In this document: in pieces, positions 1-64,000 of the stretch | Numbering within the stretch: the first letter of the stretch is position 1 | Layout of the letters: each line of letters begins with the position of its first letter | IMG/VR virus record: IMGVR_UViG_3300032288_004022 | Location: 31,572 to 95,571 of that record | Length of the DNA stretch: 64,000 nucleotides | Source of the DNA: a virus | Direction: 5' to 3' (one strand) | Made by a program: the position numbers and the translations under genes | The notes under the pieces: model-generated | The model's database searches: none | Told to the model about the DNA's origin: nothing | What the model saw: only the letters and a program-made list of their open reading frames with translations

Positions 1-327
1 TTGGGACAAAAACTTGGTGTCACAGAAAATCTTATTGCTCCCATGGCCATGCCAGTAACTACCGAAAGTGGCTCATGCAACATGACCATGGAAGGCGAGT
101 ATTGCCCCGAACACGGGCTTGCTGAATGTGGTTACATGGAAACAGCAGGTGACATGGGCTCTGGAGACATAGCACCAGTCATGGGAGAAGAAAAGCAAGA
201 AGCGTTTGTTAACAAACATCATGATGACCCAATGAACTACAATGCCGCAATCACTGGCAGTTACTACGAATCCCGGGAAGGCGATGCCACTTTGGCAAGA
301 ATAAAATCACTAGCTCTGCTCAGATAA
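1..327 (+). CDS. Hypothetical protein, 3' part only (runs off the window start)
   Basis: Open frame from the window edge to TAA; acidic, no recognised domain. Confidence 0.6.
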   Translation: MGQKLGVTENLIAPMAMPVTTESGSCNMTMEGEYCPEHGLAECGYMETAGDMGSGDIAPVMGEEKQEAFVNKHHDDPMNYNAAITGSYYESREGDATLARIKSLALLR

Positions 328-332
328 TATCC

Positions 333-902
333 TTGAAGGCACAACAAATACTAGAAACAGTTTGGGAAGTGGACAACTTCTTCCCAGACTTCCAACATGT
401 AAAAAGTCTATATAGAACCAGCCACACTCCTTGGCACAGTGAGTACCCCAATAGGCTGCTTACTCCCTACAGCAATACCCCCGATCTGCAAACTCAACTG
501 GACAAATTTCTGCCAGATATACAAAACATTGTTGGGCAAGAGTTGACAACACAAGTGGCGTATGCCAGTTTGGATCTGTCGGGCAGTCGTATCATGATGC
601 ATCGATTACATCCAGATATAAGATGTTTTGTGCAGGTGTGCATGAGCGACGCCGAGTGTGTTGAACTGGCAACACATTTTTGTATTGATGACGAGTTCAA
701 CGCCAACCACAATCAAGATTACGAAGCCATTGAAAAATTTAAATCTGGAAAACTGCAGGCAGTGAATTACCGGCCAAACACAGCCTATATTTTGCTGAAT
801 CACCCAAGAATATTCATGGGCACCAGAAACACAGTGCCACCAAACATGGCAAGAGAAACTGTGAATTTACATTTTGGCTTGCCATTGAAAACAAATACTT
901 GA
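333..902 (+). CDS. 2OG-Fe(II) oxygenase-like protein, metal site apparently degenerate
   Basis: Colinear similarity to the convergent neighbour (IVGQ.LT, LDL, QV, PNT.Y..LN, R..V...F) but no canonical HxD or distal His. Confidence 0.5.
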   Translation: MKAQQILETVWEVDNFFPDFQHVKSLYRTSHTPWHSEYPNRLLTPYSNTPDLQTQLDKFLPDIQNIVGQELTTQVAYASLDLSGSRIMMHRLHPDIRCFVQVCMSDAECVELATHFCIDDEFNANHNQDYEAIEKFKSGKLQAVNYRPNTAYILLNHPRIFMGTRNTVPPNMARETVNLHFGLPLKTNT

Positions 903-1394
903 TCTCCCCCCACCTGAACGAGGCAGAGCAAAGTGTATTTTTCTGTCTGTGTTCAAATTGATGTATCCGGTATTGGGCTCAAACGGAACAACAACATGTG
1001 GATACACGTGAGTAAAGGTAGTTCCAGGAACCGTATCCCCGTGTCGCCAAAGATACACTTGATATGTGATCAATAACAATTCAGCATCAACATGCCTGGG
1101 ACAATGAAAATCCGGTAAATCCAGCCACACTTTTGTATCCACAGTTGTTAAGGGCTGACCAACTATTTTCTCTATAGACTCAGTCAAATTATTGTGAAGA
1201 TTTTGAATTGCACCGTGTGATTTGCTTTCCGAAGACAACTCCAGACGGTACTCCAAACAATCCTGTGGCCGGGACCATATTTCATTGTGTGCTAGGTGCA
1301 ATTGACTCAGCCAATCCAATGTTGATTGATCGAAGCAGTTGGACACTGTCCAGAGATTGGGAGCTACGGGCTCACAGATTGAATGATCGTGCAT
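867..1394 (-). CDS. 2OG-Fe(II) oxygenase superfamily protein
   Basis: HVD ... H ... R-x-S pattern in a beta-rich DSBH-like sequence. Confidence 0.7.
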   Translation of the reverse strand: MHDHSICEPVAPNLWTVSNCFDQSTLDWLSQLHLAHNEIWSRPQDCLEYRLELSSESKSHGAIQNLHNNLTESIEKIVGQPLTTVDTKVWLDLPDFHCPRHVDAELLLITYQVYLWRHGDTVPGTTFTHVYPHVVVPFEPNTGYINLNTDRKIHFALPRSGGGRSSICFQWQAKM

Positions 1395-1399
1395 GCCAA

Positions 1400-1405
1400 T
1401 ATTTA
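1400..1405 (-). promoter_or_regulatory. Late-type promoter TAAATA
   Basis: TAAATA on the minus strand 5 nt before the ATG at 1394. Confidence 0.5.
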
Positions 1406-1444
1406 ACAGTATGGCAAAAAAATTTTAAATTTTGCTTGTGTTGC

Positions 1445-1450
1445 TAAATA
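1445..1450 (+). promoter_or_regulatory. Late-type promoter TAAATA upstream of the SSB gene
   Basis: CTAAATA in an intergenic region; the motif recurs before many genes. Confidence 0.5.
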
Positions 1451-1545
1451 GACTAGTATACAATACAACTTGTATGCACAGGCAACAAACATCTAAATTT
1501 TTAGATAGGCATATAACATAGGCAACTTTTTAAGGAGAATATACT

Positions 1546-2535
1546 ATGGCATCTTTAGCAGAAATTCGAGCACGACTACAGGCAGCAGAATCAAAAGGTG
1601 GGCAATCCACCGAACGCGGCGATAATTCAATTTATCCGCACTGGAACATGGAAGAAGGCCAATCGGCTACACTGCGCTTCCTCCCTGATGGTAACTCTAA
1701 AAACACTTTCTTTTGGCAAGAACGAGCAATGATTCGTTTGCCTTTCAACGGTATCAAAGGAGAGATGGAATCCAAACAAGTTATGGTACAAGTACCTTGC
1801 GTGGAAATGTGGGGTGAGGCATGTCCCATTCTAGCAGAAGTACGCACTTGGTTCAAGGACAAGAGCCTTGAAGAAATGGGTCGTAAGTACTGGAAGAAAC
1901 GCAGTTACATTTTCCAAGGCTTTGTTCGCGAAAACCCCTTGAGCGATGACAAAACACCCGACAATCCAATCCGTCGCTTTATCATTGGTCCTCAGATCTT
2001 TACCACCATCAAAGGTGCCTTGATGGATCCTGAACTGGAAGAATTGCCAACTGACTACCTGCGTGGTCTAGACTTCCGTATCAGCAAAGGTGCCAAAGGC
2101 GGTTTTGCTGACTACAATGGAAGCAAATGGGCACGTAAAGAGTCCGCATTGACCGAAGCAGAACAAGCCGCAGTTGATGCACATGGTTTGTTTGATTTGA
2201 GCACATTTTTGCCCAAAAAACCCACAGATGTTGAGTTGAAAGTTATCAAAGAGATGTTTGAAGCAAGTGTTGATGGCCAGCCATACGACACAGAGCGTTG
2301 GGGTCAATACTTCCGTCCTGCTGGCGTACAAGCACCTGCCGGTGCTACTTCGGCACCAGCCGCAGATGAAAATATTTCCGCTCCAGCAGCAAAACCAGCA
2401 CTCAAAGTAACTGCACCTGCAAGTGATTTTGATGATGAAGAAGTGCCAGCTGCTTCGGCACCAGTTGCGGCCGCAAAGCCAGCACAAAAGGCTGAAGATA
2501 TCTTGGCAATGATTCGCGCTAGACAACAAAAATAA
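1546..2535 (+). CDS. gp32: Single-stranded DNA-binding protein, T4 gp32-like
   Basis: LRFLP, CPI, YWKKRSY, DF.I.K..KGGFADY..S motifs, acidic/Ala-rich tail; AAGGAG RBS; next to uvsX/uvsY. Confidence 0.9.
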   Translation: MASLAEIRARLQAAESKGGQSTERGDNSIYPHWNMEEGQSATLRFLPDGNSKNTFFWQERAMIRLPFNGIKGEMESKQVMVQVPCVEMWGEACPILAEVRTWFKDKSLEEMGRKYWKKRSYIFQGFVRENPLSDDKTPDNPIRRFIIGPQIFTTIKGALMDPELEELPTDYLRGLDFRISKGAKGGFADYNGSKWARKESALTEAEQAAVDAHGLFDLSTFLPKKPTDVELKVIKEMFEASVDGQPYDTERWGQYFRPAGVQAPAGATSAPAADENISAPAAKPALKVTAPASDFDDEEVPAASAPVAAAKPAQKAEDILAMIRARQQK

Positions 2536-2544
2536 TCTAGTGTT

Positions 2545-2586
2545 ACGCACAGTGGGTCGAGCTCACTGTGCGTTCATATCTTTTCT
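2545..2586 (+). terminator. Stem-loop after the SSB gene (terminator or processing site)
   Basis: ACGCACAGTGGGT-CGA-GCTCACTGTGCGT followed by a pyrimidine-rich tract. Confidence 0.55.
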
Positions 2587-2601
2587 ATACATAGGTGATC
2601 T

Positions 2602-3657
2602 GTGGGCAAACCATTCGACGTAAGCAAATTTCGTAAAGAAATTACAAAAAGTATTGATGGCCTTTCAATAGGCTTTAACGATCCAACTGACTGGATCAGC
2701 ACTGGCAATTATGCCTTGAACTATTTGATCAGCGGCGACTTTAATCGTGGCATTCCTTTGGGCAAGGTCACTGTGTTTGCTGGTGACTCGGGCGCCGGCA
2801 AAAGCTACATCTGTAGTGGCAACATCATCAAACATGCACAAGAGCAAGGCATCTTTGTGGTGCTGATTGATTCAGAAAACGCATTAGACGAAGACTGGCT
2901 CAAGGCCTTGGGGGTGGACACCAGTGATGGCAAACTGCTCAAACTCAGTATGGCCATGATCGATGACGTAGCCAAGACTATCTCAACATTCATGAGTGAC
3001 TACAAAGGCCTAGCTGATGGCGAGCGCCCCAAGGTGTTGTTTGTTATTGACTCACTGGGCATGTTGCTGACCCCAACTGATATCAACCAGTTTGATTCGG
3101 GCGACCTCAAAGGTGATCTGGGTCGCAAGCCCAAGGCGCTGACTGCACTGGTTCGTAACTGTGTCAACATGTTTGGTAGCTACAATGTGGGCTTGGTGTG
3201 CACCAACCACACATACGCAAGTCAAGACATGTTTGACCCCGATGACAAGATTTCAGGCGGGCAGGGCTTCATTTATGCCAGCTCAATTGTGGTGGCCATG
3301 AAGAAGCTCAAACTCAAAGAAGACGAAGACGGCAACAAGATTTCCGATGTCATGGGCATTCGTGCTGCCTGCAAGGTCATGAAAACACGCTATGCCAAAC
3401 CCTTTGAAGGTGTGCAGGTCAAGATTCCTTACGAAACAGGCATGAGTCCTTATTCGGGTCTTGTAGACTTGATTGAGAAAAAAGGCATGCTCAAACGCGA
3501 AGGCAACAGCCTGGTGTTTACCACAAGCGATGGTGAGATCATCAAGAAGTTCCGCAAAGCCTGGGAAAAGAACGATGACAACTGCCTTGACACTGTAATG
3601 AAAGACTTTGCAAATCACAAAGACGAGGTAACTACAGTCGAGGAGGAAACCGAATGA
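2602..3657 (+). CDS. uvsX: RecA-like recombinase UvsX
   Basis: Walker A GDSGAGKS, IDSENA, VIDSLG, NHTY, SGG.G..Y motifs. Confidence 0.92.
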   Translation: MGKPFDVSKFRKEITKSIDGLSIGFNDPTDWISTGNYALNYLISGDFNRGIPLGKVTVFAGDSGAGKSYICSGNIIKHAQEQGIFVVLIDSENALDEDWLKALGVDTSDGKLLKLSMAMIDDVAKTISTFMSDYKGLADGERPKVLFVIDSLGMLLTPTDINQFDSGDLKGDLGRKPKALTALVRNCVNMFGSYNVGLVCTNHTYASQDMFDPDDKISGGQGFIYASSIVVAMKKLKLKEDEDGNKISDVMGIRAACKVMKTRYAKPFEGVQVKIPYETGMSPYSGLVDLIEKKGMLKREGNSLVFTTSDGEIIKKFRKAWEKNDDNCLDTVMKDFANHKDEVTTVEEETE

Positions 3658-3917
3658 GTGAAACTATCGCAGCAGAAATTTGGGGCGAGCTCAAGCGTTA
3701 CATAAACACTGTGGATCGCAATGAGGCTGCTGAAACTGTGGTTCAAATTTTAATGGACAACGACTCGGATGTTGACGATATTCGTGATGCCTTCAAGGGC
3801 GATTCGGATATCAAACGTGCATTGACTGCATACCTTGACAACGACAAGGACTATGCGGAAGAGGACGACGAAGAAGACGAAGACGAAGAGTACGAAGACG
3901 AAGACTGGGAAAACTAA
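3654..3917 (+). CDS. Hypothetical protein with a very acidic C-terminus
   Basis: ATGA-coupled to uvsX, GGAGG RBS. Confidence 0.75.
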   Translation: MSETIAAEIWGELKRYINTVDRNEAAETVVQILMDNDSDVDDIRDAFKGDSDIKRALTAYLDNDKDYAEEDDEEDEDEEYEDEDWEN

Positions 3918-4369
3918 TGTGGTATAGTCGCGTGGTCGCTGACCTCGGCAATATTCCAGATTTTATAGCACACTACGAGCGCGAGCTTGAGGACGCTAAA
4001 AAAGAATGTAAAATTAGCGGCTTAATTGAGCGCCATTTGAAAGAGTTGCCCGGCGCAACCGAGCAACGATTTTATCAGTTGCAGGAAATTGAAGCAGTGT
4101 TGAATTACCTCAATATTCAATTGCGTAAAATTCGCCGCCGCCATTTTCAAAAATATCTTGAAGCATATGCACGAGCTCTTACTAGTCGTGATGCTGAAAA
4201 ATATGTTGACGGTGAAGACGAAGTTGTTGACTTTGAAACAATCATCAACGAAGTGGCTCTGTTGCGCAATCGTTGGTTGGGCATTATGAAAGGCCTTGAA
4301 GCCAAGCAGTGGCAAATGGGGCACATTGTTCGACTGCGCACAGCCGGCATGGAAGATATTACAGTTTAA
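3917..4369 (+). CDS. uvsY: Recombination mediator UvsY-like
   Basis: Helical 150 aa with Y...LTSRDAEKYVDGE and K.LE.K.WQ motifs; follows uvsX. Confidence 0.8.
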   Translation: MWYSRVVADLGNIPDFIAHYERELEDAKKECKISGLIERHLKELPGATEQRFYQLQEIEAVLNYLNIQLRKIRRRHFQKYLEAYARALTSRDAEKYVDGEDEVVDFETIINEVALLRNRWLGIMKGLEAKQWQMGHIVRLRTAGMEDITV

Positions 4370-4376
4370 GGAAAAT

Positions 4377-5477
4377 ATGAGTTATTTGTTTACAAGTGAG
4401 TCGGTGAGTGAAGGACATCCCGACAAAGTGGCTGATGCCATCAGTGATGCTGTTCTTGATATCATCATGGAAAAGCAAGATCCTGCACTGCGTTGTGCAT
4501 GCGAAACCTTGGTTACCACCAATCGTGTTGTGATTGCTGGTGAATACAAAGGTGTTTTGCATGACCAAGAAGTTGAAAGTGCTGTGCGCAGAACCATTAA
4601 AAATATTGGCTATCAACAATCAGGATTTGATTGGAGCACAGTAGAGATAACCAATTTATTGCACGGACAATCAGCAGACATTGCCTTGGGCACAGACACA
4701 TTTGGTGCCGGCGATCAGGGCTTGATGTTTGGTTATGCCTGCGATGAAACTGAAAATCACATGCCCAGTGCAATTTACTGGAGTCATAGAATTGTAGAGA
4801 CTCTGACTCGAGTGCGGAAAAGCATGGCGCTGCCTTGGCTGGGGCCCGATGCCAAAAGCCAAGTAACATTTGAGTATGATGACAAAAATCGCCCAGTTCG
4901 AATTGCCAAAGTGGTTTGTAGCACACAGCATCACGAAGACACTGACATTGAAAGGGTTAGACAGTCAGTTGAATCTGTGATTCGCGGCATATTGCCTGAA
5001 AAATATGTTGATAATCGCACTGAGTTTTTTATCAATCCCACTGGTCGCTTTGTTATTGGCGGCCCTGATGGCGATACTGGGTTGACTGGTCGCAAGATCA
5101 TTGTTGACACCTATGGTGGATACAGCCCCCACGGCGGTGGCGCATTCTCGGGCAAAGATCCCACCAAGGTGGACAGATCGGCTGCTTATATGATGCGTTA
5201 TATCGCCAAGAATATTGTGGCTTCGGGTCAAGCGCCCCGGGCGACCTGTCAAATCAGTTACGCCATTGGTATGAAGGATCCCATGAGTTTCTATGTTGAA
5301 ACACCAGATCAAGACTTGAGTCGCCGACTCACGTTGAAAATTCAAGACCTGATTGACTTGACACCCATGGGCATTATTCGACATTTTGATCTATTCCGAC
5401 CCATCTACAGTTCTACAACTAACTATGGACATTTTGGTAAAGCAGATTTGCCCTGGGAAAAGATAGACCTGTTCTGA
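4377..5477 (+). CDS. metK: S-adenosylmethionine synthetase
   Basis: FTSESVSEGHPDK, GAGDQG, GGGAFSGKDPTKVDRS signatures; start moved to the ATG at 4377 (AAGGA RBS). Confidence 0.97.
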   Translation: MSYLFTSESVSEGHPDKVADAISDAVLDIIMEKQDPALRCACETLVTTNRVVIAGEYKGVLHDQEVESAVRRTIKNIGYQQSGFDWSTVEITNLLHGQSADIALGTDTFGAGDQGLMFGYACDETENHMPSAIYWSHRIVETLTRVRKSMALPWLGPDAKSQVTFEYDDKNRPVRIAKVVCSTQHHEDTDIERVRQSVESVIRGILPEKYVDNRTEFFINPTGRFVIGGPDGDTGLTGRKIIVDTYGGYSPHGGGAFSGKDPTKVDRSAAYMMRYIAKNIVASGQAPRATCQISYAIGMKDPMSFYVETPDQDLSRRLTLKIQDLIDLTPMGIIRHFDLFRPIYSSTTNYGHFGKADLPWEKIDLF

Positions 5478-5485
5478 ACCGCTTG

Positions 5486-5491
5486 TAAATA
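5486..5491 (+). promoter_or_regulatory. Late-type promoter TAAATA heading the glycosylation island
   Basis: TAAATA 5 nt before the ATG at 5497. Confidence 0.55.
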
Positions 5492-5496
5492 CAGGT

Positions 5497-6255
5497 ATGA
5501 AAATCGTACTTGTTACAGGTGGATTTGATCCACTACACTCTGGACACATCTCTTATCTCAATCATGCGGATCATTTAGGTGATCACTTGATCGTGGGTCT
5601 AAATTCAGATGAGTGGCTCTCACGTAAAAAAGGTCGTCCGTTCATGACTTGGCGTGAACGCATGGTTGTTCTAGACAACTTACACATGGTCGGCGAGGTA
5701 ATTGAGTTTGACGACAGAGATGGCACAGCCTGTGATGCCATACGCCGAGTTCGGGAAAAGTACCCCAACGATGAAATCATCTTTGCCAACGGAGGTGATC
5801 GTACAGCAAACAACATTCCAGAAATGGTGTTCAATGATGTGGAATTTGTGTTTGGTGTAGGTGGCGAAGATAAGAAAAACAGTAGTAGCTGGATTCTTGA
5901 AGATTGGAAAAAGCCCAAGACCGAACGTAGTTGGGGTTACTACCGTGTGTTACACGAAGTGGGTGCCAACACCAAACTCAAAGAGCTCACAGTACAGCCT
6001 AAGACTTGTTTGAGCATGCAACGACATGATCAACGTGCAGAGTTTTGGTTTGTGGCCGAAGGCACAGCCACAGTATACACCTTGGACCAAGCCAGCACAG
6101 ACATCGATGTCAAATGTCAGCTGGAAATGCATCAACATACTTTTATTAGTTGCAAGGAGTGGCACCAACTGTGTAACGAAACTGATCAGCCCTTGAAACT
6201 GATCGAAATTCAGTACGGTGAAAACTGTGTTGAGGAAGATATAGAACGCCGATGA
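5497..6255 (+). CDS. Cytidylyltransferase-like (HIGH) domain fused to a type II mannose-6-P isomerase-like cupin
   Basis: GGFDPLHSGH, GLNSD, ANGGDR; C-terminal R.WGYY, LSMQRH..RAEFW, EIQYG...EEDIER. Confidence 0.85.
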   Translation: MKIVLVTGGFDPLHSGHISYLNHADHLGDHLIVGLNSDEWLSRKKGRPFMTWRERMVVLDNLHMVGEVIEFDDRDGTACDAIRRVREKYPNDEIIFANGGDRTANNIPEMVFNDVEFVFGVGGEDKKNSSSWILEDWKKPKTERSWGYYRVLHEVGANTKLKELTVQPKTCLSMQRHDQRAEFWFVAEGTATVYTLDQASTDIDVKCQLEMHQHTFISCKEWHQLCNETDQPLKLIEIQYGENCVEEDIERR

Positions 6256-6938
6256 AAGCCATACCAGTTTATATTGGCTACGATCCTCGTGAGGCCATTG
6301 CCTATCATACCTGTGTCAACAGCATCATAAGAAACGCCAGTCAGCCAGTGGCCATCATACCTGTGGCCTTGAATTTGTTTGGCGACTACAGCGAAACTCA
6401 CACCGATGGCAGCAACCACTTTATCTACACTAGATTTCTAGTTCCCTATCTTCAAGAATACACAGGTCATGCCATATTCATTGACGGCGACATGATTGTG
6501 CGTGGTGATATTGCAGAACTTTGGAACTTGCGCGACTTATACAAGGATGTTCAAGTGGTCAAACATGACTACAAAACTCGAATGCCTGTGAAATATCTTG
6601 GTTCAAGGAACGAAGACTACCCTAGGAAAAATTGGAGCAGTGTGATATTATGGAACTGCAACAGTTACCCTAATCGAAAACTCACTCCAGAATTTGTTCA
6701 ACGAGCCACAGGTGCTGAACTTCATCGCTTCTCGTGGCTGGATGATGATCGCATAGGCGAGTTACCACCTGAATGGAATTGGTTGCCCGATGAATACGGG
6801 TCAAACCCCGCGGCCAAGCTCTTGCACTATACCTTGGGCACTCCATGCTTTCATGAGTTCGCCGACACCCCCATGGCGGATGAGTGGCACCGTGAGCGCA
6901 TGCTTACTGAGTATTGTTTGCAACACAACTCTCAATGA
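6252..6938 (+). CDS. GT-A fold glycosyltransferase (GT8-like)
   Basis: IGYDPRE, F.YTRFLVP, FIDGD (DxD), YPRKNWSS, HYTLGTP. Confidence 0.8.
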   Translation: MKAIPVYIGYDPREAIAYHTCVNSIIRNASQPVAIIPVALNLFGDYSETHTDGSNHFIYTRFLVPYLQEYTGHAIFIDGDMIVRGDIAELWNLRDLYKDVQVVKHDYKTRMPVKYLGSRNEDYPRKNWSSVILWNCNSYPNRKLTPEFVQRATGAELHRFSWLDDDRIGELPPEWNWLPDEYGSNPAAKLLHYTLGTPCFHEFADTPMADEWHRERMLTEYCLQHNSQ

Positions 6939-7729
6939 CCGACTGGATTTTTCTCAGTAAAAATTCCGAGGACGAATATATCAACATGTTTGCCCGTGGC
7001 TGCGGTGCAGAACCAGTTGCAGATTTTGATTATAATTCAACCAATCAGCCCATAGTTCTACGAGGCATACTCAAACACAAAATAATGAAACAGTGTTGGG
7101 TTGATTGTAGAGATTTCTATTACATTGATTCAGGGTATTTTGGTAACAATCCCAATCCGTTGAATCCCCAAGGATGGAAAGTGTGGCATAGAATTGTAAA
7201 AAACAATCTACAACATGGAGATATTGTTTTGCGTCCTGATGATAGGTGGAAACGGTTCAACATTGATCTACAGAAAAAACGCACAGGCTCAAAAATCATT
7301 GTGGCTGCACCTGATGAAAAACCCTGCAAGTTCTACGGCATAGATCAACAACAGTGGGTCACTGATACTGTAAACACCATTAAAAAATACACAGATCGTC
7401 CCGTGGTGGTCAGACAACGATCACCCAACAGAATAGATCGAATACAAAGTGATCCACTCAGCAAAGTGTTGCTGGATGATACACATGCCTTGGTCACTTT
7501 CAACAGCGTGGCCGCTGTTGAAAGTATATTACTGGGTGTGCCGGCATTTGCACTATCGCCCAGCCATGCTGCTGCACCGGTGGCCAATCAGGACCTAAGT
7601 CTAATAGAAACTCCGTATTGGCCAGATCAAGATAAATTATATGCATGGGCTTGTCATTTGGCCTATGGACAGTTTCATGTTTCGGAACTACAAAATGGCA
7701 CTGCTTATAGGATATTAAATGCTGGTTAA
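6935..7729 (+). CDS. Capsule-synthesis (KpsS/KpsC-like) GT-B glycosyltransferase paralogue 1
   Basis: RPVVVR, LVTFNS.AAVESILLGVP, LAYGQF...EL.NG shared with four paralogues. Confidence 0.6.
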   Translation: MTDWIFLSKNSEDEYINMFARGCGAEPVADFDYNSTNQPIVLRGILKHKIMKQCWVDCRDFYYIDSGYFGNNPNPLNPQGWKVWHRIVKNNLQHGDIVLRPDDRWKRFNIDLQKKRTGSKIIVAAPDEKPCKFYGIDQQQWVTDTVNTIKKYTDRPVVVRQRSPNRIDRIQSDPLSKVLLDDTHALVTFNSVAAVESILLGVPAFALSPSHAAAPVANQDLSLIETPYWPDQDKLYAWACHLAYGQFHVSELQNGTAYRILNAG

Positions 7730-8660
7730 AGTCTTTTTGGAAACCGCTGGAAATTTTGAAGAACGAGAAATTCTCACCAAGTTCTACAACGGCATTGTCA
7801 ACGCTGCCAATAACAATACACAAGCCGCACTGGGTCTGTATAATTCATACAGCCCATGCGACGTAGGAGTTATACTGGGTAGTTGGAAACCTCGAGATAA
7901 AAATCATCACAATGTACGCAACGATATTGTGGAAAATGTCTCAACGTTTATTGTGATTGAAACTCCGTTGCTTGGCAGAGTGGTCAATCAACAAAACACT
8001 CAACATAGAATTGGTATCAACGGGTTTCTGAATCAAAGCGGAATATTCAATCACGGCAATCACAATGACAGCAGAGTAAAAAAACTTGGAATCGAGTGGA
8101 ACGGATGGAAGCATGATCCCAACGGACATATTCTTCTCATGTTACAGTTGCCTGGTGATGCAAGTCTACGCGGAATCAACTTGTATGAATGGGTTGATTA
8201 TGCAATTAAAAAAATTAGATCAGTGACCGATCGCCCCATTGTGATTAGAACTCATCCGGCACATGGTATTAAAAATTCAGACGAATTTCATAATCTTGTG
8301 TCGTCGGTCGCGCTGTCAAGTCTTAAATCTAATATATCTTTTAGCATAGGCAGACACAAATCGTTTGAGGATGATGTGTTGGGGGCGTATTGTTCAGTGG
8401 CCTACTCCAGCGGCAGTAGTATCGACAGTGTATTGCATGGCATACCCACAGTGGCTGTTGATCCGGGAAATTTTGCATGGGACATATCAACCAACTATCT
8501 TGATGAAATTGAAACTGTCAAACTGGCCACACAAGATGAAATCAATCAGTGGTTAAACAATTTGAGCTACAGTCAATGGTCTCCTGAGGAAATGTACAAC
8601 GGAACAGCATGGAAGCATCTAGCATCAATGATAAGACGAATTGCCAATAATAAAAAATGA
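7719..8660 (+). CDS. Capsule-synthesis-like glycosyltransferase paralogue 2
   Basis: LQLPGDAS, RPIVIRTHP, AYSSGSSIDSVLHGIP, SQWSPEEMYNG. Confidence 0.65.
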   Translation: MLVKVFLETAGNFEEREILTKFYNGIVNAANNNTQAALGLYNSYSPCDVGVILGSWKPRDKNHHNVRNDIVENVSTFIVIETPLLGRVVNQQNTQHRIGINGFLNQSGIFNHGNHNDSRVKKLGIEWNGWKHDPNGHILLMLQLPGDASLRGINLYEWVDYAIKKIRSVTDRPIVIRTHPAHGIKNSDEFHNLVSSVALSSLKSNISFSIGRHKSFEDDVLGAYCSVAYSSGSSIDSVLHGIPTVAVDPGNFAWDISTNYLDEIETVKLATQDEINQWLNNLSYSQWSPEEMYNGTAWKHLASMIRRIANNKK

Positions 8661-9568
8661 AAGTGGCAGTTTATCATCGCAGTGTGCCCAATGCAAAAAA
8701 TCAGGAAAAGATCGATGTGTTACGATATTTTGCACAAGGAGTTCAATGCACTGGAGACCAACTGATTGATGTGCAAGATTACAGTTATCAGGCATCGCAG
8801 GTGGGAGTCATACAGGGTTGGATTGGACCTGCAAAAGTCACCAGTCAACATCAGCAATTGAGAAACACTGTTATAAACAACCAGATACAATTCAACAAGT
8901 ATGTGGTGGCTATTGACAGTAATTTGTTCTTGTATGCCACACCCGGAAACCCTGACCACTATCTTCGATACAGTTTCAATGGTGTATTCCCTAACACCGG
9001 CATCTACTGTGACACCACAGTGGATCCTGTAAGATGGCAAAAAATCAGTGCAACATTAAATATCAGATTAAAAGATTATAGAACACAAGGCAATCATATC
9101 TTGTTGTGTCTTCAACGCAATGGTGGGTGGAGCATGGGAAATTATGACGTGATTGCTTGGTCACACAATACCATTGCTGAACTTAGAAAGCACACCAACA
9201 GGCCCATTGTGATCCGTGCGCATCCAGGAGACAAAGCAGCCAGAGTGTATGTGAACAGTATCACAGGGCCCGGTGTAACAATCAGTGGAAATGCCAATCT
9301 TGCAGATGATTTAAAAAATTGTTGGGCAGTGGTCAATCACAATTCCAGCCCAGTAGTGGGCGCAGCCATTGAAGGTTACCCAATTTTTGTGACTGACACT
9401 GCTCGTAGTCAATGCAGAGAGATTGCCAATACTGATTTATCCATGATTGAAAATCCACAGTTGCCGGATAGACAATCTTGGATCAATCGAATTTCGATGT
9501 TTCATTGGAATTTTGAAGAACTAAAATCTGGCCAGTGTTGGCAACACATGCGAAGATATATAATGTGA
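8657..9568 (+). CDS. Capsule-synthesis-like glycosyltransferase paralogue 3
   Basis: RPIVIRAHP, VVNHNSSPVVGAAIEGYP, HWNFEELKSG. Confidence 0.65.
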   Translation: MKVAVYHRSVPNAKNQEKIDVLRYFAQGVQCTGDQLIDVQDYSYQASQVGVIQGWIGPAKVTSQHQQLRNTVINNQIQFNKYVVAIDSNLFLYATPGNPDHYLRYSFNGVFPNTGIYCDTTVDPVRWQKISATLNIRLKDYRTQGNHILLCLQRNGGWSMGNYDVIAWSHNTIAELRKHTNRPIVIRAHPGDKAARVYVNSITGPGVTISGNANLADDLKNCWAVVNHNSSPVVGAAIEGYPIFVTDTARSQCREIANTDLSMIENPQLPDRQSWINRISMFHWNFEELKSGQCWQHMRRYIM

Positions 9569-10389
9569 TGCAACAACTACAAGTACTCACAGAAGAATTC
9601 AAAGACCATCCATGGATCCCAGGATGGATTGAGGCTGGGTACGATATTAAATTTGTTACCAATCACACTGATGTTGTTGACTCTATTCCAGTGGTGTGCG
9701 GATCTGATTTATCTCACAACTATGTGTGTCGCTGGTTGAATATGAAACAACCAGCAGTGTACATTGGCCGAGGATACGTGGGCAATCACACTTCAAAAAA
9801 GCGGCGGCTTTGGAGAGCCAGTGTGAATGGGTGGGCAAATACAAAATTAATGCCGGTTCCGCACAGTAGATGGAACACAATGATGTTGTCCAGACATCCA
9901 TGGAAAGTCAAACAAGTTCAAAAAGTATTGATTGCCCCAAGCAAGATGGTCAGCAACGTTTGGAGTCAAGTGGGAGCACGTACCTGGGCTGAGAATATGT
10001 TGGACAAATTTCCTGGAGCCGAAGTCAAAATTAGATACAAAGCCAGCACTCCTTGGGAACGATGGGCCACATTGTGGGAAGATTTAGACTGGTGCGACTT
10101 AGTGGTAACACAGAGTTCGGCAATAACTTGCGAAGCACTTTGGTACGGTAAAAAAGTCATCAGCATAGAACCTTGCCCCACTTGGGCCGCTGAACACACC
10201 ACGTTAGAAGATTGGCAAAATCCGCACGAACCTGAACTAAGAGATGCCTGGCACGAACACCTGGCCTGGAGCCAATTTACTGTGGATGAATGGACGTCGG
10301 GCGAAGCATTGAGTTTGATCGAACAGTACATGGGACCTGTACTGGATTATGATGCCCAACACCAGTACAATTTACCAATTTTGTATTAG
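9568..10389 (+). CDS. Capsule-synthesis-like glycosyltransferase paralogue 4
   Basis: VKIRYK, VVTQSSAITCEALWYGK, LAWSQFTVDEWTSG; TGATG coupling. Confidence 0.55.
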   Translation: MQQLQVLTEEFKDHPWIPGWIEAGYDIKFVTNHTDVVDSIPVVCGSDLSHNYVCRWLNMKQPAVYIGRGYVGNHTSKKRRLWRASVNGWANTKLMPVPHSRWNTMMLSRHPWKVKQVQKVLIAPSKMVSNVWSQVGARTWAENMLDKFPGAEVKIRYKASTPWERWATLWEDLDWCDLVVTQSSAITCEALWYGKKVISIEPCPTWAAEHTTLEDWQNPHEPELRDAWHEHLAWSQFTVDEWTSGEALSLIEQYMGPVLDYDAQHQYNLPILY

Positions 10390-11180
10390 TAATTTTTAAG
10401 TTCAAGCAACATGGTATCGTAATCGGGGATACCAAAGTCAATTTCTTTGCGAGTGTCAACCAGCACTTTGTTCACTGCCTTGGGACCTTGTGTCTGCACA
10501 ATGTGTTTGCCCAGTGCATACACATCATTGATCTTGCACAGCAAATCAAATTTGTTGATTTGATTGTGATTACTGACCAGATGATACACTCCGGCAACAG
10601 TGGGATCGTTGATGTACTGATTGACACACTTGGCCAACTGCAACGTGGTGATGCCATTCCACCAGGCATTTGACCAACCGGGCAGTTCAGAATCCGGGTT
10701 GGTCAACACCCAATTAAGCAATCCAGTACCGTTCTTTAGTTCGGGACCAATTATGCTCATTCTAAAGGTAATGTCTTTGGCATTGTTGACTTCACCAAAA
10801 CTCTTGCTACGTCCATAAGCATTGGTTTCTGTGTGGTAGTCGCTTTCGACGTAGTTGCCACGAGCACCGTCAAACACACAATCAGTTGACAGATGTATCA
10901 GGCGTGTGTTGGTATTTTTTAACCGATGAGCACAATACTGTGGCCACCAGGCATTGACAACAGCGGCTCGATCGGGCCGATCCGTGCAATCTTTTACCAA
11001 CAAACCAACCGCATTGACTAAAAAATCTGCGTCTAGTGAATCAAAAAAACTGTCAACTGATTGCTGTTCAATATCAAGCTGTGTTCTATCCACCATGGTC
11101 ACAGCATGTCCGCAACGTTGAAGATAATCCGCGATCATGTGCCCAGCCATGCCGCGACTGCCAACCACAGTTACTTTCAT
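10386..11180 (-). CDS. NDP-4-keto-6-deoxyhexose 4-reductase (RmlD/WbvR-like SDR)
   Basis: GSRGMAG, HLSTDCVFDG, YGRSK; start at 11180 ATGA-coupled to the upstream gene. Confidence 0.85.
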   Translation of the reverse strand: MKVTVVGSRGMAGHMIADYLQRCGHAVTMVDRTQLDIEQQSVDSFFDSLDADFLVNAVGLLVKDCTDRPDRAAVVNAWWPQYCAHRLKNTNTRLIHLSTDCVFDGARGNYVESDYHTETNAYGRSKSFGEVNNAKDITFRMSIIGPELKNGTGLLNWVLTNPDSELPGWSNAWWNGITTLQLAKCVNQYINDPTVAGVYHLVSNHNQINKFDLLCKINDVYALGKHIVQTQGPKAVNKVLVDTRKEIDFGIPDYDTMLLELKNY

Positions 11181-12157
11181 ATGAAATTGCCTTTCTTCAA
11201 CATTTCTTTGATTTCTTTCTTGTTCATAATTTTGGTCTTTGACGAAAATTCCTTGTGTGGGAAAGATTTGCAATCTTGATAACGCACCGCTAGAGCTTGA
11301 TTGTAATTGCTGGGCAGTGTCAAAAAGTAGTTGTCATCGTAGCAGTAGGACAATTTAGATTCATGATGCGAGATCAACATTTCATCTAGCTTTTCGCCAG
11401 GCCGCATGCCAGTTTCTTTGATTTCAACTTGTCCATAAACATCCATCAGCACTTGGGCTAGATCCTTGATGTAACAAGCAGGCATGTTCATCACAAATGT
11501 TTCCCCACCAATGCTGTCAATGCTGGCCTTGAACAACAACTGTATGGCTTCTTCTAGGGTCAAGAAGAATCTGGTCATGTCATGGTCAGTCAACGTGATA
11601 GGGCCGCCTGATTTGATTTGTTCAATAAAAAACGGAATAACTGACCCACTTGATCCCATGACATTGCCGCCTCGAATGCACACAAATTTGGTGTAGTCAG
11701 TTAGGTCGTTGGCTTGTACAATGATCTTTTCACCCACAGCCTTGGTCATGCCGTACAAGTTGATTGGCTCCACGGCCTTGTCGCTGGACACGTCAATGAC
11801 CTTGCGCACACGATTTTCAATGGCAGCATTCACAATGTTTGTTGTGCCGTCAATGTTGGTTTTGATAGTTTCTTGCACATTCTCTTCGCACACAGGCACA
11901 TGCTTGAGAGCTGCCAGGTGAAAAATGTAATCCACGTTTCGAGTTGCCAATTTGACAGCATCATAGTCTCTGACATCACCAATGACAAATTTAAGTCTAG
12001 GGTCGTTGAACCGTCGCTTCATTAGTACCTGTTGCAACTCACCTCGACTGAAGCATATAATTTCTTTCACATTGTATTTTTTCAACAACATGGTGATCAA
12101 GGTTTGTCCCCATGATCCAGTTGCACCGCTGACAAAAATTCTTGTTCCGTTAAACAT
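11177..12157 (-). CDS. UDP-GlcNAc 4,6-dehydratase (FnlA/CapE/PseB family)
   Basis: GATGSWG, GDVRD, HLAALKHVP, SSDKAVEPINLYGMTK, GNVMGS.GSVIP, RPGEKLDE. Confidence 0.9.
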   Translation of the reverse strand: MFNGTRIFVSGATGSWGQTLITMLLKKYNVKEIICFSRGELQQVLMKRRFNDPRLKFVIGDVRDYDAVKLATRNVDYIFHLAALKHVPVCEENVQETIKTNIDGTTNIVNAAIENRVRKVIDVSSDKAVEPINLYGMTKAVGEKIIVQANDLTDYTKFVCIRGGNVMGSSGSVIPFFIEQIKSGGPITLTDHDMTRFFLTLEEAIQLLFKASIDSIGGETFVMNMPACYIKDLAQVLMDVYGQVEIKETGMRPGEKLDEMLISHHESKLSYCYDDNYFLTLPSNYNQALAVRYQDCKSFPHKEFSSKTKIMNKKEIKEMLKKGNFI

Positions 12158-12158
12158 T

Positions 12159-12710
12159 TTAACCCTTTAGCAAGTTGATTATTTCTTGATCTGAATACAG
12201 TTTTACAGTGGCAATGAATTCTGAAAACTCTGCATATGATGTGTTGGCATAGGATTCGTCAGGATAAATTTTGTTGGCCGGCATGCGTATCAGAGTAAAT
12301 CCAAAATTGTTGTTCATTGGATAGAGTTCAAAATTCTGCTCTTTGAGCATGTAATATAGAATTTTGTAAGAGTCAGAACAAAATTTAGGCGAAGTGTGTT
12401 TCAACGATGGCGGCACCATGTCGTGCATCAAGATCCAGTCTGTGGCGCGATCAACTGAATTATTGAAATCTCGCAACACATATTCGTAGTCATGACAAGC
12501 GTCAATGAATATGATATTGAATTTTGTGTCAGGAGTCAAACTGGCAAAGTACTCGTCGGTGGTGCCGTTGAACATGGCAGCACCATTGATATCCACTGAC
12601 ACCTTGGACTTGGCATTGATTTTGTCAAAGTTGATGTTGTCTCTTACCCCTAGTTCCAGGTAAGAACATTCGTGTATGTTTTTTAAATTGTTGATTATTT
12701 CACTGCTCAT
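12159..12710 (-). CDS. Class I SAM-dependent methyltransferase (Methyltransf_24-like)
   Basis: YLELGV, IFIDACH, ILMHD. Confidence 0.75.
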   Translation of the reverse strand: MSSEIINNLKNIHECSYLELGVRDNINFDKINAKSKVSVDINGAAMFNGTTDEYFASLTPDTKFNIIFIDACHDYEYVLRDFNNSVDRATDWILMHDMVPPSLKHTSPKFCSDSYKILYYMLKEQNFELYPMNNNFGFTLIRMPANKIYPDESYANTSYAEFSEFIATVKLYSDQEIINLLKG

Positions 12711-12725
12711 GATATTCCTTTGATG

Positions 12726-13355
12726 TTACTCGGTCACTAGATATTGTGTGTATTTTTTTACCTTGGTTGTTAACAGCACACTTTTGTCCCATGGCAAAAA
12801 CTCCGCGGGCACCGATGGTCCCAGGTCGTATTGATATTGTTCTTCTTCTAATGTTCTTTTTATTTGGCCTGTTTGTGCAACGTCGCCCCACTTGTTGACA
12901 AAATGCCCCCGTGCAAGACTGTAATTCCACCCCGAACCGCTCTTGGCATAGGGAATTTCGTGCGAAATATACACGCCCAGGTCAGCTTCTTTGAGTCTAA
13001 TGTAAAAGTCATCGTCTTCAAATCCGCCGCCCACAAAACGTTCGTCAAACATGCCTATGTTTCTCAACAGTTGTTTTTTAAATCCAAAAAATGCCAAACG
13101 ATAAAATGCCACCATGGCGTACCCTTGATCCAACAGCTCAAGCAATCGTGTCACATCAGCGTTGCTGGGCATGACTTTGTCCGACATCAAAATCACTGTT
13201 TCGGTATCAGCCGACGCAACACATGAGTTTACCAATTTGGAAAAACTGGGATATCCAGTGCCATCAAAATATTGAACTGGTTCTGGAGCAATGCTTTTTT
13301 GAATTGGTTCAAACAAGTGAGGGCGGTTTGATATCACAAAACTGCTATGATTCAT
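12726..13355 (-). CDS. GT2-like glycosyltransferase
   Basis: IGMFDERFVGGGFEDDDFYIRL motif. Confidence 0.7.
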   Translation of the reverse strand: MNHSSFVISNRPHLFEPIQKSIAPEPVQYFDGTGYPSFSKLVNSCVASADTETVILMSDKVMPSNADVTRLLELLDQGYAMVAFYRLAFFGFKKQLLRNIGMFDERFVGGGFEDDDFYIRLKEADLGVYISHEIPYAKSGSGWNYSLARGHFVNKWGDVAQTGQIKRTLEEEQYQYDLGPSVPAEFLPWDKSVLLTTKVKKYTQYLVTE

Positions 13356-14034
13356 TGAGCCGGTCCCAGTAACTTGTTCTTGTTAGACTTTTCTTTATGC
13401 CTTTACCAACCAATGCTGTGCCCATGATATAGTTGTGTATTTCAATTGTGACATGATACTGATTGATGGCATTGTCAGCTGGCAAATAGGTATTGGCATA
13501 CGTTGCCACCAGTTTTCGGGCTGCGTGTGGTTTCAACGCATAGCCACAACAGCCGGGCATGCTGGAATTCCTATATGGCATGGCCTTTGGTTCTCCAGTG
13601 GGGTCAGTAAGATAATCCAAGTAACGATCACTTTTCTTGGGATGACCCAGCGCCACCACCAGCACATCTTGCCAGTCAACTGGTATGTAGGGCCTAGATA
13701 GAACAATGTCGTCCTCCCAGATAATAATAGGTTCGTCAAGCTCGGCGCATTTTTGCCACAGTCTATAGTGACTCAAAAAACATCCTTTGATGCCGGGTGC
13801 TGAAATTTTGCCATGCTCCTGTACAGGGTCATCACTTTTGACAGCATCTGGGCCTTTGATTCCAAAAGGATGTACTGTGCGGCCCGATTCAGCCATGATG
13901 CCAACTGCATCGTTGCCGTAGGTGCCTTCAAACAATTCAGCTGTCATACCAAATTCTTCAAGACGTTGCTTTAGGTTGGTGGCTGTGGTCAATGATGCTT
14001 CAATTTTTGAAAGACAAATGATATAACTTTTCAT
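13345..14034 (-). CDS. GT25 family glycosyltransferase
   Basis: YIICL, GCFLSHYRLW, IIWEDD, GYAL...AARKL, PAD. Confidence 0.85.
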   Translation of the reverse strand: MKSYIICLSKIEASLTTATNLKQRLEEFGMTAELFEGTYGNDAVGIMAESGRTVHPFGIKGPDAVKSDDPVQEHGKISAPGIKGCFLSHYRLWQKCAELDEPIIIWEDDIVLSRPYIPVDWQDVLVVALGHPKKSDRYLDYLTDPTGEPKAMPYRNSSMPGCCGYALKPHAARKLVATYANTYLPADNAINQYHVTIEIHNYIMGTALVGKGIKKSLTRTSYWDRLNES

Positions 14035-14831
14035 TGCCAGTATGCCTCTGTTCGTGATACCAATAAGTCCTTGGCCGGGCTTCGACCAGCTTGTTTGCGT
14101 TTGCCTTTGAGATGGTCTAGATAAGCACCCCAGTCGCTGTTGATCAAGGGATGCCCTTCGCCAGTTACCAGACCCCGGCTCCAGTCTAGCTCATTCAACA
14201 CACACTGTTTTCTCACAGCATCAAACACAAACGAATCGTGCCACTCTTCTAACGTGAATATTCCGTTCTCGGCATCATCATACCAGCGTTGAAACTTTTG
14301 TAAAAAGGTTTTTGTGTTGGTGTTGTTGAGATTCATAGCATACAGGCCACATTCTGAGTACTTGCCCTGACGTCCCAGATAACACAAGTCTCGGCCCGGG
14401 GGACACAAACGATCTAGATCTGGCAACGTTATCGCACTGTGGCACACAGTGTCTGCGTCCATCCATATCAACCAGTCGGTGCTGATAGATCTAGCACAGT
14501 GAAATATACTGTAAACCTTGTGCGCGAATCTCACAGCATTCCATTTGAATCCTTTGCCGGCATCGCGTCGGCGTGATCTCACAGGATCGGTACTGACATC
14601 TCCATTGGCACGGGGCACATCTTTCCACACAGATTTGAATGTTGTGAGCGCATCTACAACAGTGATATCATGTACTATGAGATTGCTAGCGGATTCTGCA
14701 ACAGCACAATCTTCTGCATATACCACAAGGGCAACTTCAGCAGGCCAGTTTTTCAAAAAGGTTTGAATCATGCGCTGGCCGTATTGTTTATAGCCAGATT
14801 CGTTAAACGTGGTACATACAGTGTATTTCAT
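14031..14831 (-). CDS. GT-A fold glycosyltransferase-like protein
   Basis: AVRFAHKV, WMDAD (DxD), EWHDSFVFD, DHLKG. Confidence 0.65.
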   Translation of the reverse strand: MKYTVCTTFNESGYKQYGQRMIQTFLKNWPAEVALVVYAEDCAVAESASNLIVHDITVVDALTTFKSVWKDVPRANGDVSTDPVRSRRRDAGKGFKWNAVRFAHKVYSIFHCARSISTDWLIWMDADTVCHSAITLPDLDRLCPPGRDLCYLGRQGKYSECGLYAMNLNNTNTKTFLQKFQRWYDDAENGIFTLEEWHDSFVFDAVRKQCVLNELDWSRGLVTGEGHPLINSDWGAYLDHLKGKRKQAGRSPAKDLLVSRTEAYWQ

Positions 14832-14837
14832 GAAAAA

Positions 14838-14843
14838 TACTTA
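14838..14843 (-). promoter_or_regulatory. Late-type promoter variant TAAGTA for the minus-strand glycan block
   Basis: TAAGTA 6 nt before the ATG at 14831, in an 11-bp divergent gap. Confidence 0.4.
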
Positions 14844-15700
14844 TGATAGAAAACATAGCCTATTTTCCTTTGCAGTGTGCCAAGAACTCCCAACCTGTGA
14901 TGAGTGCAGTGCTGGGGTGTTTGCAGTCACGCGGCATTCAAACACAAGCAAATTCTTGGACCGCAGATGCAGCCATAATCTGGAGTGTGCTTTGGAACGG
15001 GCGCATGGCTGCTAATCAGCAGGTATACCAGCACTATCGTGCTCAAGGTCTCCCAGTGATTGTGATTGAAATAGGCACACTACATCGCGGCGTCACCTGG
15101 AAAGTGGCAGTAAACAACATCACAGCAGATGGCTATTATGGGCATCAGGATCAGCTGGACTGGGATCGTCCCAGCAAACTAAAAGTCAATCTGGTCACAC
15201 AGTCAGTTTCCCGACCCAATATTGTGGTTGCATTGCAACACACTCGCAGTTTACAGCTACAAGGTATAGACATCAATAACTGGTTGATTGATACTGTGCA
15301 ACACATAAGAACCCACAGTGACCGTCCCATTACCGTGCGACCGCACCCACGTTGTAAATTTGCACCGCCCAGTTTGCCCAAAGACGTTGTAATTGAAAAC
15401 CCCAAACCGCTGGCACAAACCTACGACAGTTTTGACCTGCACTACGACTGCCATGCTGTGGTGAATTTTAACTCGGGGCCCGGGACCCAAGCAGCCCTGG
15501 CTGGAGTACGTCCCTTGGTAGATGCCAGCAGTTTGGCAGCACCTGTGGGCATTGATTTTGCACAAATTGAACGCCCGTATCAAAAAGACCGCGAATCATG
15601 GCTGGTGCAAATTTGCCACACAGAATACACTGTGGAGGAACTGGCACAAGGCACCTGGTTAGATAGAATAGCCCCGGCTTTGGCCAGCATGGCCAATTAA
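14843..15700 (+). CDS. Capsule-synthesis-like glycosyltransferase paralogue 5
   Basis: RPITVRPHP, VVNFNSGPGTQAALAGV, TEYTVEELAQG. Confidence 0.65.
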   Translation: MIENIAYFPLQCAKNSQPVMSAVLGCLQSRGIQTQANSWTADAAIIWSVLWNGRMAANQQVYQHYRAQGLPVIVIEIGTLHRGVTWKVAVNNITADGYYGHQDQLDWDRPSKLKVNLVTQSVSRPNIVVALQHTRSLQLQGIDINNWLIDTVQHIRTHSDRPITVRPHPRCKFAPPSLPKDVVIENPKPLAQTYDSFDLHYDCHAVVNFNSGPGTQAALAGVRPLVDASSLAAPVGIDFAQIERPYQKDRESWLVQICHTEYTVEELAQGTWLDRIAPALASMAN

Positions 15701-15736
15701 TCACACTTGTGGCCCAGAGCCAGGTATATAATTGTT

Positions 15737-16375
15737 ATGAACGCATGGCTTGATCATTATCGTAGAATCTACTATCCCTTGCTGAACATTCAGTTTACTC
15801 AAGCTCAAGGCATCCTGGCCGACGGCATCTACAACAGAGCTGTGGGCTTTGATGTTATTTTTAGACTGCTGTTGAGCCACAAGCAAACTGATTTCAGCAT
15901 TGTAGAAACTGGTACGTTGAGAACACCGGGCAACTGGATGGACGGGCAAAGTGCTAGGCTGTTTACAGAATTTGTTGATGTATACAATGGACGAGTTCGC
16001 AGTGTGGACATAGACTCCACAGCCTGTGAAGCCGCTAGAAACAGTATTGCAAGCTTGAACTTTTCGGTTGATCTAAGCGACAGTGTGGCCTGGTTGGCAG
16101 CTCAAAAGGACCTGGACACAGTTGACTTGTTTTATCTTGACAGCTACGATGTGGATTGGAACGATGACACAGCATCGGCTCAGCATCATTTGGAAGAGTT
16201 CAAGATTATTGAACCATATCTGCGTACCGGGACAGTGGTAGCAATAGATGACAATTCTCGCTGGATCAACAACTCTCGACGAACTGGCAAAGGTCGAGCC
16301 ATTGTGGAATATCTTGAGCTGACTCGAAACAAACTGCCCATCTACGACGAATATCAAATTATTTTTCAGTTCTAA
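15737..16375 (+). CDS. SAM-dependent methyltransferase-like protein
   Basis: IVETGT, SVDID, LFYLDSYD, VAIDDN, GKG. Confidence 0.7.
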   Translation: MNAWLDHYRRIYYPLLNIQFTQAQGILADGIYNRAVGFDVIFRLLLSHKQTDFSIVETGTLRTPGNWMDGQSARLFTEFVDVYNGRVRSVDIDSTACEAARNSIASLNFSVDLSDSVAWLAAQKDLDTVDLFYLDSYDVDWNDDTASAQHHLEEFKIIEPYLRTGTVVAIDDNSRWINNSRRTGKGRAIVEYLELTRNKLPIYDEYQIIFQF

Positions 16376-17100
16376 TGGCAAAGAAATTGGTCAAGCATAT
16401 CGACTGTGCATGTGTGATTCACGGAAAAGCCTACGATTGGCAGTACGTGGAACGACTGTACAACATGTTGAGCCGAAATCTTGGCGCAGAAGTTCGCATG
16501 CATGTGTACACCGAACATGATAGAAGTGTGCCACCGCACATGGTCAAACACATACTTGATGATTGGGGTATAAGTGGTCCCAAACAAGGTTGGTGGTACA
16601 AGATGCAGTTGTTCAACTCTCAACACTTTGATGGCAATTTGTTGTACTTTGACTTGGACGTGGTGATTGCCAATCACCTGGACTGGGTACTTGGCCACCC
16701 CACTGACCTCTTTTGGACCATACGCGATTTCAAGTACCTACAGCGTCGTGACTCAGTGTCAATAAACTCCAGCATGATGTGGTTCAACGTTGAAAAATTC
16801 AACTGGATATGGCAGCAGTTTGGTCAGCAAGATCTCAATACTGTTGTAAAAACTTACCCAGGTGACCAAGACTACTTGAATGCAGTGCTGAATGTGAATC
16901 AACGGCGATTTTTTGATGATGGGTTTTTTGAAAGTTTTCGTTGGCAGTGCTTGGATGGCGGGTTTGACTTTGCACGCCGGAAACACCGCTGCCCGGGCAC
17001 AGGAGTCAAAATTGAACCTGGCACCAGTGTAGTGGTGTTCCACGGCCGTCCCAAGCCAGCTGAAGTACATGATCCCATCATACAAAAACTCTGGCAATAA
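16375..17100 (+). CDS. GT-A fold glycosyltransferase (GT8-like)
   Basis: YVERLYNM, WWYKMQLF, YFDLDVV, NSSMM, GDQD, VFHGRPKP. Confidence 0.75.
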   Translation: MAKKLVKHIDCACVIHGKAYDWQYVERLYNMLSRNLGAEVRMHVYTEHDRSVPPHMVKHILDDWGISGPKQGWWYKMQLFNSQHFDGNLLYFDLDVVIANHLDWVLGHPTDLFWTIRDFKYLQRRDSVSINSSMMWFNVEKFNWIWQQFGQQDLNTVVKTYPGDQDYLNAVLNVNQRRFFDDGFFESFRWQCLDGGFDFARRKHRCPGTGVKIEPGTSVVVFHGRPKPAEVHDPIIQKLWQ

Positions 17101-17120
17101 AACTAGTACTTTGCTGCTAC

Positions 17121-17149
17121 TTGACCAAAAATAAGCCTTTTGCTATAAT
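17121..17149 (+). promoter_or_regulatory. Early sigma70-type promoter (repeat unit 1)
   Basis: TTGACC-17 bp-TATAAT with extended -10 TG. Confidence 0.85.
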
Positions 17150-17174
17150 TGGGACTTAACAACAAGGAGCCCCG

Positions 17175-17384
17175 ATGGGATATCGCGTTTTGGATACTGT
17201 GGACAACATGCGTCAAAAATACGGTGCCCGTGCTGGGCTTGAAGGCCCGTTCAATTTCTCAGGCCGAGTGTTGTATTATGACAACAAAGAAGGTGCATAC
17301 TACGATCCCACTACAGATTTCTACGTCAGCCGCGAAGAAATGGACGCGATCAACGCTGATTTCTACAAAATCCTCAAAAAGTAA
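17175..17384 (+). CDS. Small early protein
   Basis: AAGGAGCC RBS, own promoter; LEGPF...YYD.KEG.YYDP..D.Y. Confidence 0.8.
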   Translation: MGYRVLDTVDNMRQKYGARAGLEGPFNFSGRVLYYDNKEGAYYDPTTDFYVSREEMDAINADFYKILKK

Positions 17385-17407
17385 TACTTTTTAGTACTAC
17401 TTTTTGG

Positions 17408-17436
17408 TTGACCAATATTTCCCGATCTGCTATACT
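17408..17436 (+). promoter_or_regulatory. Early sigma70-type promoter (repeat unit 2)
   Basis: TTGACC-17-TATACT with extended -10 TG. Confidence 0.8.
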
Positions 17437-17465
17437 GTAGTCATAGTGAGCAAAAAGGAGCCGAA

Positions 17466-17690
17466 ATGATTCGCAGTGAGTACGAAGCACGAATTCCCGC
17501 AACTGAGATCTACAGCTACAGTGGTGTGATCACTGTGGAAGACAGCGGCGGCGAGTTGGTGCGTTTCACAATCCAACGCGAAACTGCATGCGATCGTCGC
17601 TGGGATGTGGTCAGTGACGCCATGATCCCCCGCGCAATGGCTGCTGGTCTCTTGGTCGATAAGCCCCTGTTGAGCCAAGAATTGGCTTGA
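17466..17690 (+). CDS. Small early protein
   Basis: AAGGAGCC RBS, own promoter. Confidence 0.75.
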   Translation: MIRSEYEARIPATEIYSYSGVITVEDSGGELVRFTIQRETACDRRWDVVSDAMIPRAMAAGLLVDKPLLSQELA

Positions 17691-17715
17691 CCAAAAATTC
17701 CCATTTTGCTATAAT
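17687..17715 (+). promoter_or_regulatory. Early sigma70-type promoter (repeat unit 3)
   Basis: TTGACCAAAAATTCCCATTTTGCTATAAT, identical to 53661-53689. Confidence 0.85.
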
Positions 17716-17745
17716 AGAAGCATAGACAGTAACAAGGAGCCAGAA

Positions 17746-17922
17746 ATGAACTTTGAACAAGCCATTGAAATCGTCCAAGAATACAAACAAGATTGGGCCT
17801 TGCCCGGATTGCTGGAGACCCTGCAGCAGATGCAGGATTGCTACGACGATCTCAGCGGCCAGGAAGCCCGTGCATATCGTGTGGTTTTTCGTGAAATGGG
17901 CCGACTGTTTGCCCCGGCCTAA
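17746..17922 (+). CDS. Small early protein, 58 aa (MNFEQAIEIV...RLFAPA), absent from the ORF track
   Basis: AAGGAGCC RBS + ATG at 17746, TAA at 17920-17922, between two promoters. Confidence 0.75.
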   Translation: MNFEQAIEIVQEYKQDWALPGLLETLQQMQDCYDDLSGQEARAYRVVFREMGRLFAPA

Positions 17923-17926
17923 ACGG

Positions 17927-17955
17927 TTGACCAATAAATCCCCTTCTGCTATAAT
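17927..17955 (+). promoter_or_regulatory. Early sigma70-type promoter (repeat unit 4)
   Basis: TTGACC-17-TATAAT with extended -10 TG. Confidence 0.85.
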
Positions 17956-17985
17956 ATGTTTTTAACGCACAAAAAGGAGCCAACT

Positions 17986-19008
17986 ATGAGTGCAATTCGT
18001 GTTTTGCGTGGTGTGTATCGCAATCAGCCTGTGCAAGATGTTTCGTTTACTCTTGTCAAAGGGTTTCAGACTGGTGCCAAAGGCGGGTTTGTTACGGTAA
18101 AAAATGAGGGACAGTTCCCCGGTTTTGCACCCACCATCCGTATTACCATTGACAACATCGCTGACATCGAGTATACTAACGGCATGACACAAGACAATAC
18201 CGTACATTTTGAGAAGCCCGCCCCTGTTGCGGAGTCCGATGAAGAAGCAATGACTCGTATCCGCGAGCGTTTTGAAATCCTGACTGAAATGACCAAGGCC
18301 ACTGTGAGCGGCGACATCCGTGCCATGATTGTGTCGGGGCCCCCTGGCGTTGGCAAGAGCTTTGGCGTTGAAACCGAAATTGAAAAGGCTTGCCTTTTTG
18401 ACAAACTGGCCGGCAAGCGACTGCGTGCCGAAGTTGTCAAAGGCTCGGCTACCCCGATTGGCTTGTTCCAAACCCTGTACAAATACTCGGATGAGAATTG
18501 TGTTATTGTGTTTGACGACTGTGATAGCATTTTGCTGGACGACGTGGCTCTTAACTTACTGAAGGGTGCTCTTGACTCCGGCAAAAAGCGTACCATTTCG
18601 TGGTTGAGTGAGAGCAGTGCTCTGCGCCGCGAAGGTATCCCGGATCGTTTTGAATTCAAAGGCTCGGTGATCTTTATCACCAACTTGAAGTTTGACAAAA
18701 TGAAATCGCAGAAATTGCGTGATCACTTGGACGCACTGCAATCGCGCTGTCATTATCTGGACCTGACCTTGGACACCATGCGTGACAAACTGTTGCGCAT
18801 CAAGCAGATTGCCAAGGACGGTGTGCTGTTTGCAGACTATGACTTTGAAGAAGCTGTGCAAGACGACATCATTGACTTCATGCATGTCAACAAGGATCGA
18901 CTGCGTGAAGTGAGCCTGCGCATGGCGCTGAAGATTGCAGACTTGCGTAAGCTGTCTGTGCTGAACTGGAAGCGCCTGGCAGAAACCACTTGCATGAAGA
19001 CTGCCTAA
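17986..19008 (+). CDS. Early P-loop (AAA-like) ATPase
   Basis: Walker A GPPGVGKS, Walker B IVFDDCD, FITN sensor, ALQSR arginine finger; AAGGAGCC RBS. Confidence 0.85.
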   Translation: MSAIRVLRGVYRNQPVQDVSFTLVKGFQTGAKGGFVTVKNEGQFPGFAPTIRITIDNIADIEYTNGMTQDNTVHFEKPAPVAESDEEAMTRIRERFEILTEMTKATVSGDIRAMIVSGPPGVGKSFGVETEIEKACLFDKLAGKRLRAEVVKGSATPIGLFQTLYKYSDENCVIVFDDCDSILLDDVALNLLKGALDSGKKRTISWLSESSALRREGIPDRFEFKGSVIFITNLKFDKMKSQKLRDHLDALQSRCHYLDLTLDTMRDKLLRIKQIAKDGVLFADYDFEEAVQDDIIDFMHVNKDRLREVSLRMALKIADLRKLSVLNWKRLAETTCMKTA

Positions 19009-19054
19009 ACACGATAGAGTTATACTGGGCATTGGTTGGCTCCGGCCCAGTTTT

Positions 19055-19087
19055 AACAGGTACCCCTAAAAAGGTACCTGTTTTTTT
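19055..19087 (+). terminator. Rho-independent terminator
   Basis: AACAGGTACC-loop-GGTACCTGTT followed by a T run. Confidence 0.85.
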
Positions 19088-19114
19088 GACTTTGTCCAGC
19101 AATAAGTATATAAT
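19086..19114 (+). promoter_or_regulatory. sigma70-type promoter, probably giving a leaderless mRNA
   Basis: TTGACT-17-TATAAT; ATG 6 nt after the -10 box, no SD. Confidence 0.7.
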
Positions 19115-19120
19115 AATAAC

Positions 19121-19660
19121 ATGTCTGAACAAATACTAGGAAAATCTGTAACCGTGATTGCCCCAACCAATCTTTACAAGTGGGCAAGAGTCTGGGGAAG
19201 AATCCAAAAAGGATATTATCAAGATACTGTTTATCTTCGTAGAGAAAAACAGATAGAAGATTTTGTGATCCTTAATCAGTTTGCAAATCTCTACATCGAA
19301 AAAGACACTGACATTTTAGAAAATTTAACCTCGGTAGCACAGCCCAACCAAGCCGATTTGATCATAATCACCGATCAAAAGTTCAGCAGATTGCCATGTC
19401 CTGCATTAATTGACAAGATTGAATCCTTGCTTGATCAGTGCCCGAGAATGTTTGTTTGCCTGAACAGGCACTACATCAACATTGACAGTAGTTTTGTTGA
19501 TCCAACAGTTGATGATCATTACCCATTGGCAATTACTCAATGGCTTGTTAAAAATCTACCCACAGCTAGAGTATTAGATTTAAGCTTGGATTATTTAGAC
19601 TGTGGCGATTGGTTCACTTGGGTAGTGCCTGACAGAATGTATTTTATAGAACGCACATGA
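19121..19660 (+). CDS. Hypothetical protein
   Basis: 179-aa ORF coupled to the next gene. Confidence 0.7.
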   Translation: MSEQILGKSVTVIAPTNLYKWARVWGRIQKGYYQDTVYLRREKQIEDFVILNQFANLYIEKDTDILENLTSVAQPNQADLIIITDQKFSRLPCPALIDKIESLLDQCPRMFVCLNRHYINIDSSFVDPTVDDHYPLAITQWLVKNLPTARVLDLSLDYLDCGDWFTWVVPDRMYFIERT

Positions 19661-20340
19661 GATTGGTTGAACAAATATATTCGTCGGAGCACAAAGAAAA
19701 TTTTCAAACACGATATATCAAGTATCGTGCTGGAAGATTAAAGCATCAGTATTGGTTATGGAATCGAAAAAGATCCAACAAAGTAATTGATCAATATGAT
19801 GCTAAAATTTTAAAAAATTGCAAACCGGGAACCATTGCATTTTTTGCAAGCGCCGGATACTACCTCAAAGAAATTTGGCCGCATATAGACTCGTTAGAAA
19901 CACACCCAGTAGTCAAAGAGTTTTGTCCCAATGTAATCTTGATCAAATCAAGGCAAAAACTTTTACTAGATACGCCAAACAAATATGATAATTTTGCTGT
20001 GGTAAACAATCGCGGTGATCATTGGGTCAATATTGATGGTCTTACACAGCATCTGTTGGCTTATACACAGATTCTCAATCCTGGTGCCAGAGTATTTTAC
20101 AGTTTTAGAGACACACAAATACAATACAATAGATTAAAAGTAGACAGTGTTGAATACTTTATGTCTTGGGCCAAGAGTCTTGACAAGATTGGATTAACTC
20201 TGGCCCGGTCTGACATTGCTTTTAAAAAGAAAGTCAAGGACGGGGCCGGGAATTATGATGCCTTCGAAAATCCCGATACTGTCAACGGCAATTTGAAATT
20301 CTGGTTTGTGTATAAGGGACAGCCGTGGAACATCCAGTAA
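19657..20340 (+). CDS. Hypothetical protein (possibly a degenerate methyltransferase fold)
   Basis: 227-aa ORF; ILNPGARVFYSF resembles methyltransferase post-motif II. Confidence 0.6.
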   Translation: MRLVEQIYSSEHKENFQTRYIKYRAGRLKHQYWLWNRKRSNKVIDQYDAKILKNCKPGTIAFFASAGYYLKEIWPHIDSLETHPVVKEFCPNVILIKSRQKLLLDTPNKYDNFAVVNNRGDHWVNIDGLTQHLLAYTQILNPGARVFYSFRDTQIQYNRLKVDSVEYFMSWAKSLDKIGLTLARSDIAFKKKVKDGAGNYDAFENPDTVNGNLKFWFVYKGQPWNIQ

Positions 20341-20843
20341 TAGTTTGTTTTGTTGGTGGCACTGCTGGTGATATAGTTACCCAAATTTTAGATCCAGCCG
20401 AATTATGTTTGTCCAGACAAAAATTAAAAAAACCTCATTTGTTTGTGAATGACCAAGACAAAGATTTGTTTCTTAACACAGCAAAATGGAACAGTGTCCC
20501 TAGTCATGATTTTGATTATCACCGAACACACAATCACAATGTGCTGGGCATAGTATGCCGATACATGCCTGACGCTGTATGGGCGGCAACAAGATTCAAA
20601 AAACTACACAGGCCTCATGTGTGGAAAGAAATGACTGTATTTTGCGGAGCAGACACAGTGGAAGCGTATGCTCAAGCAATCTTGGATTTTGGTAACATGC
20701 TTGCAGACTACACCAGTAATGTGTTATATTTAGATGATGTCATCAACGGCAACGCAGTGCATCGCATTCAAGAATTGGGATATCAAACTCCAGGTCAAGA
20801 TTGCTACGACGAATGGATCAACAAAATCAAAAATCTTTGTTAA
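20325..20843 (+). CDS. Hypothetical protein (possibly sulfotransferase/P-loop-like)
   Basis: N-terminal VIVCFVGGTAGD, SH motif. Confidence 0.55.
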   Translation: MEHPVIVCFVGGTAGDIVTQILDPAELCLSRQKLKKPHLFVNDQDKDLFLNTAKWNSVPSHDFDYHRTHNHNVLGIVCRYMPDAVWAATRFKKLHRPHVWKEMTVFCGADTVEAYAQAILDFGNMLADYTSNVLYLDDVINGNAVHRIQELGYQTPGQDCYDEWINKIKNLC

Positions 20844-20861
20844 AGTTACAAGAAGCAACTC

Positions 20862-22331
20862 ATGAAAACGTGTACCATAATATTAAAAGATGAAGTAAAT
20901 ATCCGACTGGAAGGACTAGATCTAGATGCTCGCAAGGCCTTGGTCACGGCTTTTAAATATGATGTACCTTATGCTAGATATCTTCCGGCAGTGAGACTGG
21001 GACGCTGGGACGGAAAGGTCTCGTACTTCCAACTTGGTGGTAGCAGTTATACAAACTTGCTGCCCGAGATTGTTCCCATACTTGAGAAGTTCAATTACGA
21101 CATTGAACTGGATGATCAAAGAGATTACTCCACCACATTTGAGTTTGAACAGGTGCGTGAAGACTCATTTGCACATGTGAAATGGCCCAAAGGACATCCT
21201 GCCGCTGGTGAACCCATCATGATGCGCGACTATCAAGTTGAGATTGTCAACAACTTCTTGGCCAATCCGCAATGCCTGCAGGAAGTGGCCACAGGTGCAG
21301 GTAAAACCATAATGACAGCGGCCTTGAGCAATGCTGTTGCGCCGTATGGACGCTCAATCGTTATTGTGCCCAACAAGAGTCTTGTGACACAGACAGAAAA
21401 AGACTACATCAACATGGAGCAGGATGTGGGTGTGTTCTTTGGCGACAGAAAAGAGTGGGGTCGTACACATACTATTTGTACTTGGCAGAGTTTGAATGTG
21501 CTGTTGAAGAATACCAAGGCCGGGGTTGGTGATTGTACCATTGACGAGTTCCTAGAAGGGGTGGTGTGCGTTATTGTAGACGAAGTACACATGGCCAAGG
21601 CAGATGCGCTGAAAACCTTGTTGACTGGGGTGATGTCTAGAGTGCCAATTCGCTGGGGTTTGACTGGAACCATACCCAAAGAGAAGTTTGAAAGCCAGGC
21701 CCTGTTGGTGGGCCTAGGTCCTGTGATTGGGCGCCTTAGCGCCAACGAATTGCAACAACAAGGTGTTTTGGCCAACTGTCACGTGAATATTGTGCAGTTG
21801 GTGGATCACGTGGAGTACAAAGAGTACCAATCAGAACTCAAATACTTGCTGGAAGAGTCGGGCCGATTGGATACCATGGCTGACCTCATACGCCGAGTAA
21901 ATGAAACAGGTAATACTTTGGTGCTCGTGGACCGAGTGGCCGCAGGACACGCATTAGTAGAACGCCTGGGTGATCGCGCTGTGTTTGTATCGGGCGCAAC
22001 CAAAGCAAAAGACAGACAAGATGAATATGATGAAGTTGCAGACAGCACTGACAAGATTATTGTGGCTACCTATGGTGTTGCCGCTGTGGGTATTAATATC
22101 CCTAGGATTTTTAATCTGGTTCTTATTGAGCCCGGAAAAAGTTTTGTCCGTGTTATCCAGAGCATTGGCCGCGGCATAAGAAAAGCAGAAGACAAAGATC
22201 ATGTTCAAATTTGGGACATTACTAGCACCTGTAAGTTTGCCAAACGACATCTGACCAAACGCAAGCAGTTCTACCGAGAAGCCAACTATCCATTCTCAGC
22301 AGAAAAGTTGGAGTGGATGAAAATTGCTTGA
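20862..22331 (+). CDS. uvsW: SF2 DNA helicase UvsW
   Basis: RDYQ, ATGAGKT, DEVH, GLTGT, QSIGRGIR; GRWDGK N-terminal motif. Confidence 0.92.
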   Translation: MKTCTIILKDEVNIRLEGLDLDARKALVTAFKYDVPYARYLPAVRLGRWDGKVSYFQLGGSSYTNLLPEIVPILEKFNYDIELDDQRDYSTTFEFEQVREDSFAHVKWPKGHPAAGEPIMMRDYQVEIVNNFLANPQCLQEVATGAGKTIMTAALSNAVAPYGRSIVIVPNKSLVTQTEKDYINMEQDVGVFFGDRKEWGRTHTICTWQSLNVLLKNTKAGVGDCTIDEFLEGVVCVIVDEVHMAKADALKTLLTGVMSRVPIRWGLTGTIPKEKFESQALLVGLGPVIGRLSANELQQQGVLANCHVNIVQLVDHVEYKEYQSELKYLLEESGRLDTMADLIRRVNETGNTLVLVDRVAAGHALVERLGDRAVFVSGATKAKDRQDEYDEVADSTDKIIVATYGVAAVGINIPRIFNLVLIEPGKSFVRVIQSIGRGIRKAEDKDHVQIWDITSTCKFAKRHLTKRKQFYREANYPFSAEKLEWMKIA

Positions 22332-22356
22332 CTTTCCAAGATCAAAACTGTAAAAT
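22328..22356 (+). promoter_or_regulatory. sigma70-type promoter, probably giving a leaderless mRNA
   Basis: TTGACT-17-TAAAAT; ATG 6 nt downstream, no SD. Confidence 0.6.
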
Positions 22357-22362
22357 ACAACA

Positions 22363-22863
22363 ATGAGAATACTTACTCTTGACAACGTCTATTATGATTT
22401 AAATCAACTGCCCGAAGAAGTTGATGACATGCGTTTTGCTATCTTGGACAACAGCAATCCACTGGACCCCGACTATCATTTCATCCCACTGATTTTTCTG
22501 GAATCGTTCAATGCTCCGGCCCTGGTACTGCGCATAGGATCAGACACAATCAAAATGCCCATGGATTGGCAAATCTTGATTGGTGAGCCCGACATTGGTG
22601 ATCTAGAAGTGCTGCCACTGACTTCAATAAACGATCGCGGCTTCAAGGTATTTCAATTCAATCCACTCAGCAGCTACAGACCCAGTTTCCCCAGTATTGA
22701 AATCTTGGATGTGTACCATGAAGTCAACTGGTACGCACCCAAACTAAAGAACGGGCAGATGTTGGCAGTGCCGCTCAATGATGATCCCGAACCTGACTGT
22801 GTGTACTTTGTGAAAGATGTGAGTCGCAATTGTGAAATAGTCAACTACAACAAGGCTTGGTAA
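22363..22863 (+). CDS. Hypothetical phage protein
   Basis: 166-aa beta-rich ORF after uvsW. Confidence 0.75.
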   Translation: MRILTLDNVYYDLNQLPEEVDDMRFAILDNSNPLDPDYHFIPLIFLESFNAPALVLRIGSDTIKMPMDWQILIGEPDIGDLEVLPLTSINDRGFKVFQFNPLSSYRPSFPSIEILDVYHEVNWYAPKLKNGQMLAVPLNDDPEPDCVYFVKDVSRNCEIVNYNKAW

Positions 22864-22864
22864 C

Positions 22865-23212
22865 ATGGAAAACCTAATAGTCAACACAAACGACGTTGGC
22901 GGAGTCGTGGTCAAGGACAACGACACCTACATGCTCAAAGACAACACCACTTTGAAACATCTTGTGCTCAGTAGTACCAAGCTTTATCGTGGGCAGCAGA
23001 CTCGGGGGCACAGACATCAGGGTCAAGAAGAAGTGTATTTCTTTGTTCAAGGACACGGACGCATGATTGTGGGCAACGAAGATAGTGAGCCGTTTCAGGT
23101 AATGCCAGGAGCAATTGTGCTGATTCCCGATGGTGCATTTCACAGAGTGATCAACGACGGTGACATCAACATGATCTTTAACTGTGTGTTTCAAGGCACA
23201 AGGAATCACTAA
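22865..23212 (+). CDS. Cupin domain protein
   Basis: H.H..QEEVYFF..G.G and IPDGAFHRV motifs. Confidence 0.85.
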   Translation: MENLIVNTNDVGGVVVKDNDTYMLKDNTTLKHLVLSSTKLYRGQQTRGHRHQGQEEVYFFVQGHGRMIVGNEDSEPFQVMPGAIVLIPDGAFHRVINDGDINMIFNCVFQGTRNH

Positions 23213-23484
23213 TGGGCAGTCTCCGGCCTGGCGCCACATACATCTATGAGCGAGCAGATGGTGTTGTGTATGCTCGAGAGTCAGGTGCAGACCCCAGCAC
23301 AAGACAGGTAATTGGAATGGATTACGATCCAAGAACCCCTGACCGACGTCCTTTGCATGATCACATCTCTGAAGACAAATTGTGGGGAGAAATACGGCGA
23401 GCTGCCCGCACCAATCCCACTTTACAGGATGCACTGAACCGCGCTATAATGATTTACCAACTGAGTAAAACCAATGATGCCTGA
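23212..23484 (+). CDS. Hypothetical protein
   Basis: Coupled ORF (TAATG). Confidence 0.7.
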   Translation: MGSLRPGATYIYERADGVVYARESGADPSTRQVIGMDYDPRTPDRRPLHDHISEDKLWGEIRRAARTNPTLQDALNRAIMIYQLSKTNDA

Positions 23485-23716
23485 AGAACAGGAAGCACAC
23501 AATGAGTGGAACGATGGCCGCACAAGGTGGAAATACAAGACCTTGACTTTGCACGAGGGTGAGCTGACTGACCAACTCACCACACATGGAGTGTTTGGAT
23601 GGGAACTGGCAGCAATGCACCCTGACAAAAGAAACAATTCTTCTGTAAATTGTTTTATTGTGGTAATGAAACGCCCTTTTTGGTTCGAACAGCCGCCGGA
23701 GCCATCCAATGAGTGA
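23474..23716 (+). CDS. DUF4177-like small protein
   Basis: WKYK...L...G..GWEL.....MKRP pattern. Confidence 0.55.
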   Translation: MMPEEQEAHNEWNDGRTRWKYKTLTLHEGELTDQLTTHGVFGWELAAMHPDKRNNSSVNCFIVVMKRPFWFEQPPEPSNE

Positions 23717-24155
23717 TCGACTAAGCATTGCCAATGAAATGCGACAGTTTGACCGCAAGGCAAGATCATTCTATGACGACTTGACTCCAGAAGAGCGCAA
23801 AAAGTTTTCAAACTACTTGATGATACGTTGGGGATCATCTGTGGAAGGATCACGTGAACTACAAGAGTTCTATGTGATTGCCACCAACGAGCGACTGAAC
23901 AAATACTTCTTTGATGTCAGCCGGCATCCCAAACTACAATGGCTCATGGCCACTAGTGTGAGTCCTGGTATGGGCACGCCAAGACATCCGTGGATTGCGC
24001 CAAAGAAAAAAGAAGCAGGACTCAGCGCCAAACGCAAGGCCTTGATGGCCATGTATCCCACCTACAAAGATGATGAGATTGATGTCATGGCGCAAATAAC
24101 AACTCAAAAAGAAATTGACGCATACAACCGAGCTGCGGGCAACGACAAGAAATGA
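23709..24155 (+). CDS. Clamp loader small subunit-like (T4 gp62-like)
   Basis: FSNYLMIRW, N..LN, HPKLQW, R.PWIAPKKK pattern; replication context. Confidence 0.55.
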   Translation: MSDRLSIANEMRQFDRKARSFYDDLTPEERKKFSNYLMIRWGSSVEGSRELQEFYVIATNERLNKYFFDVSRHPKLQWLMATSVSPGMGTPRHPWIAPKKKEAGLSAKRKALMAMYPTYKDDEIDVMAQITTQKEIDAYNRAAGNDKK

Positions 24156-24826
24156 CATTCACGTGCGAGTTTTGCAAAAAAGAATTTGCTAGAGAAACGT
24201 CAATAGCAGTTCACATGTGTGAGCCCAAACGCAGACGCTTGGCTCGAGATGAACCCGGAGTGCGCATGGGTTTCCAAGCCTACATTCGATTCTATGAGAC
24301 CATGCAAGGCAGTGCAAAAAACAAAACACACGATGATTTTTGTGAAAGTTCATACTACCGGGCATTTGTGAAATTTGGAAACTATTGTGTAAACACCAAT
24401 GTTGTTGCACCTCAACGTTTCATGACCTGGCTGCTGAAAGCACAAAAGAAAATTGATCACTGGTGCAGTGACAAAGTTTACACAGAATACTTGATTGAAT
24501 ACCTGCGTGTGGAAGCAGTGGACGATGCCCTGGCCCGTGCAATAGAACACAGCATGCGTTGGGCAGAAGAAACAGGTAACCCTGCACATGACTGGATGCG
24601 GTATGGCAACACCAATAGTCTATGTTATGCTGTCACAGCCGGACGCATAAGTCCCTGGGTGATTTACAATTCAGAATCAGGACAAAAGTTTCTAAGCGAA
24701 CTCAGCACAGAACAAGTAGCCATGGTATGGCCCTACATTGATAGTGACGCCTGGCAAAAAAAGTTTGTTAACTACCCAGCAGATCAAGAGTACGTGAAAG
24801 ATATATTAAACAAGGCAGGATGGTAA
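24152..24826 (+). CDS. Hypothetical protein with an N-terminal zinc finger
   Basis: CEFC...F......HMC. Confidence 0.7.
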   Translation: MTFTCEFCKKEFARETSIAVHMCEPKRRRLARDEPGVRMGFQAYIRFYETMQGSAKNKTHDDFCESSYYRAFVKFGNYCVNTNVVAPQRFMTWLLKAQKKIDHWCSDKVYTEYLIEYLRVEAVDDALARAIEHSMRWAEETGNPAHDWMRYGNTNSLCYAVTAGRISPWVIYNSESGQKFLSELSTEQVAMVWPYIDSDAWQKKFVNYPADQEYVKDILNKAGW

Positions 24827-24827
24827 C

Positions 24828-25175
24828 ATGATTAGAAACATCACAGCAGGCCTGGGCATTCACATTTCAGGCAATAATTACAGCACACCTTACGTTGACA
24901 TGGCTCGACCCAGTGCGGGCATGGTTCGATGCAACGGATCAAGTATTGAAGTATACGATGGATCAACCTGGTTAATGCTGAGTTCAAATATTCCACAGAT
25001 TGAACTAGACGGAGTGACACAGGAAGCTATTCAGTGGGTTCGGCGTAAAATGGAAGAAGAAAAACGAATGTTGGAGTTGGCAAAAAAACATCCAAGTGTA
25101 GCAGATGCATTGGCAGCGGTGACTCATGCTGAAGAACAAGTTCGAATTGTGGCGGCATTGGTAGACACAGCATGA
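24828..25175 (+). CDS. Hypothetical protein
   Basis: 115-aa coupled ORF. Confidence 0.7.
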   Translation: MIRNITAGLGIHISGNNYSTPYVDMARPSAGMVRCNGSSIEVYDGSTWLMLSSNIPQIELDGVTQEAIQWVRRKMEEEKRMLELAKKHPSVADALAAVTHAEEQVRIVAALVDTA

Positions 25176-25723
25176 GTGCAGACATTGACATTGACTTTGC
25201 CAACAGAGAAACTGTGTTGAAATTGATTCAGCATGTTCCTGCACGACAAAGCAACGGAAGACGTCACAATTCTGGTGTGTATGTCACAGATATTCCTGTA
25301 GACCCTGTAAATGGCTGTGCAGCCATAGACTATGAATCAGCCGAACAGCGCGGCTACTTCAAACTGGACTTTTTGAACATGAGTGTGTATCAGTTGATTC
25401 GTGATCAACAGCACTATGACGAAATGTTAAACACAACACCTCCATGGTCAAGACTGTGGACAGATGGACCTTGGGCCTCTCAACTGGTACACGTGGGCAA
25501 TTATACAGACTTGCTACGAATGATGAAACCAGATTCGATACCCAGGATGGCTGCTTTTATCTCAATCATTCGCCCGGGCAAAGCACATCTACAAATGAAA
25601 CCCTGGGCCGAAGTATTTGCCACGGTATGGGACGGCGATGACTCACAGGGCTACACATTTAAGAAAAGCCACGCAGTTTCCTACGCGGCTCTTGTGGCCT
25701 TGCACATGAATCTCACCAACTGA
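25172..25723 (+). CDS. Miniature DNA polymerase III alpha (DnaE)-like protein
   Basis: DIDIDF, HNSGVYV, GYFKLDFL, IRPG, GYTFKKSHAVSYA in DnaE order within 183 aa. Confidence 0.75.
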   Translation: MSADIDIDFANRETVLKLIQHVPARQSNGRRHNSGVYVTDIPVDPVNGCAAIDYESAEQRGYFKLDFLNMSVYQLIRDQQHYDEMLNTTPPWSRLWTDGPWASQLVHVGNYTDLLRMMKPDSIPRMAAFISIIRPGKAHLQMKPWAEVFATVWDGDDSQGYTFKKSHAVSYAALVALHMNLTN

Positions 25724-25724
25724 T

Positions 25725-26102
25725 TCAGTCCATTCTTCGCACCAGCGTGATTGATTTGCGTTTGGATTTTTTTCGCACAATGTCCAGCAAACTGCATGCC
25801 GGACCGTGCAGGATTTCTAGATCTTTGTTGACAAAAGTGCGTAAGGTGTAGCGGAACTGTTCCCAGTCATTGCGCAGGAATATGTTGATGGGGATTGAGC
25901 GATTGCTCTCCCACCACCATGTGCTGGCCAGTTCTAAAAACAGAATCTTGGAATTCTGATCCACCACAGTCCCAAAATCGTAGATCGTGGTCACAATGTC
26001 ATCTCTGTTTTGCACAATGCCCACGTATTCTGTGTTGGCGTACACACAGAGTGTGATAAAGGGATATTTTTCTGTCAATTTTTCAAATATATTGTTACCC
26101 AT
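25725..26102 (-). CDS. Hypothetical phage protein
   Basis: 125-aa ORF, WWWESNRSIPINIFL. Confidence 0.7.
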   Translation of the reverse strand: MGNNIFEKLTEKYPFITLCVYANTEYVGIVQNRDDIVTTIYDFGTVVDQNSKILFLELASTWWWESNRSIPINIFLRNDWEQFRYTLRTFVNKDLEILHGPACSLLDIVRKKSKRKSITLVRRMD

Positions 26103-26191
26103 GCCGCGTCTATTTTAATTCTTACTAAATATAGGTGTAGTTCGCGATACTGGAAATATCCAACTACTCTATGATTGAAAGGAATCACAGC

Positions 26192-26710
26192 ATGACTACT
26201 TATACCAGAAACAGTCCGCCGGTTGGATACTATGTATACGCTTACCTGAGAGAAGATGCCACGCCTTACTACATTGGAAAAGGCACAGGATCACGTGCAT
26301 GGGCAGATCATAATTTAATCGCTGTTCCACCAAACAACAGAATAGTAATAGTTGAACAAAATCTAACAGATCTTGGTGCCCTAGCGATTGAAAGACGACT
26401 AATACGCTGGTACGGCAGAAAAAATATTAAGACAGGAATTTTACGAAATTTCACAGACGGAGGAGATGGATCTGAAGGAAGAATAACGTCGGACACCACA
26501 AAACAAAAAATCACTAGTGCAAAATCTGGCAAGAAACGAACAGATACTGTTTGGAACAAAGGTGTTAAGTATGGCCTCGAAATTAAGCGTAAACTTGATA
26601 TTTCAGGATTGGCAAAAGGACAGGGGTGGAACAAGGGAAAATCACTAAGCGAAGAGCATAAAGCAAACCTCAAGAAGGCATGGGAACGACGCAAGGCAAC
26701 CGCTAAATAA
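26192..26710 (+). mobile_element. Free-standing GIY-YIG-like homing endonuclease with NUMOD3-type C-terminal repeats
   Basis: YVYAY...YYIGKG...R, E..LI..YG, L.N.TDGGDG, WNKG repeats, SEEHKANL. Confidence 0.8.
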
Positions 26711-26713
26711 TAG

Positions 26714-27784
26714 ATGTATTCAACTACAGTATATCTATACCAACAAATTGTCCGGGTGCTCTTGATAGACACCAGCGGCGGTTATTTTACAAAAAGGTAC
26801 GACCCAGTGTACGCAAAACAACTAACTATCAACAAGGGAGTAGACAACGTCATACTCTTTGAATTTATCAATCAAGACCAAAAGCCTGTGAACATTGCAG
26901 GTTCAAGTTTTGTTTTTCGTGTGGTAAATCAAGCCGGAGACGAACTCTTGATCACCAAGCCCATGGAAATATTGAGTTCGACCCTGGGCAGAGTCAAGGT
27001 GGTTCTCAACAACGAAGACACCATCAATATCCAAGCACAGCCTGCCAGTTACAGCATACAACGCACAGCCGGCAACTATGTGCAGGCAGCATATACCGAT
27101 GCCAACTCGCAAGCACGAGCAGATTGTAACATTGTGGATTCGGTGTTGCCGCAACATATACCGGCCGCGGAATGCACGGTGCCTGACATGTATGGAAAAA
27201 ACAATTACTTTGGAGTGGGCCCAACACAATGGCCAGATTGGGCATTGACTCCACAGCCACAAAACGCCATTCAAATGACCGAATTCTACTCCAGTTACAT
27301 GCCCACCAACGGTGCAAGTTTGACCACAGTCAAGTATGATCTTGTGACCTATACTGGTACTGTAAAAGTACAGGCCGCACAAAACTACGAATCAGTTTGG
27401 TATGATGTAACAGAGTCAAGACAGTATCTCAGTGAGACTGTGAGCGATTATTTCAATGTTGTGGGATTCCATCCCTTGTTACGCCTGGCGTTCAACAACT
27501 CCATTGGTTACGGTGCTCAAGCCAATGTTGTGGTTTCTAACGGAGTGGTGACTTCGATCAACATAACCAATGCTGGTGTGCAATATGTTGCACCACCATT
27601 TATCCAAATCTTGGGCAACGGTGCGGGAGCCCGAGCAACCTGTACAATTGATCCCAACGGTGGTGTGGCATCGGTAACAATCACCAATGGTGGTTCCGGA
27701 TATTTGCCAATTCAATTTCAAAGCAACATATCTGCCACCGCACTTTTTACCAATGGTTTGGTCCAAAACGTTCAATATCGTTGA
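26714..27784 (+). CDS. Probable virion structural protein
   Basis: TAAATA at 26704-26709; beta-rich; C-terminal V.SI.ITN.G.GY repeats. Confidence 0.6.
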   Translation: MYSTTVYLYQQIVRVLLIDTSGGYFTKRYDPVYAKQLTINKGVDNVILFEFINQDQKPVNIAGSSFVFRVVNQAGDELLITKPMEILSSTLGRVKVVLNNEDTINIQAQPASYSIQRTAGNYVQAAYTDANSQARADCNIVDSVLPQHIPAAECTVPDMYGKNNYFGVGPTQWPDWALTPQPQNAIQMTEFYSSYMPTNGASLTTVKYDLVTYTGTVKVQAAQNYESVWYDVTESRQYLSETVSDYFNVVGFHPLLRLAFNNSIGYGAQANVVVSNGVVTSINITNAGVQYVAPPFIQILGNGAGARATCTIDPNGGVASVTITNGGSGYLPIQFQSNISATALFTNGLVQNVQYR

Positions 27785-27809
27785 TTTAGTGTAGCTGATC
27801 TGTTACACT
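27781..27809 (+). promoter_or_regulatory. sigma70-type promoter for primase, probably leaderless
   Basis: TTGATT-17-TACACT; ATG 6 nt downstream, no SD. Confidence 0.5.
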
Positions 27810-27815
27810 AACAAG

Positions 27816-28805
27816 ATGCTTGACATCCTTGCTTATCTGCCTGCCAAAAGAAAACCCAGCCCTCAAGGCTGGCTGAGTTTCAATGCAGTTTGTTGTCAGC
27901 ACAATGGACAAAGTCCAGACCGCCGCGGACGTGGTGGCATCAAGGTCACAGAATCGGGTTGGAGCTATCACTGCTTCAACTGCTCTTATACTGCCAGTTT
28001 CACACTCGGACGAACACTCAGCTTCAAGGCACGCAGACTTCTTGGGTGGATGGGTGTGCCAGACAATGAGATTGAAATGCTCAATCTTGAAAGCCTACGT
28101 CATCGCAACATGCACGGCATCCTGGAAGATCGTCAACGTGTTGCCAACATAGTTTCAGGAATTGAGTTTGCGGAGTCAGATGACTTCCCGCCATACACAG
28201 AAGTGGTCACACCTGAATTTCCTTTGTATTGGAATTATATTCGTCAGCGTCGAGTGCCCGAAGACTTTCCAGTGATGACATCGATCAAAACTGATGGTGC
28301 AAATTGGACTAGACCCTATGTGTTGATTCCGTTTACATATGACAATCAAGTAATAGGCTGGACTGCTAGATTTTTAGATAACAAGATTCCCAAGTATATC
28401 AATCACAGTCAACCCGGCTATGTGTTTGGCACAGATCTGCAACAGCCCGACTGGCGATATGTGATTGTCACAGAAGGCATTTTTGATGCACTCAGCATTG
28501 GTGGACTTGCACTGATGCACAACACCATCAGCGATGGCCAAGCAAAACTAATTCGCAGTCTGGGTCGAGAAGTCATTGTTGTGCCTGATCAGGACCTGCC
28601 CGGTACTGAATTGATTGATCGTGCAGTTGAACTAGGATACAGCGTGAGCATTCCGGCCTGGCCCGATCATGTCAAGGATGTCAACGATGCCGTGATAGAA
28701 TATGGTCGACTTGGAGCCTTGCTAACTATAATGGCAGCACGAGAAACCAGCCGAATTAAAATTGAAATAAGGAAGAAGCAACTTGTTAAAAGAATACGGA
28801 CTTGA
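27816..28805 (+). CDS. DNA primase (T4 gp61-like)
   Basis: Zn-binding CC...HCFNC; TOPRIM EGIFD, PDQD, KDVND. Confidence 0.88.
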   Translation: MLDILAYLPAKRKPSPQGWLSFNAVCCQHNGQSPDRRGRGGIKVTESGWSYHCFNCSYTASFTLGRTLSFKARRLLGWMGVPDNEIEMLNLESLRHRNMHGILEDRQRVANIVSGIEFAESDDFPPYTEVVTPEFPLYWNYIRQRRVPEDFPVMTSIKTDGANWTRPYVLIPFTYDNQVIGWTARFLDNKIPKYINHSQPGYVFGTDLQQPDWRYVIVTEGIFDALSIGGLALMHNTISDGQAKLIRSLGREVIVVPDQDLPGTELIDRAVELGYSVSIPAWPDHVKDVNDAVIEYGRLGALLTIMAARETSRIKIEIRKKQLVKRIRT

Positions 28806-30252
28806 TGTCCAACGACTGTTTCTAGAAATGATGTTGGAGGACGCACAAAGTTATGTGCGTGTTCAAAACATCTACAACCCGCAGAACTTTGATAGAAGTT
28901 TGAGACCTGCCGCTGAGTTTGTCAAAGAACACAGCGACAAGTTCAAGACCATGCCGGATCGCGCACAGATTGCGGCTGCCACAGGCATCAAACTACAGTC
29001 TGTGCCGGACTTGAACGAGGGGCACTTTGACTGGTTCATGAACGAATTTGAAGCATTTACCAAACGTCAAGAACTAGAACGTGCAATTTTGAAATCTGCA
29101 GACTTGCTGGAAAAAGGCGACTTTGAACCAGTTGAAAAACTCATCAAAGATGCAGTGCAAATATCACTCACCAAAGACATGGGCACAGACTACTTTGCTG
29201 ACCCTGCAGCTCGCATCAACAAGTATTTCAACTCGGGCGGCCAAGTATCAACGGGCTGGCCGCAACTGGACAGATTGCTGTATGGTGGATTCAGTCGTGG
29301 TGAGCTCAACATCTTTGCAGGCGGATCGGGTTCAGGTAAATCCTTGGTCATGATGAACATTGCACTGAACTGGTTACAACAAGGATTGAGTGGGGTGTAC
29401 ATTACACTGGAACTGTCAGAAGAACTCACAAGTTTACGAACAGATGCCATGTTGACCAATATGAGCACCAAGGACATTCGTCGAGACATTGACACAACAG
29501 AACTCAAGGTCAAACTTGTGGCCAAGAAGTCTGGACAGTATCGTGTGAAAGCACTGCCGGCACAAAGCAACATCAATGATATTCGCAGCTACATCAAGGA
29601 AGTACAGATTCAAACAGGAATCCGTGTGGACTTTATCATGGTGGACTATCTGGACTTGTTGATGCCGGTGAGTGCCAAGGTTTCGCCCAATGACCTGTTT
29701 GTGAAAGACAAGTATGTTTCGGAAGAACTACGTAACTTGGCCAAAGAGCTAGGGTTGTTGATGGTTACTGCGTCGCAGTTGAACCGTAGTGCAGTGGAAG
29801 AAATTGAATTTGACCACAGCCATATTTCAGGTGGTATCTCCAAGATTAACACAGCAGACAACGTGTTTGGTATTTTTACAAGTCGTGCCATGAAAGAGCG
29901 CGGCAAGTATCAGATCCAGTGCATGAAGAGTCGTAGTTCAACAGGTGTTGGGCAAAAGATTGACCTGGAATACAATATTGAAACCATGCGTATCACAGAC
30001 GAAGGCGGCGATGAAGGGACAGGTTACCAGAAGCCACAAAGCAGCATCATGGATTCAATCAAGGCTCGGAGTCAGGTCAAGACTGCCGATACCACAGAAG
30101 ATAGCACACCTACTCAGTGGGAAAAGCCGATTGGTGGAACTCATGCATGGGACAAACCAATGGCCAAACTTGATGACAGCCCAAAAGTAACAGCAGATGT
30201 TCAAAGTGCAAAACTAAAACAATTGTTAGGACAAATTAGATCATCACAATGA
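28783..30252 (+). CDS. Replicative DnaB-like helicase (T4 gp41-like)
   Basis: GGSGSGKS, TLELSE, VDYLDL, TASQLNR, KSR. Confidence 0.92.
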   Translation: MLKEYGLDVQRLFLEMMLEDAQSYVRVQNIYNPQNFDRSLRPAAEFVKEHSDKFKTMPDRAQIAAATGIKLQSVPDLNEGHFDWFMNEFEAFTKRQELERAILKSADLLEKGDFEPVEKLIKDAVQISLTKDMGTDYFADPAARINKYFNSGGQVSTGWPQLDRLLYGGFSRGELNIFAGGSGSGKSLVMMNIALNWLQQGLSGVYITLELSEELTSLRTDAMLTNMSTKDIRRDIDTTELKVKLVAKKSGQYRVKALPAQSNINDIRSYIKEVQIQTGIRVDFIMVDYLDLLMPVSAKVSPNDLFVKDKYVSEELRNLAKELGLLMVTASQLNRSAVEEIEFDHSHISGGISKINTADNVFGIFTSRAMKERGKYQIQCMKSRSSTGVGQKIDLEYNIETMRITDEGGDEGTGYQKPQSSIMDSIKARSQVKTADTTEDSTPTQWEKPIGGTHAWDKPMAKLDDSPKVTADVQSAKLKQLLGQIRSSQ

Positions 30253-31220
30253 CATGTATTGATATTTTTAAAAATATAAACATTGTTGTTCAACAAAACA
30301 AATTAGCACTTTCGCCGTGTTGTATTTCGCCAGCTCGCCCAACAGAATTTATTGATTTTGCAAACAACAAATATCTTGTTGGGTTACGTGATGAAATGAA
30401 CCGTGGGCAATTTCCAACAGCATGTAGCAGTTGTAAAAATGCTGAAGATTCTGGATTGGATAGTAGACGAAAAGGTAGTAATGCGTGGTACACTGCACAG
30501 GGTATTAACAACAATACAGTTGAGTTAGTCCGCATGGATTACTGGACTGGCGATACGTGCAATTTGGCTTGTGTGATATGCGGTCCAGACAACAGTAGTA
30601 CTTGGAAACAAGAACTCGGTCTTCCTGTTGAGTTAAAAAAAGTAGTCAGCAATCAGTTTTGGAAAACTCTTGATCTCAGTAAGATAAAATTTATACATTT
30701 CAACGGTGGGGAACCGTTGTTGAGCAAAGAACATGTAAAATTTTTACATGCGGTTGAAAACAAAAATCAAGTACATCTAAATTACAACACCAATGGTACA
30801 ATACTACCAAGCGAAGAGTTATTAAACTTATGGGAACAATTCCGTTTAGTGCAGGTTGATTTTAGTATTGATGACATCGGAGAACGATTTGAATACCAAC
30901 GATTTCCTGCAAAGTGGAATCAAGTAGCTTCTAATTTGCAATGGTACATTGATAACGCACCGCATAATTGTATGTTTGCAGTTAACACATCAGTTGGCAT
31001 TTTAAATCACAGCAATTTGCAATTGTTAACAGCATGGCTGCAAACTAACTTTCACACCACTAGGTTTACAGATCCTATAGAGCATAGACAGCAACTAACC
31101 ATGGGAATATTTGCGTTACAAGATGCAGATAAAAGAAAGTCCAGGATAGAAATTATCCTGGACCAGATTGATCAAAGACGTGGCACAAACTGGCGTGCTA
31201 CATTTCCAGAATTAGTTTAA
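30249..31220 (+). CDS. Radical SAM protein with an N-terminal SPASM/twitch-like Cys cluster
   Basis: CNLACVIC (CxxxCxxC), GGEP, YNTNGT, SID; N-terminal CC and CSSC. Confidence 0.85.
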   Translation: MTCIDIFKNINIVVQQNKLALSPCCISPARPTEFIDFANNKYLVGLRDEMNRGQFPTACSSCKNAEDSGLDSRRKGSNAWYTAQGINNNTVELVRMDYWTGDTCNLACVICGPDNSSTWKQELGLPVELKKVVSNQFWKTLDLSKIKFIHFNGGEPLLSKEHVKFLHAVENKNQVHLNYNTNGTILPSEELLNLWEQFRLVQVDFSIDDIGERFEYQRFPAKWNQVASNLQWYIDNAPHNCMFAVNTSVGILNHSNLQLLTAWLQTNFHTTRFTDPIEHRQQLTMGIFALQDADKRKSRIEIILDQIDQRRGTNWRATFPELV

Positions 31221-32134
31221 GCAGCTACACCTTTGATCACAACAAAGTTGAACACAGGTGCGTCAGATGCTGTGCCGCTCACAGAAGAAAATGTGATTCT
31301 AAAACTTCCATCTGCTACAGCAGTCACAAATGTCAGGTACGTGTTGGTACCTGATTTTTGATTCACAATCACAGTGTCAGTGGCAGCAACCAAGGTGTTG
31401 GTCACAGTAAAACTGGTGTATGCCGAAGTACCAGCAGCAGTGAACAAGGTAATAGCACCTGAACGTTTGCTGAGTGTGACTCCTGTGGTGCGACTGGTAC
31501 CTTGAGTTACTGTACCACCAGCACCGGCAGCGTAACCAACAGCAGTTCCTGCATCAGCCAACAACGGACGATTGAGATCATAAATGGTGATTGTGGTGCC
31601 ACCGTCTACACTGCTGAAACCAAATCTAAACGTTCCTGTGACGCCAAAGGTCAGTACATTGCTGCTCAAACCTTGTACGCCGGCAGTGCCCAGGCTCACT
31701 GCCGCAGGCAATGTCACGGTGTAGGCAGTGTTGGTAACAACAAAGTCAACGTATAGCATGCCAGCAGAACCTGTGGCCGGCCAGTTTGAAAAGCTCAAGC
31801 TCACATTGGCAGTTGGCGCAATCAACTGATACTGTGCAGCACTGTAGTCCACTGTGATCGACCCCGCAGTGGTGGTTTGTTGTAGATATGTGCAACTTAC
31901 ATCATTTAATTTAACGGCGTATATTAAGTTATCCGCCATGTTGTTGTCCAGTGTGGTACCTGTAAGCGCAGCCTTGAAAACGCCTTTGTTTTCCAAGTCA
32001 GTGATTTCCGTAGCAGCAATTTGAAAGTTGGTTTTGGTGTTTGTAAAATTGTCTCTAAAACCTTGGGTGTTGTTCTGTTGGCCAGCCACGGGATATGTGC
32101 CGTCTATGTTGTTGGGGTTGATTTGACTTGTCAT
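31217..32134 (-). CDS. Probable virion structural/fibre protein
   Basis: YPVAGQ.N.TQGFRDNF N-terminus, T/S/G-rich; minus-strand TAAATA at 32155-32160. Confidence 0.6.
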   Translation of the reverse strand: MTSQINPNNIDGTYPVAGQQNNTQGFRDNFTNTKTNFQIAATEITDLENKGVFKAALTGTTLDNNMADNLIYAVKLNDVSCTYLQQTTTAGSITVDYSAAQYQLIAPTANVSLSFSNWPATGSAGMLYVDFVVTNTAYTVTLPAAVSLGTAGVQGLSSNVLTFGVTGTFRFGFSSVDGGTTITIYDLNRPLLADAGTAVGYAAGAGGTVTQGTSRTTGVTLSKRSGAITLFTAAGTSAYTSFTVTNTLVAATDTVIVNQKSGTNTYLTFVTAVADGSFRITFSSVSGTASDAPVFNFVVIKGVAA

Positions 32135-32154
32135 AGATATTCCTGTATAGTAGA

Positions 32155-32184
32155 TATTTATTCTAGCCTGTTGTACACTAAATA
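32155..32184. promoter_or_regulatory. Back-to-back divergent late-type promoters
   Basis: TATTTA at 32155-32160 and TAAATA at 32179-32184 between divergent genes. Confidence 0.6.
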
Positions 32185-32203
32185 ATCCAAAGGCCCAGAT
32201 CGA

Positions 32204-32452
32204 ATGCAGAAAAAGACCCGAAGTTTACTTGAAGAACTGGATTCAATGTATGTAGAGCGTGACCGACGCCTGATCATTGAAACCCGAGCTGACAGTGTGA
32301 TTGCAAGTGCCATAAGACTAATTGAACAGATAGAATCTGAATTTGGTCCCGAGCAAGCAGAGAACCTCACAAGAAAATTGCTCAATGCAATACGCACCAA
32401 AGATGCCGGTAAATTTTCACGATCTGTTAGGAGAACAAATGCAGATACATGA
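32204..32452 (+). CDS. Hypothetical late protein
   Basis: 82-aa helical ORF after TAAATA. Confidence 0.75.
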   Translation: MQKKTRSLLEELDSMYVERDRRLIIETRADSVIASAIRLIEQIESEFGPEQAENLTRKLLNAIRTKDAGKFSRSVRRTNADT

Positions 32453-33173
32453 AATAACACACAAGCGGGTTGACGAAGCCATGCTCGGCGTTGCTGGTGC
32501 AATTGGCAGACAGATATCGGGAGCTTTGCAGAGAAAAGCCTTTGGTGGGGTAATAAGTCCAACTGGTGGTGCCACCATGGATCGTGCTCAGGCACTAAAA
32601 TTGGGGCAACAACTAGCAAACACACTGACGCCTGTGATGATGAAACAATGGGGCGCTGCTGTGCAGGCTGCCATGGCAAATAGCAAGAATCCCACCACCG
32701 GTGCTCCTGTTACCAGCGTGGCTGAGTTGACCCCGGACAGCAGAAACACTCTAAAAGCCGAGTTAGATGCCATGATCAGTCAAGCCATTCAACCTCGTGG
32801 TGGATTTGACTACAACAACTTAAAAAATTCCGCAGCAAAAGATACACTGTCACAAAATCAAGCCCAAGCCGTTACCGACAAAATCAGTCAGGCAGCGGAT
32901 CAAATATTCAAAGCCACTGTGGACCCTGCAGCCGGAATCAACACGGCACAAGCCTGGAAAAGTCTCGTGCAGGATGGAATTGCTGCGGCGCAAGGCATAA
33001 TAGCTTTTGAAGCCGGCGGCGGCTCCGGCGATGCAGCAGCAAAAACCAGAATGGATACTGATGATATGGGACGAATGATAATCAGCATCAAGGGAGGTCC
33101 TTTCCAACTCTATGACAACAGTAACCCTCAACACAAGGCTGCTGCTCAAGCCGCAGGGATACCAGTCTCATGA
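32439..33173 (+). CDS. Hypothetical, probable internal head protein
   Basis: AGGAG RBS; starts MQIHE; Ala/Gln-rich. Confidence 0.6.
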   Translation: MQIHEITHKRVDEAMLGVAGAIGRQISGALQRKAFGGVISPTGGATMDRAQALKLGQQLANTLTPVMMKQWGAAVQAAMANSKNPTTGAPVTSVAELTPDSRNTLKAELDAMISQAIQPRGGFDYNNLKNSAAKDTLSQNQAQAVTDKISQAADQIFKATVDPAAGINTAQAWKSLVQDGIAAAQGIIAFEAGGGSGDAAAKTRMDTDDMGRMIISIKGGPFQLYDNSNPQHKAAAQAAGIPVS

Positions 33174-35074
33174 TGAAATTACTAGAAGGCGGCAACGTTT
33201 TTAAAAATGCCGACGGTTCACCGGCAACTCGTCGTATCCGTCAGGCCGAGATCCCTGGCACTGTGGCCTGGCTGGAGAAGCTAACCGGCCTGGATTTGTC
33301 AAAAGAAAAAGACGAAAACGGTGTTCCCATCAAGTGGTTGGGATCAACTGGTAAAAAGCCCGATTCAGGCGACCTAGATCTTGCAGTGGATGCCAACGAA
33401 ATTACCAAGGCCGAACTCAAGGGCCGACTGGATGCCTGGGCCACAAAGCACAAACAGGATCCCCGAGACTGGTGTAGACTCACAGGCGAAGCTGTGCATT
33501 TCAAAACACCCATACAAGGTGATCCCAAGAGTGGTTATGCACAAACAGATTTCATGTTCATGCCCAATTTGGAATGGGGTACATTCTGGTTGGGCAGTGC
33601 ACCTGGTTCAGCCTACAAAGGCGTGTTCCGCAATGTGTTGATGAGCAGTATTGCCAAGTCCCTGGGACTCAAAGCATCGGCTAAAGGTATCACAAGTCGC
33701 CAAACTGATCGCCTGGTCACCATGGATCCAGACGAGGCCGCAGGCCTATTGTTGAGCCCTGGACTCAAACGCAACCAACTGATGTCAGTCGAAAGCATCT
33801 ACAAAGCCTTGGCCATGGATCCTGATCGTGACGCCAAATTGGCAGACTTCCGTGATTATATTGCACGTGAAGGCGTCAAAGAGCCTGAACTTGGTGTGGC
33901 GGAAAGTGATGTCAGCTTCCTGGCACGTCTGCGTGATCGCATTGTCAACAAAGGTTATGTTGCCCTGGTGGAAGCCGAACAAGCCGGTGTTGGCGGCAGA
34001 GCCAAAGGCATTGAACACCTGGAAGATCTTGTGTTCCGCCGTGGCACACAAGGCATCCGAGATGCTCTTGCTATTGTGCAACATGCCACAGAACAACCTA
34101 AAACAACCACAGCCAAATGGGACGGCAAACCTGCTGTGATATTTGGACGCAAGCCCAGTACCGGAGAGTTTGTGCTCACAGATGGTGCAGGTTTTGAAGC
34201 CAAGGGTTACGATGGACTGGCCACCAGTCCCCAAATGATGGCAGATATACAAAGCAAACGTTCGGGTGACAGAACTGAATTGATACAGATTTACTCCACG
34301 TTGTTCCCAATACTGGAAGCATCGTTGCCGCCCAACTTTCGCGGATATGTCAAAGGTGATTTGTTGTACATGGACACACCACCCTTGATTTCCGGCAACT
34401 ATGTTTTCCAGCCCAACACTGTGGAATACAAGATTCCCGCAAAGTCTGCGCTGGGTCAGCGCATTGGCAACAGCAAGATTGGCATTGCCATACACTCGAT
34501 GTATGCTGATCAAGGTGATGAACGCCAACCGCTCAGCGGCGTGGGGTTTAACGAAGTTCCTGGCTTGATGTTAGAAAAGCCAGCAAGCCCCCGGCAACTA
34601 CAAACTGAAACCAACACAGAGAAACAACTCAAACAGCTGATCAAAACTCATGGACGAGACATTGATGTGTTGTTCAACCCTGCTGAATTACGAGCACACA
34701 AGATCACAGATCTAGCCAAACTGTGTGTGGATTTTATCAACACCAAGGTAGGCTCACCGCTCAACGGTGCTACACTATTGCCTGAGTTTGGAGATTGGTT
34801 GCAGACCAAGGTAACGCCACAAAAGTTCCGAAATATTGTGGAATATCTAAACAGCCCTACATCTAATACCCCAGCCCTGGCGGCAGCATTCACTGCATTT
34901 GTACTGCTGCATGATTTAAAAATGCACATTTTACGCCAAGCAGACACAGAGCACCCGGGACAAGAAGGCTGGGTCATGGCCACTCCTGCTGGCTACGCCA
35001 AAGCGGTAAATAGGTTTGATCCCCAAGCATTTGCAGCTCAAAATCGTCAGAGAAACAATCCGCAACAGGCGTGA
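33170..35074 (+). CDS. Pol-beta-like nucleotidyltransferase domain fused to a KxDG ligase-like domain
   Basis: GSTGKKPDSGDLDLAVD (GS...DxD); HLEDL, AKWDGKPA, GDLLY, EGWV. Confidence 0.6.
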   Translation: MMKLLEGGNVFKNADGSPATRRIRQAEIPGTVAWLEKLTGLDLSKEKDENGVPIKWLGSTGKKPDSGDLDLAVDANEITKAELKGRLDAWATKHKQDPRDWCRLTGEAVHFKTPIQGDPKSGYAQTDFMFMPNLEWGTFWLGSAPGSAYKGVFRNVLMSSIAKSLGLKASAKGITSRQTDRLVTMDPDEAAGLLLSPGLKRNQLMSVESIYKALAMDPDRDAKLADFRDYIAREGVKEPELGVAESDVSFLARLRDRIVNKGYVALVEAEQAGVGGRAKGIEHLEDLVFRRGTQGIRDALAIVQHATEQPKTTTAKWDGKPAVIFGRKPSTGEFVLTDGAGFEAKGYDGLATSPQMMADIQSKRSGDRTELIQIYSTLFPILEASLPPNFRGYVKGDLLYMDTPPLISGNYVFQPNTVEYKIPAKSALGQRIGNSKIGIAIHSMYADQGDERQPLSGVGFNEVPGLMLEKPASPRQLQTETNTEKQLKQLIKTHGRDIDVLFNPAELRAHKITDLAKLCVDFINTKVGSPLNGATLLPEFGDWLQTKVTPQKFRNIVEYLNSPTSNTPALAAAFTAFVLLHDLKMHILRQADTEHPGQEGWVMATPAGYAKAVNRFDPQAFAAQNRQRNNPQQA

Positions 35075-35137
35075 TTTTTCCAAACTGGCTAAATAAAAGC
35101 AGACCCGCTGAGGTCACTAACTTAAAGGAAAATTAAA

Positions 35138-35578
35138 ATGGCAACATTTACAAGAGTAAACGGTACTACACAACCAGTATTTGCACTGGACGTAGCAAAC
35201 GGTTCTATCGCTGGTACAGCTAACGTTGCGGCCCAAGGCCCAGTGATGTTGTCTGGCCCCAAGCTGGACTTCTTCAGCTTGACAGCCAACGCAGCACTCA
35301 CAAACGCTGGTAACGTCAATGGTTATCTGAACAACGTGTTCCAGGCTATCCAGTCTGGCGCAGGCATTGTTGACGGTGGCGCTGGTGGAACAATTGCGTT
35401 CTACGACATTGGACCTGCAGCAGGTTTGATCAGCTTGGCTATCTACCCAAGTGGTGCTTATACAACAGCAACATTGGTAGCGGCAGCTCAAACAGCCAAC
35501 GCAACTGGTGGTTTGAACATTGGTATCCCAACTGGTAACGTTTCCAACGTTGCTACATTCACTGGCTTGCAGACCTAA
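35138..35578 (+). CDS. Small virion structural protein (abundant late type)
   Basis: CTAAATA promoter at ~35089, AAGGA RBS, own terminator, A/G/T-rich. Confidence 0.6.
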   Translation: MATFTRVNGTTQPVFALDVANGSIAGTANVAAQGPVMLSGPKLDFFSLTANAALTNAGNVNGYLNNVFQAIQSGAGIVDGGAGGTIAFYDIGPAAGLISLAIYPSGAYTTATLVAAAQTANATGGLNIGIPTGNVSNVATFTGLQT

Positions 35579-35600
35579 TAACTAATTTTAGGTTAATAAC

Positions 35601-35633
35601 ACCCTGGAGGTAAAAACTCCAGGGTTTCTTTTT
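35601..35633 (+). terminator. Rho-independent terminator
   Basis: ACCCTGGAG-loop-CTCCAGGGT followed by a T-rich tract. Confidence 0.85.
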
Positions 35634-35652
35634 GGCATTAAATAATCCTAGC

Positions 35653-36084
35653 ATGAAAATCATATGCCGAACCTTTTTTGATTGCAGCGCCACTGGTGTA
35701 ACCGGACATTTCAGATCCAGCGAAATACCGTTTGTGGATCAGGCGGGTCAACAGATAAAAAATCAACAAGATTGGAATCACTCGCGTAATCAACAACGCA
35801 ATTGGGAAACCTTGTTGCAACTCATCAGCCTGCGAACACAACCTGTGGATATCACTATTCCTGTGCAACAAAACGGCATTTGGGAATTTGAATTCAAAAG
35901 TGAATCTCAAGGTGTGTTTGAAGTTTACAACAATCCTGATCTCTTGGCTGGGCTAAAAACTGATTGTGAAGGCGTTCCTATGATGTTGAATCTCAAAGAA
36001 CAACCCGAGTTATCTCCCACTATAACCACCAACGGTGATGATCAAAATATTTGGTTCACTGCGGTAAATACATCATTGGAGTAA
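35653..36084 (+). CDS. Hypothetical late protein
   Basis: TAAATA at 35639-35644; RNQQRNWETLLQLISLR. Confidence 0.7.
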   Translation: MKIICRTFFDCSATGVTGHFRSSEIPFVDQAGQQIKNQQDWNHSRNQQRNWETLLQLISLRTQPVDITIPVQQNGIWEFEFKSESQGVFEVYNNPDLLAGLKTDCEGVPMMLNLKEQPELSPTITTNGDDQNIWFTAVNTSLE

Positions 36085-36086
36085 CC

Positions 36087-36350
36087 ATGGTTGATACCAC
36101 CGACATCGAAAAGAAAAGTCTAGAAGCGCATGTAGAGCTCTGCGCCGAGCGTTATAAGTTTTTAGAAACCAAACTTGACTCAGTTGAGGAAAAAATAGTT
36201 GCCGTAGCCGAATCAGTTGCCACAGTAAAAAGCACAGTTGATGTCATGGCAACAAAAAATAATGATCGACTCATACAGTGGGGTGTTGGCATCATCGGGT
36301 TCTTGGTGGCCACTGTGGCTTACCTAGTGAACCAATACGTATTCAAATGA
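36087..36350 (+). CDS. Small coiled-coil protein with a C-terminal TM helix (holin/XhlA-like topology)
   Basis: GGAG RBS; coiled coil then WGVGIIGFLVATVAYLV. Confidence 0.55.
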   Translation: MVDTTDIEKKSLEAHVELCAERYKFLETKLDSVEEKIVAVAESVATVKSTVDVMATKNNDRLIQWGVGIIGFLVATVAYLVNQYVFK

Positions 36351-36832
36351 ACAAAGAACAAAAGCTTGAACAGTGGGCTGAACGTGAACTAAAACGTAAT
36401 TTACCGTCCATCATTCTAGAAGATGATAATGGTGGCGTAGTTGTGTTTGGAAAGTATTTTATTCAACCTCGTGACACAGAATATGTGGTCAGTACCTGGG
36501 ATCAAGAAATAAATTGTTTCAGCAGCAAAAAAACAGCAATGAGCTGGTGCACTGCCGATCATCAAGGACACTACAAATTAAGCAATTTAATTTTGGTGTT
36601 GGACCGTAAAAAACAAACATTGGCAGCAGACATCTACTGCCGTAAAAAAATAGGCGAGCACGGCCGGCACGAAAATTTCAATGAAATAATAAACATGAAA
36701 ATCCAGCCCAAGATTAACTGCTACAATGCAGTTAACTCAGAATTGGAAAAATGTGTAAATCAGGCTAAATATCTACAGATTAGAGGATTCAATAATGAAA
36801 CTGCAAGAACTATCGGCCACCAAGCCAAGTAA
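36347..36832 (+). CDS. Hypothetical protein
   Basis: ATGA-coupled start at 36347. Confidence 0.7.
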   Translation: MNKEQKLEQWAERELKRNLPSIILEDDNGGVVVFGKYFIQPRDTEYVVSTWDQEINCFSSKKTAMSWCTADHQGHYKLSNLILVLDRKKQTLAADIYCRKKIGEHGRHENFNEIINMKIQPKINCYNAVNSELEKCVNQAKYLQIRGFNNETARTIGHQAK

Positions 36833-37766
36833 GCAAATTGCCAAAGTATTTGAAAGTTACTTTGGTTCGCGTATTCCCTTCAACCAACTAACATCCAAAC
36901 AAGCCGCTGTTATGTTGGAAAAAGTACAGGGTGTGCTCCGGGAGCATCGCTCAACGGTGGCACGTCATCACAGTGAAAAGAATCCAAAATATCTGCAACT
37001 GGTCATGATGGAACAGGCTCTTGTGGGCAGGCTCAAAGAGGCCATGGCTCCCGTGGCTGGTACCAGCGGAACTGGCGCTGTTGGTGGTGCAGCTCCTGCA
37101 GGCGGCACAGGAAGTGCAGCCCCAGCAACACCACAAGCTGCTGTGGCTGGTGGAAAGCCTGCTGTGGCTGGTGCAGTGGCAAAAGATCCCAAGTTGGCTG
37201 CGGCCCTTAAAAAGAGTAGTGCTGGTCAAAGTTTGACCCCCGAAGAACAAAAACTGGTAGCTGGCGCTGCCATGATGCAAGCTGAAAGTCGTTTACGTCG
37301 TTTCATGAAGCGTCTAAACGAGAGTGAAGTACAACAAGCTCAAGTTGTGCTGGCTGCTCAAGACATGGTTGACAAAATGCAAGGCATGTTGGAAGATGTC
37401 AGCGAATTGCAGTTCAAAGAATTACCAGCCTTGGTTGATTCGATCAAGAACCAGGTTGGTGTTGATCAAGCCAGCCAATTCAATGCAGACGCCACCGCCG
37501 CACTCACAGGCCTGTTGCAAAATATTCAAGGCGCCAAGCAACAACTTGATGCCGCCCTTGGGGTGGTAACTGGGCAAGCACCAAGTGGCGCTGCCGCTGC
37601 TGGCGCAATGGGCGCTGATATTGCTGCTGGCGCCGCTGACATGAATGCTGCTGCTGGTGACATGGCTGCTGCTGGTGACATGGGTGCCGATACTGCTTTA
37701 GATACAGCCGCTGCCGAAGCTGGCGCAGAAGCTCCTGCTGCTGCACTAGGTCGAGCCAAGAGATAA
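36795..37766 (+). CDS. Probable prohead core/scaffold-like protein
   Basis: MKLQE start, LKE/LNE sites, Ala/Gly linkers, coiled coil, LGRAKR end. Confidence 0.5.
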   Translation: MKLQELSATKPSKQIAKVFESYFGSRIPFNQLTSKQAAVMLEKVQGVLREHRSTVARHHSEKNPKYLQLVMMEQALVGRLKEAMAPVAGTSGTGAVGGAAPAGGTGSAAPATPQAAVAGGKPAVAGAVAKDPKLAAALKKSSAGQSLTPEEQKLVAGAAMMQAESRLRRFMKRLNESEVQQAQVVLAAQDMVDKMQGMLEDVSELQFKELPALVDSIKNQVGVDQASQFNADATAALTGLLQNIQGAKQQLDAALGVVTGQAPSGAAAAGAMGADIAAGAADMNAAAGDMAAAGDMGADTALDTAAAEAGAEAPAAALGRAKR

Positions 37767-38122
37767 TGAAAATATTTGAAGTTGATGCTGGCCAGGCACC
37801 AACTCCTGACCCAGAACAACTGTCAGGGTTGGTTCAGTTTCTCAATGGTCGAGCCAACAACACCAATGCCAAGAAAGAAATCAGCCAGGATGCATTTGTC
37901 AAACTGGCCAATGATTTAGACATCAATATAACTCCACAAAATCTAGCTGATGTTGTGAGCCAACCACCACTCAGCAACTTATTGGAACCCATGGATCCAA
38001 ACACAGGTATGTTGATGTTCAAAGGTGCTGGACAACCAGATGTTGGTATGCCTGTAAATCGAGCACAGGACATTGTGGCAGCCGCAGCCAAATCAGCAGC
38101 CAAAAAAGACCGCGGGGTCTAA
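37766..38122 (+). CDS. Hypothetical, probable head-associated protein
   Basis: MKIFE start, coupled. Confidence 0.6.
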   Translation: MKIFEVDAGQAPTPDPEQLSGLVQFLNGRANNTNAKKEISQDAFVKLANDLDINITPQNLADVVSQPPLSNLLEPMDPNTGMLMFKGAGQPDVGMPVNRAQDIVAAAAKSAAKKDRGV

Positions 38123-38142
38123 CCAATTTAGTCAACTAATGG

Positions 38143-38171
38143 TTGACCTAAAACGTTAATTAGTGTATAGT
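38143..38171 (+). promoter_or_regulatory. sigma70-type promoter
   Basis: TTGACC-17-TATAGT; -35 overlapped by the inverted repeat GTCAAC-N5-GTTGAC. Confidence 0.65.
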
Positions 38172-38198
38172 CTACAAACTAAACCCTAGGAGAATCCT

Positions 38199-38618
38199 AT
38201 GACACGCCTGGCAATTTTGTTCGCACTGTTTGCAGCCACTGCACCATCAGCAATGGCTCAATACAACAGTTTCAGCACTGTGGAGATTGTGAGAGTTGAA
38301 CCACGCATGATCACCACATATCAACAACAATGTCGCGAAGTGGCTGTTCAAACTCCTGCCACTTCGGGCAATACAGCAGGCGGCGTTTTGGGAGCCATTG
38401 CAGGTGCTGCAATTGGCAACCAAATTGGTGGTGGTTCTGGTCGCGACATTGCCACAGTGGTGGGCGGTGTAGTAGGCTATCAAGCCGGACGTGGTGAATC
38501 ACAGCCTGGCGGAATCAGTTATCGCACTGTGTGCGAATCTGTACCGGTTATGACACAGCGAGGCGAAACAGTGACTTTTAGATATCGCGGTCGACTATTC
38601 AGCCAGACGTTTGACTAA
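38199..38618 (+). CDS. Glycine-zipper 2TM envelope protein (YcfJ-like)
   Basis: Signal peptide; GGVLGAIAGAAIGNQIGGGSGRDIATVVGGVVG. Confidence 0.85.
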   Translation: MTRLAILFALFAATAPSAMAQYNSFSTVEIVRVEPRMITTYQQQCREVAVQTPATSGNTAGGVLGAIAGAAIGNQIGGGSGRDIATVVGGVVGYQAGRGESQPGGISYRTVCESVPVMTQRGETVTFRYRGRLFSQTFD

Positions 38619-38631
38619 CACAATAAACTCT

Positions 38632-39024
38632 ATGGCCTATTCAGAAAAAGTAGTTGATCATTATGAAAATCCCAGAAACGTGGGATCGTTTTCCAAAGAC
38701 GATCCCGATGTGGGCACCGGCATGGTAGGGGCACCTGCTTGCGGAGATGTAATGAAACTTCAAATAAAGGTAGACCATGATACAGGCATTATTACAGACG
38801 CTCGCTTTAAGACGTATGGCTGCGGCTCGGCGATTGCAAGCTCAAGCCTTGTCACAGAATGGGTCAAAGGAAAAACCCTTGACCAAGCCGCTGAACTCAA
38901 AAACAGTGAAATCGCCGAAGAACTAGCATTGCCTCCGGTCAAAATACATTGTTCAATCCTTGCTGAAGACGCTATCAAAGCCGCGGTAGAAGATTATCGA
39001 AAACGGCATGATATCGTTCACTGA
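38632..39024 (+). CDS. iscU: Fe-S cluster scaffold IscU
   Basis: YSEKVVDHYENPRNVG, GAPACGDVM, GCGSAIASSS, LPPVKIHCS. Confidence 0.97.
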   Translation: MAYSEKVVDHYENPRNVGSFSKDDPDVGTGMVGAPACGDVMKLQIKVDHDTGIITDARFKTYGCGSAIASSSLVTEWVKGKTLDQAAELKNSEIAEELALPPVKIHCSILAEDAIKAAVEDYRKRHDIVH

Positions 39025-39331
39025 CACAGCCCGAAACAAGATCTCTAAACTAGTTGCGGCCAAAGGCTATGCAGGAATTCGGCTTGGCGTAAAAACCACT
39101 GGTTGCTCTGGCCTGGCTTATGTGTTAGAATACGTGAACAAATACACACCCCAAGATGGCAGCATCAACTATGCGCAACCTGAATTTGTTGTGATTGTGG
39201 ATCAAAAGCATGACGTGTATTTGCAAGGAATGATTGTTGACTATGTTAGACAAGGCCTCAACGAGGGGTTTGAATTTCGCAATCCCAATGAGCGTGATCG
39301 TTGTGGGTGTGGAGAAAGTTTTAGAGTTTGA
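39008..39331 (+). CDS. iscA: Fe-S cluster carrier IscA
   Basis: TGCSGLAY, NPN..RCGCGESF. Confidence 0.95.
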   Translation: MISFTDTARNKISKLVAAKGYAGIRLGVKTTGCSGLAYVLEYVNKYTPQDGSINYAQPEFVVIVDQKHDVYLQGMIVDYVRQGLNEGFEFRNPNERDRCGCGESFRV

Positions 39332-39756
39332 AACAAAAATACATTGACTTATACATGGACTGGGCTCGGCGTGCCGCCGAACTCAGTCATGCTCGACGTC
39401 TACATGTGGGCGCAGTGGTGGTCAAAGACGACACTGTGATCAGCTATGGCTACAACGGTATGCCTGCAGGTTGGGACAACAACTGCGAAGATGAAATCTA
39501 TCAACAAGACGGCACAGTGGGGTTGAAAACCAAGCCTGAGGTTTTGCACGCCGAGTCAAACGCTATTGCCAAGTTGGCTCGAGGACTCAACAGTGGTTTG
39601 GGCGCAGACATTTTTATCACTCATGCTCCGTGCTTGGAGTGTGCAAAACTGATCTATCAGTCAGGAATTCGTCGTGTTTATTTTGGTGAAAACTATCGCG
39701 ACTCGGCTGGCACTGAATTTTTACAAAAATCTGGAATTGAAGTAAACAAATTATGA
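39328..39756 (+). CDS. dCMP deaminase
   Basis: GYNG, HAESNAI, PCLEC. Confidence 0.92.
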   Translation: MKQKYIDLYMDWARRAAELSHARRLHVGAVVVKDDTVISYGYNGMPAGWDNNCEDEIYQQDGTVGLKTKPEVLHAESNAIAKLARGLNSGLGADIFITHAPCLECAKLIYQSGIRRVYFGENYRDSAGTEFLQKSGIEVNKL

Positions 39757-40463
39757 TCACTCAACGTTACAACTACGCACCCCTTGACCGCACCACCATT
39801 GATGGCAAGCGACATTATTGCTTGCCCGACGGCAGCAAGGTTCCCAGTGTCACAACTATACTTGATAAAACAAAGCCAGCTGAAAAAGTACAAGCTCTGC
39901 AGAATTGGAAAAAACGTGTGGGCGAGCAACGGGCACAAGAGATCACCACAGAAGCTGCAAATCGCGGCACACGTATGCATGCCTACTTGGAGCACTATGT
40001 TTTGCAACAAGACATGAAACCTTTGCCATCAAATCCATTTGCTCACCCCAGCTGGTTTATGGCTGCAGAAGTTATTCTCAAAGGACTAGGCAATGTCGAC
40101 GAATTTTGGGGCGTTGAAGTTCCTTTGTACTACTCGGGACTTTATGCAGGCACCACAGACTGCATTGGGCTATGGAAAGGACGTCCTGCAATCATGGACT
40201 TCAAGCAGACCAATCGGCCCAAAAAGAGAGAGTGGATCGATGATTATTTCTTACAACTTGCAGCCTATGCTGCTGCTCACAACGAAATGCATGGAACCAC
40301 CATTGATCAGGGTGTTATTTTAATGGCCTGCCAGCCCAAGTTGCTGGAAGATGGTACTTATTCTACCCCAGAATATTTTGAATTTGAAGTTTTGCCCAAT
40401 GAATTTGCTCATTGGGCCAATGAGTGGATGAAACGAGTGGAGCTATACTATTTGATACGCTAA
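39753..40463 (+). CDS. PD-(D/E)XK exonuclease
   Basis: PSVTTIL, RGT.MH, AGTTD, DFKQ, QLAAY. Confidence 0.85.
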   Translation: MITQRYNYAPLDRTTIDGKRHYCLPDGSKVPSVTTILDKTKPAEKVQALQNWKKRVGEQRAQEITTEAANRGTRMHAYLEHYVLQQDMKPLPSNPFAHPSWFMAAEVILKGLGNVDEFWGVEVPLYYSGLYAGTTDCIGLWKGRPAIMDFKQTNRPKKREWIDDYFLQLAAYAAAHNEMHGTTIDQGVILMACQPKLLEDGTYSTPEYFEFEVLPNEFAHWANEWMKRVELYYLIR

Positions 40464-40490
40464 ATATGTGATATCGCAAGGACTATCACT

Positions 40491-42272
40491 GTGGCAATAG
40501 TACAAATTTCAAGAATTACCCAACGCAAGGGTCTAGCACAAGATTTACCTCAACCCCTGGCCGGCGCAGAGCTGGGTTGGTGTACCGACACTCGTCAACT
40601 TTTTATTGGCAATGGCACCCTAGTAGATGGTGCGCCAGTGGTGGGTAATACCGAAATACTTACTGAATTCAGCGATGTTCTTGCAGCCTCCACAGCCTAT
40701 ACCTACAAAGGTCAAGCCGCCGGTTATGTTGTACAAACTGGAATCAGCGCCAGCACACCCATCAGTCAAAGTTTGCAGTCAAGACTGGACAGCATAGCAA
40801 TTATTACAGATTTTGGGGCCACCGGCGATGGCGTTACTGATGTCACTGCCCACATCAACAATGCACTGTATCAATTGTACTGCCGTGATGTCAACACACA
40901 GATACGTCGCAGTTTGTATTTTCCTGCTGGCACCTATGTCATCAGTGACACATTGAACATTCCGCCATATTGCAATCTATATGGCGATGGCCCCGAAAGC
41001 ACCATTATATCATTTACTGCATTGACTTGGACCAATGCAGTTTCCTACAGCAGTGGTGTCCTGGTCAAGAACGGTGCCTCCTACTACAGAAGTGCAGCCG
41101 CAGTGCCTATTGGTATCTCTATTTCCAACACATCGTACTGGACGCCTACCACTCTGCCCAGTTACATTTTTAGAACCGCCGACAGCCTGCAACAAACTGG
41201 TGCCAACATTGGTACCAATGGTGCAACACCACCGGGTGATTTTGAGATGTCCAACATGAAATTTGTGACCGATCAAGTTCATGATGGTTGCTACATTGAA
41301 GCAGCCAGGGATTGTTCTTTCCAAAGCATAAACATACAAGGTCCTGAAACCACAGCGTCACTGACAACCCCAGTCAACAACACTGCCTGTGTGAGCTGGA
41401 ATACCACCCCGGGATACACCTGTAGCAATATAGAATGGAATCATTGTAAATTTTCAGGCATGATATGGGGCACAAACACAGCCGAACAAATTGAATCGGT
41501 GACATTTAGCAATGGTTTATTTGATACATTGTATCAAGGTGTGTACCTGGGAGCCACACTGGCGCCAGCAGTGGGCCCAACTGGATTCCGCATTGTTGAA
41601 AACCAGTTTGACAATATCTATGGCGAAGGTATAGTAATTGAGAACGTGGGTCTTAACTGCTCGGCATACAATGCATTTTATGATGTAGGCAATCACTTTA
41701 ATGGTGCTAACTTGCCATCCACACCAGTAATTGACATCAACGGTTTAAACAATGTCAGCGTTGGCGACATGTTCGAGCGCACTACTCAATTTGCTGATGG
41801 TTCAACACCAAGAATTAGACTGAACAATTTGAATGGTATTGCACTGGGCATGAATGTCAGCAATATCACATTTTATCAAAACAACAGTGCCGGCGCAACG
41901 CCCTACAACTATGCCAATCAATTGGGTCTGGGCACATATCAACGCACAGCTGGTATCACTGACACCTTGGCCGACAATGCCAGCAGCGCAAGAACTCTAC
42001 TGACATTTGATGCCGGATACATAAAAGCAGTGAAAATTGATTATACCATTGTTCGTGGAGTTGATGTACAATCTGGATCCTATATCATTATCGCTGGAAC
42101 TGATGCTTCGGGCACGGGTCTAGCCGGACAAGATACCAGTTTGGACAACGGTACCGGACCCGGAGTGACGTTCAGTCAAAGCGAAACTGCCAGTGTGGTT
42201 AGTTGGACCTACACAACCACCAACACCGGTAATGCTGGAACCATTTATTATTCTGTAACAAAACTAGCCTGA
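40491..42272 (+). CDS. Tail-associated protein with a pectate-lyase-like beta-helix
   Basis: CTAAATA promoter; N-terminal AELGW..D...LFIG module; DFGATGDGVTD, YFPAGTY. Confidence 0.7.
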   Translation: MAIVQISRITQRKGLAQDLPQPLAGAELGWCTDTRQLFIGNGTLVDGAPVVGNTEILTEFSDVLAASTAYTYKGQAAGYVVQTGISASTPISQSLQSRLDSIAIITDFGATGDGVTDVTAHINNALYQLYCRDVNTQIRRSLYFPAGTYVISDTLNIPPYCNLYGDGPESTIISFTALTWTNAVSYSSGVLVKNGASYYRSAAAVPIGISISNTSYWTPTTLPSYIFRTADSLQQTGANIGTNGATPPGDFEMSNMKFVTDQVHDGCYIEAARDCSFQSINIQGPETTASLTTPVNNTACVSWNTTPGYTCSNIEWNHCKFSGMIWGTNTAEQIESVTFSNGLFDTLYQGVYLGATLAPAVGPTGFRIVENQFDNIYGEGIVIENVGLNCSAYNAFYDVGNHFNGANLPSTPVIDINGLNNVSVGDMFERTTQFADGSTPRIRLNNLNGIALGMNVSNITFYQNNSAGATPYNYANQLGLGTYQRTAGITDTLADNASSARTLLTFDAGYIKAVKIDYTIVRGVDVQSGSYIIIAGTDASGTGLAGQDTSLDNGTGPGVTFSQSETASVVSWTYTTTNTGNAGTIYYSVTKLA

Positions 42273-42697
42273 TGTGGCCACGCACTTTTGCCGAGAGGCT
42301 GGCGAGTTGGAATCAACTCAGAAATCAAGCCGCCACTGCTGATCTTGAAACTGCCCTGCGCCAAATCAATAGTTGGTGGTTTCAAACCCCCTGGCGCGCC
42401 TATCATTTACATTGGGATGATCGGGATTCCTGGCCCGATCCTTGGCAATTATTGAGCGACGATATCTACTGCCCACTTGCTCGTGCCCTGGGAATCATGT
42501 ATACTATAACTTTATTGGATCGTGAAGATTTGCAAGATGCTGTGTTGGTCGAGGTCGCCAGCGACAATTTAGTCCTGGTGCACAAAAAGAAATATATATT
42601 GAATTGGGACACGGATACCATCTTAAATATCAATCCAACCGGATCAAAAATCCAACACAGCATTGCGCAACAGCAACTAAAACAACAAATTAGGTAA
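42272..42697 (+). CDS. Hypothetical protein (weak transglutaminase-like cysteine protease resemblance)
   Basis: WPDPWQLL....YC..ARALG..YT. Confidence 0.55.
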   Translation: MWPRTFAERLASWNQLRNQAATADLETALRQINSWWFQTPWRAYHLHWDDRDSWPDPWQLLSDDIYCPLARALGIMYTITLLDREDLQDAVLVEVASDNLVLVHKKKYILNWDTDTILNINPTGSKIQHSIAQQQLKQQIR

Positions 42698-42699
42698 CA

Positions 42700-45021
42700 A
42701 TGAAACAAATTACAGTGGAAAAACGCAACGGAACTCGCGAGCCGTTGGCGTTGGAAAAGTGGCAAGCGCAGATCGCCAAGGTTTGTTCGGGCATCGCGGA
42801 CGTCAGTCAGAGCATGATTGAAATCAAGGCCCAACTGCATTTTTATGATGGAATTACCACAAAAGAAATTGATGGAATAACCTTGCGTGCCATAGTGGAC
42901 CTAATTGATGTAGAGTCAAATCCCGATGTAGGACACACCAACTATCAGTATGTGGCTGGCAAACAGCGTCTCAGTATGCTGCGCAAGGATGTCTACGGCA
43001 CTTATGATCCCCCTCATTTGTATGAAATTGTCAAAAGAAACGTAAAAGTTGGACTCTATACGCCAGAGCTTCTTGAATGGTATTCAGAAGATGATTGGAA
43101 CCGCATGAATGACATGATCGATCATGCCAAGGACGAGCAGTATTCTTATGCAGCGGTAGAACAGTTGATTGAAAAGTATCTTGTTCGCAATCGTAGCACC
43201 AAGGAAATTTACGAAACTCCGCAAGTACGATACATGATTGCGGCAGCCACAGTGTTTCACAAAGAAGAGCCCAACTCGGCTCGTATGCGCTATATCAAGG
43301 AATATTACAATGCGGCTTCTGACGGCTTATTTACTCTCGCTACTCCTGTTCTTGCTGGGCTTGGCACTCCCACTAAGCAGTTCAGTAGTTGTGTGCTCAT
43401 ACGCAGTGATGATGATCTTGACTCCATTTTTGCTAGCGGCGAAATGATGGCCAAGTATGCCAGCAAACGTGCTGGCATTGGTTTAGAGATTGGTCGCCTG
43501 CGTCCCTTGGGCTCGCCCATTCGTGGCGGCGAAATCATGCACACTGGCATGATTCCTTTTTTAAAGAAATGGTTTGGTGATCTACGATCATGTTCACAAG
43601 GCGGTATTCGTAATGCAAGTGCCACTGTGTTTTATCCCATATGGCATCATCAGTTCGATGATCTCATTGTTCTCAAGAACAATCAAGGCACCGAGGAGAC
43701 TCGAGTCCGACACATGGACTATGGAGTGGTACTATCTGCTTTCTTTTGGCGTAGATTTAAACGCAAAGAGCATATCACTTTCTTTGACCCCAATGAAGTG
43801 CCGGATCTTTACGAGGCATTCTACAGAAACACTGAGCTCTTTGAAAAACTTTATGTGCAGTATGAAGCACGATCTGATCTTCGCAAGAAAACTATGTCTG
43901 CGGAAGAAGTATTCAAGTCGGGCATACTCAAGGAGCGAACAGACACTGGTCGTATCTATCTAGTGTTCATTGACAATGTGATGAATCAAGGTCCCTTTGA
44001 TTCTGAGTACCATACAATCTATCAAAGTAATCTCTGCTGTGAAATTCTCTTACCCACAAAACCATTTAAAAGATTGGATGATGCTGATGGGCGAATCGCG
44101 CTCTGTACGCTTGGAAGTATTAACTGGGGTGCATTCCGGAATCCCGAAGACATGCGCAGAGCTTGTAGAATTCTGCAGAGATCCTTGTGTAATATCCTTG
44201 ACTACCAAGACTTCCTCTCAATCCAAAGCCAGTTATCGAATGACGAAATTCAGCCGCTTGGTATCGGCATTACTAACCTTGCTTACTGGCATGCCAAGCG
44301 CGGACTGCAATACGGTGACAAAGACGCTCTGGCCGAGGTTAAGTCGTGGATGGAGCACCAGGCCTATTACCTCACCGAGGCCACAGTCGAACTTGCCAAA
44401 GAGCGAGGCCCTTGCAAAGATTCGGACCGCACCTGGTATGGTCGTGGTGTCTTTCCTTGGGAACGACGTGCCACCGGGGTCAACGAACTCGCGGACTTTT
44501 CGCCTGAACTAGATTGGGAACCATTGCGTAAGGAGATGAAAGAACATGGTGTAAGAAATGCTACTCTTATGGCTATTGCTCCAGTTGAGTCTAGTAGTGT
44601 TGTTATTAATAGTACCAATGGTATTGAAATGCCAATGAGCTTGATCTCTGTGAAAGAAAGCAAAGCAGGAAGTCTCACACAGGTTGTTCCTGAGTATCAC
44701 AAACTCAAGAACCGGTATCAAATGATGTGGGCGCAGAAAGACTGTGACGGATATTTGAAAACTGCGGCTGTGTTGGCAGCTTACGTTGATCAAAGCATTT
44801 CGACAAACACATTCTACAACCCAGCACACTTTGCAGATCGCAAGGTTCCAACCACCCTGATTGCAAAAAATCTAATGCAAGCACACTACTGGGGATTGAA
44901 AACATTTTATTATAGTCTAATCAACAAACAAGGCGCCAAGGCCCGCGACGAAGAACTTATCGATTTGCCACACAGCACTGAAATTCTTGATGAAGAAGAC
45001 TGCGAAGCCTGTAAACTTTAA
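42700..45021 (+). CDS. nrdA: Class Ia ribonucleotide reductase alpha subunit
   Basis: ATP cone, QFSSC, SNLCCEI, APVESSS, C-terminal CEAC. Confidence 0.97.
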   Translation: MKQITVEKRNGTREPLALEKWQAQIAKVCSGIADVSQSMIEIKAQLHFYDGITTKEIDGITLRAIVDLIDVESNPDVGHTNYQYVAGKQRLSMLRKDVYGTYDPPHLYEIVKRNVKVGLYTPELLEWYSEDDWNRMNDMIDHAKDEQYSYAAVEQLIEKYLVRNRSTKEIYETPQVRYMIAAATVFHKEEPNSARMRYIKEYYNAASDGLFTLATPVLAGLGTPTKQFSSCVLIRSDDDLDSIFASGEMMAKYASKRAGIGLEIGRLRPLGSPIRGGEIMHTGMIPFLKKWFGDLRSCSQGGIRNASATVFYPIWHHQFDDLIVLKNNQGTEETRVRHMDYGVVLSAFFWRRFKRKEHITFFDPNEVPDLYEAFYRNTELFEKLYVQYEARSDLRKKTMSAEEVFKSGILKERTDTGRIYLVFIDNVMNQGPFDSEYHTIYQSNLCCEILLPTKPFKRLDDADGRIALCTLGSINWGAFRNPEDMRRACRILQRSLCNILDYQDFLSIQSQLSNDEIQPLGIGITNLAYWHAKRGLQYGDKDALAEVKSWMEHQAYYLTEATVELAKERGPCKDSDRTWYGRGVFPWERRATGVNELADFSPELDWEPLRKEMKEHGVRNATLMAIAPVESSSVVINSTNGIEMPMSLISVKESKAGSLTQVVPEYHKLKNRYQMMWAQKDCDGYLKTAAVLAAYVDQSISTNTFYNPAHFADRKVPTTLIAKNLMQAHYWGLKTFYYSLINKQGAKARDEELIDLPHSTEILDEEDCEACKL

Positions 45022-45030
45022 CGGAACAAC

Positions 45031-46236
45031 ATGAAAAAACGTAATTACACACCAGAAACAGTTTGTCGTCTTCAAGGCTCAGTGCAAGTTGATCACACCT
45101 TGGCCCGCCTGGGCGCCAAGAAACTTCGTGAACTCTTGGCCACTGAGCCATATATCAACACCCTGGGAGCCTACAATGGTCAACAGGCAGTGCAACACGC
45201 CAAGGCCGGACTGAAAGCAATTTATCTATCAGGCTGGCAAGTGGCCGCAGCCAACAACACAGCACTACAAACCTACCCCGATCAAAGCTTGTATCCTGTG
45301 AACTCAGTGCCACAGGTTGTGCGTGGCATCAACAATGCTTTCCGTCGAGCAGATCAGATTGAATACAGCGAAGGTGAGGTAACCACTGACTACTTCTTGC
45401 CCATTGTGGCCGATGCTGAAGCTGGCTTTGGTGGTGCACTCAACGCATATGAGCTCATGATGGCCATGATCGAGGCTGGCGCTGCTGGTGTGCACTTTGA
45501 AGATCAACTGAGTTCAGAAAAGAAGTGCGGCCACCTGGGCGGCAAGGTGCTGATTCCCACCAGCCAGGCCATTCGCAACCTCAATGCCGCACGTTTGGCT
45601 GCCGACGTAGCCGGTGTAGACACAGTGATCATGGCTCGCACCGATGCAGAAGCTGCCACACTGATCACATCGGACCATGATCCACTTGACAAGGAGTTTG
45701 TAATCGATGAACGCACAGAAGAAGGATTCTACAAATTTAACAACGGTATCGATGCTTGTATTGCTAGGGGTCTTGCTTACGCCCCTTATGCTGATCTCTT
45801 ATGGTTCGAAACTAGCACCCCCGATATCCAACAGGCCAAACGATTTGCAGACGCAATCCATGCTGAATTCCCAGATCAAATGTTGGCCTATAACTGCTCA
45901 CCCAGTTTCAACTGGCGCAAATTTTTGTCTGAAGCAGAATGCGAATCCTTCCAGCGCGAACTAGGTGAGCTGGGATTCCGGTTTCAGTTCATTACACTTG
46001 CGGGGTTCCATTCAGTGAACCTTGCTACCTTTGAACTTGCAGAAGCATATCGGGCACGTGGCATGGCTGGTTACAGCGAGATGCAACAACGTGAGTTTGC
46101 TGCACAACAACGTGGCTTTACCACCGTGAAACATCAACGCGAAGTTGGCGTCAGCTACTTTGACTTGATCTCGGAAGCCGTGGGCGCCACATCTACTGTG
46201 GCCAATAAAACAAGTACAGAACACGATCAATTCTAA
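45031..46236 (+). CDS. aceA: Isocitrate lyase
   Basis: [55 protein letters not shown]. Confidence 0.97.
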
Positions 46237-47411
46237 TGAAGACCGTTGCTGTTATTGGTGCAGGCATCACCGGACTTGCCACTGCCTATTACTTGGCAAA
46301 AGAAGGATATCAAGTATCTGTATTTGAAGCAGAACGTTATCCAGCCATGAAGACCAGCTTTGCCAATGGGGGACAAATCTCTGTCAGCAACAGTGAAGTT
46401 TGGACCAGCTGGAGCAACGTCAAGAAGGGCCTCCGGTGGATGTTTACAAAGGATGCACCTTTGCTTATTCCTTTGCGCTGGGATTGGGCACAGTGGAAGT
46501 GGATTGTTAAATTTTTGTTCTATACCATTCGAGGTGATTACAACAAAAACACCGCATGGACCATCCGCACTGGCATCGAGAGTCGCAAACTGTACGACGA
46601 GATTCGACAGGAAGAAAACATTGACTTTGATTACACCAAGTGTGGCATCCTGCATTTCTATAAAGATCAAGAATATTGGGACAATGCAAAAGCAGTTAAA
46701 AAAATTTACAATGACAACGGTTGTAAATGGGATTTGTTGGTCAGTGCTGCTGATGTCAAGGCTGTAGATCCGTCTCTAGCTGGAATTACAAATGTCATTG
46801 GCGGCGCCTGGACGCCAAGTGATGCAACCGGTGATATCCATGCATTCTGTTACGAGCTTGCAGAAATCTTAAAGACCAAGTATGGGGTAGCATTTCATTA
46901 CAACACAAAGATCAACGATCTTCGCGCTCTGTGTTATGATGCCACAGTTGTTTGCAATGGCGTTGGCAGCACAGCGTTGGCAAAAAGCATTGGCGATGAT
47001 TTACCAGTATATCCAGTTAAAGGATACTCGATCACCATCAACGACGTTGATCCTGCACATTTGCCCCGGGTAAGTTTGTTGGATGATCAATCCAAAATTG
47101 TTACTGCAAGCCTAGGTAATCGTTTCCGTGTGGCAGGCACAGCTGAACTGGCCGGCGAGAATTATGATATCAGGCGTGATCGTATACAACCATTATTGGA
47201 TTGGGTACACACAAACTTTCCCAATATCAACACACACAGTTACACACAATGGGCATGTTTGCGTCCAATGACACCAAACATGATGCCAATAATCAAGCAA
47301 AGTAAATCCAATCCCAAAGTTTTTTACCACACTGGACATGGCCATTTAGGTTGGACATTGAGCCCAGCTACTGCTAAAATAGCAGTGAATCTTGTCAAGG
47401 AAACAATATGA
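46236..47411 (+). CDS. dadA: D-amino acid dehydrogenase (FAD-dependent)
   Basis: GAGITG, TSFANGGQ, YPVKGYSIT, RVAGTAE, LRPMTP, TGHGHLGWT. Confidence 0.9.
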   Translation: MKTVAVIGAGITGLATAYYLAKEGYQVSVFEAERYPAMKTSFANGGQISVSNSEVWTSWSNVKKGLRWMFTKDAPLLIPLRWDWAQWKWIVKFLFYTIRGDYNKNTAWTIRTGIESRKLYDEIRQEENIDFDYTKCGILHFYKDQEYWDNAKAVKKIYNDNGCKWDLLVSAADVKAVDPSLAGITNVIGGAWTPSDATGDIHAFCYELAEILKTKYGVAFHYNTKINDLRALCYDATVVCNGVGSTALAKSIGDDLPVYPVKGYSITINDVDPAHLPRVSLLDDQSKIVTASLGNRFRVAGTAELAGENYDIRRDRIQPLLDWVHTNFPNINTHSYTQWACLRPMTPNMMPIIKQSKSNPKVFYHTGHGHLGWTLSPATAKIAVNLVKETI

Positions 47412-48508
47412 GCAGAGAACAATACAATTTAAAAACAAAAACAGACTATCTCAATAGAAAAATGTTCTTGGATCCTGCGGGTCCTGTGACTGTTCAACGT
47501 TTTGAAGAAGTCAAATACAACAAACTGGTCAAGTACGAACAAGAAGCACGTGGCTTCTTTTGGGTACCAGAAGAAATCTCCTTGACCAAAGATGCACAAG
47601 ACTTCAAAGACGCCAGTGAAACAGTCCGGCATATCTTTACATCAAACCTGTTGCGTCAAACAGCCCTAGACAGTTTGCAAGGTCGTGGCCCCAGTCAGAT
47701 CTTCACACCTGTGATTTCAATTCCTGAGCTTGAGAGTCTGGTGTACAACTGGACATTCTTTGAAACCAACATCCACAGTCGCAGTTACAGCCACATCATT
47801 CGTAACATCTACAATGTACCCAAGGATGTGTTCAACACCATCCACGATACTACAGAAATTGTGGACATGGCATCAAGTGTGGGCAACTATTATGATCGTT
47901 TGCACATGATCAATTGCCGTAAAGAACTGCTGGAAAAGTTCCCCGAGCATGAACATATCCGAGCAATATGGCTTGCGCTGAATGCTAGCTATGCACTAGA
48001 GGCATTCCGCTTCATGGTATCATTTGCCACCAGCTTGGCCATGGTAGAGAACAAGATCTTTATTGGCAACGGCAACATCATCAGTCTGATCTTACAAGAC
48101 GAAATGCTGCACAAAGAGTGGACTGCTTGGTTGATCAATCAAGTGGTCAAAGAAGACTCACGCTTTGCTGCTGTCAAAGTCGAATGCGAAGCTGAAGTAT
48201 ATCAAATGTTCGCGGACGTGATTCGCGAAGAAAAAGCCTGGGCTGACTATTTGTTCCAGAAGGGCCCTGTGATTGGTCTCAACTCGCAGATTCTCAAAGA
48301 CTTTGTGGACTTTACAGCATTCAATGCGCTCAAAGAAATTGGGATTAAATACACCGCAAGCTACCCACGTTCAACACCGATTCCTTGGTTCACCAAGCAT
48401 GTAGACACCAGCAAAAAACAAACTGCATTGCAAGAAAACGAATCAACAAACTATGTGATTGGTGTAATGAGTGACAGCATTGATTACGATAAACTACCCA
48501 ACCTATAA
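47408..48508 (+). CDS. nrdB: Class Ia ribonucleotide reductase beta subunit
   Basis: FFWVPEE, DSLQGR, E.NIHSRSY, EAFRF..SF, DE.LH. Confidence 0.96.
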   Translation: MSREQYNLKTKTDYLNRKMFLDPAGPVTVQRFEEVKYNKLVKYEQEARGFFWVPEEISLTKDAQDFKDASETVRHIFTSNLLRQTALDSLQGRGPSQIFTPVISIPELESLVYNWTFFETNIHSRSYSHIIRNIYNVPKDVFNTIHDTTEIVDMASSVGNYYDRLHMINCRKELLEKFPEHEHIRAIWLALNASYALEAFRFMVSFATSLAMVENKIFIGNGNIISLILQDEMLHKEWTAWLINQVVKEDSRFAAVKVECEAEVYQMFADVIREEKAWADYLFQKGPVIGLNSQILKDFVDFTAFNALKEIGIKYTASYPRSTPIPWFTKHVDTSKKQTALQENESTNYVIGVMSDSIDYDKLPNL

Positions 48509-48528
48509 TCAACAAAAAGGAAAATAAA

Positions 48529-48750
48529 ATGAAAGCTACTGTATGGAGCAAGTACCACTGCCCTTACTGCGATCAGGCCAAGGCCTTGCTCACACAAAAG
48601 GGTATTGAGTTTGAAGAAAAAAAGATTGGTGATGGATACACCAAAGAAGACCTATTAGAAGCAGTTCCAAATGCTCGCACCGTGCCACAAATATTTCTTG
48701 GCGAAGAGCTAGTGGGAGGCTTCAATGAGCTTAGACAACGCCTCGCTTGA
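48529..48750 (+). CDS. Glutaredoxin
   Basis: CPYC, TVPQIF, GGF. Confidence 0.95.
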   Translation: MKATVWSKYHCPYCDQAKALLTQKGIEFEEKKIGDGYTKEDLLEAVPNARTVPQIFLGEELVGGFNELRQRLA

Positions 48751-49390
48751 CAGTATCACCATTGACTGGTTCAAAGAAAAAATACCAGACTTTGAAAACA
48801 ATAAATTTTTCACTGCTGATTGGTTTTCAAACGGCTTGATAAATTTTGAGTATGTCAAACAGCAGATGGGCGCACTACCGCAGTCGATATTGGAAATCGG
48901 ATGCCACGAAGGGCGCAGTACATGTTGGATGTTGGAAAATTTTCTAGCTGACAACGGAACCATTACTTGCATAGATCCCTTTGCTCATGACCCACTAAGT
49001 GCGTTCAGAAACGAACGTCCACCTGAAAATAGAATCATTGAGCAAATATTTAGACACAACACTGATTTAGCCAAAGGTCCAGATCAGACAATTCAACTGA
49101 TGCCAACCTTGAGTTTCTACGCTCTAGCTGATCTGATCACTAAAAATGCGCAATTTGATTTCATCTATGTTGATGGCAGTCACAGTGCAGATGAAGTACT
49201 GGCAGATGCTGTGATGGCGTTTGGATTGTTGAAAAAGAACGGGTACATGATTTTTGACGACTACCTTTGGAAAGAGGCAGCCGACTCATTGGATCGTCCC
49301 AAAATGTCTATTGATGCTTTTGTAAACATGTTTCAAAAGCACATAGACGTTAAAATGATTAACTATCAACTTGTTATACAGAAAGTTTAA
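48725..49390 (+). CDS. SAM-dependent methyltransferase (Methyltransf_24-like)
   Basis: LEIGCHEGRS, FIYVDGSH, FDDY. Confidence 0.85.
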   Translation: MSLDNASLDSITIDWFKEKIPDFENNKFFTADWFSNGLINFEYVKQQMGALPQSILEIGCHEGRSTCWMLENFLADNGTITCIDPFAHDPLSAFRNERPPENRIIEQIFRHNTDLAKGPDQTIQLMPTLSFYALADLITKNAQFDFIYVDGSHSADEVLADAVMAFGLLKKNGYMIFDDYLWKEAADSLDRPKMSIDAFVNMFQKHIDVKMINYQLVIQKV

Positions 49391-49391
49391 A

Positions 49392-49697
49392 ATGCAATTA
49401 ATCGCAACACCCGGTCAAGTTTACACCTTTAAGTTGAACTCAGGAGAAGAACTCATTGCCAAGGTCAAAATGGCCGGCAGCGAGTGGGTCGAGATCGAGC
49501 ATCCTGTGAGCGTGGCCCCGGGCCCACAGGGCATGGGCCTGGTACCCAGTATGTTTACCGCAGATCCTGACGCAGAAATCAAGCTAAATACAGCCAGCGT
49601 GGCAGTTTATGCATTGACTGACGATCCTGTCAAAATGAAATACATTGAAGCCACCACTGGTATCAAGGTGCCAGAGAAGAAACTAATACTAGGATAA
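49392..49697 (+). CDS. Small phage protein, possibly Sm-like fold
   Basis: KLNSGEELIAK, Y..ATTGI. Confidence 0.65.
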   Translation: MQLIATPGQVYTFKLNSGEELIAKVKMAGSEWVEIEHPVSVAPGPQGMGLVPSMFTADPDAEIKLNTASVAVYALTDDPVKMKYIEATTGIKVPEKKLILG

Positions 49698-49698
49698 A

Positions 49699-49959
49699 AT
49701 GCCAGCAGTTCAACGTGACGGGGATTTAGATAACGGAGGGGGCATAGCTCAAGGTGGTGTCGGCACGGTTCGTGTGAACGGTAAAGCAATAATGGTTGCT
49801 GGCCAGCCTGTAACAGCGCATCCTAAGAAACACAGTGGCCAAACCACAGGCGGTAGCTCTACAGTCAAAGCTGGTGGTCTTCCGGTTATCAGAACCAACG
49901 ATGTTGATAGCTGTGGACACATTCGTGTGGGCGGTAGTCCTGATGTGAGGGCTGGTTAA
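49699..49959 (+). CDS. PAAR-like spike tip protein
   Basis: PAVQRDGD, VNGK, GSSTV..GG.PV.R..D...CGH, GSPDV. Confidence 0.85.
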   Translation: MPAVQRDGDLDNGGGIAQGGVGTVRVNGKAIMVAGQPVTAHPKKHSGQTTGGSSTVKAGGLPVIRTNDVDSCGHIRVGGSPDVRAG

Positions 49960-52001
49960 TGGCTCAAAGCATTGTGTCACCGTTGCAGCTAACCGCGACT
50001 GCATCCTTGTTACAAAATCAAGGAATCAAGCCGTTTCCATCCGCTCTGGCCACAGCTATCCAAAACTTCAATGCCACCACAGTGATCAGTAATTTTATTG
50101 CTGCGGTAAATGCGTACAAGGCTCAATCATATGCCACAGAATCCACGTTGGATCTTTTGCTACGTATTGGTGCCACTGTGTGCCCGGCTCTGGGAAACAG
50201 TATTCCTGAGAATCCTGTTGGAAGTTACCCGTATCTTGACAGTGAGTACCTGATCAATTATCTAGGTGCCACAGACGGATCCACGCTTGACCCATCGGGA
50301 TTTTCCAATCTTGTAGAACAAACCTGCGCAGCTTATCTTGGCAATGGGGATGCCAGTAAATTTTGCCAAGGGTTTATGTCAGTGCAAGGCTATATTGCCA
50401 CCACCAATCAGTATATCAATAGTGGTGTCAATGCCAATCAGTATCTAGGTCCGCTGTTTACCGACATGGATGACATTGTGACCGGCGGTATTTCTAAAGT
50501 CACAACCGACTTACCTAATTTTGGTGTAGACTTGTTCAAGCAGGGAAATTTGTGGAACCCCAACAAATTGGACCTATATGGCACACCGGCGGGATTGATA
50601 CAACAAATTTCAGCCTTGGCCGGAATTCGAGGTCGAACTGTGCCTGCATTACAGAATGCCATGATCAGCATGGGTCTCACAGCCAACAACATAGCTGACT
50701 TGACGAACGACAATCGTGTGGGTTTGAACCGACCCAACGGACTCACGCAGAATGAATTTGACAAACTGCAACTCATGGCCTACAAAGCAATTAGCATGAT
50801 CTCGGGTGATGACCTGCAACAGATCTTGGACATCTTGGGAGTTACTACCCCGGGAGTAGACAGCCTTGATGATTTGCTGAATCCGGTAATCATGTTCCCA
50901 TTGAGCTATTCATCCTTGCAGACACCTAGCCCCAATGGTCCTGTACTGATTTTTAATTCAACTGGTGCAGTGAATTCCAGCATCGCCCCCATAGTCAACA
51001 GTTACTTGCCCACAGCGTCTGGCTGTGACGAGCTAGGCAAAGTGATTCCGCCTGCACAGGCTGTGGCCAACAAAGCCATACAGGTGGCTCTGCAACAAGT
51101 CAACAACGTGCCCAATATCGTGTTGCCAAAGTTGGCTGAAATTGTGATAGGTGGGTTAGATAATCCTTGGACAATAACACAGCCCTATTTGGCCAACACA
51201 GTGGTGAGCTTGGGTATACCGGTGGCCAGTTATTATAGAGCTGTTGCTGACGTTCCTGCTGGGATAGATATCAACAATACCGCCTACTGGGAACCGACCA
51301 CCCTGGGTGGTCTTAGTACCATGGCCGGGTTGCCACTGATACAAGCGCAAACCACTCCGGTAGATAGTTCAGTCACAAATTATATCGCAAACACCTTGGC
51401 CACCGGCACCGGTCCCAACGGTACAATCACCACATATGATGTGCTGGGTCTGGCACTCGATGCAGATGACTTTGCTGCACAATTGAACACCGCCACCGCA
51501 GCCGTCAATGCTTTGCAAACCGCGGGCAGTTTGGCCACTCTAAACACTGCCTACAACAACATTGCTACTGCGCCCAATGATGCCAATGCATTGGTGCACA
51601 TTGGTCAAGCCAATGCAGCCATTGCTGCACTCAGTGCCAGTCCCTACGTGACCACACTCAACACAGCTTGGAATTACATGGCCAATCTTATGAACCTGAG
51701 TGCCAAGTACACCAGTGAAGCCGGTGTAGACTACTTCAATTTGCAAGCTGGTATAATAACCAATGTGTACAGTTTTGTTCAGAACTTGCCGCGTTATGGT
51801 TTGCTCACGGCCTTGGACGATGCTGCTGAGTTCATGGAAAACATTGCCGATACCACTACCCTGGGAGGCCAGGCCATTGTTGCCGTTATGCGGGAAGGTC
51901 GCAATGATTCAAGATTGGCTGCTGGCAGCTTGTACAACACCAACCAAATACCCAGCGATCCAGAAGTTACGCCAGTCCCGGTGATTGTGCCGGTGACTTG
52001 A
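49959..52001 (+). CDS. Probable baseplate/tail structural protein
   Basis: Follows PAAR; 680 aa; C-terminal GQAIVAVMREGRN. Confidence 0.6.
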   Translation: MAQSIVSPLQLTATASLLQNQGIKPFPSALATAIQNFNATTVISNFIAAVNAYKAQSYATESTLDLLLRIGATVCPALGNSIPENPVGSYPYLDSEYLINYLGATDGSTLDPSGFSNLVEQTCAAYLGNGDASKFCQGFMSVQGYIATTNQYINSGVNANQYLGPLFTDMDDIVTGGISKVTTDLPNFGVDLFKQGNLWNPNKLDLYGTPAGLIQQISALAGIRGRTVPALQNAMISMGLTANNIADLTNDNRVGLNRPNGLTQNEFDKLQLMAYKAISMISGDDLQQILDILGVTTPGVDSLDDLLNPVIMFPLSYSSLQTPSPNGPVLIFNSTGAVNSSIAPIVNSYLPTASGCDELGKVIPPAQAVANKAIQVALQQVNNVPNIVLPKLAEIVIGGLDNPWTITQPYLANTVVSLGIPVASYYRAVADVPAGIDINNTAYWEPTTLGGLSTMAGLPLIQAQTTPVDSSVTNYIANTLATGTGPNGTITTYDVLGLALDADDFAAQLNTATAAVNALQTAGSLATLNTAYNNIATAPNDANALVHIGQANAAIAALSASPYVTTLNTAWNYMANLMNLSAKYTSEAGVDYFNLQAGIITNVYSFVQNLPRYGLLTALDDAAEFMENIADTTTLGGQAIVAVMREGRNDSRLAAGSLYNTNQIPSDPEVTPVPVIVPVT

Positions 52002-52032
52002 TCAAAAACACAACAAAAGTAGTCGTTTTGTG

Positions 52033-52061
52033 TTGACCTAGCACAAACACACATATATAAT
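52033..52061 (+). promoter_or_regulatory. sigma70-type promoter
   Basis: TTGACC-17-TATAAT. Confidence 0.8.
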
Positions 52062-52104
52062 ACAGAATGACATCTTGTCATTCAACTTTTAAAAGGAATA
52101 TATA

Positions 52105-52554
52105 ATGAAAAAATTTGCAATTGCAACCGTGATCGCTCTTGCCGCTGGCGCAGCTTCTGCTCTGGAAGTTGGTGTTACAACTGGCCGCGATTATGCTGGA
52201 ACTGGTCGCAACGCCACTGGTTTAACTGTTGGTCAAAACTTGGGCCCTGTTAATGTCACCGCTGGTTTTGATCGCGCCACCCTGGGTACCAACGACCAAG
52301 ATCGTTACAGCCTGGTTGCTGGTTACAATGTTGCCAAACTGGGTCCTGTGACTGTTGCAGTCAAAGGCGGTGCTGCTTATCTCAACAATCAAACTGGTAA
52401 CGATGGTTACGCTGCCTTGGTTGGTGTGGGTGCCAGTGTCCCCGTTGCCAAGAAAGTTGCCTTGACCCTAGATGCTACTCGCCAGTACGGTCAAAGCAGT
52501 GTGAGCAGCTTCGACGGCAATCGTGTCACTGCCGGCGTCAAGTTCAGCTTCTAA
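52105..52554 (+). CDS. Small outer-membrane beta-barrel protein
   Basis: Signal peptide MKKFAIATVIALAAGAASA, alternating beta strands, C-terminal GVKFSF. Confidence 0.85.
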   Translation: MKKFAIATVIALAAGAASALEVGVTTGRDYAGTGRNATGLTVGQNLGPVNVTAGFDRATLGTNDQDRYSLVAGYNVAKLGPVTVAVKGGAAYLNNQTGNDGYAALVGVGASVPVAKKVALTLDATRQYGQSSVSSFDGNRVTAGVKFSF

Positions 52555-52577
52555 AAAGTAATACTCGATCAAGTATT

Positions 52578-52605
52578 AAAAACCCTGCTCGAGGCAGGGT
52601 TTTTT
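52578..52605. terminator. Bidirectional rho-independent terminator
   Basis: A5-CCCTGC-loop-GCAGGG-T6 between convergent genes. Confidence 0.85.
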
Positions 52606-52626
52606 AATGTAATTTAATATTATGTT

Positions 52627-53124
52627 TTAGACTGATGGTGGTGCACCCGGGCTCACAGTTACATTTTCGATAAATTGATCTCCAGACGATAGTTGCCACC
52701 ACCACATACCGTTTAAATCAGTGTGATCTATTTCCTGGGAATCTACCAACGTTCCGTTGATGTAAGTATTTCCAAACGGTTCCCATGGAAAAGTAACATA
52801 ATTATTGGGCCCAGAGGAGACATAAGTGTTGGCCGTATTTCCCGGTAACCAACTATAATTTGCCTTTAAATCAGCAACCAATAATTGTGCTGTACCGTTG
52901 CTCACTGTGATCTCAATTACTTGTGGACCCGAAAACTGAATATCAGCAGTCCAGGAAAAAAGTTCATTGGTAACAGAATAATTAATAGCAGGCAATTGAG
53001 GCATTGGCTCGTTTAATGTAACAACAGGTCCTTGATAAACAACAACATTGTCTACTTTTGCTGTTATTTCTAAATCTTGAGTGCCGTATGCAACACCCAT
53101 TTGCTTAAATGTTCTTGTGGTCAT
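52627..53124 (-). CDS. Hypothetical late protein
   Basis: GGAG RBS; beta-rich. Confidence 0.7.
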   Translation of the reverse strand: MTTRTFKQMGVAYGTQDLEITAKVDNVVVYQGPVVTLNEPMPQLPAINYSVTNELFSWTADIQFSGPQVIEITVSNGTAQLLVADLKANYSWLPGNTANTYVSSGPNNYVTFPWEPFGNTYINGTLVDSQEIDHTDLNGMWWWQLSSGDQFIENVTVSPGAPPSV

Positions 53125-53143
53125 GAATAATCTCCATCTCTGT

Positions 53144-53151
53144 TATTTATA
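53144..53151 (-). promoter_or_regulatory. T4-type late promoter TATAAATA
   Basis: Exact T4 late consensus on the minus strand upstream of 53124. Confidence 0.7.
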
Positions 53152-53218
53152 TTAGATTCTCCATTGCCAATGCTGTAAAATCTGCACACCAAAACTGTAA
53201 TACTCAAGTATTACAATT

Positions 53219-53276
53219 GAGATCCCCGCAAGGGGCTCTTCTTTTGGTTGACCAAAAATTGCCATTTTGCTATAAT
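53219..53276 (+). promoter_or_regulatory. Stem-loop plus early promoter (repeat unit 5)
   Basis: CCCC-GCAA-GGGG hairpin with a T tract, then TTGACC(53248)-17-TATAAT. Confidence 0.85.
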
Positions 53277-53308
53277 ATTGACATAGCGTAACAAAACAGG
53301 AGCCCAAC

Positions 53309-53659
53309 ATGGCATACATGAGTCAAGAGCACAAAGCACGTCTGGCCCCCACTATCAAGGCCATCTGCAAACGGTATGGCATCAAGGCCACGCTCAGTGT
53401 TCGCAATCACAGCAGCCTGGTGTTGACTGTGAAACAAGGCAACATTGACTTTGGCGGCAATCATGTTCAAGTCAATCCCTATTGGTATCACGAACACTTC
53501 ACTGGCCGTGCAAAAGATTTCCTCTCGGAAGTGATCCCTGCTATGAAAGGCCCAGAATTCTTTGACCATTCTGATGCCCAAACTGACTACTTTCATTGCA
53601 GTCACTACGTTGACGTCAACATTGGTCGCTGGAATCAACCCTACGCTCTAGTCAAGTAA
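53309..53659 (+). CDS. Early hypothetical protein
   Basis: AGGAGCC RBS; DHSDAQTDYF motif. Confidence 0.8.
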   Translation: MAYMSQEHKARLAPTIKAICKRYGIKATLSVRNHSSLVLTVKQGNIDFGGNHVQVNPYWYHEHFTGRAKDFLSEVIPAMKGPEFFDHSDAQTDYFHCSHYVDVNIGRWNQPYALVK

Positions 53660-53660
53660 C

Positions 53661-53689
53661 TTGACCAAAAATTCCCATTTTGCTATAAT
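53661..53689 (+). promoter_or_regulatory. Early promoter (repeat unit 6)
   Basis: Identical to 17687-17715. Confidence 0.85.
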
Positions 53690-53719
53690 ATTGACATACC
53701 GCAACAAACAGGAGCCGCA

Positions 53720-53995
53720 ATGAGCACGATTCAAGACGTCAATTCCTCAATCATGTTTGGTGACTTCACCAACGACCAGCTCAACAGCATCATTGCTGCC
53801 ATCAAGTATCGGCGAGCACAAATCACCAAACAAAATAAACGCACCTTCCAACTTGGTGACTCTGTAAAGTTTACCAGTAACCGCAACGGCTTGACCTATG
53901 TTGGTACCGTGCGCAAAGTCAAAATTAAATTTGTGCTGGTTAACACACCTGGCGGTTTGTTCAACGTGCCTGCCAACATGCTGGAGGCTGTATGA
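53720..53995 (+). CDS. Early hypothetical protein (SH3-like C-terminus)
   Basis: AGGAGCC RBS; GDSVKF...G.V.KV. Confidence 0.8.
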   Translation: MSTIQDVNSSIMFGDFTNDQLNSIIAAIKYRRAQITKQNKRTFQLGDSVKFTSNRNGLTYVGTVRKVKIKFVLVNTPGGLFNVPANMLEAV

Positions 53996-54162
53996 CTGTC
54001 AAGCCGTTCAAGCAGTGGCTTGAAGACTTGTGGCGTACCAACTGTGACGAGGTCGACGGCTGGGGCCAACCCAGAATGACCATGTCGGAATATTTTCAAA
54101 AATACAAATGGTGGCTCAAGCGAGAGTACCAATATCAAAAAGGAGTTAGACGTGGGTCTTGA
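53992..54162 (+). CDS. Small hypothetical protein, 56 aa (MTVKPFKQWL...), absent from the ORF track
   Basis: GGAGG RBS, ATGA coupling, fills the gap between genes. Confidence 0.7.
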   Translation: MTVKPFKQWLEDLWRTNCDEVDGWGQPRMTMSEYFQKYKWWLKREYQYQKGVRRGS

Positions 54163-54595
54163 TCAATATGCATACGTGGCAGCTCGCAAAGGCCAAAACT
54201 CAGAGTGGTGGGATGGTGCCGAGCTGGATCCCGACACTCGCGACTATCGCAACAACAAAGTTGCCAGGCCGCGTGAGTTGGCCTACTGGCGCAAGCATCC
54301 TAATCTGCAGGGTTGGATGGAAAGTTTGTGGAAACGCCGACTTCACGAAGCCAACAAAGGAATTCCCGAAAACGACTGGGGCTCATCTTTCAATGGCATT
54401 GAACTTGAACTCACATTTGAAGATCTTGACGAACTAGAACAAGCCGTTCAGGCTCGGCGACTGCCCAAGACATCGGGATTCTTTTTTGGCGAGGACTCAG
54501 ATCAGTACTATTACAACCAGGATCTTGAGTTTGTCAAGAACGCTCGAGCAGAATTGTTCATGGGACTTAAAGTGTTCTATAACTCTTCATGGTAA
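54152..54595 (+). CDS. Hypothetical phage protein
   Basis: AAGGAG RBS; MGLDQY, YWRKHPNL, GFFFG, YNSSW. Confidence 0.8.
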   Translation: MGLDQYAYVAARKGQNSEWWDGAELDPDTRDYRNNKVARPRELAYWRKHPNLQGWMESLWKRRLHEANKGIPENDWGSSFNGIELELTFEDLDELEQAVQARRLPKTSGFFFGEDSDQYYYNQDLEFVKNARAELFMGLKVFYNSSW

Positions 54596-54608
54596 GGATT
54601 TAAATAAT

Positions 54609-55982
54609 ATGAATGAAATCACTTTTGATCCCAGTCGTTGTGAGGCAGTGATGGCCGCAGGTTGGATTCGAGACCTGGAAAGTTCGGACAGTCGCATTCA
54701 CAAAGAGAAGGTGATTGAAAAAGCTCTCATGGCTGCACGACTGGGCAGCACTGACGCTCAATGTTTTTTGTTCAACTGCTATCAAGCCTATAATCCTTTC
54801 TACACATTCAATGTCAAGCAGGTTCCCGAAACTGAAGGTTTGACTGGTCGCAGTAATCCTTGGCCTCGATTCTGGGCACTGCTGGAGGACCTGCGTACTC
54901 GCGGCATTTCTGGACACCGTGCTAGAGATGCTATCCAAGAGTGTGCCGATGATTTTGACAGTGAAGAATGGAACAATCTAGCTCGACGTGTGTTGATCAA
55001 AGACCTACGTTGCGGCATCAGTGAAAAGACCTTGAACAAAATCCTCAGCAAAACCGAATGGCGAATTCCGGTGTTCACTTGTCAGCTGGCCCAGGACAGC
55101 ACTGACCAACCCAAAAAGTTGCGTGGCGTCAAGCGCCTGGAGTGCAAGCTGGATGGCGTGCGTGTGCTGGCAGTGGTATCTGGCAACAGTTGCACACTAT
55201 ACAGCCGCAATGGTAAAGAGTTTGAAAACTTCCCGCAGATTTCCGAAGCCATTCTTGACCAGCGCCGAGCATTCCAGTATGGTCGTGGCACCGGCGGGCA
55301 CTTTGTGCTGGATGGTGAGATTGTGGGCGAGAGCTTTCAAAAGCTCATGCGCCAAGCACATCGCAAGAATGATGCCCAAACTGCAGGCATGGTGTATCAT
55401 ATTTTTGATATTTTGCCCCTGGATGCCTTCAAAGAGGGACACTGGAATGCGCAACAATACAAACGGTTTGAGTGGCTGGAGTCTGCTCGCAGTCAGCTCC
55501 TGGAAACTGATTGCTTGCGCATCATGAATGGTTTGGATGTGGATCTGGACACTGCTGAAGGTCATGACATCATGCATCGCTATGCTGAAGATGCTGTGGC
55601 TGAAGGGTTTGAAGGCATCATGATCAAGAGCATGGATGCACCCTATGAGTGCAAACGCAGTGACTTTTGGATGAAATGGAAACCCACTATCACTGTGGAT
55701 TTGACCATTGTGGGTTTTGAGCAAGGCACAGGTCGCAATGCGGGCCGGTTGGGTGCTATAATTTACGAAGGAGTTGACAATGGACGTAATATTCGGGTTA
55801 ATGTTGGTACTGGTTATAGCGATGGCGATCGTGATGAGTTTTGGGCCGCACGGGATCAGCTACTTGGTGTCATCGGTGAAATTGAAGCTGATGCAGTTAC
55901 GCAAAACCAAGACGGAACATACTCGCTGAGATTCCCCCGTCACAAACGATTTCGTGGATTTGAACCAGGAGAAAAACTATGA
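54609..55982 (+). CDS. ATP-dependent DNA ligase
   Basis: KLDGVR, SRNG, LDGE, FD, EGIMIK, K.K, LRFPR. Confidence 0.95.
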   Translation: MNEITFDPSRCEAVMAAGWIRDLESSDSRIHKEKVIEKALMAARLGSTDAQCFLFNCYQAYNPFYTFNVKQVPETEGLTGRSNPWPRFWALLEDLRTRGISGHRARDAIQECADDFDSEEWNNLARRVLIKDLRCGISEKTLNKILSKTEWRIPVFTCQLAQDSTDQPKKLRGVKRLECKLDGVRVLAVVSGNSCTLYSRNGKEFENFPQISEAILDQRRAFQYGRGTGGHFVLDGEIVGESFQKLMRQAHRKNDAQTAGMVYHIFDILPLDAFKEGHWNAQQYKRFEWLESARSQLLETDCLRIMNGLDVDLDTAEGHDIMHRYAEDAVAEGFEGIMIKSMDAPYECKRSDFWMKWKPTITVDLTIVGFEQGTGRNAGRLGAIIYEGVDNGRNIRVNVGTGYSDGDRDEFWAARDQLLGVIGEIEADAVTQNQDGTYSLRFPRHKRFRGFEPGEKL

Positions 55983-56212
55983 GCAAGCGAGTTGGCCCCA
56001 TCACATTGGACGGTGAAGCCGCTGATCGCATCACTGTGCTGAACTTGAAAGAGTACCGCAGTTATCTCAAAAAAGAACTCCGCGACTGGAAAAAGAATCC
56101 CCGGTCAGATGGTAACCCAGGAGGTTATTGGTTGCACCCCGAAGATGTTGGTATCAACATGCGGGTGATTGAAGCTTTGAATCTTGTGCTCAAACAGTAC
56201 GGAAGTGAATAA
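55979..56212 (+). CDS. Hypothetical protein
   Basis: Coupled ORF with GGAG RBS. Confidence 0.7.
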   Translation: MSKRVGPITLDGEAADRITVLNLKEYRSYLKKELRDWKKNPRSDGNPGGYWLHPEDVGINMRVIEALNLVLKQYGSE

Positions 56213-56667
56213 TGAAAATTGGATTGAGTTACAGTCGTTGTGTTCGTGACATTGTTGACGGCCGAGTAGACATCAACGATGTGCTGGTCATTGTTGCTCG
56301 CACTGACTTTGATCCGCATGATGATGCACAGTGGTCGGGCATTTGGGCTGGCTATGGGGGCGGAACTGACAATGGTCACACCCGTGGCTTCTTTAGTCAT
56401 AGCAATCCAGAATGGGCTGGCTACAAAGACGAAGATCAGTTCCGTAGCATTACTATTGAACTACACAATACTGGTAGAATGCATCAACCACGACAGTTTG
56501 GCGCACATCCTCATCGACTGCCTTACTACTGGCTGGAATCAGTGTTGCCCAGTGAAGAACTTGAACAGCGACCAGCTGTGAAAGAAGCATGGGACCGATT
56601 TCAGGTCTTGGCTGGACTTAGCTCAATCAAAGTAGATCAACTTGAACATGAAAAAAATATTCTATGA
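56212..56667 (+). CDS. Hypothetical protein
   Basis: MKIGLSYSRCVRDI..., HQPRQFG. Confidence 0.75.
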   Translation: MKIGLSYSRCVRDIVDGRVDINDVLVIVARTDFDPHDDAQWSGIWAGYGGGTDNGHTRGFFSHSNPEWAGYKDEDQFRSITIELHNTGRMHQPRQFGAHPHRLPYYWLESVLPSEELEQRPAVKEAWDRFQVLAGLSSIKVDQLEHEKNIL

Positions 56668-57106
56668 AAAACGTGGACGCCGGTATCATCCTGTATATGA
56701 GTACGATAGTGATCTTTTGGACAGTTTCCCTAAAGGTAGTCACCTTGTCATCGTATACCCCGGGGGTACATCCCGTAGGTTTAACATTCAACCTAACCAT
56801 GCCGCGCTGATTGCAGCCGGACGGGTGGCCGAAGATGCTATGTGTACAGCAATTCGCGAAGCCAGCGAAATGCGCCCGCAACGCACACCTATCACAGAAG
56901 GTCAGCAACGAGCTTGGAAAAAGTTGGCCCGAGAGTTTGGTAACGACCTGGCCACTTTAAATATAGGTAGCGCCCGGGACATTGCAGATGCAGGCCTGGC
57001 CGCATTGCAGGCGGAAGCAGATAAATTAATGCAACACGAGAGTGTGAGAAACGCATACGAACAATTCCTGTTGGTATGTGAATTAACCAAGAAGGAGAAA
57101 GAATGA
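56648..57106 (+). CDS. Hypothetical protein
   Basis: Overlapping ORF in the operon. Confidence 0.7.
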   Translation: MKKIFYEKRGRRYHPVYEYDSDLLDSFPKGSHLVIVYPGGTSRRFNIQPNHAALIAAGRVAEDAMCTAIREASEMRPQRTPITEGQQRAWKKLAREFGNDLATLNIGSARDIADAGLAALQAEADKLMQHESVRNAYEQFLLVCELTKKEKE

Positions 57107-57795
57107 TGTACGCATCAACTATTGACAATTATAGAGACGCCGCCGGCGTAAACCAAGCCATGGGCCGTGTGTATGGACATATGGCGCTGGCTGTGCTGAC
57201 CAGCATGCTGGTGTCCATGTTTGTGGGCATGAGTCCAGAACTGGTTGAGTTTTTCTTTACCGGCATCATGAAGTGGGTAGTGATCTTTGCACCCTTGGTG
57301 GCAGTATTTGGTGTCACCATGGTGCTGGGCAACAACCCCAGCAAAGGTGTTGCACAACTGTGCCTACATGGTTTTGCGGCACTCATGGGCTTGAGCTTTG
57401 CAATGATCTTTGTGATCTTTACCATGGGATCAATCTTTACTGCGTTCATGGGTGCGGCTGTGTTGTTTGGCACCATGAGTGCGTATGGATACTTTACCAA
57501 ACAAAGTCTTGACTCAGTGGGCAAGTATGCCTTTGTTGCTTTGATCGCCATCTGCATTGCCAGTATCATTAATATCTTTATTGGCAGCACCGTGATGCAG
57601 ATGGTGATCTCCGCACTGGCAATCATTATCTTTCTAGCACTTACTGCATATGACACACAGCAAATACGCGAGATGGTGTCAAATGGCGATGCCACTGAGG
57701 CCGACGAAGTGTCTGGAGCACTGACACTGTATCTGGACTTTATTAACCTGTTCATTAATCTACTCCAGCTGTTTGGACTTAAAAAGGACGACTAA
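57103..57795 (+). CDS. Bax inhibitor-1/YccA family membrane protein
   Basis: About 7 TM segments, TAYDTQ, ALTLYLDFINLF. Confidence 0.92.
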   Translation: MMYASTIDNYRDAAGVNQAMGRVYGHMALAVLTSMLVSMFVGMSPELVEFFFTGIMKWVVIFAPLVAVFGVTMVLGNNPSKGVAQLCLHGFAALMGLSFAMIFVIFTMGSIFTAFMGAAVLFGTMSAYGYFTKQSLDSVGKYAFVALIAICIASIINIFIGSTVMQMVISALAIIIFLALTAYDTQQIREMVSNGDATEADEVSGALTLYLDFINLFINLLQLFGLKKDD

Positions 57796-57796
57796 C

Positions 57797-58180
57797 ATGC
57801 CTACCTGGATTCTTCGCACTGCTGAAAAGAAAAACGTTGAAGAAGTTGAATTCTGGTCCAAGGACGGACAAACAATCAAACGTAGCACTGGATTTCGTTG
57901 GGGCACGGTTTATTGTGAAAGCGATGAAAGACCCGACATTGATTTAGAAAATCCAGATGGACTTGAAGTATTTGCCACCGACTATGATTTTGAACTTGAC
58001 AGTTTAGATGATGGTTGCTGGGCAGATGTTGAGTATCCCGACGGCATGAGTGAAGAAGAACAAGAACGCATGGACGAACTCTGGGATGAAGAGTCGTATG
58101 ATGGTTGGGAAAACGAAGGTTGGATCAATACTGACACAGAAACTTGGTTCTATGGTCCGCTGACTCTAGAGGAACAATGA
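57797..58180 (+). CDS. Acidic hypothetical protein
   Basis: AAGGA RBS; D/E-rich. Confidence 0.7.
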   Translation: MPTWILRTAEKKNVEEVEFWSKDGQTIKRSTGFRWGTVYCESDERPDIDLENPDGLEVFATDYDFELDSLDDGCWADVEYPDGMSEEEQERMDELWDEESYDGWENEGWINTDTETWFYGPLTLEEQ

Positions 58181-59088
58181 TGTCCAAAATTGAAGAACAG
58201 GAAAAACTGTTACAAGCACTCAAATTCACTCCGCGCACCTACAAGATTCAACTGTGGGGCTATGGTGGCGAGCATGTAATGGGCACAGTGGATCGCAAGA
58301 TATATGATTACTTCCGTGGTCGCAGACTCAGTGTGCCAGACTATGCCTGGGGAGGGTATGATGGGGAAGTGCCCGAAGACATGCAACCATTCTATCCTGG
58401 AGCGTGGCACGACTGCGATGACATGGGGCATGCATGGGGCGTGGATGTCAATGCTGGACATCTGCAGATTCTGGACGAAAATGAAAACATTGTTTATGAG
58501 CGTGAACTGTCGGATCTTGACGGTTGCGATGTGCAACTCAGCACCATAGAAGAAGTTTGGATTGATCAAAAAGAACCTGGCACTGTGGTGTTCTACGGAT
58601 ACACCTCTGACAAGGGCTCATTCTTTGAAGCAGACATTGAACTTCGACAACCGTTTGACCCTGAAAAACTACTGATAAAAATTTCAGATTTTGACAGCAA
58701 CGAGATTGTTGTGGGTGCAGAATACGACGGCGAAGAGCTGGACAATTATGGTGGCGACACCAACGGCAAAAGTTCTGAGTATGCGTTCTACGTTGCAGGG
58801 TCAAACCAAGGCAAGGGCTACGAACGCTATCGCGACATGGATGACATCCAGTATGGACTGACTGACTGGTTCCCGGCCAAAATTGATCCGGTAAGGCCGG
58901 GCAAATACAATGTTCACACTCAAGATGGACATGAGTATCAGGCCAGTTGGAATGGCACGTTTTGGTACAACGAATGGAACGATAAAGAGTCCTTGAAAAT
59001 TAAAAAATGGCAGGGTGTGGCCTATGATCCTGACGAACAAGATCTTCGCGAAGATTTAGACAAAATCATTTTAGAATTTAACAGTTAA
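58177..59088 (+). CDS. Acidic hypothetical protein
   Basis: GAGG RBS; GYGGE, KGSFF motifs. Confidence 0.75.
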   Translation: MMSKIEEQEKLLQALKFTPRTYKIQLWGYGGEHVMGTVDRKIYDYFRGRRLSVPDYAWGGYDGEVPEDMQPFYPGAWHDCDDMGHAWGVDVNAGHLQILDENENIVYERELSDLDGCDVQLSTIEEVWIDQKEPGTVVFYGYTSDKGSFFEADIELRQPFDPEKLLIKISDFDSNEIVVGAEYDGEELDNYGGDTNGKSSEYAFYVAGSNQGKGYERYRDMDDIQYGLTDWFPAKIDPVRPGKYNVHTQDGHEYQASWNGTFWYNEWNDKESLKIKKWQGVAYDPDEQDLREDLDKIILEFNS

Positions 59089-59091
59089 TTC

Positions 59092-59120
59092 TTGACATCG
59101 CGCCGCGATCCATGTATAAT
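59092..59120 (+). promoter_or_regulatory. Perfect sigma70 consensus promoter
   Basis: TTGACA-17-TATAAT. Confidence 0.85.
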
Positions 59121-59125
59121 TACTG

Positions 59126-59401
59126 TGTGCATGGACAAAGAGATTGGGCTGTTCAATGGCCAGGTAGGGTGATTCGATAACCTAGGCCTACCAGGCACCG
59201 TGGCATGTGAACAGAAGTCCCGTAGGTTGCGACAAAGACCTCGGTCTGGCAACAGACCAAAACCCAGGCTGGAACCCCGGGGGTATGCCAAGAGGAAAAA
59301 ATCTAGTAAGGTTGTGTATATGACTGTTAACATCGAGGCCTCTACGTCGAGTATGCCGACATCAATTGACTCGCTTAAAGAAACGCCTTTGCCCATGCAC
59401 A
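59126..59401 (+). ncRNA. Candidate ~275-nt structured RNA (unassigned class)
   Basis: 14/15-bp closing helix starting at the predicted TSS; nested helices; GCAA tetraloop hairpin. Confidence 0.6.
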
Positions 59402-59637
59402 AATTATTTTTTGAACTGTCTACCATCAGTCAATGGTATGCTATCATGCGAGAAGCACGAGCACAGTTTGGCAAAAATTGGCGCAGTCAAAGTCATGTCA
59501 AACGCAGACTTGACCGTATACTGTATAAAGATAACCTGGCCACAGAGCGTGTTTGGTTTGAGGTGCCAGATCCCAAATTTGGTACCTGGGTCGCCATTAA
59601 ACATGCTGTTAGACAGGTAGCGGCCACTAATAAATAA
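59320..59637 (+). CDS. Hypothetical protein (start uncertain: 59320 or 59395)
   Basis: Protein-like C-terminal part WYAIMREAR..FGKNWR..VWFEVPD. Confidence 0.6.
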   Translation: MTVNIEASTSSMPTSIDSLKETPLPMHKLFFELSTISQWYAIMREARAQFGKNWRSQSHVKRRLDRILYKDNLATERVWFEVPDPKFGTWVAIKHAVRQVAATNK

Positions 59638-59643
59638 ATTTCT

Positions 59644-61092
59644 ATGATATTTGGTTTTGCTATTTTGGCCACTGCTCTTTTATTGAGCGCGGTGGCTGCC
59701 TATTACTCTGTGGCTGGCCTGGTTGCTATATTTTCTGCGGCAACTATTCCTGTGATCATCATGGGTGGCTCATTGGAACTGGGCAAGATTGCAGCCACTG
59801 TGTGGTTGCACAACAATTGGCGCCGTGCAGGGTGGGCCTTCAAAGTGTATCTTGTGCCAGCAGTGGCATTTTTAATGCTGTTGACCAGCATGGGTATATT
59901 TGGATACCTATCAAAAGCACACAGTGATCAAAGCTTAGTAAGTGGAGATGTTGTTAGCAAAATTGCAATCTATGATGAAAAGATCAAGACCGAAAAAGAA
60001 AACATTGAAGCAAACCGTAAGGCACTTAAACAGATGGATGAAGGAGTGGACTCGGTACTGGGCCGCTCAACAGATGAAAAAGGTGCCGACAAAGCAGTGG
60101 CTCTGCGTCGCGCCCAGCAGAAAGAACGTGCTAGACTTCAAGCTGAAATATCACAGTCGCAAAAGTCTATTGCGGAACTTAACGATGCCCGTGCGCCTAT
60201 TGCCGCCGAAGTACGCAAAGTTGAAGCCGAAGTTGGTCCCATAAAATACATTGCGGCCCTGCTGTACGGGGACAACCCTGATGACAATCTACTAGAACGT
60301 GCAGTGCGTTGGATGATCATAATGATTGTGTTGGTGTTTGATCCCCTGGCCTTGACATTGATTCTGGCCGCCAACAAACAGTTTGAGTGGGCACGTCAAG
60401 GCACCGGTGGATTTATTCACGATGAGTCTGTGCCCAAGTACGAGCCCGATGATGGCCCACTAACCAAACAACAACTTGAAACCCTGCGCGAGGTCGCAAA
60501 GACAGAGCCTCCAACGCAGGAACCACCCCCACATAGTTCTGACACACATCCTTATTTGACACAGGGTTTTCAATATCCGCCGGGTTGGATGTTTCATCCA
60601 CCCATGGTGGCCAAATCTGACGAAGTGACACCATGGGAAGACCATGAAGAAATAGGATCTGAAAACCAGGAACTCAAAGCAGCCATCAAGCAATGGAAGG
60701 CTGACAACCCTGATGACACAATAAAAAATCAACGATCCAAATTTATACGAGGTGAAATTAACGAATTGCCTTGGATGCGTCTGGTAGCTGACAATGCCAA
60801 ACCAGAAAACCGCACTGGTTTTGGCACAAGTTTTCCAGAAACCGCCAACAAAGGCGATTCGTTTGTGCGAGTAGACATTGTGCCCAATGTTGTGTACAAA
60901 TTCAATGGGACAAACTGGATTGCGGTTGACAAAAACCTCAGCGACAGTTACACTTATGATTCAGCGTATATCGAACACCTGGTGAACAAAATAAGCACAG
61001 GCGAATATGATCCCGAATTGTTGAGCAACAGCGAACGTCAACAGTTAGAAAATTATCTACAAACCAACAAGGCAAACAATGAAATCAAATGA
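59644..61092 (+). CDS. Membrane protein with a coiled-coil domain
   Basis: 3 N-terminal TM segments, GIFGYLSKAH, coiled coil, EVGPIKY, TM with FDPLA; TAAATA upstream. Confidence 0.75.
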   Translation: MIFGFAILATALLLSAVAAYYSVAGLVAIFSAATIPVIIMGGSLELGKIAATVWLHNNWRRAGWAFKVYLVPAVAFLMLLTSMGIFGYLSKAHSDQSLVSGDVVSKIAIYDEKIKTEKENIEANRKALKQMDEGVDSVLGRSTDEKGADKAVALRRAQQKERARLQAEISQSQKSIAELNDARAPIAAEVRKVEAEVGPIKYIAALLYGDNPDDNLLERAVRWMIIMIVLVFDPLALTLILAANKQFEWARQGTGGFIHDESVPKYEPDDGPLTKQQLETLREVAKTEPPTQEPPPHSSDTHPYLTQGFQYPPGWMFHPPMVAKSDEVTPWEDHEEIGSENQELKAAIKQWKADNPDDTIKNQRSKFIRGEINELPWMRLVADNAKPENRTGFGTSFPETANKGDSFVRVDIVPNVVYKFNGTNWIAVDKNLSDSYTYDSAYIEHLVNKISTGEYDPELLSNSERQQLENYLQTNKANNEIK

Positions 61093-62293
61093 CACTATTG
61101 ACACATGCAGTTTTTGTGGCAAACACAAAGATGCGGTTGCTAAACTCATTGTTGGCGAAAGTGTTGCAATTTGTAATGAGTGTGTGGAACTTTGCGAAAC
61201 ACTGCTTGCAGATGAAAGCATAGTCAAACCAACAGACTCAGTTGAACTTGATCCACAAGCCATCAAAGAACATCTTGACCAGTATGTGGTCGGGCAAGAT
61301 CGAGCCAAACAGGTGTTGAGTGTGGCAGTGGTAAATCACTACAAACGTATTGCCAATCCTGATCCCAATGTAGAAATTGAAAAGTGTAACATTTTGATGT
61401 TTGGGCCCACTGGATCAGGAAAAACATTGTTGGCTCGCAGTGTGGCACGTTATCTTGATGTACCATTTGTGATTGCCGACGCCACCAGTTTGACCGAAGC
61501 AGGCTATGTGGGCGACGATGTTGAAAGTTTGATTTCGCGACTGTTTGCGGCCGCCAATGGTGACGTGGCCAAGACTCAACGTGGCATTGTGTTCATTGAC
61601 GAAATTGACAAAATTAGTCGTAGAAGTGAGAGTGCCAGTATCACACGCGACGTCTCAGGCGAAGGTGTGCAGCAGGCCCTGCTGAAATTGGTGGAGGGCA
61701 CCAAGTGCAGAGTCACCCCCACTGGTAATCGCAAGCACCCATCGGGCGAAATGATCGAAATTGACACCACAAACATTTTGTTCATTGCTGGTGGTGCATT
61801 TGTGGGACTGGAAGCTGTGGTCAAAAATCGAGTGCGCGGCACCAGCATTGGATTTGGAGCCAAGGTAAATTCTGATGTCAACACCAATTTGGATCAAGTT
61901 ACACCAGATGACTTGATCAAGTTTGGAATGATCCCGGAGTTTATTGGACGCTTCCCTGGCTGGGTAGCACTCAAGGAACTCAGCAAAGAAGATCTCATTC
62001 GTATTTTATTGGATGTCAAGCACAGTTACATCCAGCAGTATTCGTGGTTGTTTGGACAAGATCGAGTTGAACTAGAATTCAGTCCCGAAGCCTTGGAATT
62101 GATTGCTGATCGCACTATTTTAAACAAAACTGGCGCTAGGGGCCTGCACAGCGAACTAGAGCGGGTGCTGCTACCACACATGTTCTATTTGGCACAGTAT
62201 CGTCGGCAAGGAATTGACCGGGTGATCATTGATGCCGACCAGGTAAATACTCCTATAGAACTCAAGGAAGCAAATGCAAAAACTCAGGGGTAG
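61079..62293 (+). CDS. clpX: ATP-dependent Clp protease ATPase subunit ClpX
   Basis: CSFC/CNEC zinc finger, GPTGSGKT, GYVG, RDVSGEGVQQALLK, RKHP, IGF, GARGL. Confidence 0.95.
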   Translation: MKSNDTIDTCSFCGKHKDAVAKLIVGESVAICNECVELCETLLADESIVKPTDSVELDPQAIKEHLDQYVVGQDRAKQVLSVAVVNHYKRIANPDPNVEIEKCNILMFGPTGSGKTLLARSVARYLDVPFVIADATSLTEAGYVGDDVESLISRLFAAANGDVAKTQRGIVFIDEIDKISRRSESASITRDVSGEGVQQALLKLVEGTKCRVTPTGNRKHPSGEMIEIDTTNILFIAGGAFVGLEAVVKNRVRGTSIGFGAKVNSDVNTNLDQVTPDDLIKFGMIPEFIGRFPGWVALKELSKEDLIRILLDVKHSYIQQYSWLFGQDRVELEFSPEALELIADRTILNKTGARGLHSELERVLLPHMFYLAQYRRQGIDRVIIDADQVNTPIELKEANAKTQG

Positions 62294-62498
62294 ATCAGTA
62301 CTGGTGCAAGACGGGCAAGTAGAAAAAGCCCTGCGCAAGTTCAAAAAGAAAATTCAAGATTCTGGAATTTTGAATGATGTTCGTGATCATGAGTTTTATG
62401 TCAAGCCCACCACTCGCCGCAAACTCAAGGCCAGTGCCGCTCGAAATCGCTGGCGTAAAAAACTAGCAGATCAACAGTTGCCCAAAAAACTCTACTGA
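62274..62498 (+). CDS. rpsU: Ribosomal protein bS21
   Basis: VEKALRKFKKK...G, EFYVKPT..RK. Confidence 0.88.
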   Translation: MQKLRGRSVLVQDGQVEKALRKFKKKIQDSGILNDVRDHEFYVKPTTRRKLKASAARNRWRKKLADQQLPKKLY

Positions 62499-62761
62499 TG
62501 TACATAGAATTCCAACTGCCCACGGGTGCAGGGGGAATGACTGCACAATACACAAACTCAGTACTCAACCGTAATCTTCATGCATGGAGTGATCGTTACG
62601 GCATTCCTTACAACAAGAAAATACACAAATGGACTGTGAGAGTCACGTTTGACAACGAAGAAAACTACAGTTTTTTCGCTCTGACCTGGAACCCCACAAG
62701 TGAAAATGTGTTGAGCTATCTTACCAATTATCGTTTGATAGAACCCATGAATCGTGTATAA
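62498..62761 (+). CDS. Hypothetical protein
   Basis: TGATG-coupled ORF. Confidence 0.7.
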   Translation: MYIEFQLPTGAGGMTAQYTNSVLNRNLHAWSDRYGIPYNKKIHKWTVRVTFDNEENYSFFALTWNPTSENVLSYLTNYRLIEPMNRV

Positions 62762-62771
62762 TAAATAACTG

Positions 62772-62829
62772 TGTAGTGCCCATGGTGGGGCTACATTACA
62801 AGTCATCTTGCTTATAAAGGAGAAAACAA
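62772..62829 (+). promoter_or_regulatory. ROSE-like RNA thermometer in the hsp20 leader
   Basis: 5' hairpin plus TCTTGCTT pairing with the AAGGAGA SD with a bulged G. Confidence 0.6.
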
Positions 62830-63288
62830 ATGACAAAAACTCTCACTCTTCGTAGTTTCGACATTCCCGCACTCACCAAATTTGGTATCGGTTTTGATAA
62901 CATGTTTGATGAACTCATGCGTGTGAGTGCTCAACAATCCAGCACAAACTATCCACCTTACGACATTGTACAAGTCAACGACGATGAGTACATGATCAGT
63001 GTAGCTGTGGCCGGATTTGGGCACGACGATCTCACAGTGACCAAGGACAAAAAGTTCTTGATCATTGAAGGCAAGCACAGCCGTGAAACTGTGGAGAATG
63101 AAGATAGCACTGCAAAATACTTGCACAAAGGTATTAGTGAAAGAAGTTTTCGCAGAGAATTCCAACTTGCAGACCATGTGGAAATCAGCAATGCTCACCT
63201 TGAGCTAGGCATTCTAAGCGTACATCTCAAGCGAGAAGTGCCCGAGGAAGCCAAGCCTAAAACTATTGCTATCACTTACGCTTCCTAA
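62830..63288 (+). CDS. Small heat shock protein (Hsp20/IbpA-like)
   Basis: IGFD, NYPPYDI, AVAGF, YLHKGISERSFRREF, GIL. Confidence 0.95.
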   Translation: MTKTLTLRSFDIPALTKFGIGFDNMFDELMRVSAQQSSTNYPPYDIVQVNDDEYMISVAVAGFGHDDLTVTKDKKFLIIEGKHSRETVENEDSTAKYLHKGISERSFRREFQLADHVEISNAHLELGILSVHLKREVPEEAKPKTIAITYAS

Positions 63289-63346
63289 TATAATAGCGTA
63301 AATACAGTAGCGGCACGGTGCCGCTACTGAACAACAAGGAACTGAA

Positions 63347-63658
63347 ATGGCACAGAGCGATACAAGAACACGAATCAAGCCTGCTGAAGACTTAAAAGAA
63401 CCACCAATGTACCGTGTTGTATATCTCAATGATAATCAAACAACCTACGAATTTGTGGTGGAAACACTGATGGAATATTTTGATTACAACGTAGAAACTG
63501 CTGAGACCATCACAAAAGACATCCATGAAGAAGGATCAGCTTGTGTGGCAGTGTTGCCTTACGAAATTGCCGAACAAAAAGGTGTTGAGGTAACCATGTT
63601 GGCACGAGCTCAAAACTACCCACTGCAGGTCAGAGTTGAGCCCGAAAGCGTAATTTAA
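63347..63658 (+). CDS. clpS: ClpS N-degron adaptor
   Basis: PPMYRVVYLNDNQTTYEFVV, IHEEG, YEIAEQK, YPL. Confidence 0.92.
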   Translation: MAQSDTRTRIKPAEDLKEPPMYRVVYLNDNQTTYEFVVETLMEYFDYNVETAETITKDIHEEGSACVAVLPYEIAEQKGVEVTMLARAQNYPLQVRVEPESVI

Positions 63659-64000
63659 AAATCCACAACTATTCTCTTGGGATAATACACCGATTTGGCA
63701 TGCGGTGTATTTCCTCGCCCGCGGCAGTTGTTGACAAAACGAATACCACCTCGAACCTGATCCACGTCACCATGATAGTGACCAAAGCACCAGGTATGTA
63801 ACTTGTTTTCGGTGTCTGCGGCAGCGGCCTGCATCATGAGTCGATTGCCCATGGTGTTGAATTTCATGCTTCCGTCGAGTTCTATATCATGTGCGATCAG
63901 CGCAGGATCAGGTACTGTGTGAGTGACCATGACGATCTTTTTTACATCTTTGTGAGTTTGTAACCTGCTGACACTGGACAACATGTAACTGGCATCGGTA
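63655..64000 (-). CDS. Calcineurin-like metallophosphoesterase, C-terminal part (runs off the window)
   Basis: VMVTH.VP, WCFGHYH, NNCRG. Confidence 0.75.
   Translation of the reverse strand, partial: TDASYMLSSVSRLQTHKDVKKIVMVTHTVPDPALIAHDIELDGSMKFNTMGNRLMMQAAAADTENKLHTWCFGHYHGDVDQVRGGIRFVNNCRGRGNTPHAKSVYYPKRIVVDF

Follow-up and report, generated by a model that had tools for sequence, protein, structure and literature searches.

That an anti-Shine-Dalgarno (SD) element at the 3' end of an mRNA can repress the same mRNA is a known principle (icaR and OppZ/CarZ; long-range anti-SD effects, PMC12697547), and autoregulation by an mRNA's own 3' end has been described for a handful of bacterial genes. 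In Staphylococcus aureus icaR, an anti-SD motif in the 3' UTR pairs with the mRNA's own SD region and blocks the initiation complex (PMC3868564). The motif is a generic UCCCCUG in a 3' UTR of more than 100 nt, and the resulting duplex is cut by RNase III (PMC3868564). OppZ and CarZ of Vibrio cholerae are autoregulatory small RNAs (sRNAs) derived from 3' UTRs (PMC7398697; reviewed in PMC9438474). RNase E generates both RNAs, which require Hfq and exert negative feedback on their own transcripts; OppZ targets an internal cistron and triggers termination by Rho (PMC7398697). In Bacillus subtilis, pyrimidine-rich, anti-SD-like words located hundreds of nucleotides from a ribosome-binding site (RBS) base-pair with that site, blocking initiation and promoting decay (PMC12697547). 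For genes of virulent or giant phages, our literature search found no report of an mRNA regulating itself through its 3' end.

Masking of an RBS by a complementary RNA is also the basis of c4, an antisense RNA of phages P1 and P7 (immI). The c4 RNA is cotranscribed with its target, lies upstream of it, is released by RNase P and serves temperate-phage immunity; related phages carry different matched pairs (heteroimmunity). In the RNA-OUT/RNA-IN system of IS10, RNA-OUT forms a stable hairpin, and its loop makes the first contacts with the target mRNA, whose RBS-bearing 5' end is unstructured. The two RNAs are complementary over about 35 nt, RNA-OUT being a genuine antisense transcript.

We analyzed a window of 64,000 nt (positions 31,572-95,571) from the IMG/VR record IMGVR_UViG_3300032288_004022, which is 95.6 kb long, has 46% GC and is ~27% complete (CheckV). 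A similarity search found no DNA similarity between the window and known phages. The gene of interest (17986-19008, + strand, as are the promoter, target site, hairpin, linker, terminator, GGAGCC sites and 23709 site described below) encodes an AAA-type ATPase of 340 amino acids. It starts with the ATG at 17986, stops at 19006-19008 and is the first gene of its transcription unit and, in this genome, the sole one. Annotation searches returned AAA and PHROG 1250 (function unknown) and nothing more, and a sequence search found no homolog of solved structure. ATPase homologs in cultured phages, which are PA5oct-like and T4-like, reach only 36-41% identity, while hundreds of relatives at 75-96% identity occur in IMG/VR lake metagenomes.

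The ATPase unit has a near-consensus sigma-70-type early promoter (17927-17955: TTGACC, 17 nt, TATAAT, TG extension), which is part of a promoter-leader module present in six near-identical copies in this genome. The leader is ~24 nt long, and fold prediction shows no significant structure in it. It contains the RBS GGAGCCAAC (17976-17984) and, extending over SD and spacer to 1 nt before the AUG, the putative target site GGAGCCAACU (17976-17985). At the other end of the unit, an intrinsic terminator (19055-19087) combines a GC-rich stem of 10 bp and a loop of 8 nt (stem 19055-19082) with a run of seven U residues that ends at 19087. The terminator stem also covaries among relatives.

The 79-nt tail that follows the ATPase stop consists of a hairpin (hairpin 1), the U-rich linker UUUAA (19052-19056; U-rich in every class of relatives defined below) and this terminator. 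Hairpin 1 (19024-19051) thus sits between the ATPase stop and the terminator. It has a 7-bp covarying stem, formed by ACTGGGC (19024-19030) and GCCCAGT (19045-19051), around the 14-nt loop ATTGGTTGGCTCCG. A first-pass annotation of this DNA had pointed to this stem and loop and to an exact 9-nt complement of the ATPase RBS, and we confirmed all three in the sequence: loop bases GUUGGCUCC (GTTGGCTCC in the DNA; 19035-19043) are the exact reverse complement of GGAGCCAAC at 17976-17984. G19034 can additionally wobble-pair with U17985 and extend the duplex to 10 bp, so that the seed GGUUGGCUCC (19034-19043) would form nine Watson-Crick pairs and one G.U pair with 17976-17985. Hairpin 1 was also considered as a terminator and rejected; it has no U run of its own.

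The 79-nt tail folds far better than shuffled sequences (z = -4.5), and a joint fold of leader and tail is ~7 kcal/mol more stable than the two folded separately. In the minimum free energy (MFE) structure of hairpin 1, UGG (19033-35) pairs with CCG (19042-44) and closes a UUGGCU hexaloop; six of the nine seed bases are predicted to be free in the isolated hairpin and the other three paired. A 10-bp loop-to-strand helix would need the hairpin stem to breathe. The duplex between RBS and seed is short (9-11 bp). When other units of this genome were scanned for anti-RBS matches ahead of their terminators, a match at a true SD was found only for the ATPase unit.

Several features of this arrangement resemble icaR. 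In both, an element in the 3' UTR complements the SD region of its own message. The phage seed differs from the generic icaR motif in that it also reads the gene-specific spacer, and it is displayed in a loop directly before the terminator of a 79-nt tail (PMC3868564 for icaR). The phage element further differs from icaR in belonging to a lytic-type giant phage and in occurring as many matched classes. Distance should be no obstacle to such pairing, given the long-range effects of anti-SD-like words in B. subtilis (PMC12697547). Those words, however, are synthetic or avoided, being depleted from genes, whereas the phage seed is under selection and maintained (PMC12697547 for B. subtilis).

We searched IMG/VR for relatives of the ATPase locus in three scans and obtained 155 distinct loci, 144 of which have a terminator in reach. 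A promoter lies directly 5' of the ATPase in nearly all 155 loci. The element, present as a hairpin or as a seed-plus-hairpin module, is the last feature before the terminator that ends the unit, and the gap between ATPase stop and element (4 to 2078 nt) holds variable small ORFs. Most loci have promoter, gene, element and terminator in colinear order. The seed is found in one of two layouts: within the loop of hairpin 1, or as a single-stranded stretch just 5' of a small hairpin. Both layouts continue with a U-rich linker, a GC-rich terminator and a U tail, and a U-rich stretch often precedes the hairpin. In many loci (including L006, L008, L015 and L018), a ~30-codon hydrophobic ORF (MAW(I/L)GV...GH...) overlaps the ATPase stop (TAATATG) and lies between ATPase and element; this ORF is missing in the window.

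The layout recalls OppZ and CarZ. As in those systems, the element lies at the 3' end of an operon mRNA, shares the operon's intrinsic terminator (in all loci), would be made one-to-one with its target and matches an RBS of its own operon. The phage element resembles the Hfq-dependent RNase E products of V. cholerae by layout only, and its target is the first cistron, unlike the internal cistron on which OppZ acts (PMC7398697 for OppZ and CarZ).

Taken alone, and after multiple looks, a 9-nt match is weak evidence. Among random 50-nt windows drawn from the related loci, 28 of 12,758 (0.2%) contained a run of at least 9 nt complementary to the RBS region, and with ~100 genes in a phage fragment and many looks, a single such match at this per-window rate is not rare. 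The match could then have been a functionless coincidence and hairpin 1 a mere 3' stabilizer or terminator accessory. The comparative data show that the match is not due to chance. We compared the -20 to +3 region of each ATPase gene with the 50 nt before its downstream terminator and counted contiguous Watson-Crick pairs. At least nine pairs were found in 127 of the 144 distinct related loci and at least eight in 136 of 144. Together with the eight matched classes described next, this effectively refutes coincidence, to which we assign next to no probability.

We identified at least eight specificity classes in which RBS and seed have switched together (GCCAAC, GCUAA, GCGAAA, GUUGGC, CUAGUAA, CUAGAAA, GCAAAA and GUAGC). 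The majority class pairs the RBS GGAGCCAAC(C) with the loop seed (G)GUUGGCUCC; sequence variation is unrestricted in the stem and in the 5' half of the loop. Thirteen loci in three separate clades pair the RBS GGAGCUAA(C) with the seed (G)UUAGCUCC. Other matched combinations of RBS and seed are GGAGCGAAA with UUUCGCUCC (L092/93), GGAGUUGGC with GCCAACUCC (L103/106), GGGCUAGUAA with UUACUAGCCC (7 loci) and GGGCUAGAAA with UUUCUAGCCC (about 20 loci). GGAGCAA is matched by UUGCUCC (L197/199), and GGGAGUA by UGCUCCC, with one G.U pair included (L108 group). When every class was compared with every other in a matrix, the longest match was the cognate one for all six main classes. The first-pass annotation had proposed that homologs would tell whether the loop covaries with the RBS, and they show this covariation very strongly: functional pairing of the anti-RBS loop with the gene's own RBS, comparable to that of OppZ and CarZ with an RBS of their own operon, is supported across eight classes.

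A quick maximum-likelihood ATPase tree places the minority classes inside the majority class and implies nine or more label changes. In several class switches, the entire leader and the entire hairpin are replaced rather than single bases. These switches look like module exchange, so the classes outnumber the truly independent compensatory events, yet the pairs that survive are matched ones. Weak matches of 7 bp were found in L107, L125 and L197/199. L125 (4020-4045) has a GCGAAA-type seed, UUUUUCGCUCC, together with the RBS GGAGCUUUAAA; the two are partly mismatched (7 bp + 3 bp) and are perhaps caught in transition between classes. Among cultured phages, Pseudomonas phage PA5oct (L142, MK797984.1; 2470-2490 and 3655-3685) encodes an ATPase with 41% amino acid identity and the RBS AGGAGUAGCAU. 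A hairpin lies 21 nt after its ATPase stop; the 3' arm, AUGCUACU, complements the RBS (8-nt match), and the 5' arm copies the RBS. This hairpin is a possible cultured-phage counterpart of the element. The cultured homologs of Citrobacter phage Ci1 and Vibrio phage D506 showed no such match.

Covariation between two sites could also arise in DNA. A short inverted repeat bound as double-stranded DNA by one protein (a repressor, a recombinase or a protein acting at the ends of a mobile cassette) would covary around a gene cassette through the specificity of that protein, and the resemblance of several class switches to module exchange fits such a scheme. Several observations instead implicate RNA. 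First, the hairpin 1 stem is represented by ~50 different sequences among relatives. In an alignment with element boundaries taken from single-sequence folds, it is 91.7% paired and shows double-sided changes at all seven pairs. The alignment contains 69 compensated cells compared with 13.2 in shuffles (0 of 500), and slid controls collapse. Second, many stems include U.G pairs that work on the + strand only, being A.C mismatches on the opposite strand. Third, wobble pairs replace Watson-Crick pairs in the intermolecular helix of L155, L182 and L108 and at the tenth pair of the window. Finally, the matched stretch slides between lineages and varies from 7 to 11 nt, which suits a duplex and not the DNA word of a protein. 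The stem covariation with strand-specific U.G pairs and the wobble-compensated variants identify the feature as RNA, and loop and ATPase RBS almost certainly pair as such.

The geometry of the two copies also argues against DNA binding. The downstream copy always lies in the loop of, or just 5' of, a covarying hairpin whose U.G pairs form on the + strand only. The upstream copy is always SD plus spacer at a fixed distance from the AUG, and the content between the two copies is variable. Sliding matches of 7-11 nt with G.U positions would be equally foreign to a protein-binding repeat. We therefore regard the DNA-level explanation as very unlikely.

Described RNA families offer no direct match. 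In searches against Rfam 15, no hit reached the gathering score in the whole window and nothing relevant appeared at E<=10 in 17900-19150. A c4-type RNA was considered and ruled out; the element lies 3' of its target, adjacent to a terminator, and no tRNA-like fold or Rfam hit was found. The phage element thus contrasts with c4 in being placed before the terminator of an early operon in a T4-like giant phage. Compared with RNA-OUT, the phage pair lies on the same strand, is separated by ~1 kb or more and is limited to 9-11 nt.

Our favored explanation, which we consider probable, is negative translational autoregulation by a 3'-end anti-RBS element, acting either in cis (icaR-like) or as a 3'-derived sRNA (OppZ-like). 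The ATPase unit would be transcribed from its strong sigma-70 promoter to the intrinsic terminator, and the hairpin loop before the terminator would display GGUUGGCUCC for pairing with the ATPase SD and spacer, GGAGCCAACU. A block of 30S binding is expected because the duplex spans the SD up to 1 nt before the AUG, and ATPase translation would be lowered as a result. The outcome would be negative feedback at one regulator per message. In the cis route, contact would occur within the full-length mRNA once the 3' end has been made; colinearity and one-to-one stoichiometry agree with 5'-3' pairing within one molecule, as in icaR (PMC3868564). In the trans route, the regulator would be a ~65-nt 3' fragment comprising hairpin 1, U-rich linker, terminator and U tail, a layout that fits an Hfq-type, 3'-derived small RNA. 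Such a fragment may accumulate. For this uncultured phage, any involvement of RNase E or Hfq is suggested purely by analogy.

Six loci (L017, L028, L029, L030, L037 and L039) bear on the choice between the two routes. They contain a terminator, a promoter and an extra gene of ~300 amino acids between ATPase and element, with the insertion ~25-70 nt after the ATPase stop, so that regulator and target are on different primary transcripts. In all six, the seed has kept its match to the ATPase RBS rather than matching that of the inserted gene. Read-through or trans action is therefore required in these loci.

We infer repression, rather than activation, only from the position of the duplex over the SD. 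The covariation itself supports pairing of either sign, including a positive or protective role in which joining of the 5' and 3' ends stabilizes the mRNA against 5'-end-dependent decay or shields the SD's GGAG from a phage endonuclease of the RegB type that degrades early mRNAs. Both have parallels: the hbs mRNA of B. subtilis is reportedly stabilized by 5'/3' pairing, and T4 RegB cuts GGAG in early RBSs. However, the duplex covers the SD and stops 1 nt short of the AUG, the classic position for an initiation block. Pfam searches of the record, which is ~27% complete, returned neither a RegB or RegA family member nor the controls. A positive or protective function is in our estimation improbable.

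The reach of the proposed repression beyond the ATPase is a separate question. We identified six copies of one promoter-leader module (TTGACCAA..TGCTATAAT..AGGAGCC) at 17121-17175, 17408-17466, 17687-17746, 17927-17986, 53248-53310 and 53661-53702, each of which drives a small early gene. The six early-cassette genes with GGAGCC that had been proposed as an early regulon are thus real and correspond to the six copies of this module, which look like a repeated, possibly homogenized, expression cassette. The RBS word that could pair with 6 nt of the seed is found at 17166-17171 and again at 17457, 17736, 53299 and 53711. It is not exclusive to the early cassettes: the gene at 23709 and a gene for a 377-amino-acid protein outside the window also use a GGAGCC RBS. 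Nor is GGAGCC enriched in the window, where 20 occurrences compare with 17.4 expected.

A trans-acting sRNA that silences all GGAGCC-tagged early genes, and not just the ATPase, could in principle act as an early-to-middle switch, a reading suggested by the invariant AGGAGCC of the six modules in this genome. For five of the six modules, that of the ATPase included, unconstrained duplex energies range from -16.9 to -20.8 kcal/mol. GGAGCC is found in 66 of 145 neighboring cassettes (46%) of GCCAAC-class relatives compared with 3 of 22 in other classes, and two of three neighbors in the GCAAAA class have GGAGCA(A), fitting the changed seed. The six loci with an inserted terminator and promoter also imply that trans action is possible, and the RBS of gene 23709, which belongs to a different transcription unit, matches at 16/17 nt. 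However, neighbors mostly do not follow a changed seed: cognate neighbors number 0 of 11 in the GCUAA class and 0 of 7 in the CUAGUAA class, and L083 retains a GGAGCC neighbor though its own seed is GCUAAC-type. The cassettes share just 6-7 nt with the seed, and the 23709 match is absent in 80 of 80 homologs of gene 23709. If the repeated promoter-leader module has evolved in concert, a shared tag needs no regulation, and homogenization of this module explains the neighbor pattern no less well than a regulon. Because concerted evolution can account for the RBSs of the neighbors, the ATPase is the only universally tracked target. Regulon-wide shut-off through GGAGCC sites, as the first-pass annotation had envisaged, is therefore not established and seems to us unlikely, with a wider regulon possible in some lineages.

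The match at gene 23709 is specific to this lineage. The RBS and AUG of this 148-amino-acid gene (23695-23711) are complementary at 16 of 17 nt to 19030-19046, with a duplex energy of -32.9 kcal/mol, which makes the site a candidate second target. It is shared with the identical contig L201 and was found in none of 80 relatives of the 148-amino-acid gene. The site is carried in the 3' end of an 80-amino-acid ORF (23474-23716), which looks inserted in this lineage because it is placed between the conserved leader context of the relatives and the 148-amino-acid gene. The 23709 site may be a newly recruited trans target or a product of chance.

Compared with the described systems, three things are new: the element belongs to a phage, its seed is gene-specific in that it extends into the spacer, and many covarying classes exist. 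Because it covers the spacer beside the SD in addition to the SD, the seed shows that anti-RBS sequences can be specific to a single gene. The eight matched classes in ~150 loci form an unusually rich natural record and amount to ready-made compensatory mutants for direct testing, and the orthogonal RBS/anti-RBS pairs are potential parts for synthetic translation control. The arrangement also provides a simple annotation rule for a new RNA element in freshwater jumbo-phage genomes.

A more speculative proposal, which we consider doubtful, is that a trans-acting phage sRNA underlies the classes, with the seed/RBS combinations serving as orthogonal 'addresses' that selection keeps distinct. Lytic phages would then have an RNA-based code of incompatibility or exclusion. 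If so, closely related giant phages of one lake, which sometimes meet in one cell, would shut off one another's ATPase when they belong to the same class. Changing both partners would then escape or impose cross-regulation, in a manner comparable to P1/P7 heteroimmunity. In some lineages, this one included, GGAGCC cassettes and gene 23709 may have become additional targets of this RNA. Such trans action between phages would represent a new kind of phage-phage interaction.

We also noted two promoter-like features around the ATPase gene. A strong promoter-like site lies inside the ATPase ORF (18149-18177: TTGACA, 17 nt, TATACT). As a source of RBS-less transcripts it is unsupported; only 60 of 105 relatives retain its -35, and the site is therefore probably a by-product of the conserved peptide. 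Downstream of the element, in the region 19081-19123, the U run of the terminator overlaps the -35 (TTGACT, 19086) of the next promoter. The -10 of that promoter ends 6 nt before the ATG at 19121, and the next gene is thus apparently leaderless. The TTTTTTTGACTT junction between terminator and next promoter is conserved in most relatives.

Follow-up and report, generated by a model that had tools for sequence, protein, structure and literature searches.

A 183-residue phage protein as the probable second half of a split, minimal C-family DNA polymerase

Group 2.2 jumbo phages probably possess (we put the probability at about 80%) a minimal C-family DNA polymerase made of two small proteins encoded far apart, which would act as an auxiliary to their family B replicase. 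One of the two, hereafter called the C-unit, is the putative metal- and template-binding part of a split Pol III alpha. It is the 183-residue product of an ORF at 25,172–25,723 (plus strand) of the window, the 64,000-nucleotide stretch analysed here, which corresponds to bases 31,572–95,571 of a 95,571-bp IMG/VR contig with a CheckV completeness of 27%. The other, the N-unit, is a protein of about 170–180 residues that was found in relatives of this phage.

In the proposed mechanism, the C-unit would supply the palm strands carrying D4, D6, D66 and K64, together with cut-down fingers (RPG and KKSH motifs), and the N-unit would supply helices and a GVGRGSS loop to hold the incoming nucleotide by its triphosphate. 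As the cut passes through the catalytic fold, the two units are expected to assemble into one joint active site of the Pol-beta fold. Alongside the family B replicase, the pair may add dNTPs in short patches and with poor processivity during replication or repair. With no thumb and none of the known parts that hold DNA or the clamp, the pair is not assured of templated DNA synthesis.

Motifs and missing parts of the C-unit

Four motifs of the C-unit, all encoded on the plus strand, could be matched to residues of E. coli Pol III alpha. DIDIDF (residues 4–9, 25,181–25,198) corresponds to the metal-binding strand, in which D4 and D6 (and D8) are equivalent to E. coli D401 and D403 (and D405). 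KLDFL (residues 64–68, 25,361–25,375) contains K64 and D66, equivalent to K553 and D555, the latter being the third catalytic carboxylate. RPG (R134-P135-G136, 25,571–25,579) is equivalent to R639-P640-G641 in the fingers, and KKSH (K164–H167, 25,661–25,672) to N757-K758-S759-H760. KKSH is directly followed by AVSYA, the KKSH..SY pattern covering residues 164–171.

The motifs were located in the E. coli K-12 DnaE sequence, where GPGRGS starts at position 359, FERFLN at 388, DFDVDF at 401, KFDFL at 553, RPG at 639 and KSH at 758, and their order is identical in the 183-residue protein. This bears out an earlier note on this DNA, made from the sequence alone, which had reported a DnaE-like motif order along with an ATGA coupling to the upstream gene. 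The coupling is found in gcATGAgt, where the ATG of the C-unit overlaps the TGA of the ORF at 24,828–25,175. All intervals between motifs are shorter in the C-unit than in E. coli DnaE: 60 versus 152 residues from DxD to KxD, 70 versus 86 from KxD to RPG, and 31 versus 119 from RPG to KSH. A comparison of the C-unit family profile with the single E. coli DnaE sequence by hhalign paired residues 52–137 with 541–642 at 67% probability, a result that served for residue mapping and not as proof of homology.

Relative to E. coli alpha, the C-unit lacks about 92 residues between DxD and KxD (the thumb region), about 88 from the fingers segment that links RPG to KSH, the PHP domain, and everything beyond position 776, including the clamp-binding, OB and tau-binding parts. 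The assignment of the first of these intervals to the thumb reportedly follows domain limits set by Lamers et al. in 2006. The start of the C-unit coincides exactly with the DxD strand, and neither the GRGS loop nor the preceding palm elements are included. To our knowledge, the GS loop holds the triphosphate in all Pol-beta-fold transferases. The split point, which we place after the helix that follows the GS loop and before the strand bearing the first two carboxylates, would fall inside the catalytic core, and we infer from this position that neither the C-unit nor the N-unit is catalytic by itself. The description of the protein in the earlier note as a miniature C-family core is accurate insofar as the three catalytic carboxylates are present on a palm and fingers fragment, but the core is incomplete.

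Family identity and predicted structure

The C-unit is matched over residues 3–181 by the PHROGs family phrog_11778, labelled "DNA polymerase" (E = 5.2e-52), and the full-length DnaE profile phrog_405 weakly matches residues 150–181 at profile positions 777–809. Neither a search of the 183-residue protein against Pfam (no family at E ≤ 1, below Pfam thresholds) nor a sequence search against PDB chains (nothing at E ≤ 10) returned a match, and recognition of the C-unit therefore depends on PHROGs, profiles and structure. Homologues are widespread. They were found in 6504 metagenomic clusters (90% identity) and, by tblastn, in 96 jumbo-phage records, 95 of which were matched over at least 80% of the length; some of those in phage records are labelled "DnaE-like DNA polymerase III alpha".

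The AlphaFold2 model of the C-unit, obtained from an alignment of 75 diverse homologues, has a pLDDT of 96.2 and a pTM of 0.88, and places strands at residues 5–9 and 65–69, in the DIDIDF and KLDFL regions, respectively. In a Foldseek search with this model, the best 16 PDB matches were all C-family polymerases. Alignment with VIA-align gave Z scores of 6.0–9.3 to Pol III alpha and PolC, with 178–182 of the 183 residues aligned, the best unrelated chain reaching a Z of 3.2. The comparison with Pol III alpha suggested in the earlier note thus returned C-family polymerases only. The aligned spans were 399–776 in E. coli alpha, 460–833 in Taq alpha and 970–1291 in PolC. The exclusive structural match to C-family polymerases, the E value of phrog_11778 and the 6504 clusters place the identification of the C-unit far beyond chance. 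On the predicted structure, the C-unit is the second half of a Pol-beta-type palm plus a reduced part of the fingers.

Conservation and selection

Residues D4, D6, K64, D66 and P135 are invariant in the 75 homologues, which share approximately 30–65% identity; in the same set, conservation of D8, R134, K164 and H167 is 90% or higher. All nine residues are invariant in 63 close relatives. The median Nei-Gojobori dN/dS ratio, calculated for the 41 IMG/VR relatives with dS < 2, is 0.093 (range 0.067–0.151). The length and the ends of the C-unit are kept over thousands of metagenomic clusters.

These data bear on the idea that the C-unit is a decaying remnant of a full-length dnaE gene, or a protein that keeps the fold and has lost catalysis. 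The C-unit covers only one third of a normal Pol III alpha and goes unrecognised by Pfam, as a remnant might. Against this stand the low dN/dS ratio, the invariance of the catalytic residues in close and distant homologues alike, the constant length and ends of the protein, and the lack of frameshifted DnaE remains in the surroundings. The last point had been made in the earlier note and held over the whole contig, as searches with phrog_405, PF07733 and the N-unit were empty outside the ORF; nor was there any of the decay among homologues that the note had named as a possible refutation. Judged by conservation, pseudogene status is excluded and the remnant reading effectively refuted, and we assign it next to no probability.

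E. coli H760 has been proposed, from modelling and genetics, to act as a steric gate against ribonucleotides (PMC8485763). Conservation of the equivalent H167 suggests that the enzyme containing the C-unit uses dNTPs.

The N-unit, a distant partner

Searches with the DnaE profile gave two separate matches in each of four complete relatives. The first is the C-unit homologue (profile positions ~578–809); the second, at positions 360–437, is an ORF of 169–177 residues, the N-unit. The two genes are 31–224 kb apart. The N-unit maps at 97.5 kb and the C-unit homologue at 321 kb in Sinorhizobium phage Phosso, at 188 and 144 kb in Pseudomonas phage PA5oct, at 240 and 271 kb in Escherichia phage PBECO4, and at 241 and 58 kb in Agrobacterium phage Atu_ph07. 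All four phages also encode a family B polymerase.

PF07733 (DNA_pol3_alpha) is present on the N-units of the relatives. These proteins feature the GVGRGSS loop, contain the sequence ...VWGVGRGSSVASYVLFLIG... and end in ...LDxxEFL(N/K/E). The terminal FDEFLN corresponds to FERFLN at 388–393 of E. coli alpha, approximately 8 residues before D401, and the C-unit starts at DIDIDF. Since the end of the one and the start of the other correspond to adjoining DnaE positions, the two products abut exactly.

The N-unit and the C-unit have nearly the same distribution. By tblastn, 98 phage records contain the N-unit and 96 the C-unit, and the counts per genus are nearly equal. Records with the C-unit and with the N-unit number 34 and 34 for Escherichia, 11 and 11 for Pseudomonas, 11 and 10 for Klebsiella, 8 and 8 for both Salmonella and Erwinia, 4 and 4 for both Xanthomonas and Yersinia, and 2 and 2 for both Agrobacterium and Cronobacter. 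The additional N-unit matches include Bacillus phage records with 27.8–32.9% identity over about half of the query, one of which bears the annotation "DNA polymerase III alpha subunit". In metagenomes, the N-unit is as abundant as the C-unit, with at least 7989 clusters in its family.

The earlier note had proposed a search of the rest of the genome for other DnaE pieces, PHP and PolB, and none were found on the 95.6-kb contig, a result of little weight for the phage as a whole given a completeness of 27%. Over its whole length, phrog_405 matched only inside the ORF at 25,172–25,723 (positions ~578–821), and PF07733 matched nothing. On the same contig, neither a six-frame hmmsearch nor the pattern G.G[RK]GS detected an N-unit, and no PHP or family B polymerase sequence was present. 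In a close relative, a 142.9-kb IMG/VR contig (L051) whose C-unit is 84% identical, an N-unit bearing the same motifs lies at 125,219–125,440, approximately 96 kb downstream of the C-unit. The same spacing would reach about 58 kb past the end of the contig analysed here. Judged by its relatives, the phage probably has both an N-unit and a family B polymerase.

Gene neighbourhood

The C-unit gene belongs to a conserved replication module, which starts with an AAA+ ATPase gene (17,956–19,008). The upstream anchor of the module is a UvsW-type SF2 helicase (20,862–22,331, plus strand), identified by ResIII, DEAD and Helicase_C domains, a weak UvsW_N domain and phrog_16 (E = 3e-76). Several small genes follow, and then a gene for a 224-residue C2H2-like protein (24,152–24,826, plus strand). 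This protein belongs to phrog_11058 (E = 9e-57), a family of unknown function, matches zf-C2H2 at only E = 0.053, and is labelled "putative C2H2-type domain-containing protein" in the ESM Atlas. Between it and the C-unit is a 115-residue ORF (24,828–25,175, plus strand) that has no Pfam or PHROG family and is not part of DnaE; a small ORF is not kept at this place in all relatives.

Downstream of the C-unit are a convergent 125-residue ORF (25,725–26,102, minus strand) assigned to phrog_11637, of unknown function, a virion-protein-like gene, and the two downstream anchors, a DnaG-type primase (27,816–28,805) and a DnaB-type helicase (28,783–30,252), both on the plus strand. The latter two genes were recognised through phrog_47 and phrog_19 and through Toprim and DnaB_C domains. 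The same order of the module is observed in Phosso, PA5oct, PBECO4 and Atu_ph07, in which a gene for a protein of 117–133 residues occupies, on the opposite strand, the place of the phrog_11637 gene. Two genes downstream of the C-unit, the module contains an inserted endonuclease gene of the GIY-YIG/NUMOD3 type.

The earlier note had read the C-unit as either a minimal nucleotidyltransferase or one piece of a split replicase, perhaps completed by two neighbours, the C2H2-like protein at 24,152 and a clamp-loader-like protein at 23,709. It is very improbable that the 183-residue protein is self-sufficient, or that these neighbours complete it. Such a reading could appeal to the very high confidence with which the protein is predicted to fold alone, to the synteny of the neighbours in distant relatives and the overlap of the genes, and to one weak ESM-Atlas lead for the protein at 23,709, which falls in clusters with 11% of members carrying the T4 gp62-type clamp-loader family. 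However, the GRGS loop and the initial elements of the palm, which every C-family polymerase has and which the N-unit also carries, are absent from the C-unit. Comparison with Pfam and PHROGs revealed no resemblance of the proteins at 24,152 and 23,709 (the latter in phrog_11758, again of unknown function) to DnaE or to the Pol-beta fold. It is the N-unit that co-occurs with the C-unit across some 96–98 phage records, and in rare cases the two are joined in a single natural protein. The split-replicase part of the earlier reading is retained; a stand-alone enzyme without the GRGS loop is not, and the missing part would be the distant N-unit instead of either neighbour.

Natural single-chain fusions

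An exhaustive search of representative sequences identified a 375-residue protein (P0186) in which residues 190–373 match the C-unit. The first half is an N-unit, joined to the C-unit by a linker of approximately 10 residues (...IKEFIKDNKEGIYNIADFDIDT...). Just three clusters of fused proteins were found, 375–376 residues long, 78–81% identical to one another and derived from ENA and Logan assemblies; in IMG/VR, a search for close relatives of the fusion gave none. The fusion of the two units is real but rare.

The AlphaFold2 model of the fusion has a pLDDT of 75.8 and a pTM of 0.61, and the pLDDT of the GRGS loop is below 50. The model was built on an alignment with few C-unit rows, in which the N-unit rows are slightly out of register at their ends, and this probably lowered its confidence. 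A joint MAFFT alignment with many rows of both units was discarded, as N-unit rows were laid over the C-unit half. When the model was compared with C-family polymerases, 285–295 residues were aligned with Z scores of 10.3–18.3, and residues 72–375 corresponded to 270–773 of E. coli alpha. Z scores did not exceed 3.3 with the other Pol-beta-fold transferases compared, namely Cid1, Rel and poly(A) synthase. The correspondence to DnaE 270–773 implies that, in the model, the N-unit and the C-unit together make up the Pol III alpha palm and a portion of its fingers.

It is conceivable, though unlikely, that the two units form a catalytic enzyme other than a polymerase, which would tail DNA or RNA ends without a template or carry out a specialised step at primer ends or in repair. 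The loss from the C-unit of the thumb, of the larger part of the fingers interval and of everything past E. coli position 776 would fit such a role, as would the family B replicase already present in these phages. In contrast, the fingers motifs that have been retained are specific to C-family polymerases and include the histidine equivalent to E. coli H760, and the predicted structure resembles C-family polymerases (Z up to 18) but not tailing enzymes. The location of the C-unit gene also argues for the minimal polymerase, since within a conserved replication module it is flanked by the UvsW helicase gene on one side and by the primase and DnaB genes on the other.

A more specific version of the polymerase reading is doubtful. 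It holds that the two-chain enzyme, of about 360 residues, is an active template-directed polymerase, the smallest of family C, which would extend the primers synthesised by the neighbouring DnaG-type primase before the family B replicase takes over. The rare single-chain fusions would be ready-made material for testing a two-chain polymerase.

Should the pair be active, it would be a minimal C-family polymerase with a bearing on the origin of Pol III, and a possible enzyme scaffold. The pair suggests that the bacterial replicase can have its catalytic fold pared down to approximately 360 residues and cut through the active-site sheet while under strong purifying selection, and that this reduced fold, in two genes, has been kept in thousands of phage lineages. 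If the minimal polymerase is confirmed, it would also provide a phage parallel to the division of labour between DnaE and PolC in Firmicutes and a working model of the ancestral Pol III core.

Comparison with known systems

Bacterial DnaE and PolC enzymes (E. coli, 2HNH; Taq, 3E0D; G. kaustophilus PolC, 3F2B) have in common with the C-unit the three carboxylates and the lysine, as well as the RPG and KSH motifs of the fingers in the same order, and the structural alignment spans the whole phage protein. They differ in size, bacterial Pol III alpha having about 1160 residues and the C-unit 183, equivalent to E. coli positions ~399 to ~776. Moreover, the GRGS half of the palm, which is part of the same chain in bacterial Pol III alpha, is found on a separate polypeptide in the split phage enzyme.

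In cyanobacteria, DnaE is encoded as two full-size halves with intein pieces, which are spliced into one chain. As in the phages, a DnaE-type polymerase is obtained from two distant genes; however, the phage cut lies inside the palm and leaves no room for intein halves. An intein-mediated split was rejected for the phage pair, given that the N-unit ends in ...LDxxEFL(N/K/E), the C-unit starts with M-x-x-DxDxDF and the linker of the fusions has approximately 10 residues. Recent disruption of a single gene by the nearby homing-endonuclease-like gene was likewise rejected, since the cut point is identical in very distant phages and the two halves stand tens to hundreds of kb apart.

The closest system is the split, minimal Pol III alpha of group 2.2 jumbo phages, which has already been described computationally by Iyer, Anantharaman, Krishnan, Burroughs and Aravind (Viruses 13:63, 2021; PMC7824862). 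According to that paper, group 2.2 includes Atu_ph07 and consists mostly of phages of gammaproteobacteria, and the split enzyme accompanies a family B polymerase, with which it may cooperate in the synthesis of one strand or in repair. PF07733 has been reported as a signature of one cluster of marine jumbo phages (Weinheimer and Aylward 2022, PMC9123017). Both halves are annotated as DnaE-like or DNA polymerase III alpha in recent GenBank records. The C-unit gene is, in short, already known as a computational prediction and is also annotated in GenBank. A literature search for biochemical work on the assembly or polymerase activity of a split mini-DnaE enzyme found none.

Added here are the residue-level mapping, the selection measures, the structure models, the rare fusions and, for a close relative, the distance of 96 kb between the two units; the 375–376-residue fusions are not mentioned in the available part of the description by Iyer et al. 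2021. The C-unit shares 38–44% identity with its counterparts in PA5oct, Phosso, Atu_ph07 and RaK2/PBECO4-like phages, and the gene order UvsW helicase, C-unit, primase and DnaB is shared. The group 2.2 C-unit likewise holds only the Mg2+-binding and template-binding part, and nothing essential differs between the two systems, the copy analysed here belonging to a lineage of uncultured phages with high abundance in metagenomes.

The N- and C-units of the polymerase

The polymerase unit (25172-25723, plus strand) corresponds to the C-terminal half (C-unit) of a split miniature Pol III alpha. The partner N-unit is a separate protein in complete relatives, and examples are found at 1195-1725 in L008 and at 1189-1725 in L099. 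Both units occur on one natural chain in the metagenomic proteins P0186, P0391 and P0392, which are 375-376 residues long and feature a linker of approximately 10 residues between the N-unit and the C-unit. Fused miniature Pol III alpha proteins are restricted to these three clusters, defined at 90%, and a search of IMG/VR for the fused form found none. The first ~70 residues of the N-unit (residues 1-70 in P0186), for which Pol III alpha has no alignable counterpart, form a small extra domain, the modelled structure of which is of low confidence (pLDDT 42-66).

Genes upstream of the polymerase unit

Downstream of the UvsW-type helicase region and ahead of the polymerase unit lies a gene encoding a 115-residue cupin-domain protein (22865-23212, plus strand; Cupin_2, E=7e-11). 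The 148-residue protein encoded at 23709-24155 (plus strand) matches phrog_11758 and has no match in a Pfam search. An ESM Atlas feature search provided a lead for this protein to a cluster with 11% of its members carrying PF16790 (Phage_clamp_A), the clamp-loader subunit of the T4 gp62 type; the score of this lead is 0.91.

Genes downstream of the polymerase unit

Downstream, a 125-residue ORF matching phrog_11637 (25725-26102, minus strand) is convergent with the polymerase unit, and the stop codons of the two genes are one base apart. Four very distant jumbo phages, Phosso, PA5oct, PBECO4 and Atu_ph07, each retain a gene of 117-133 residues at this position, with its orientation also conserved. 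In the 356-residue virion-protein-like product encoded at 26714-27784 (plus strand), the C-terminal ~70 residues match phrog_2885, phrog_701 and others, a repeat shared by large virion proteins and proteins of the baseplate wedge. The gene lies within the replication module, and the genes at the equivalent position in relatives carry virion structural protein annotations.

Between the conserved convergent ORF and the gene for this virion-like protein is a 179-residue homing-endonuclease-like ORF (26171-26710, plus strand), which matches phrog_314 (E=6e-7) and phrog_15526 (E=6.5e-25) and shows a weak match to NUMOD3. This ORF looks like a mobile insertion into the replication module, since no gene occupies this position in Phosso, PA5oct, PBECO4 or Atu_ph07.

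Follow-up and report, generated by a model that had tools for sequence, protein, structure and literature searches.

A structured RNA family at the 5' end of an early mRNA of uncultivated jumbo phages encloses the start of a small gene

The window analysed here is a 64,000-nt stretch of viral DNA, positions 31,572 to 95,571 of IMG/VR virus record IMGVR_UViG_3300032288_004022. The record is 95.6 kb long with an estimated completeness of 27%, and its near-complete relatives have genomes of 320-364 kb, indicating that the source is an uncultivated jumbo phage; the phages that carry the RNA described below are giant and uncultivated, and come from lake water and freshwater. Genes for a Bax1-I-like membrane protein and for ClpX lie near the RNA. 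Two features of the locus are a promoter and a small ORF that overlaps the RNA.

59092-59120, + strand: sigma70-type promoter TTGACA-17-TATAAT (-35 at 59092-97, -10 at 59115-20), scoring 12/12, hexamers conserved
59320-59637, + strand: ORF of 105 aa, with the ATG present in 68/68 relatives and the frame open in 67

The stop codon of the 105-aa ORF is followed by TAATAAATAAAT, 7 nt and then the ATG (59644) of a 482-aa gene (window 59628-59646). The product of this second gene (59644-61092) falls in no Pfam family, and residues 29-245 of it have conserved counterparts, at 26-42% identity, in many cultured phages of large or jumbo size, with matches in Pelagibacter phage Mosig, XacN1, Xoo-sp13, RsoM2USA, SCTP-2 and Flavobacterium phage immuto. 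Among GenBank phages there is neither a DNA match to the RNA region nor a homologue of the 105-aa protein, and ARAGORN finds no tRNA or tmRNA in the window.

A perfect sigma70 promoter was part of the original prediction, and it is well supported: TTGACA-17-TATAAT is the sole 12/12 match between 56000 and 64000, and 54 of 75 distinct relatives also score 12/12 in their upstream regions. Both hexamers are conserved among relatives and the spacer is not; conserved blocks then run to about 59401. Some divergent members have an extended -10 (TGnTAAAAT), or the terminator of the upstream gene just 5' of the promoter. In all 75 distinct relatives the distance from the end of the -10 hexamer to the first G of the closing helix P1 is 6 or 8 nt, indicating that the RNA starts at the foot of that helix, with a predicted transcript start at about 59126-59128.

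Loci for comparison were gathered from IMG/VR using the 105-aa ORF and its 482-aa neighbour, dozens with each, and DNA identity across 59115-59400 is 67-94% in nearly all of them. RNAalifold applied to a MAFFT alignment of 68 main-clade sequences (A1) gives 41 pairs, 27 of them with compensatory changes, and a fuller A1 structure has 66 pairs in 13 helices, with 93.8% paired and 43 pairs changed on both sides; when the partners are slid by 1-3 columns as a control, 29-43% are paired and 8-18 pairs are changed. A covariance model (R1) built from the 66-pair structure scores 278 bits on the window RNA and recovers 81 members, including nine divergent ones outside the seed (37-120 bits). The alignment of these 81 R1 members (A2), relatives from uncultivated jumbo phages, supports 58 nested pairs that are 94.2% paired, with compensatory changes at 47, as against 28-44% paired and 16-22 compensatory pairs in the slid controls. 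The A2 covariation score is 0.458 compared with no more than 0.10 in the controls. None of 500 shuffles equals the observed pairing values, a count that overstates independence, as the sequences share kinship. The nine divergent non-seed members retain the helices with new pair types. G-U cells far outnumber A-C cells (402 versus 53), which shows that the + strand, the strand read from the promoter, is what folds. The single-sequence fold energy is unremarkable (z of -1.5 and -0.75); a single sequence therefore proves nothing here, and the support is comparative rather than thermodynamic. The minimum-energy fold nonetheless recovers most of the stems originally proposed, and the central proposal of a conserved multibranched RNA, of about 270 nt, is upheld. 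Its parts are as follows.

59129-59398, + strand: whole structured RNA, closing helix P1 and all that it encloses (R1 score; A2 covariation)
59129-40 with 59387-98, + strand: closing helix P1, 12 bp, compensatory changes
59147-59220, + strand: domain 1, a long irregular hairpin, from comparative pairing
59147-49/59217-20 and 59151-55/59208-12, + strand: domain 1 helices P2a and P2b
59156-59/59198-201, + strand: base of P3 in domain 1, AUGG with CCGU
59160-62/59192-95 and 59165-68/59187-90, + strand: domain 1 helices P3a and P3b
59169-59186, + strand: apical 18-nt loop of domain 1, GUGAUUCGAUAACCUAGG, enriched in palindromes
59202-59205 with 59286-89, + strand: candidate pseudoknot GGCA with UGCC (GC 49, GU 25, AU 3), tentative
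59229-59232 with 59371-74, + strand: long-range helix Pa, GCGA with UCGC inside the ORF, 99.7% paired
59243-59258, + strand: P5 hairpin GGUCU(G)-GCAA-(C)AGACC, 5/5 pairs compensatory
59262-59282, + strand: P6 hairpin with conserved loop CUGGAA, CUGGUA or CUGAUA, 84% paired, 5/7 compensatory
59283-59325, + strand: conserved joining strand with near-invariant main-clade motifs (GUAUGCC, GUAAGG, ATG 59320)
59326-59374, + strand: 3' domain inside the ORF (Pb 99% paired, Pd 95%), comprising Pb GUUAA 59326-30/UUGAC 59366-70, Pc 59332-33/59361-62 and Pd AGGC 59336-39/GCCG 59355-58, followed by the 3' strand of Pa

The terminal pairing was first proposed as 59126-59140 with 59387-59401, and its core at 59129-40/59387-98 is the part that stands, with compensatory changes; its near-invariant end GCAUG/CAUGC becomes GCAGU/ACUGC in a divergent clade. 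The domain 1 helices, the P3 base apart, are 93-99% paired with most pairs compensatory, P3a being looser at 76%. Three of the stems predicted from the window, CTGTTCA/TGAACAG (P2b), GGTAGG/CCTACC (P3b) and the GNRA-capped hairpin GGTCTG-GCAA-CAGACC (P5), are confirmed by compensatory changes. A proposed GCCA/TGGC stem gives way to AUGG/CCGU, in which a change of G to A is matched by one of C to U, while AGGT/ACCT is compatible with the alignment (85% paired) but does no better than shuffles. The same is true of the suggested TGGCAT/ATGCCA pseudoknot, of which GGCA/UGCC is compatible and 96% paired but again no better than shuffles; its 3' strand is the GUAUGCC motif of the joining strand. The second pair of Pa is AU in 38, CG in 34 and UA in six members of A2. 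The tetraloop of P5 is GCAA, GAAA or UUCG in relatives, and the divergent clade has insertions of 20-25 nt in P5 and of about 40 nt in P6.

The 3' part of the fold overlaps the ORF. The GUAAGG motif appears as GUGAAAGGA in relatives and contains an SD-like AAGG at 59308-11; across the 68 main-clade sequences the ATG at 59320 is invariant and GAAAGG nearly so, with an SD-like AAAGG and then the ATG in 68/68. In the divergent clade GUGAAAGGA persists as GUGAAAGCA, which is no SD there. Read from 59320, 67 of the 68 main-clade sequences stay open for 102-107 aa; in the remaining one (L038, 1263-1538 and downstream) the small ORF passes the usual stop into a long tail, likely through a frameshift or assembly error. 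About the first 26 codons of the ORF contain helices Pb, Pc and Pd together with the 3' strands of Pa and P1; P1, which pairs the first transcribed bases with codons 23-27, reaches 78 nt into the ORF. The ratio of diversity at third codon positions to that at positions 1 and 2 is 1.11 in codons 2-26, which thus show no relaxation at the third position, versus 1.62 in codons 28-105. Covariation in the ORF helices alters encoded residues, for example where GCC/AUG becomes GGC/AUC, as do the Pd variants GGC/GCC, GGG/CCC, AAC/GUU and GAC/GUC; over the first 26 codons the constraints on the RNA prevail over those on the protein. Two further pairings were considered and rejected: that of the loop motif CCYRGG with P6 strands in the same molecule, which lacks consistent complementarity, and sequestration of the SD by the CU-rich 3' strand of P1, which varies (CUUUG, CCCUC, CCCCC) while the SD-like motif stays AAAGG.

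The region had been described as one of the largest gene-free stretches in the window, with an RNA whose 3' strand covers an in-frame start codon at 59395. The first part holds for 59121-59319, which has no conserved frame, but a conserved ORF runs from 59320 inside the RNA. The ATG at 59395 is not the start: divergent clades have CTG there, and all 68 main-clade sequences have an open frame from 59320. In the divergent clades and in a clade with a minimal P3 the upstream frame is closed, and the start is the AUG equivalent to 59353, which overlaps the 3' strand of Pd. Public gene calls (clusters P0002, P0006, P0019 and others) give lengths of about 105, 96 and 81 aa, from which it appears that gene callers pick among the equivalents of the in-frame ATGs at 59320, 59353 and 59395. 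The region is not simply coding: across 59126-59394 no reading frame is open in most of 69 distinct relatives, and this segment is 260 to 279 nt long, with length differences that do not follow a step of three. A 113-aa minus-strand ORF (59085-59426) was rejected as accidental, each minus frame being stop-free in at most nine of the 69; it spans exactly the RNA, and a gene caller could mis-annotate it.

The 105-aa protein has a conserved basic motif, WR.Q..VKRRL, and a predicted RRM-like alpha/beta sandwich topology. An AlphaFold2 model from a 45-sequence alignment has a pLDDT of 80; residues 1-18 fall below 50 and are predicted to be disordered, and a ferredoxin-like alpha/beta domain is confidently predicted from about residue 26, just past P1. 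Foldseek/VIA comparisons with the PDB give generic ferredoxin-like matches only (E at least 0.07, Z no more than 7) and no specific RNA-binding family. Pfam and PHROG searches assign no function to the small ORF, all of its homologues being 'hypothetical', and Protein Atlas returns only unnamed clusters, below 0.9.

The source record and five relatives of 220-364 kb each carry a single copy of the RNA. A fixed-spacing pattern taken from its 3' region matches at least 119 IMG/VR contigs, and all 42 of the new pattern-matched contigs screened with R1 are real; an earlier, looser DNA pattern had given just two real loci among 80 listed. GTDB species genomes yield five pattern matches, of which R1 supports one (L274:3609-3894, 269.7 bits), on a 39-kb contig binned in a Haliscomenobacter sp. 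MAG. The bin has most likely picked up a phage contig here; as a clue to the host, Haliscomenobacter sits poorly with a consensus sigma70 promoter. In all 81 aligned and 43 further members the RNA is joined to the adjacent small ORF. The converse does not hold, as two distant relatives, L062 and L066, encode the same protein with its basic motif after a promoter and short leader, lacking both the RNA and the N-terminal tail, so that the RNA looks like an add-on to the gene, and the tail like a by-product of that addition. In L053 the 5' domain is lost and only an RNA remnant is left. With filters off, R1 picks up this remnant at 13.5 bits and has no other match in L053, L062, L066, L141 and L143-L145. 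At the start of the ORF in L053 (2990-3060) a perfect 8-bp hairpin, GUUGAUUCA-CUU-GAAUCAAC, takes the place of the 3' domain. As far as summaries of earlier notes show, both the RNA-less relatives and the shifted start codon of the divergent clades are new here.

The original prediction did not recognise the RNA as a tRNA, tmRNA, 6S, SRP, RNase P or group I intron RNA, and this agrees with our searches. Rfam 15 (4227 families) gives no match anywhere in the window at gathering thresholds, and with E values up to 10 the interval 58900-59800 gives two chance-level matches, both outside the RNA, at 12 bits where the cut-offs are 36 and 100. There is thus no significant match to tmRNA, 6S, SRP, RNase P, group I or II introns, riboswitches or T-box, nor to HEARO, ROOL, GOLLD, OLE or raiA. 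We conclude that this is a new structured RNA family forming the 5' end of an early phage mRNA. A survey of IMG/VR predicted 10,006 candidate RNAs (Fremin et al. 2023, PMC10690425), and this family, lacking an Rfam 15 model, may be among them.

The apical loop of domain 1 has a property of its own. It is 18 nt long in most members and contains one or two self-complementary hexamers; in the window, CCUAGG (59181-86) is intact and the first element is degenerate, UCGA (59174-77). A perfect palindrome of at least 6 nt is present in 34 of 43 distinct loops (300 shuffles: mean 9.9, maximum 19), and 17 of the 43 have two (shuffle mean 1.2), whereas three other unpaired regions of the RNA show no palindrome enrichment. 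In an out-of-sample test on later-fetched loci, 13 of 14 distinct loops are palindromic (500 shuffles: mean 2.6, maximum 7), new palindromes included. At least 15 distinct hexamers occur, among them AUCGAU, AGAUCU, UUCGAA, GUCGAC, CAAUUG, CUCGAG, UGAUCA, GAGCUC, UAGCUA, CCCGGG, CCUAGG, ACCGGU, ACUAGU and UCCGGA. This switching between palindromes is a new observation, within the scope of the earlier summaries. A 6-nt palindrome is unable to fold on itself. An apical loop with covarying palindromes is the arrangement of kissing-loop homodimers of the OLE L9.3, GOLLD L21a and HIV DIS type, and in OLE and GOLLD loops that switch between palindromes were taken as evidence for intermolecular kissing (Kretsch et al., PMC12286853). 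By the same reasoning a symmetric kissing loop probably links two folded copies of the phage RNA. In a 'minimal P3' clade (L061, L287, L300, L303, L305, L333) P3 is shortened and the palindromic loop is missing, so dimerisation cannot be essential to the core function.

Around the promoter, the structure and its strand, the overlap with the ORF and the palindromic loop, all of which are observed, we propose, with moderate confidence, a new leader that acts in cis, probably dimerises and gates synthesis of a small early protein; gating and dimerisation are what we infer. Host sigma70 RNA polymerase would start at about 59127, and P1 would close a fold of about 270 nt that takes in all of the 5' UTR, the region where ribosomes bind and about the first 26 codons. 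A ribosome on the ORF would have to melt P1, Pa, Pb, Pc and Pd, so that fold and translation would be mutually exclusive, the fold existing only on untranslated transcripts and thus representing a translationally closed state. The protein would then be made only from nascent or remodelled transcripts, with a co-transcriptional time window, a protein or a ligand as possible triggers of opening. The helix at the 5' terminus may in addition make the mRNA more stable, and the hexamers of the apical loop would join two folded copies by a symmetric kissing loop. It is the expected unwinding of these helices by ribosomes, together with the strict linkage to one gene, that favours a cis-acting translation gate, perhaps also a 5'-end stabiliser.

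The ATG at 59320 lies 4 nt before Pb, with +7 to +11 paired, and in the consensus structure the SD-like AAGG and the AUG are in an unpaired strand. A thermodynamic model puts start-site accessibility at about 0.5, the same for nascent and full-length RNA, so that occlusion of the start site by the fold is something we infer rather than read from the model. A 13-helix fold is moreover far more elaborate than known translational operators, which counts against gating.

The interpretation offered originally was of a new ncRNA class (a decoy, scaffold or ribozyme), or of an RNA-plus-protein module in which the RNA gates or partners the adjacent basic protein. The conserved RNA survives from this, but a separate ncRNA upstream of the ORF does not, as the SD-like AAGG, the ATG at 59320 and about 26 codons are inside the fold; the gene does not start at 59395, and nothing points to a ribozyme or decoy. 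As the RNA is always linked to the adjacent gene, gating of the protein by the RNA is the better of those options, and the occurrence of the protein without the RNA in L062 and L066 makes an obligate RNA-protein particle less likely than regulation.

A bolder form of the gating proposal, which we put forward tentatively, is that the transcript toggles between two states: unfolded it would serve as mRNA, and folded it would be a self-pairing RNA that forms symmetric dimers or larger assemblies through its palindromic kissing loops, setting the amount of an early host-takeover protein or acting in trans.

A serious rival to a leader acting in cis is a stand-alone or dual-function self-assembling RNA: the fold of about 270 nt, possibly processed after P1, would be a scaffold, decoy or self-assembling particle that works in trans, and the ORF overlap would merely save space. 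Its 5' and 3' ends pair in a terminal helix from the transcript start, as in stable RNAs; its complexity, stable tetraloops and variable peripheral insertions resemble those of ornate ncRNAs; covariation of the palindromic loop marks RNA-RNA assembly (PMC12286853); and GUGAAAGGA is kept as GUGAAAGCA where no SD role is possible. Yet at more than 120 loci the RNA is never found away from the small ORF, no terminator or conserved 3' end follows P1, where coding goes on in frame, and every main-clade member retains the ATG with its open frame (L038 reading through), which leaves us doubtful that the RNA acts in this way.

Two further readings keep the RNA in cis. It could be a riboswitch, an aptamer for a small molecule reporting host state, with the ligand setting the opening of the start region. 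In size and architecture it fits among the large riboswitches, having junctions of several helices, a candidate pseudoknot and unpaired nucleotides of high conservation, and the start region is held inside a conserved, structured 5'-leader fold extending from the transcript start to codon 27. We nevertheless consider a riboswitch improbable: the RNA is tied to a single gene family that lacks an assigned function and has no association with metabolic-pathway genes, it would be an unusual riboswitch whose closing helix reached 78 nt into the ORF, and no Rfam riboswitch model matches even at E values up to 10. Slightly less probable again is an autoregulatory operator, in which the basic ferredoxin-like protein would bind its own leader and repress or activate translation in the manner of T4 gene 32. 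Strict linkage of RNA and gene, the WR.Q..VKRRL motif and the RRM-like alpha/beta sandwich topology would all suit such a role, but L062 and L066 have the same protein and motif without the RNA, suggesting that the protein's main target is something else, and the structural matches are generic (Z no more than 7) and identify no specific RNA-binding family. That there is no RNA structure here at all, and that the signal reflects coding on either strand, a DNA-level element or chance complementarity, has a negligible probability and is already refuted: in spite of the open 113-aa minus-strand frame across the region in the window and the ordinary single-sequence fold energy, every frame is closed in most relatives, the length differences are not multiples of three, compensatory changes occur at 47/58 pairs, and the excess of G-U over A-C fixes the + strand.

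For a gating leader, the nearest working analogue is the leader of the Levivirus maturation gene. In MS2 the 5' UTR of this gene adopts a multi-arm fold in which a long-distance pairing closes translation, leaving a short co-transcriptional window for protein synthesis (PMC4615214). The jumbo-phage RNA is likewise the 5' end of a phage mRNA with multiple arms and long-range pairing, and its closed state would be comparable. In the Levivirus leader, however, an upstream strand pairs with the SD, whereas here codons 23-27 are the partner of the 5' end and the SD-like motif has no formal partner; the start site is enclosed by P1, Pa and Pb, but the AUG too is unpaired and its accessibility is unchanged between nascent and full-length RNA. 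The MS2 element is also about 130 nt in an RNA-phage genome as against about 270 nt in a DNA jumbo phage, and there is no sequence or model similarity between the two.

Other comparisons are with DNA-phage leaders and with large RNAs. The T4 gene 32 leader and the candidate RNAs upstream of gp32 and gp20 in IMG/VR are structured, pseudoknotted, thought to control translation of their genes in cis and absent from Rfam (PMC10690425). The gene downstream of the jumbo-phage RNA is neither gp32 nor gp20, having no Pfam or PHROG match and a predicted generic ferredoxin-like sandwich, and the fold is much larger and extends into the ORF. OLE, GOLLD and ROOL are also large, covariation-rich RNAs without known function that are often phage-borne, and kissing-loop palindromes in OLE and GOLLD switch, for example among GGCC, GAUC and AGCU (PMC12286853). 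The jumbo-phage loop has the same signature, making it a candidate for oligomerisation on sequence grounds, but the RNA has no Rfam match to these classes, is at most half as large as they are, is joined to an mRNA whose start codon it encloses, and is not near tRNA genes, of which the window has none.

In retroviral genomes, the HIV-1 dimerisation initiation site has an apical 9-nt loop with a 6-nt palindrome flanked by purines, acts in packaging, and uses different palindromes in different lineages. The jumbo-phage RNA shares the apical loop and the lineage-specific palindrome, but its loop is 18 nt long, often has two palindromes and is in a phage mRNA leader.

To our knowledge almost no regulatory RNA has been described from uncultivated freshwater phages with genomes of 320-364 kb, and these phages now have a large RNA family of more than 120 members, with 47 covarying pairs and no Rfam model. 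Its architecture is unusual, a single fold extending from the first transcribed base to codon 27 and enclosing the start codon, and its length of about 270 nt and its stable tetraloops make chemical probing and cryo-EM practicable. The switching palindromes connect mRNA leaders to the newly recognised quaternary structure of natural RNAs, and, if the transcript does toggle between message and self-pairing RNA, it would be the first natural homo-oligomeric RNA to form the beginning of a phage message.
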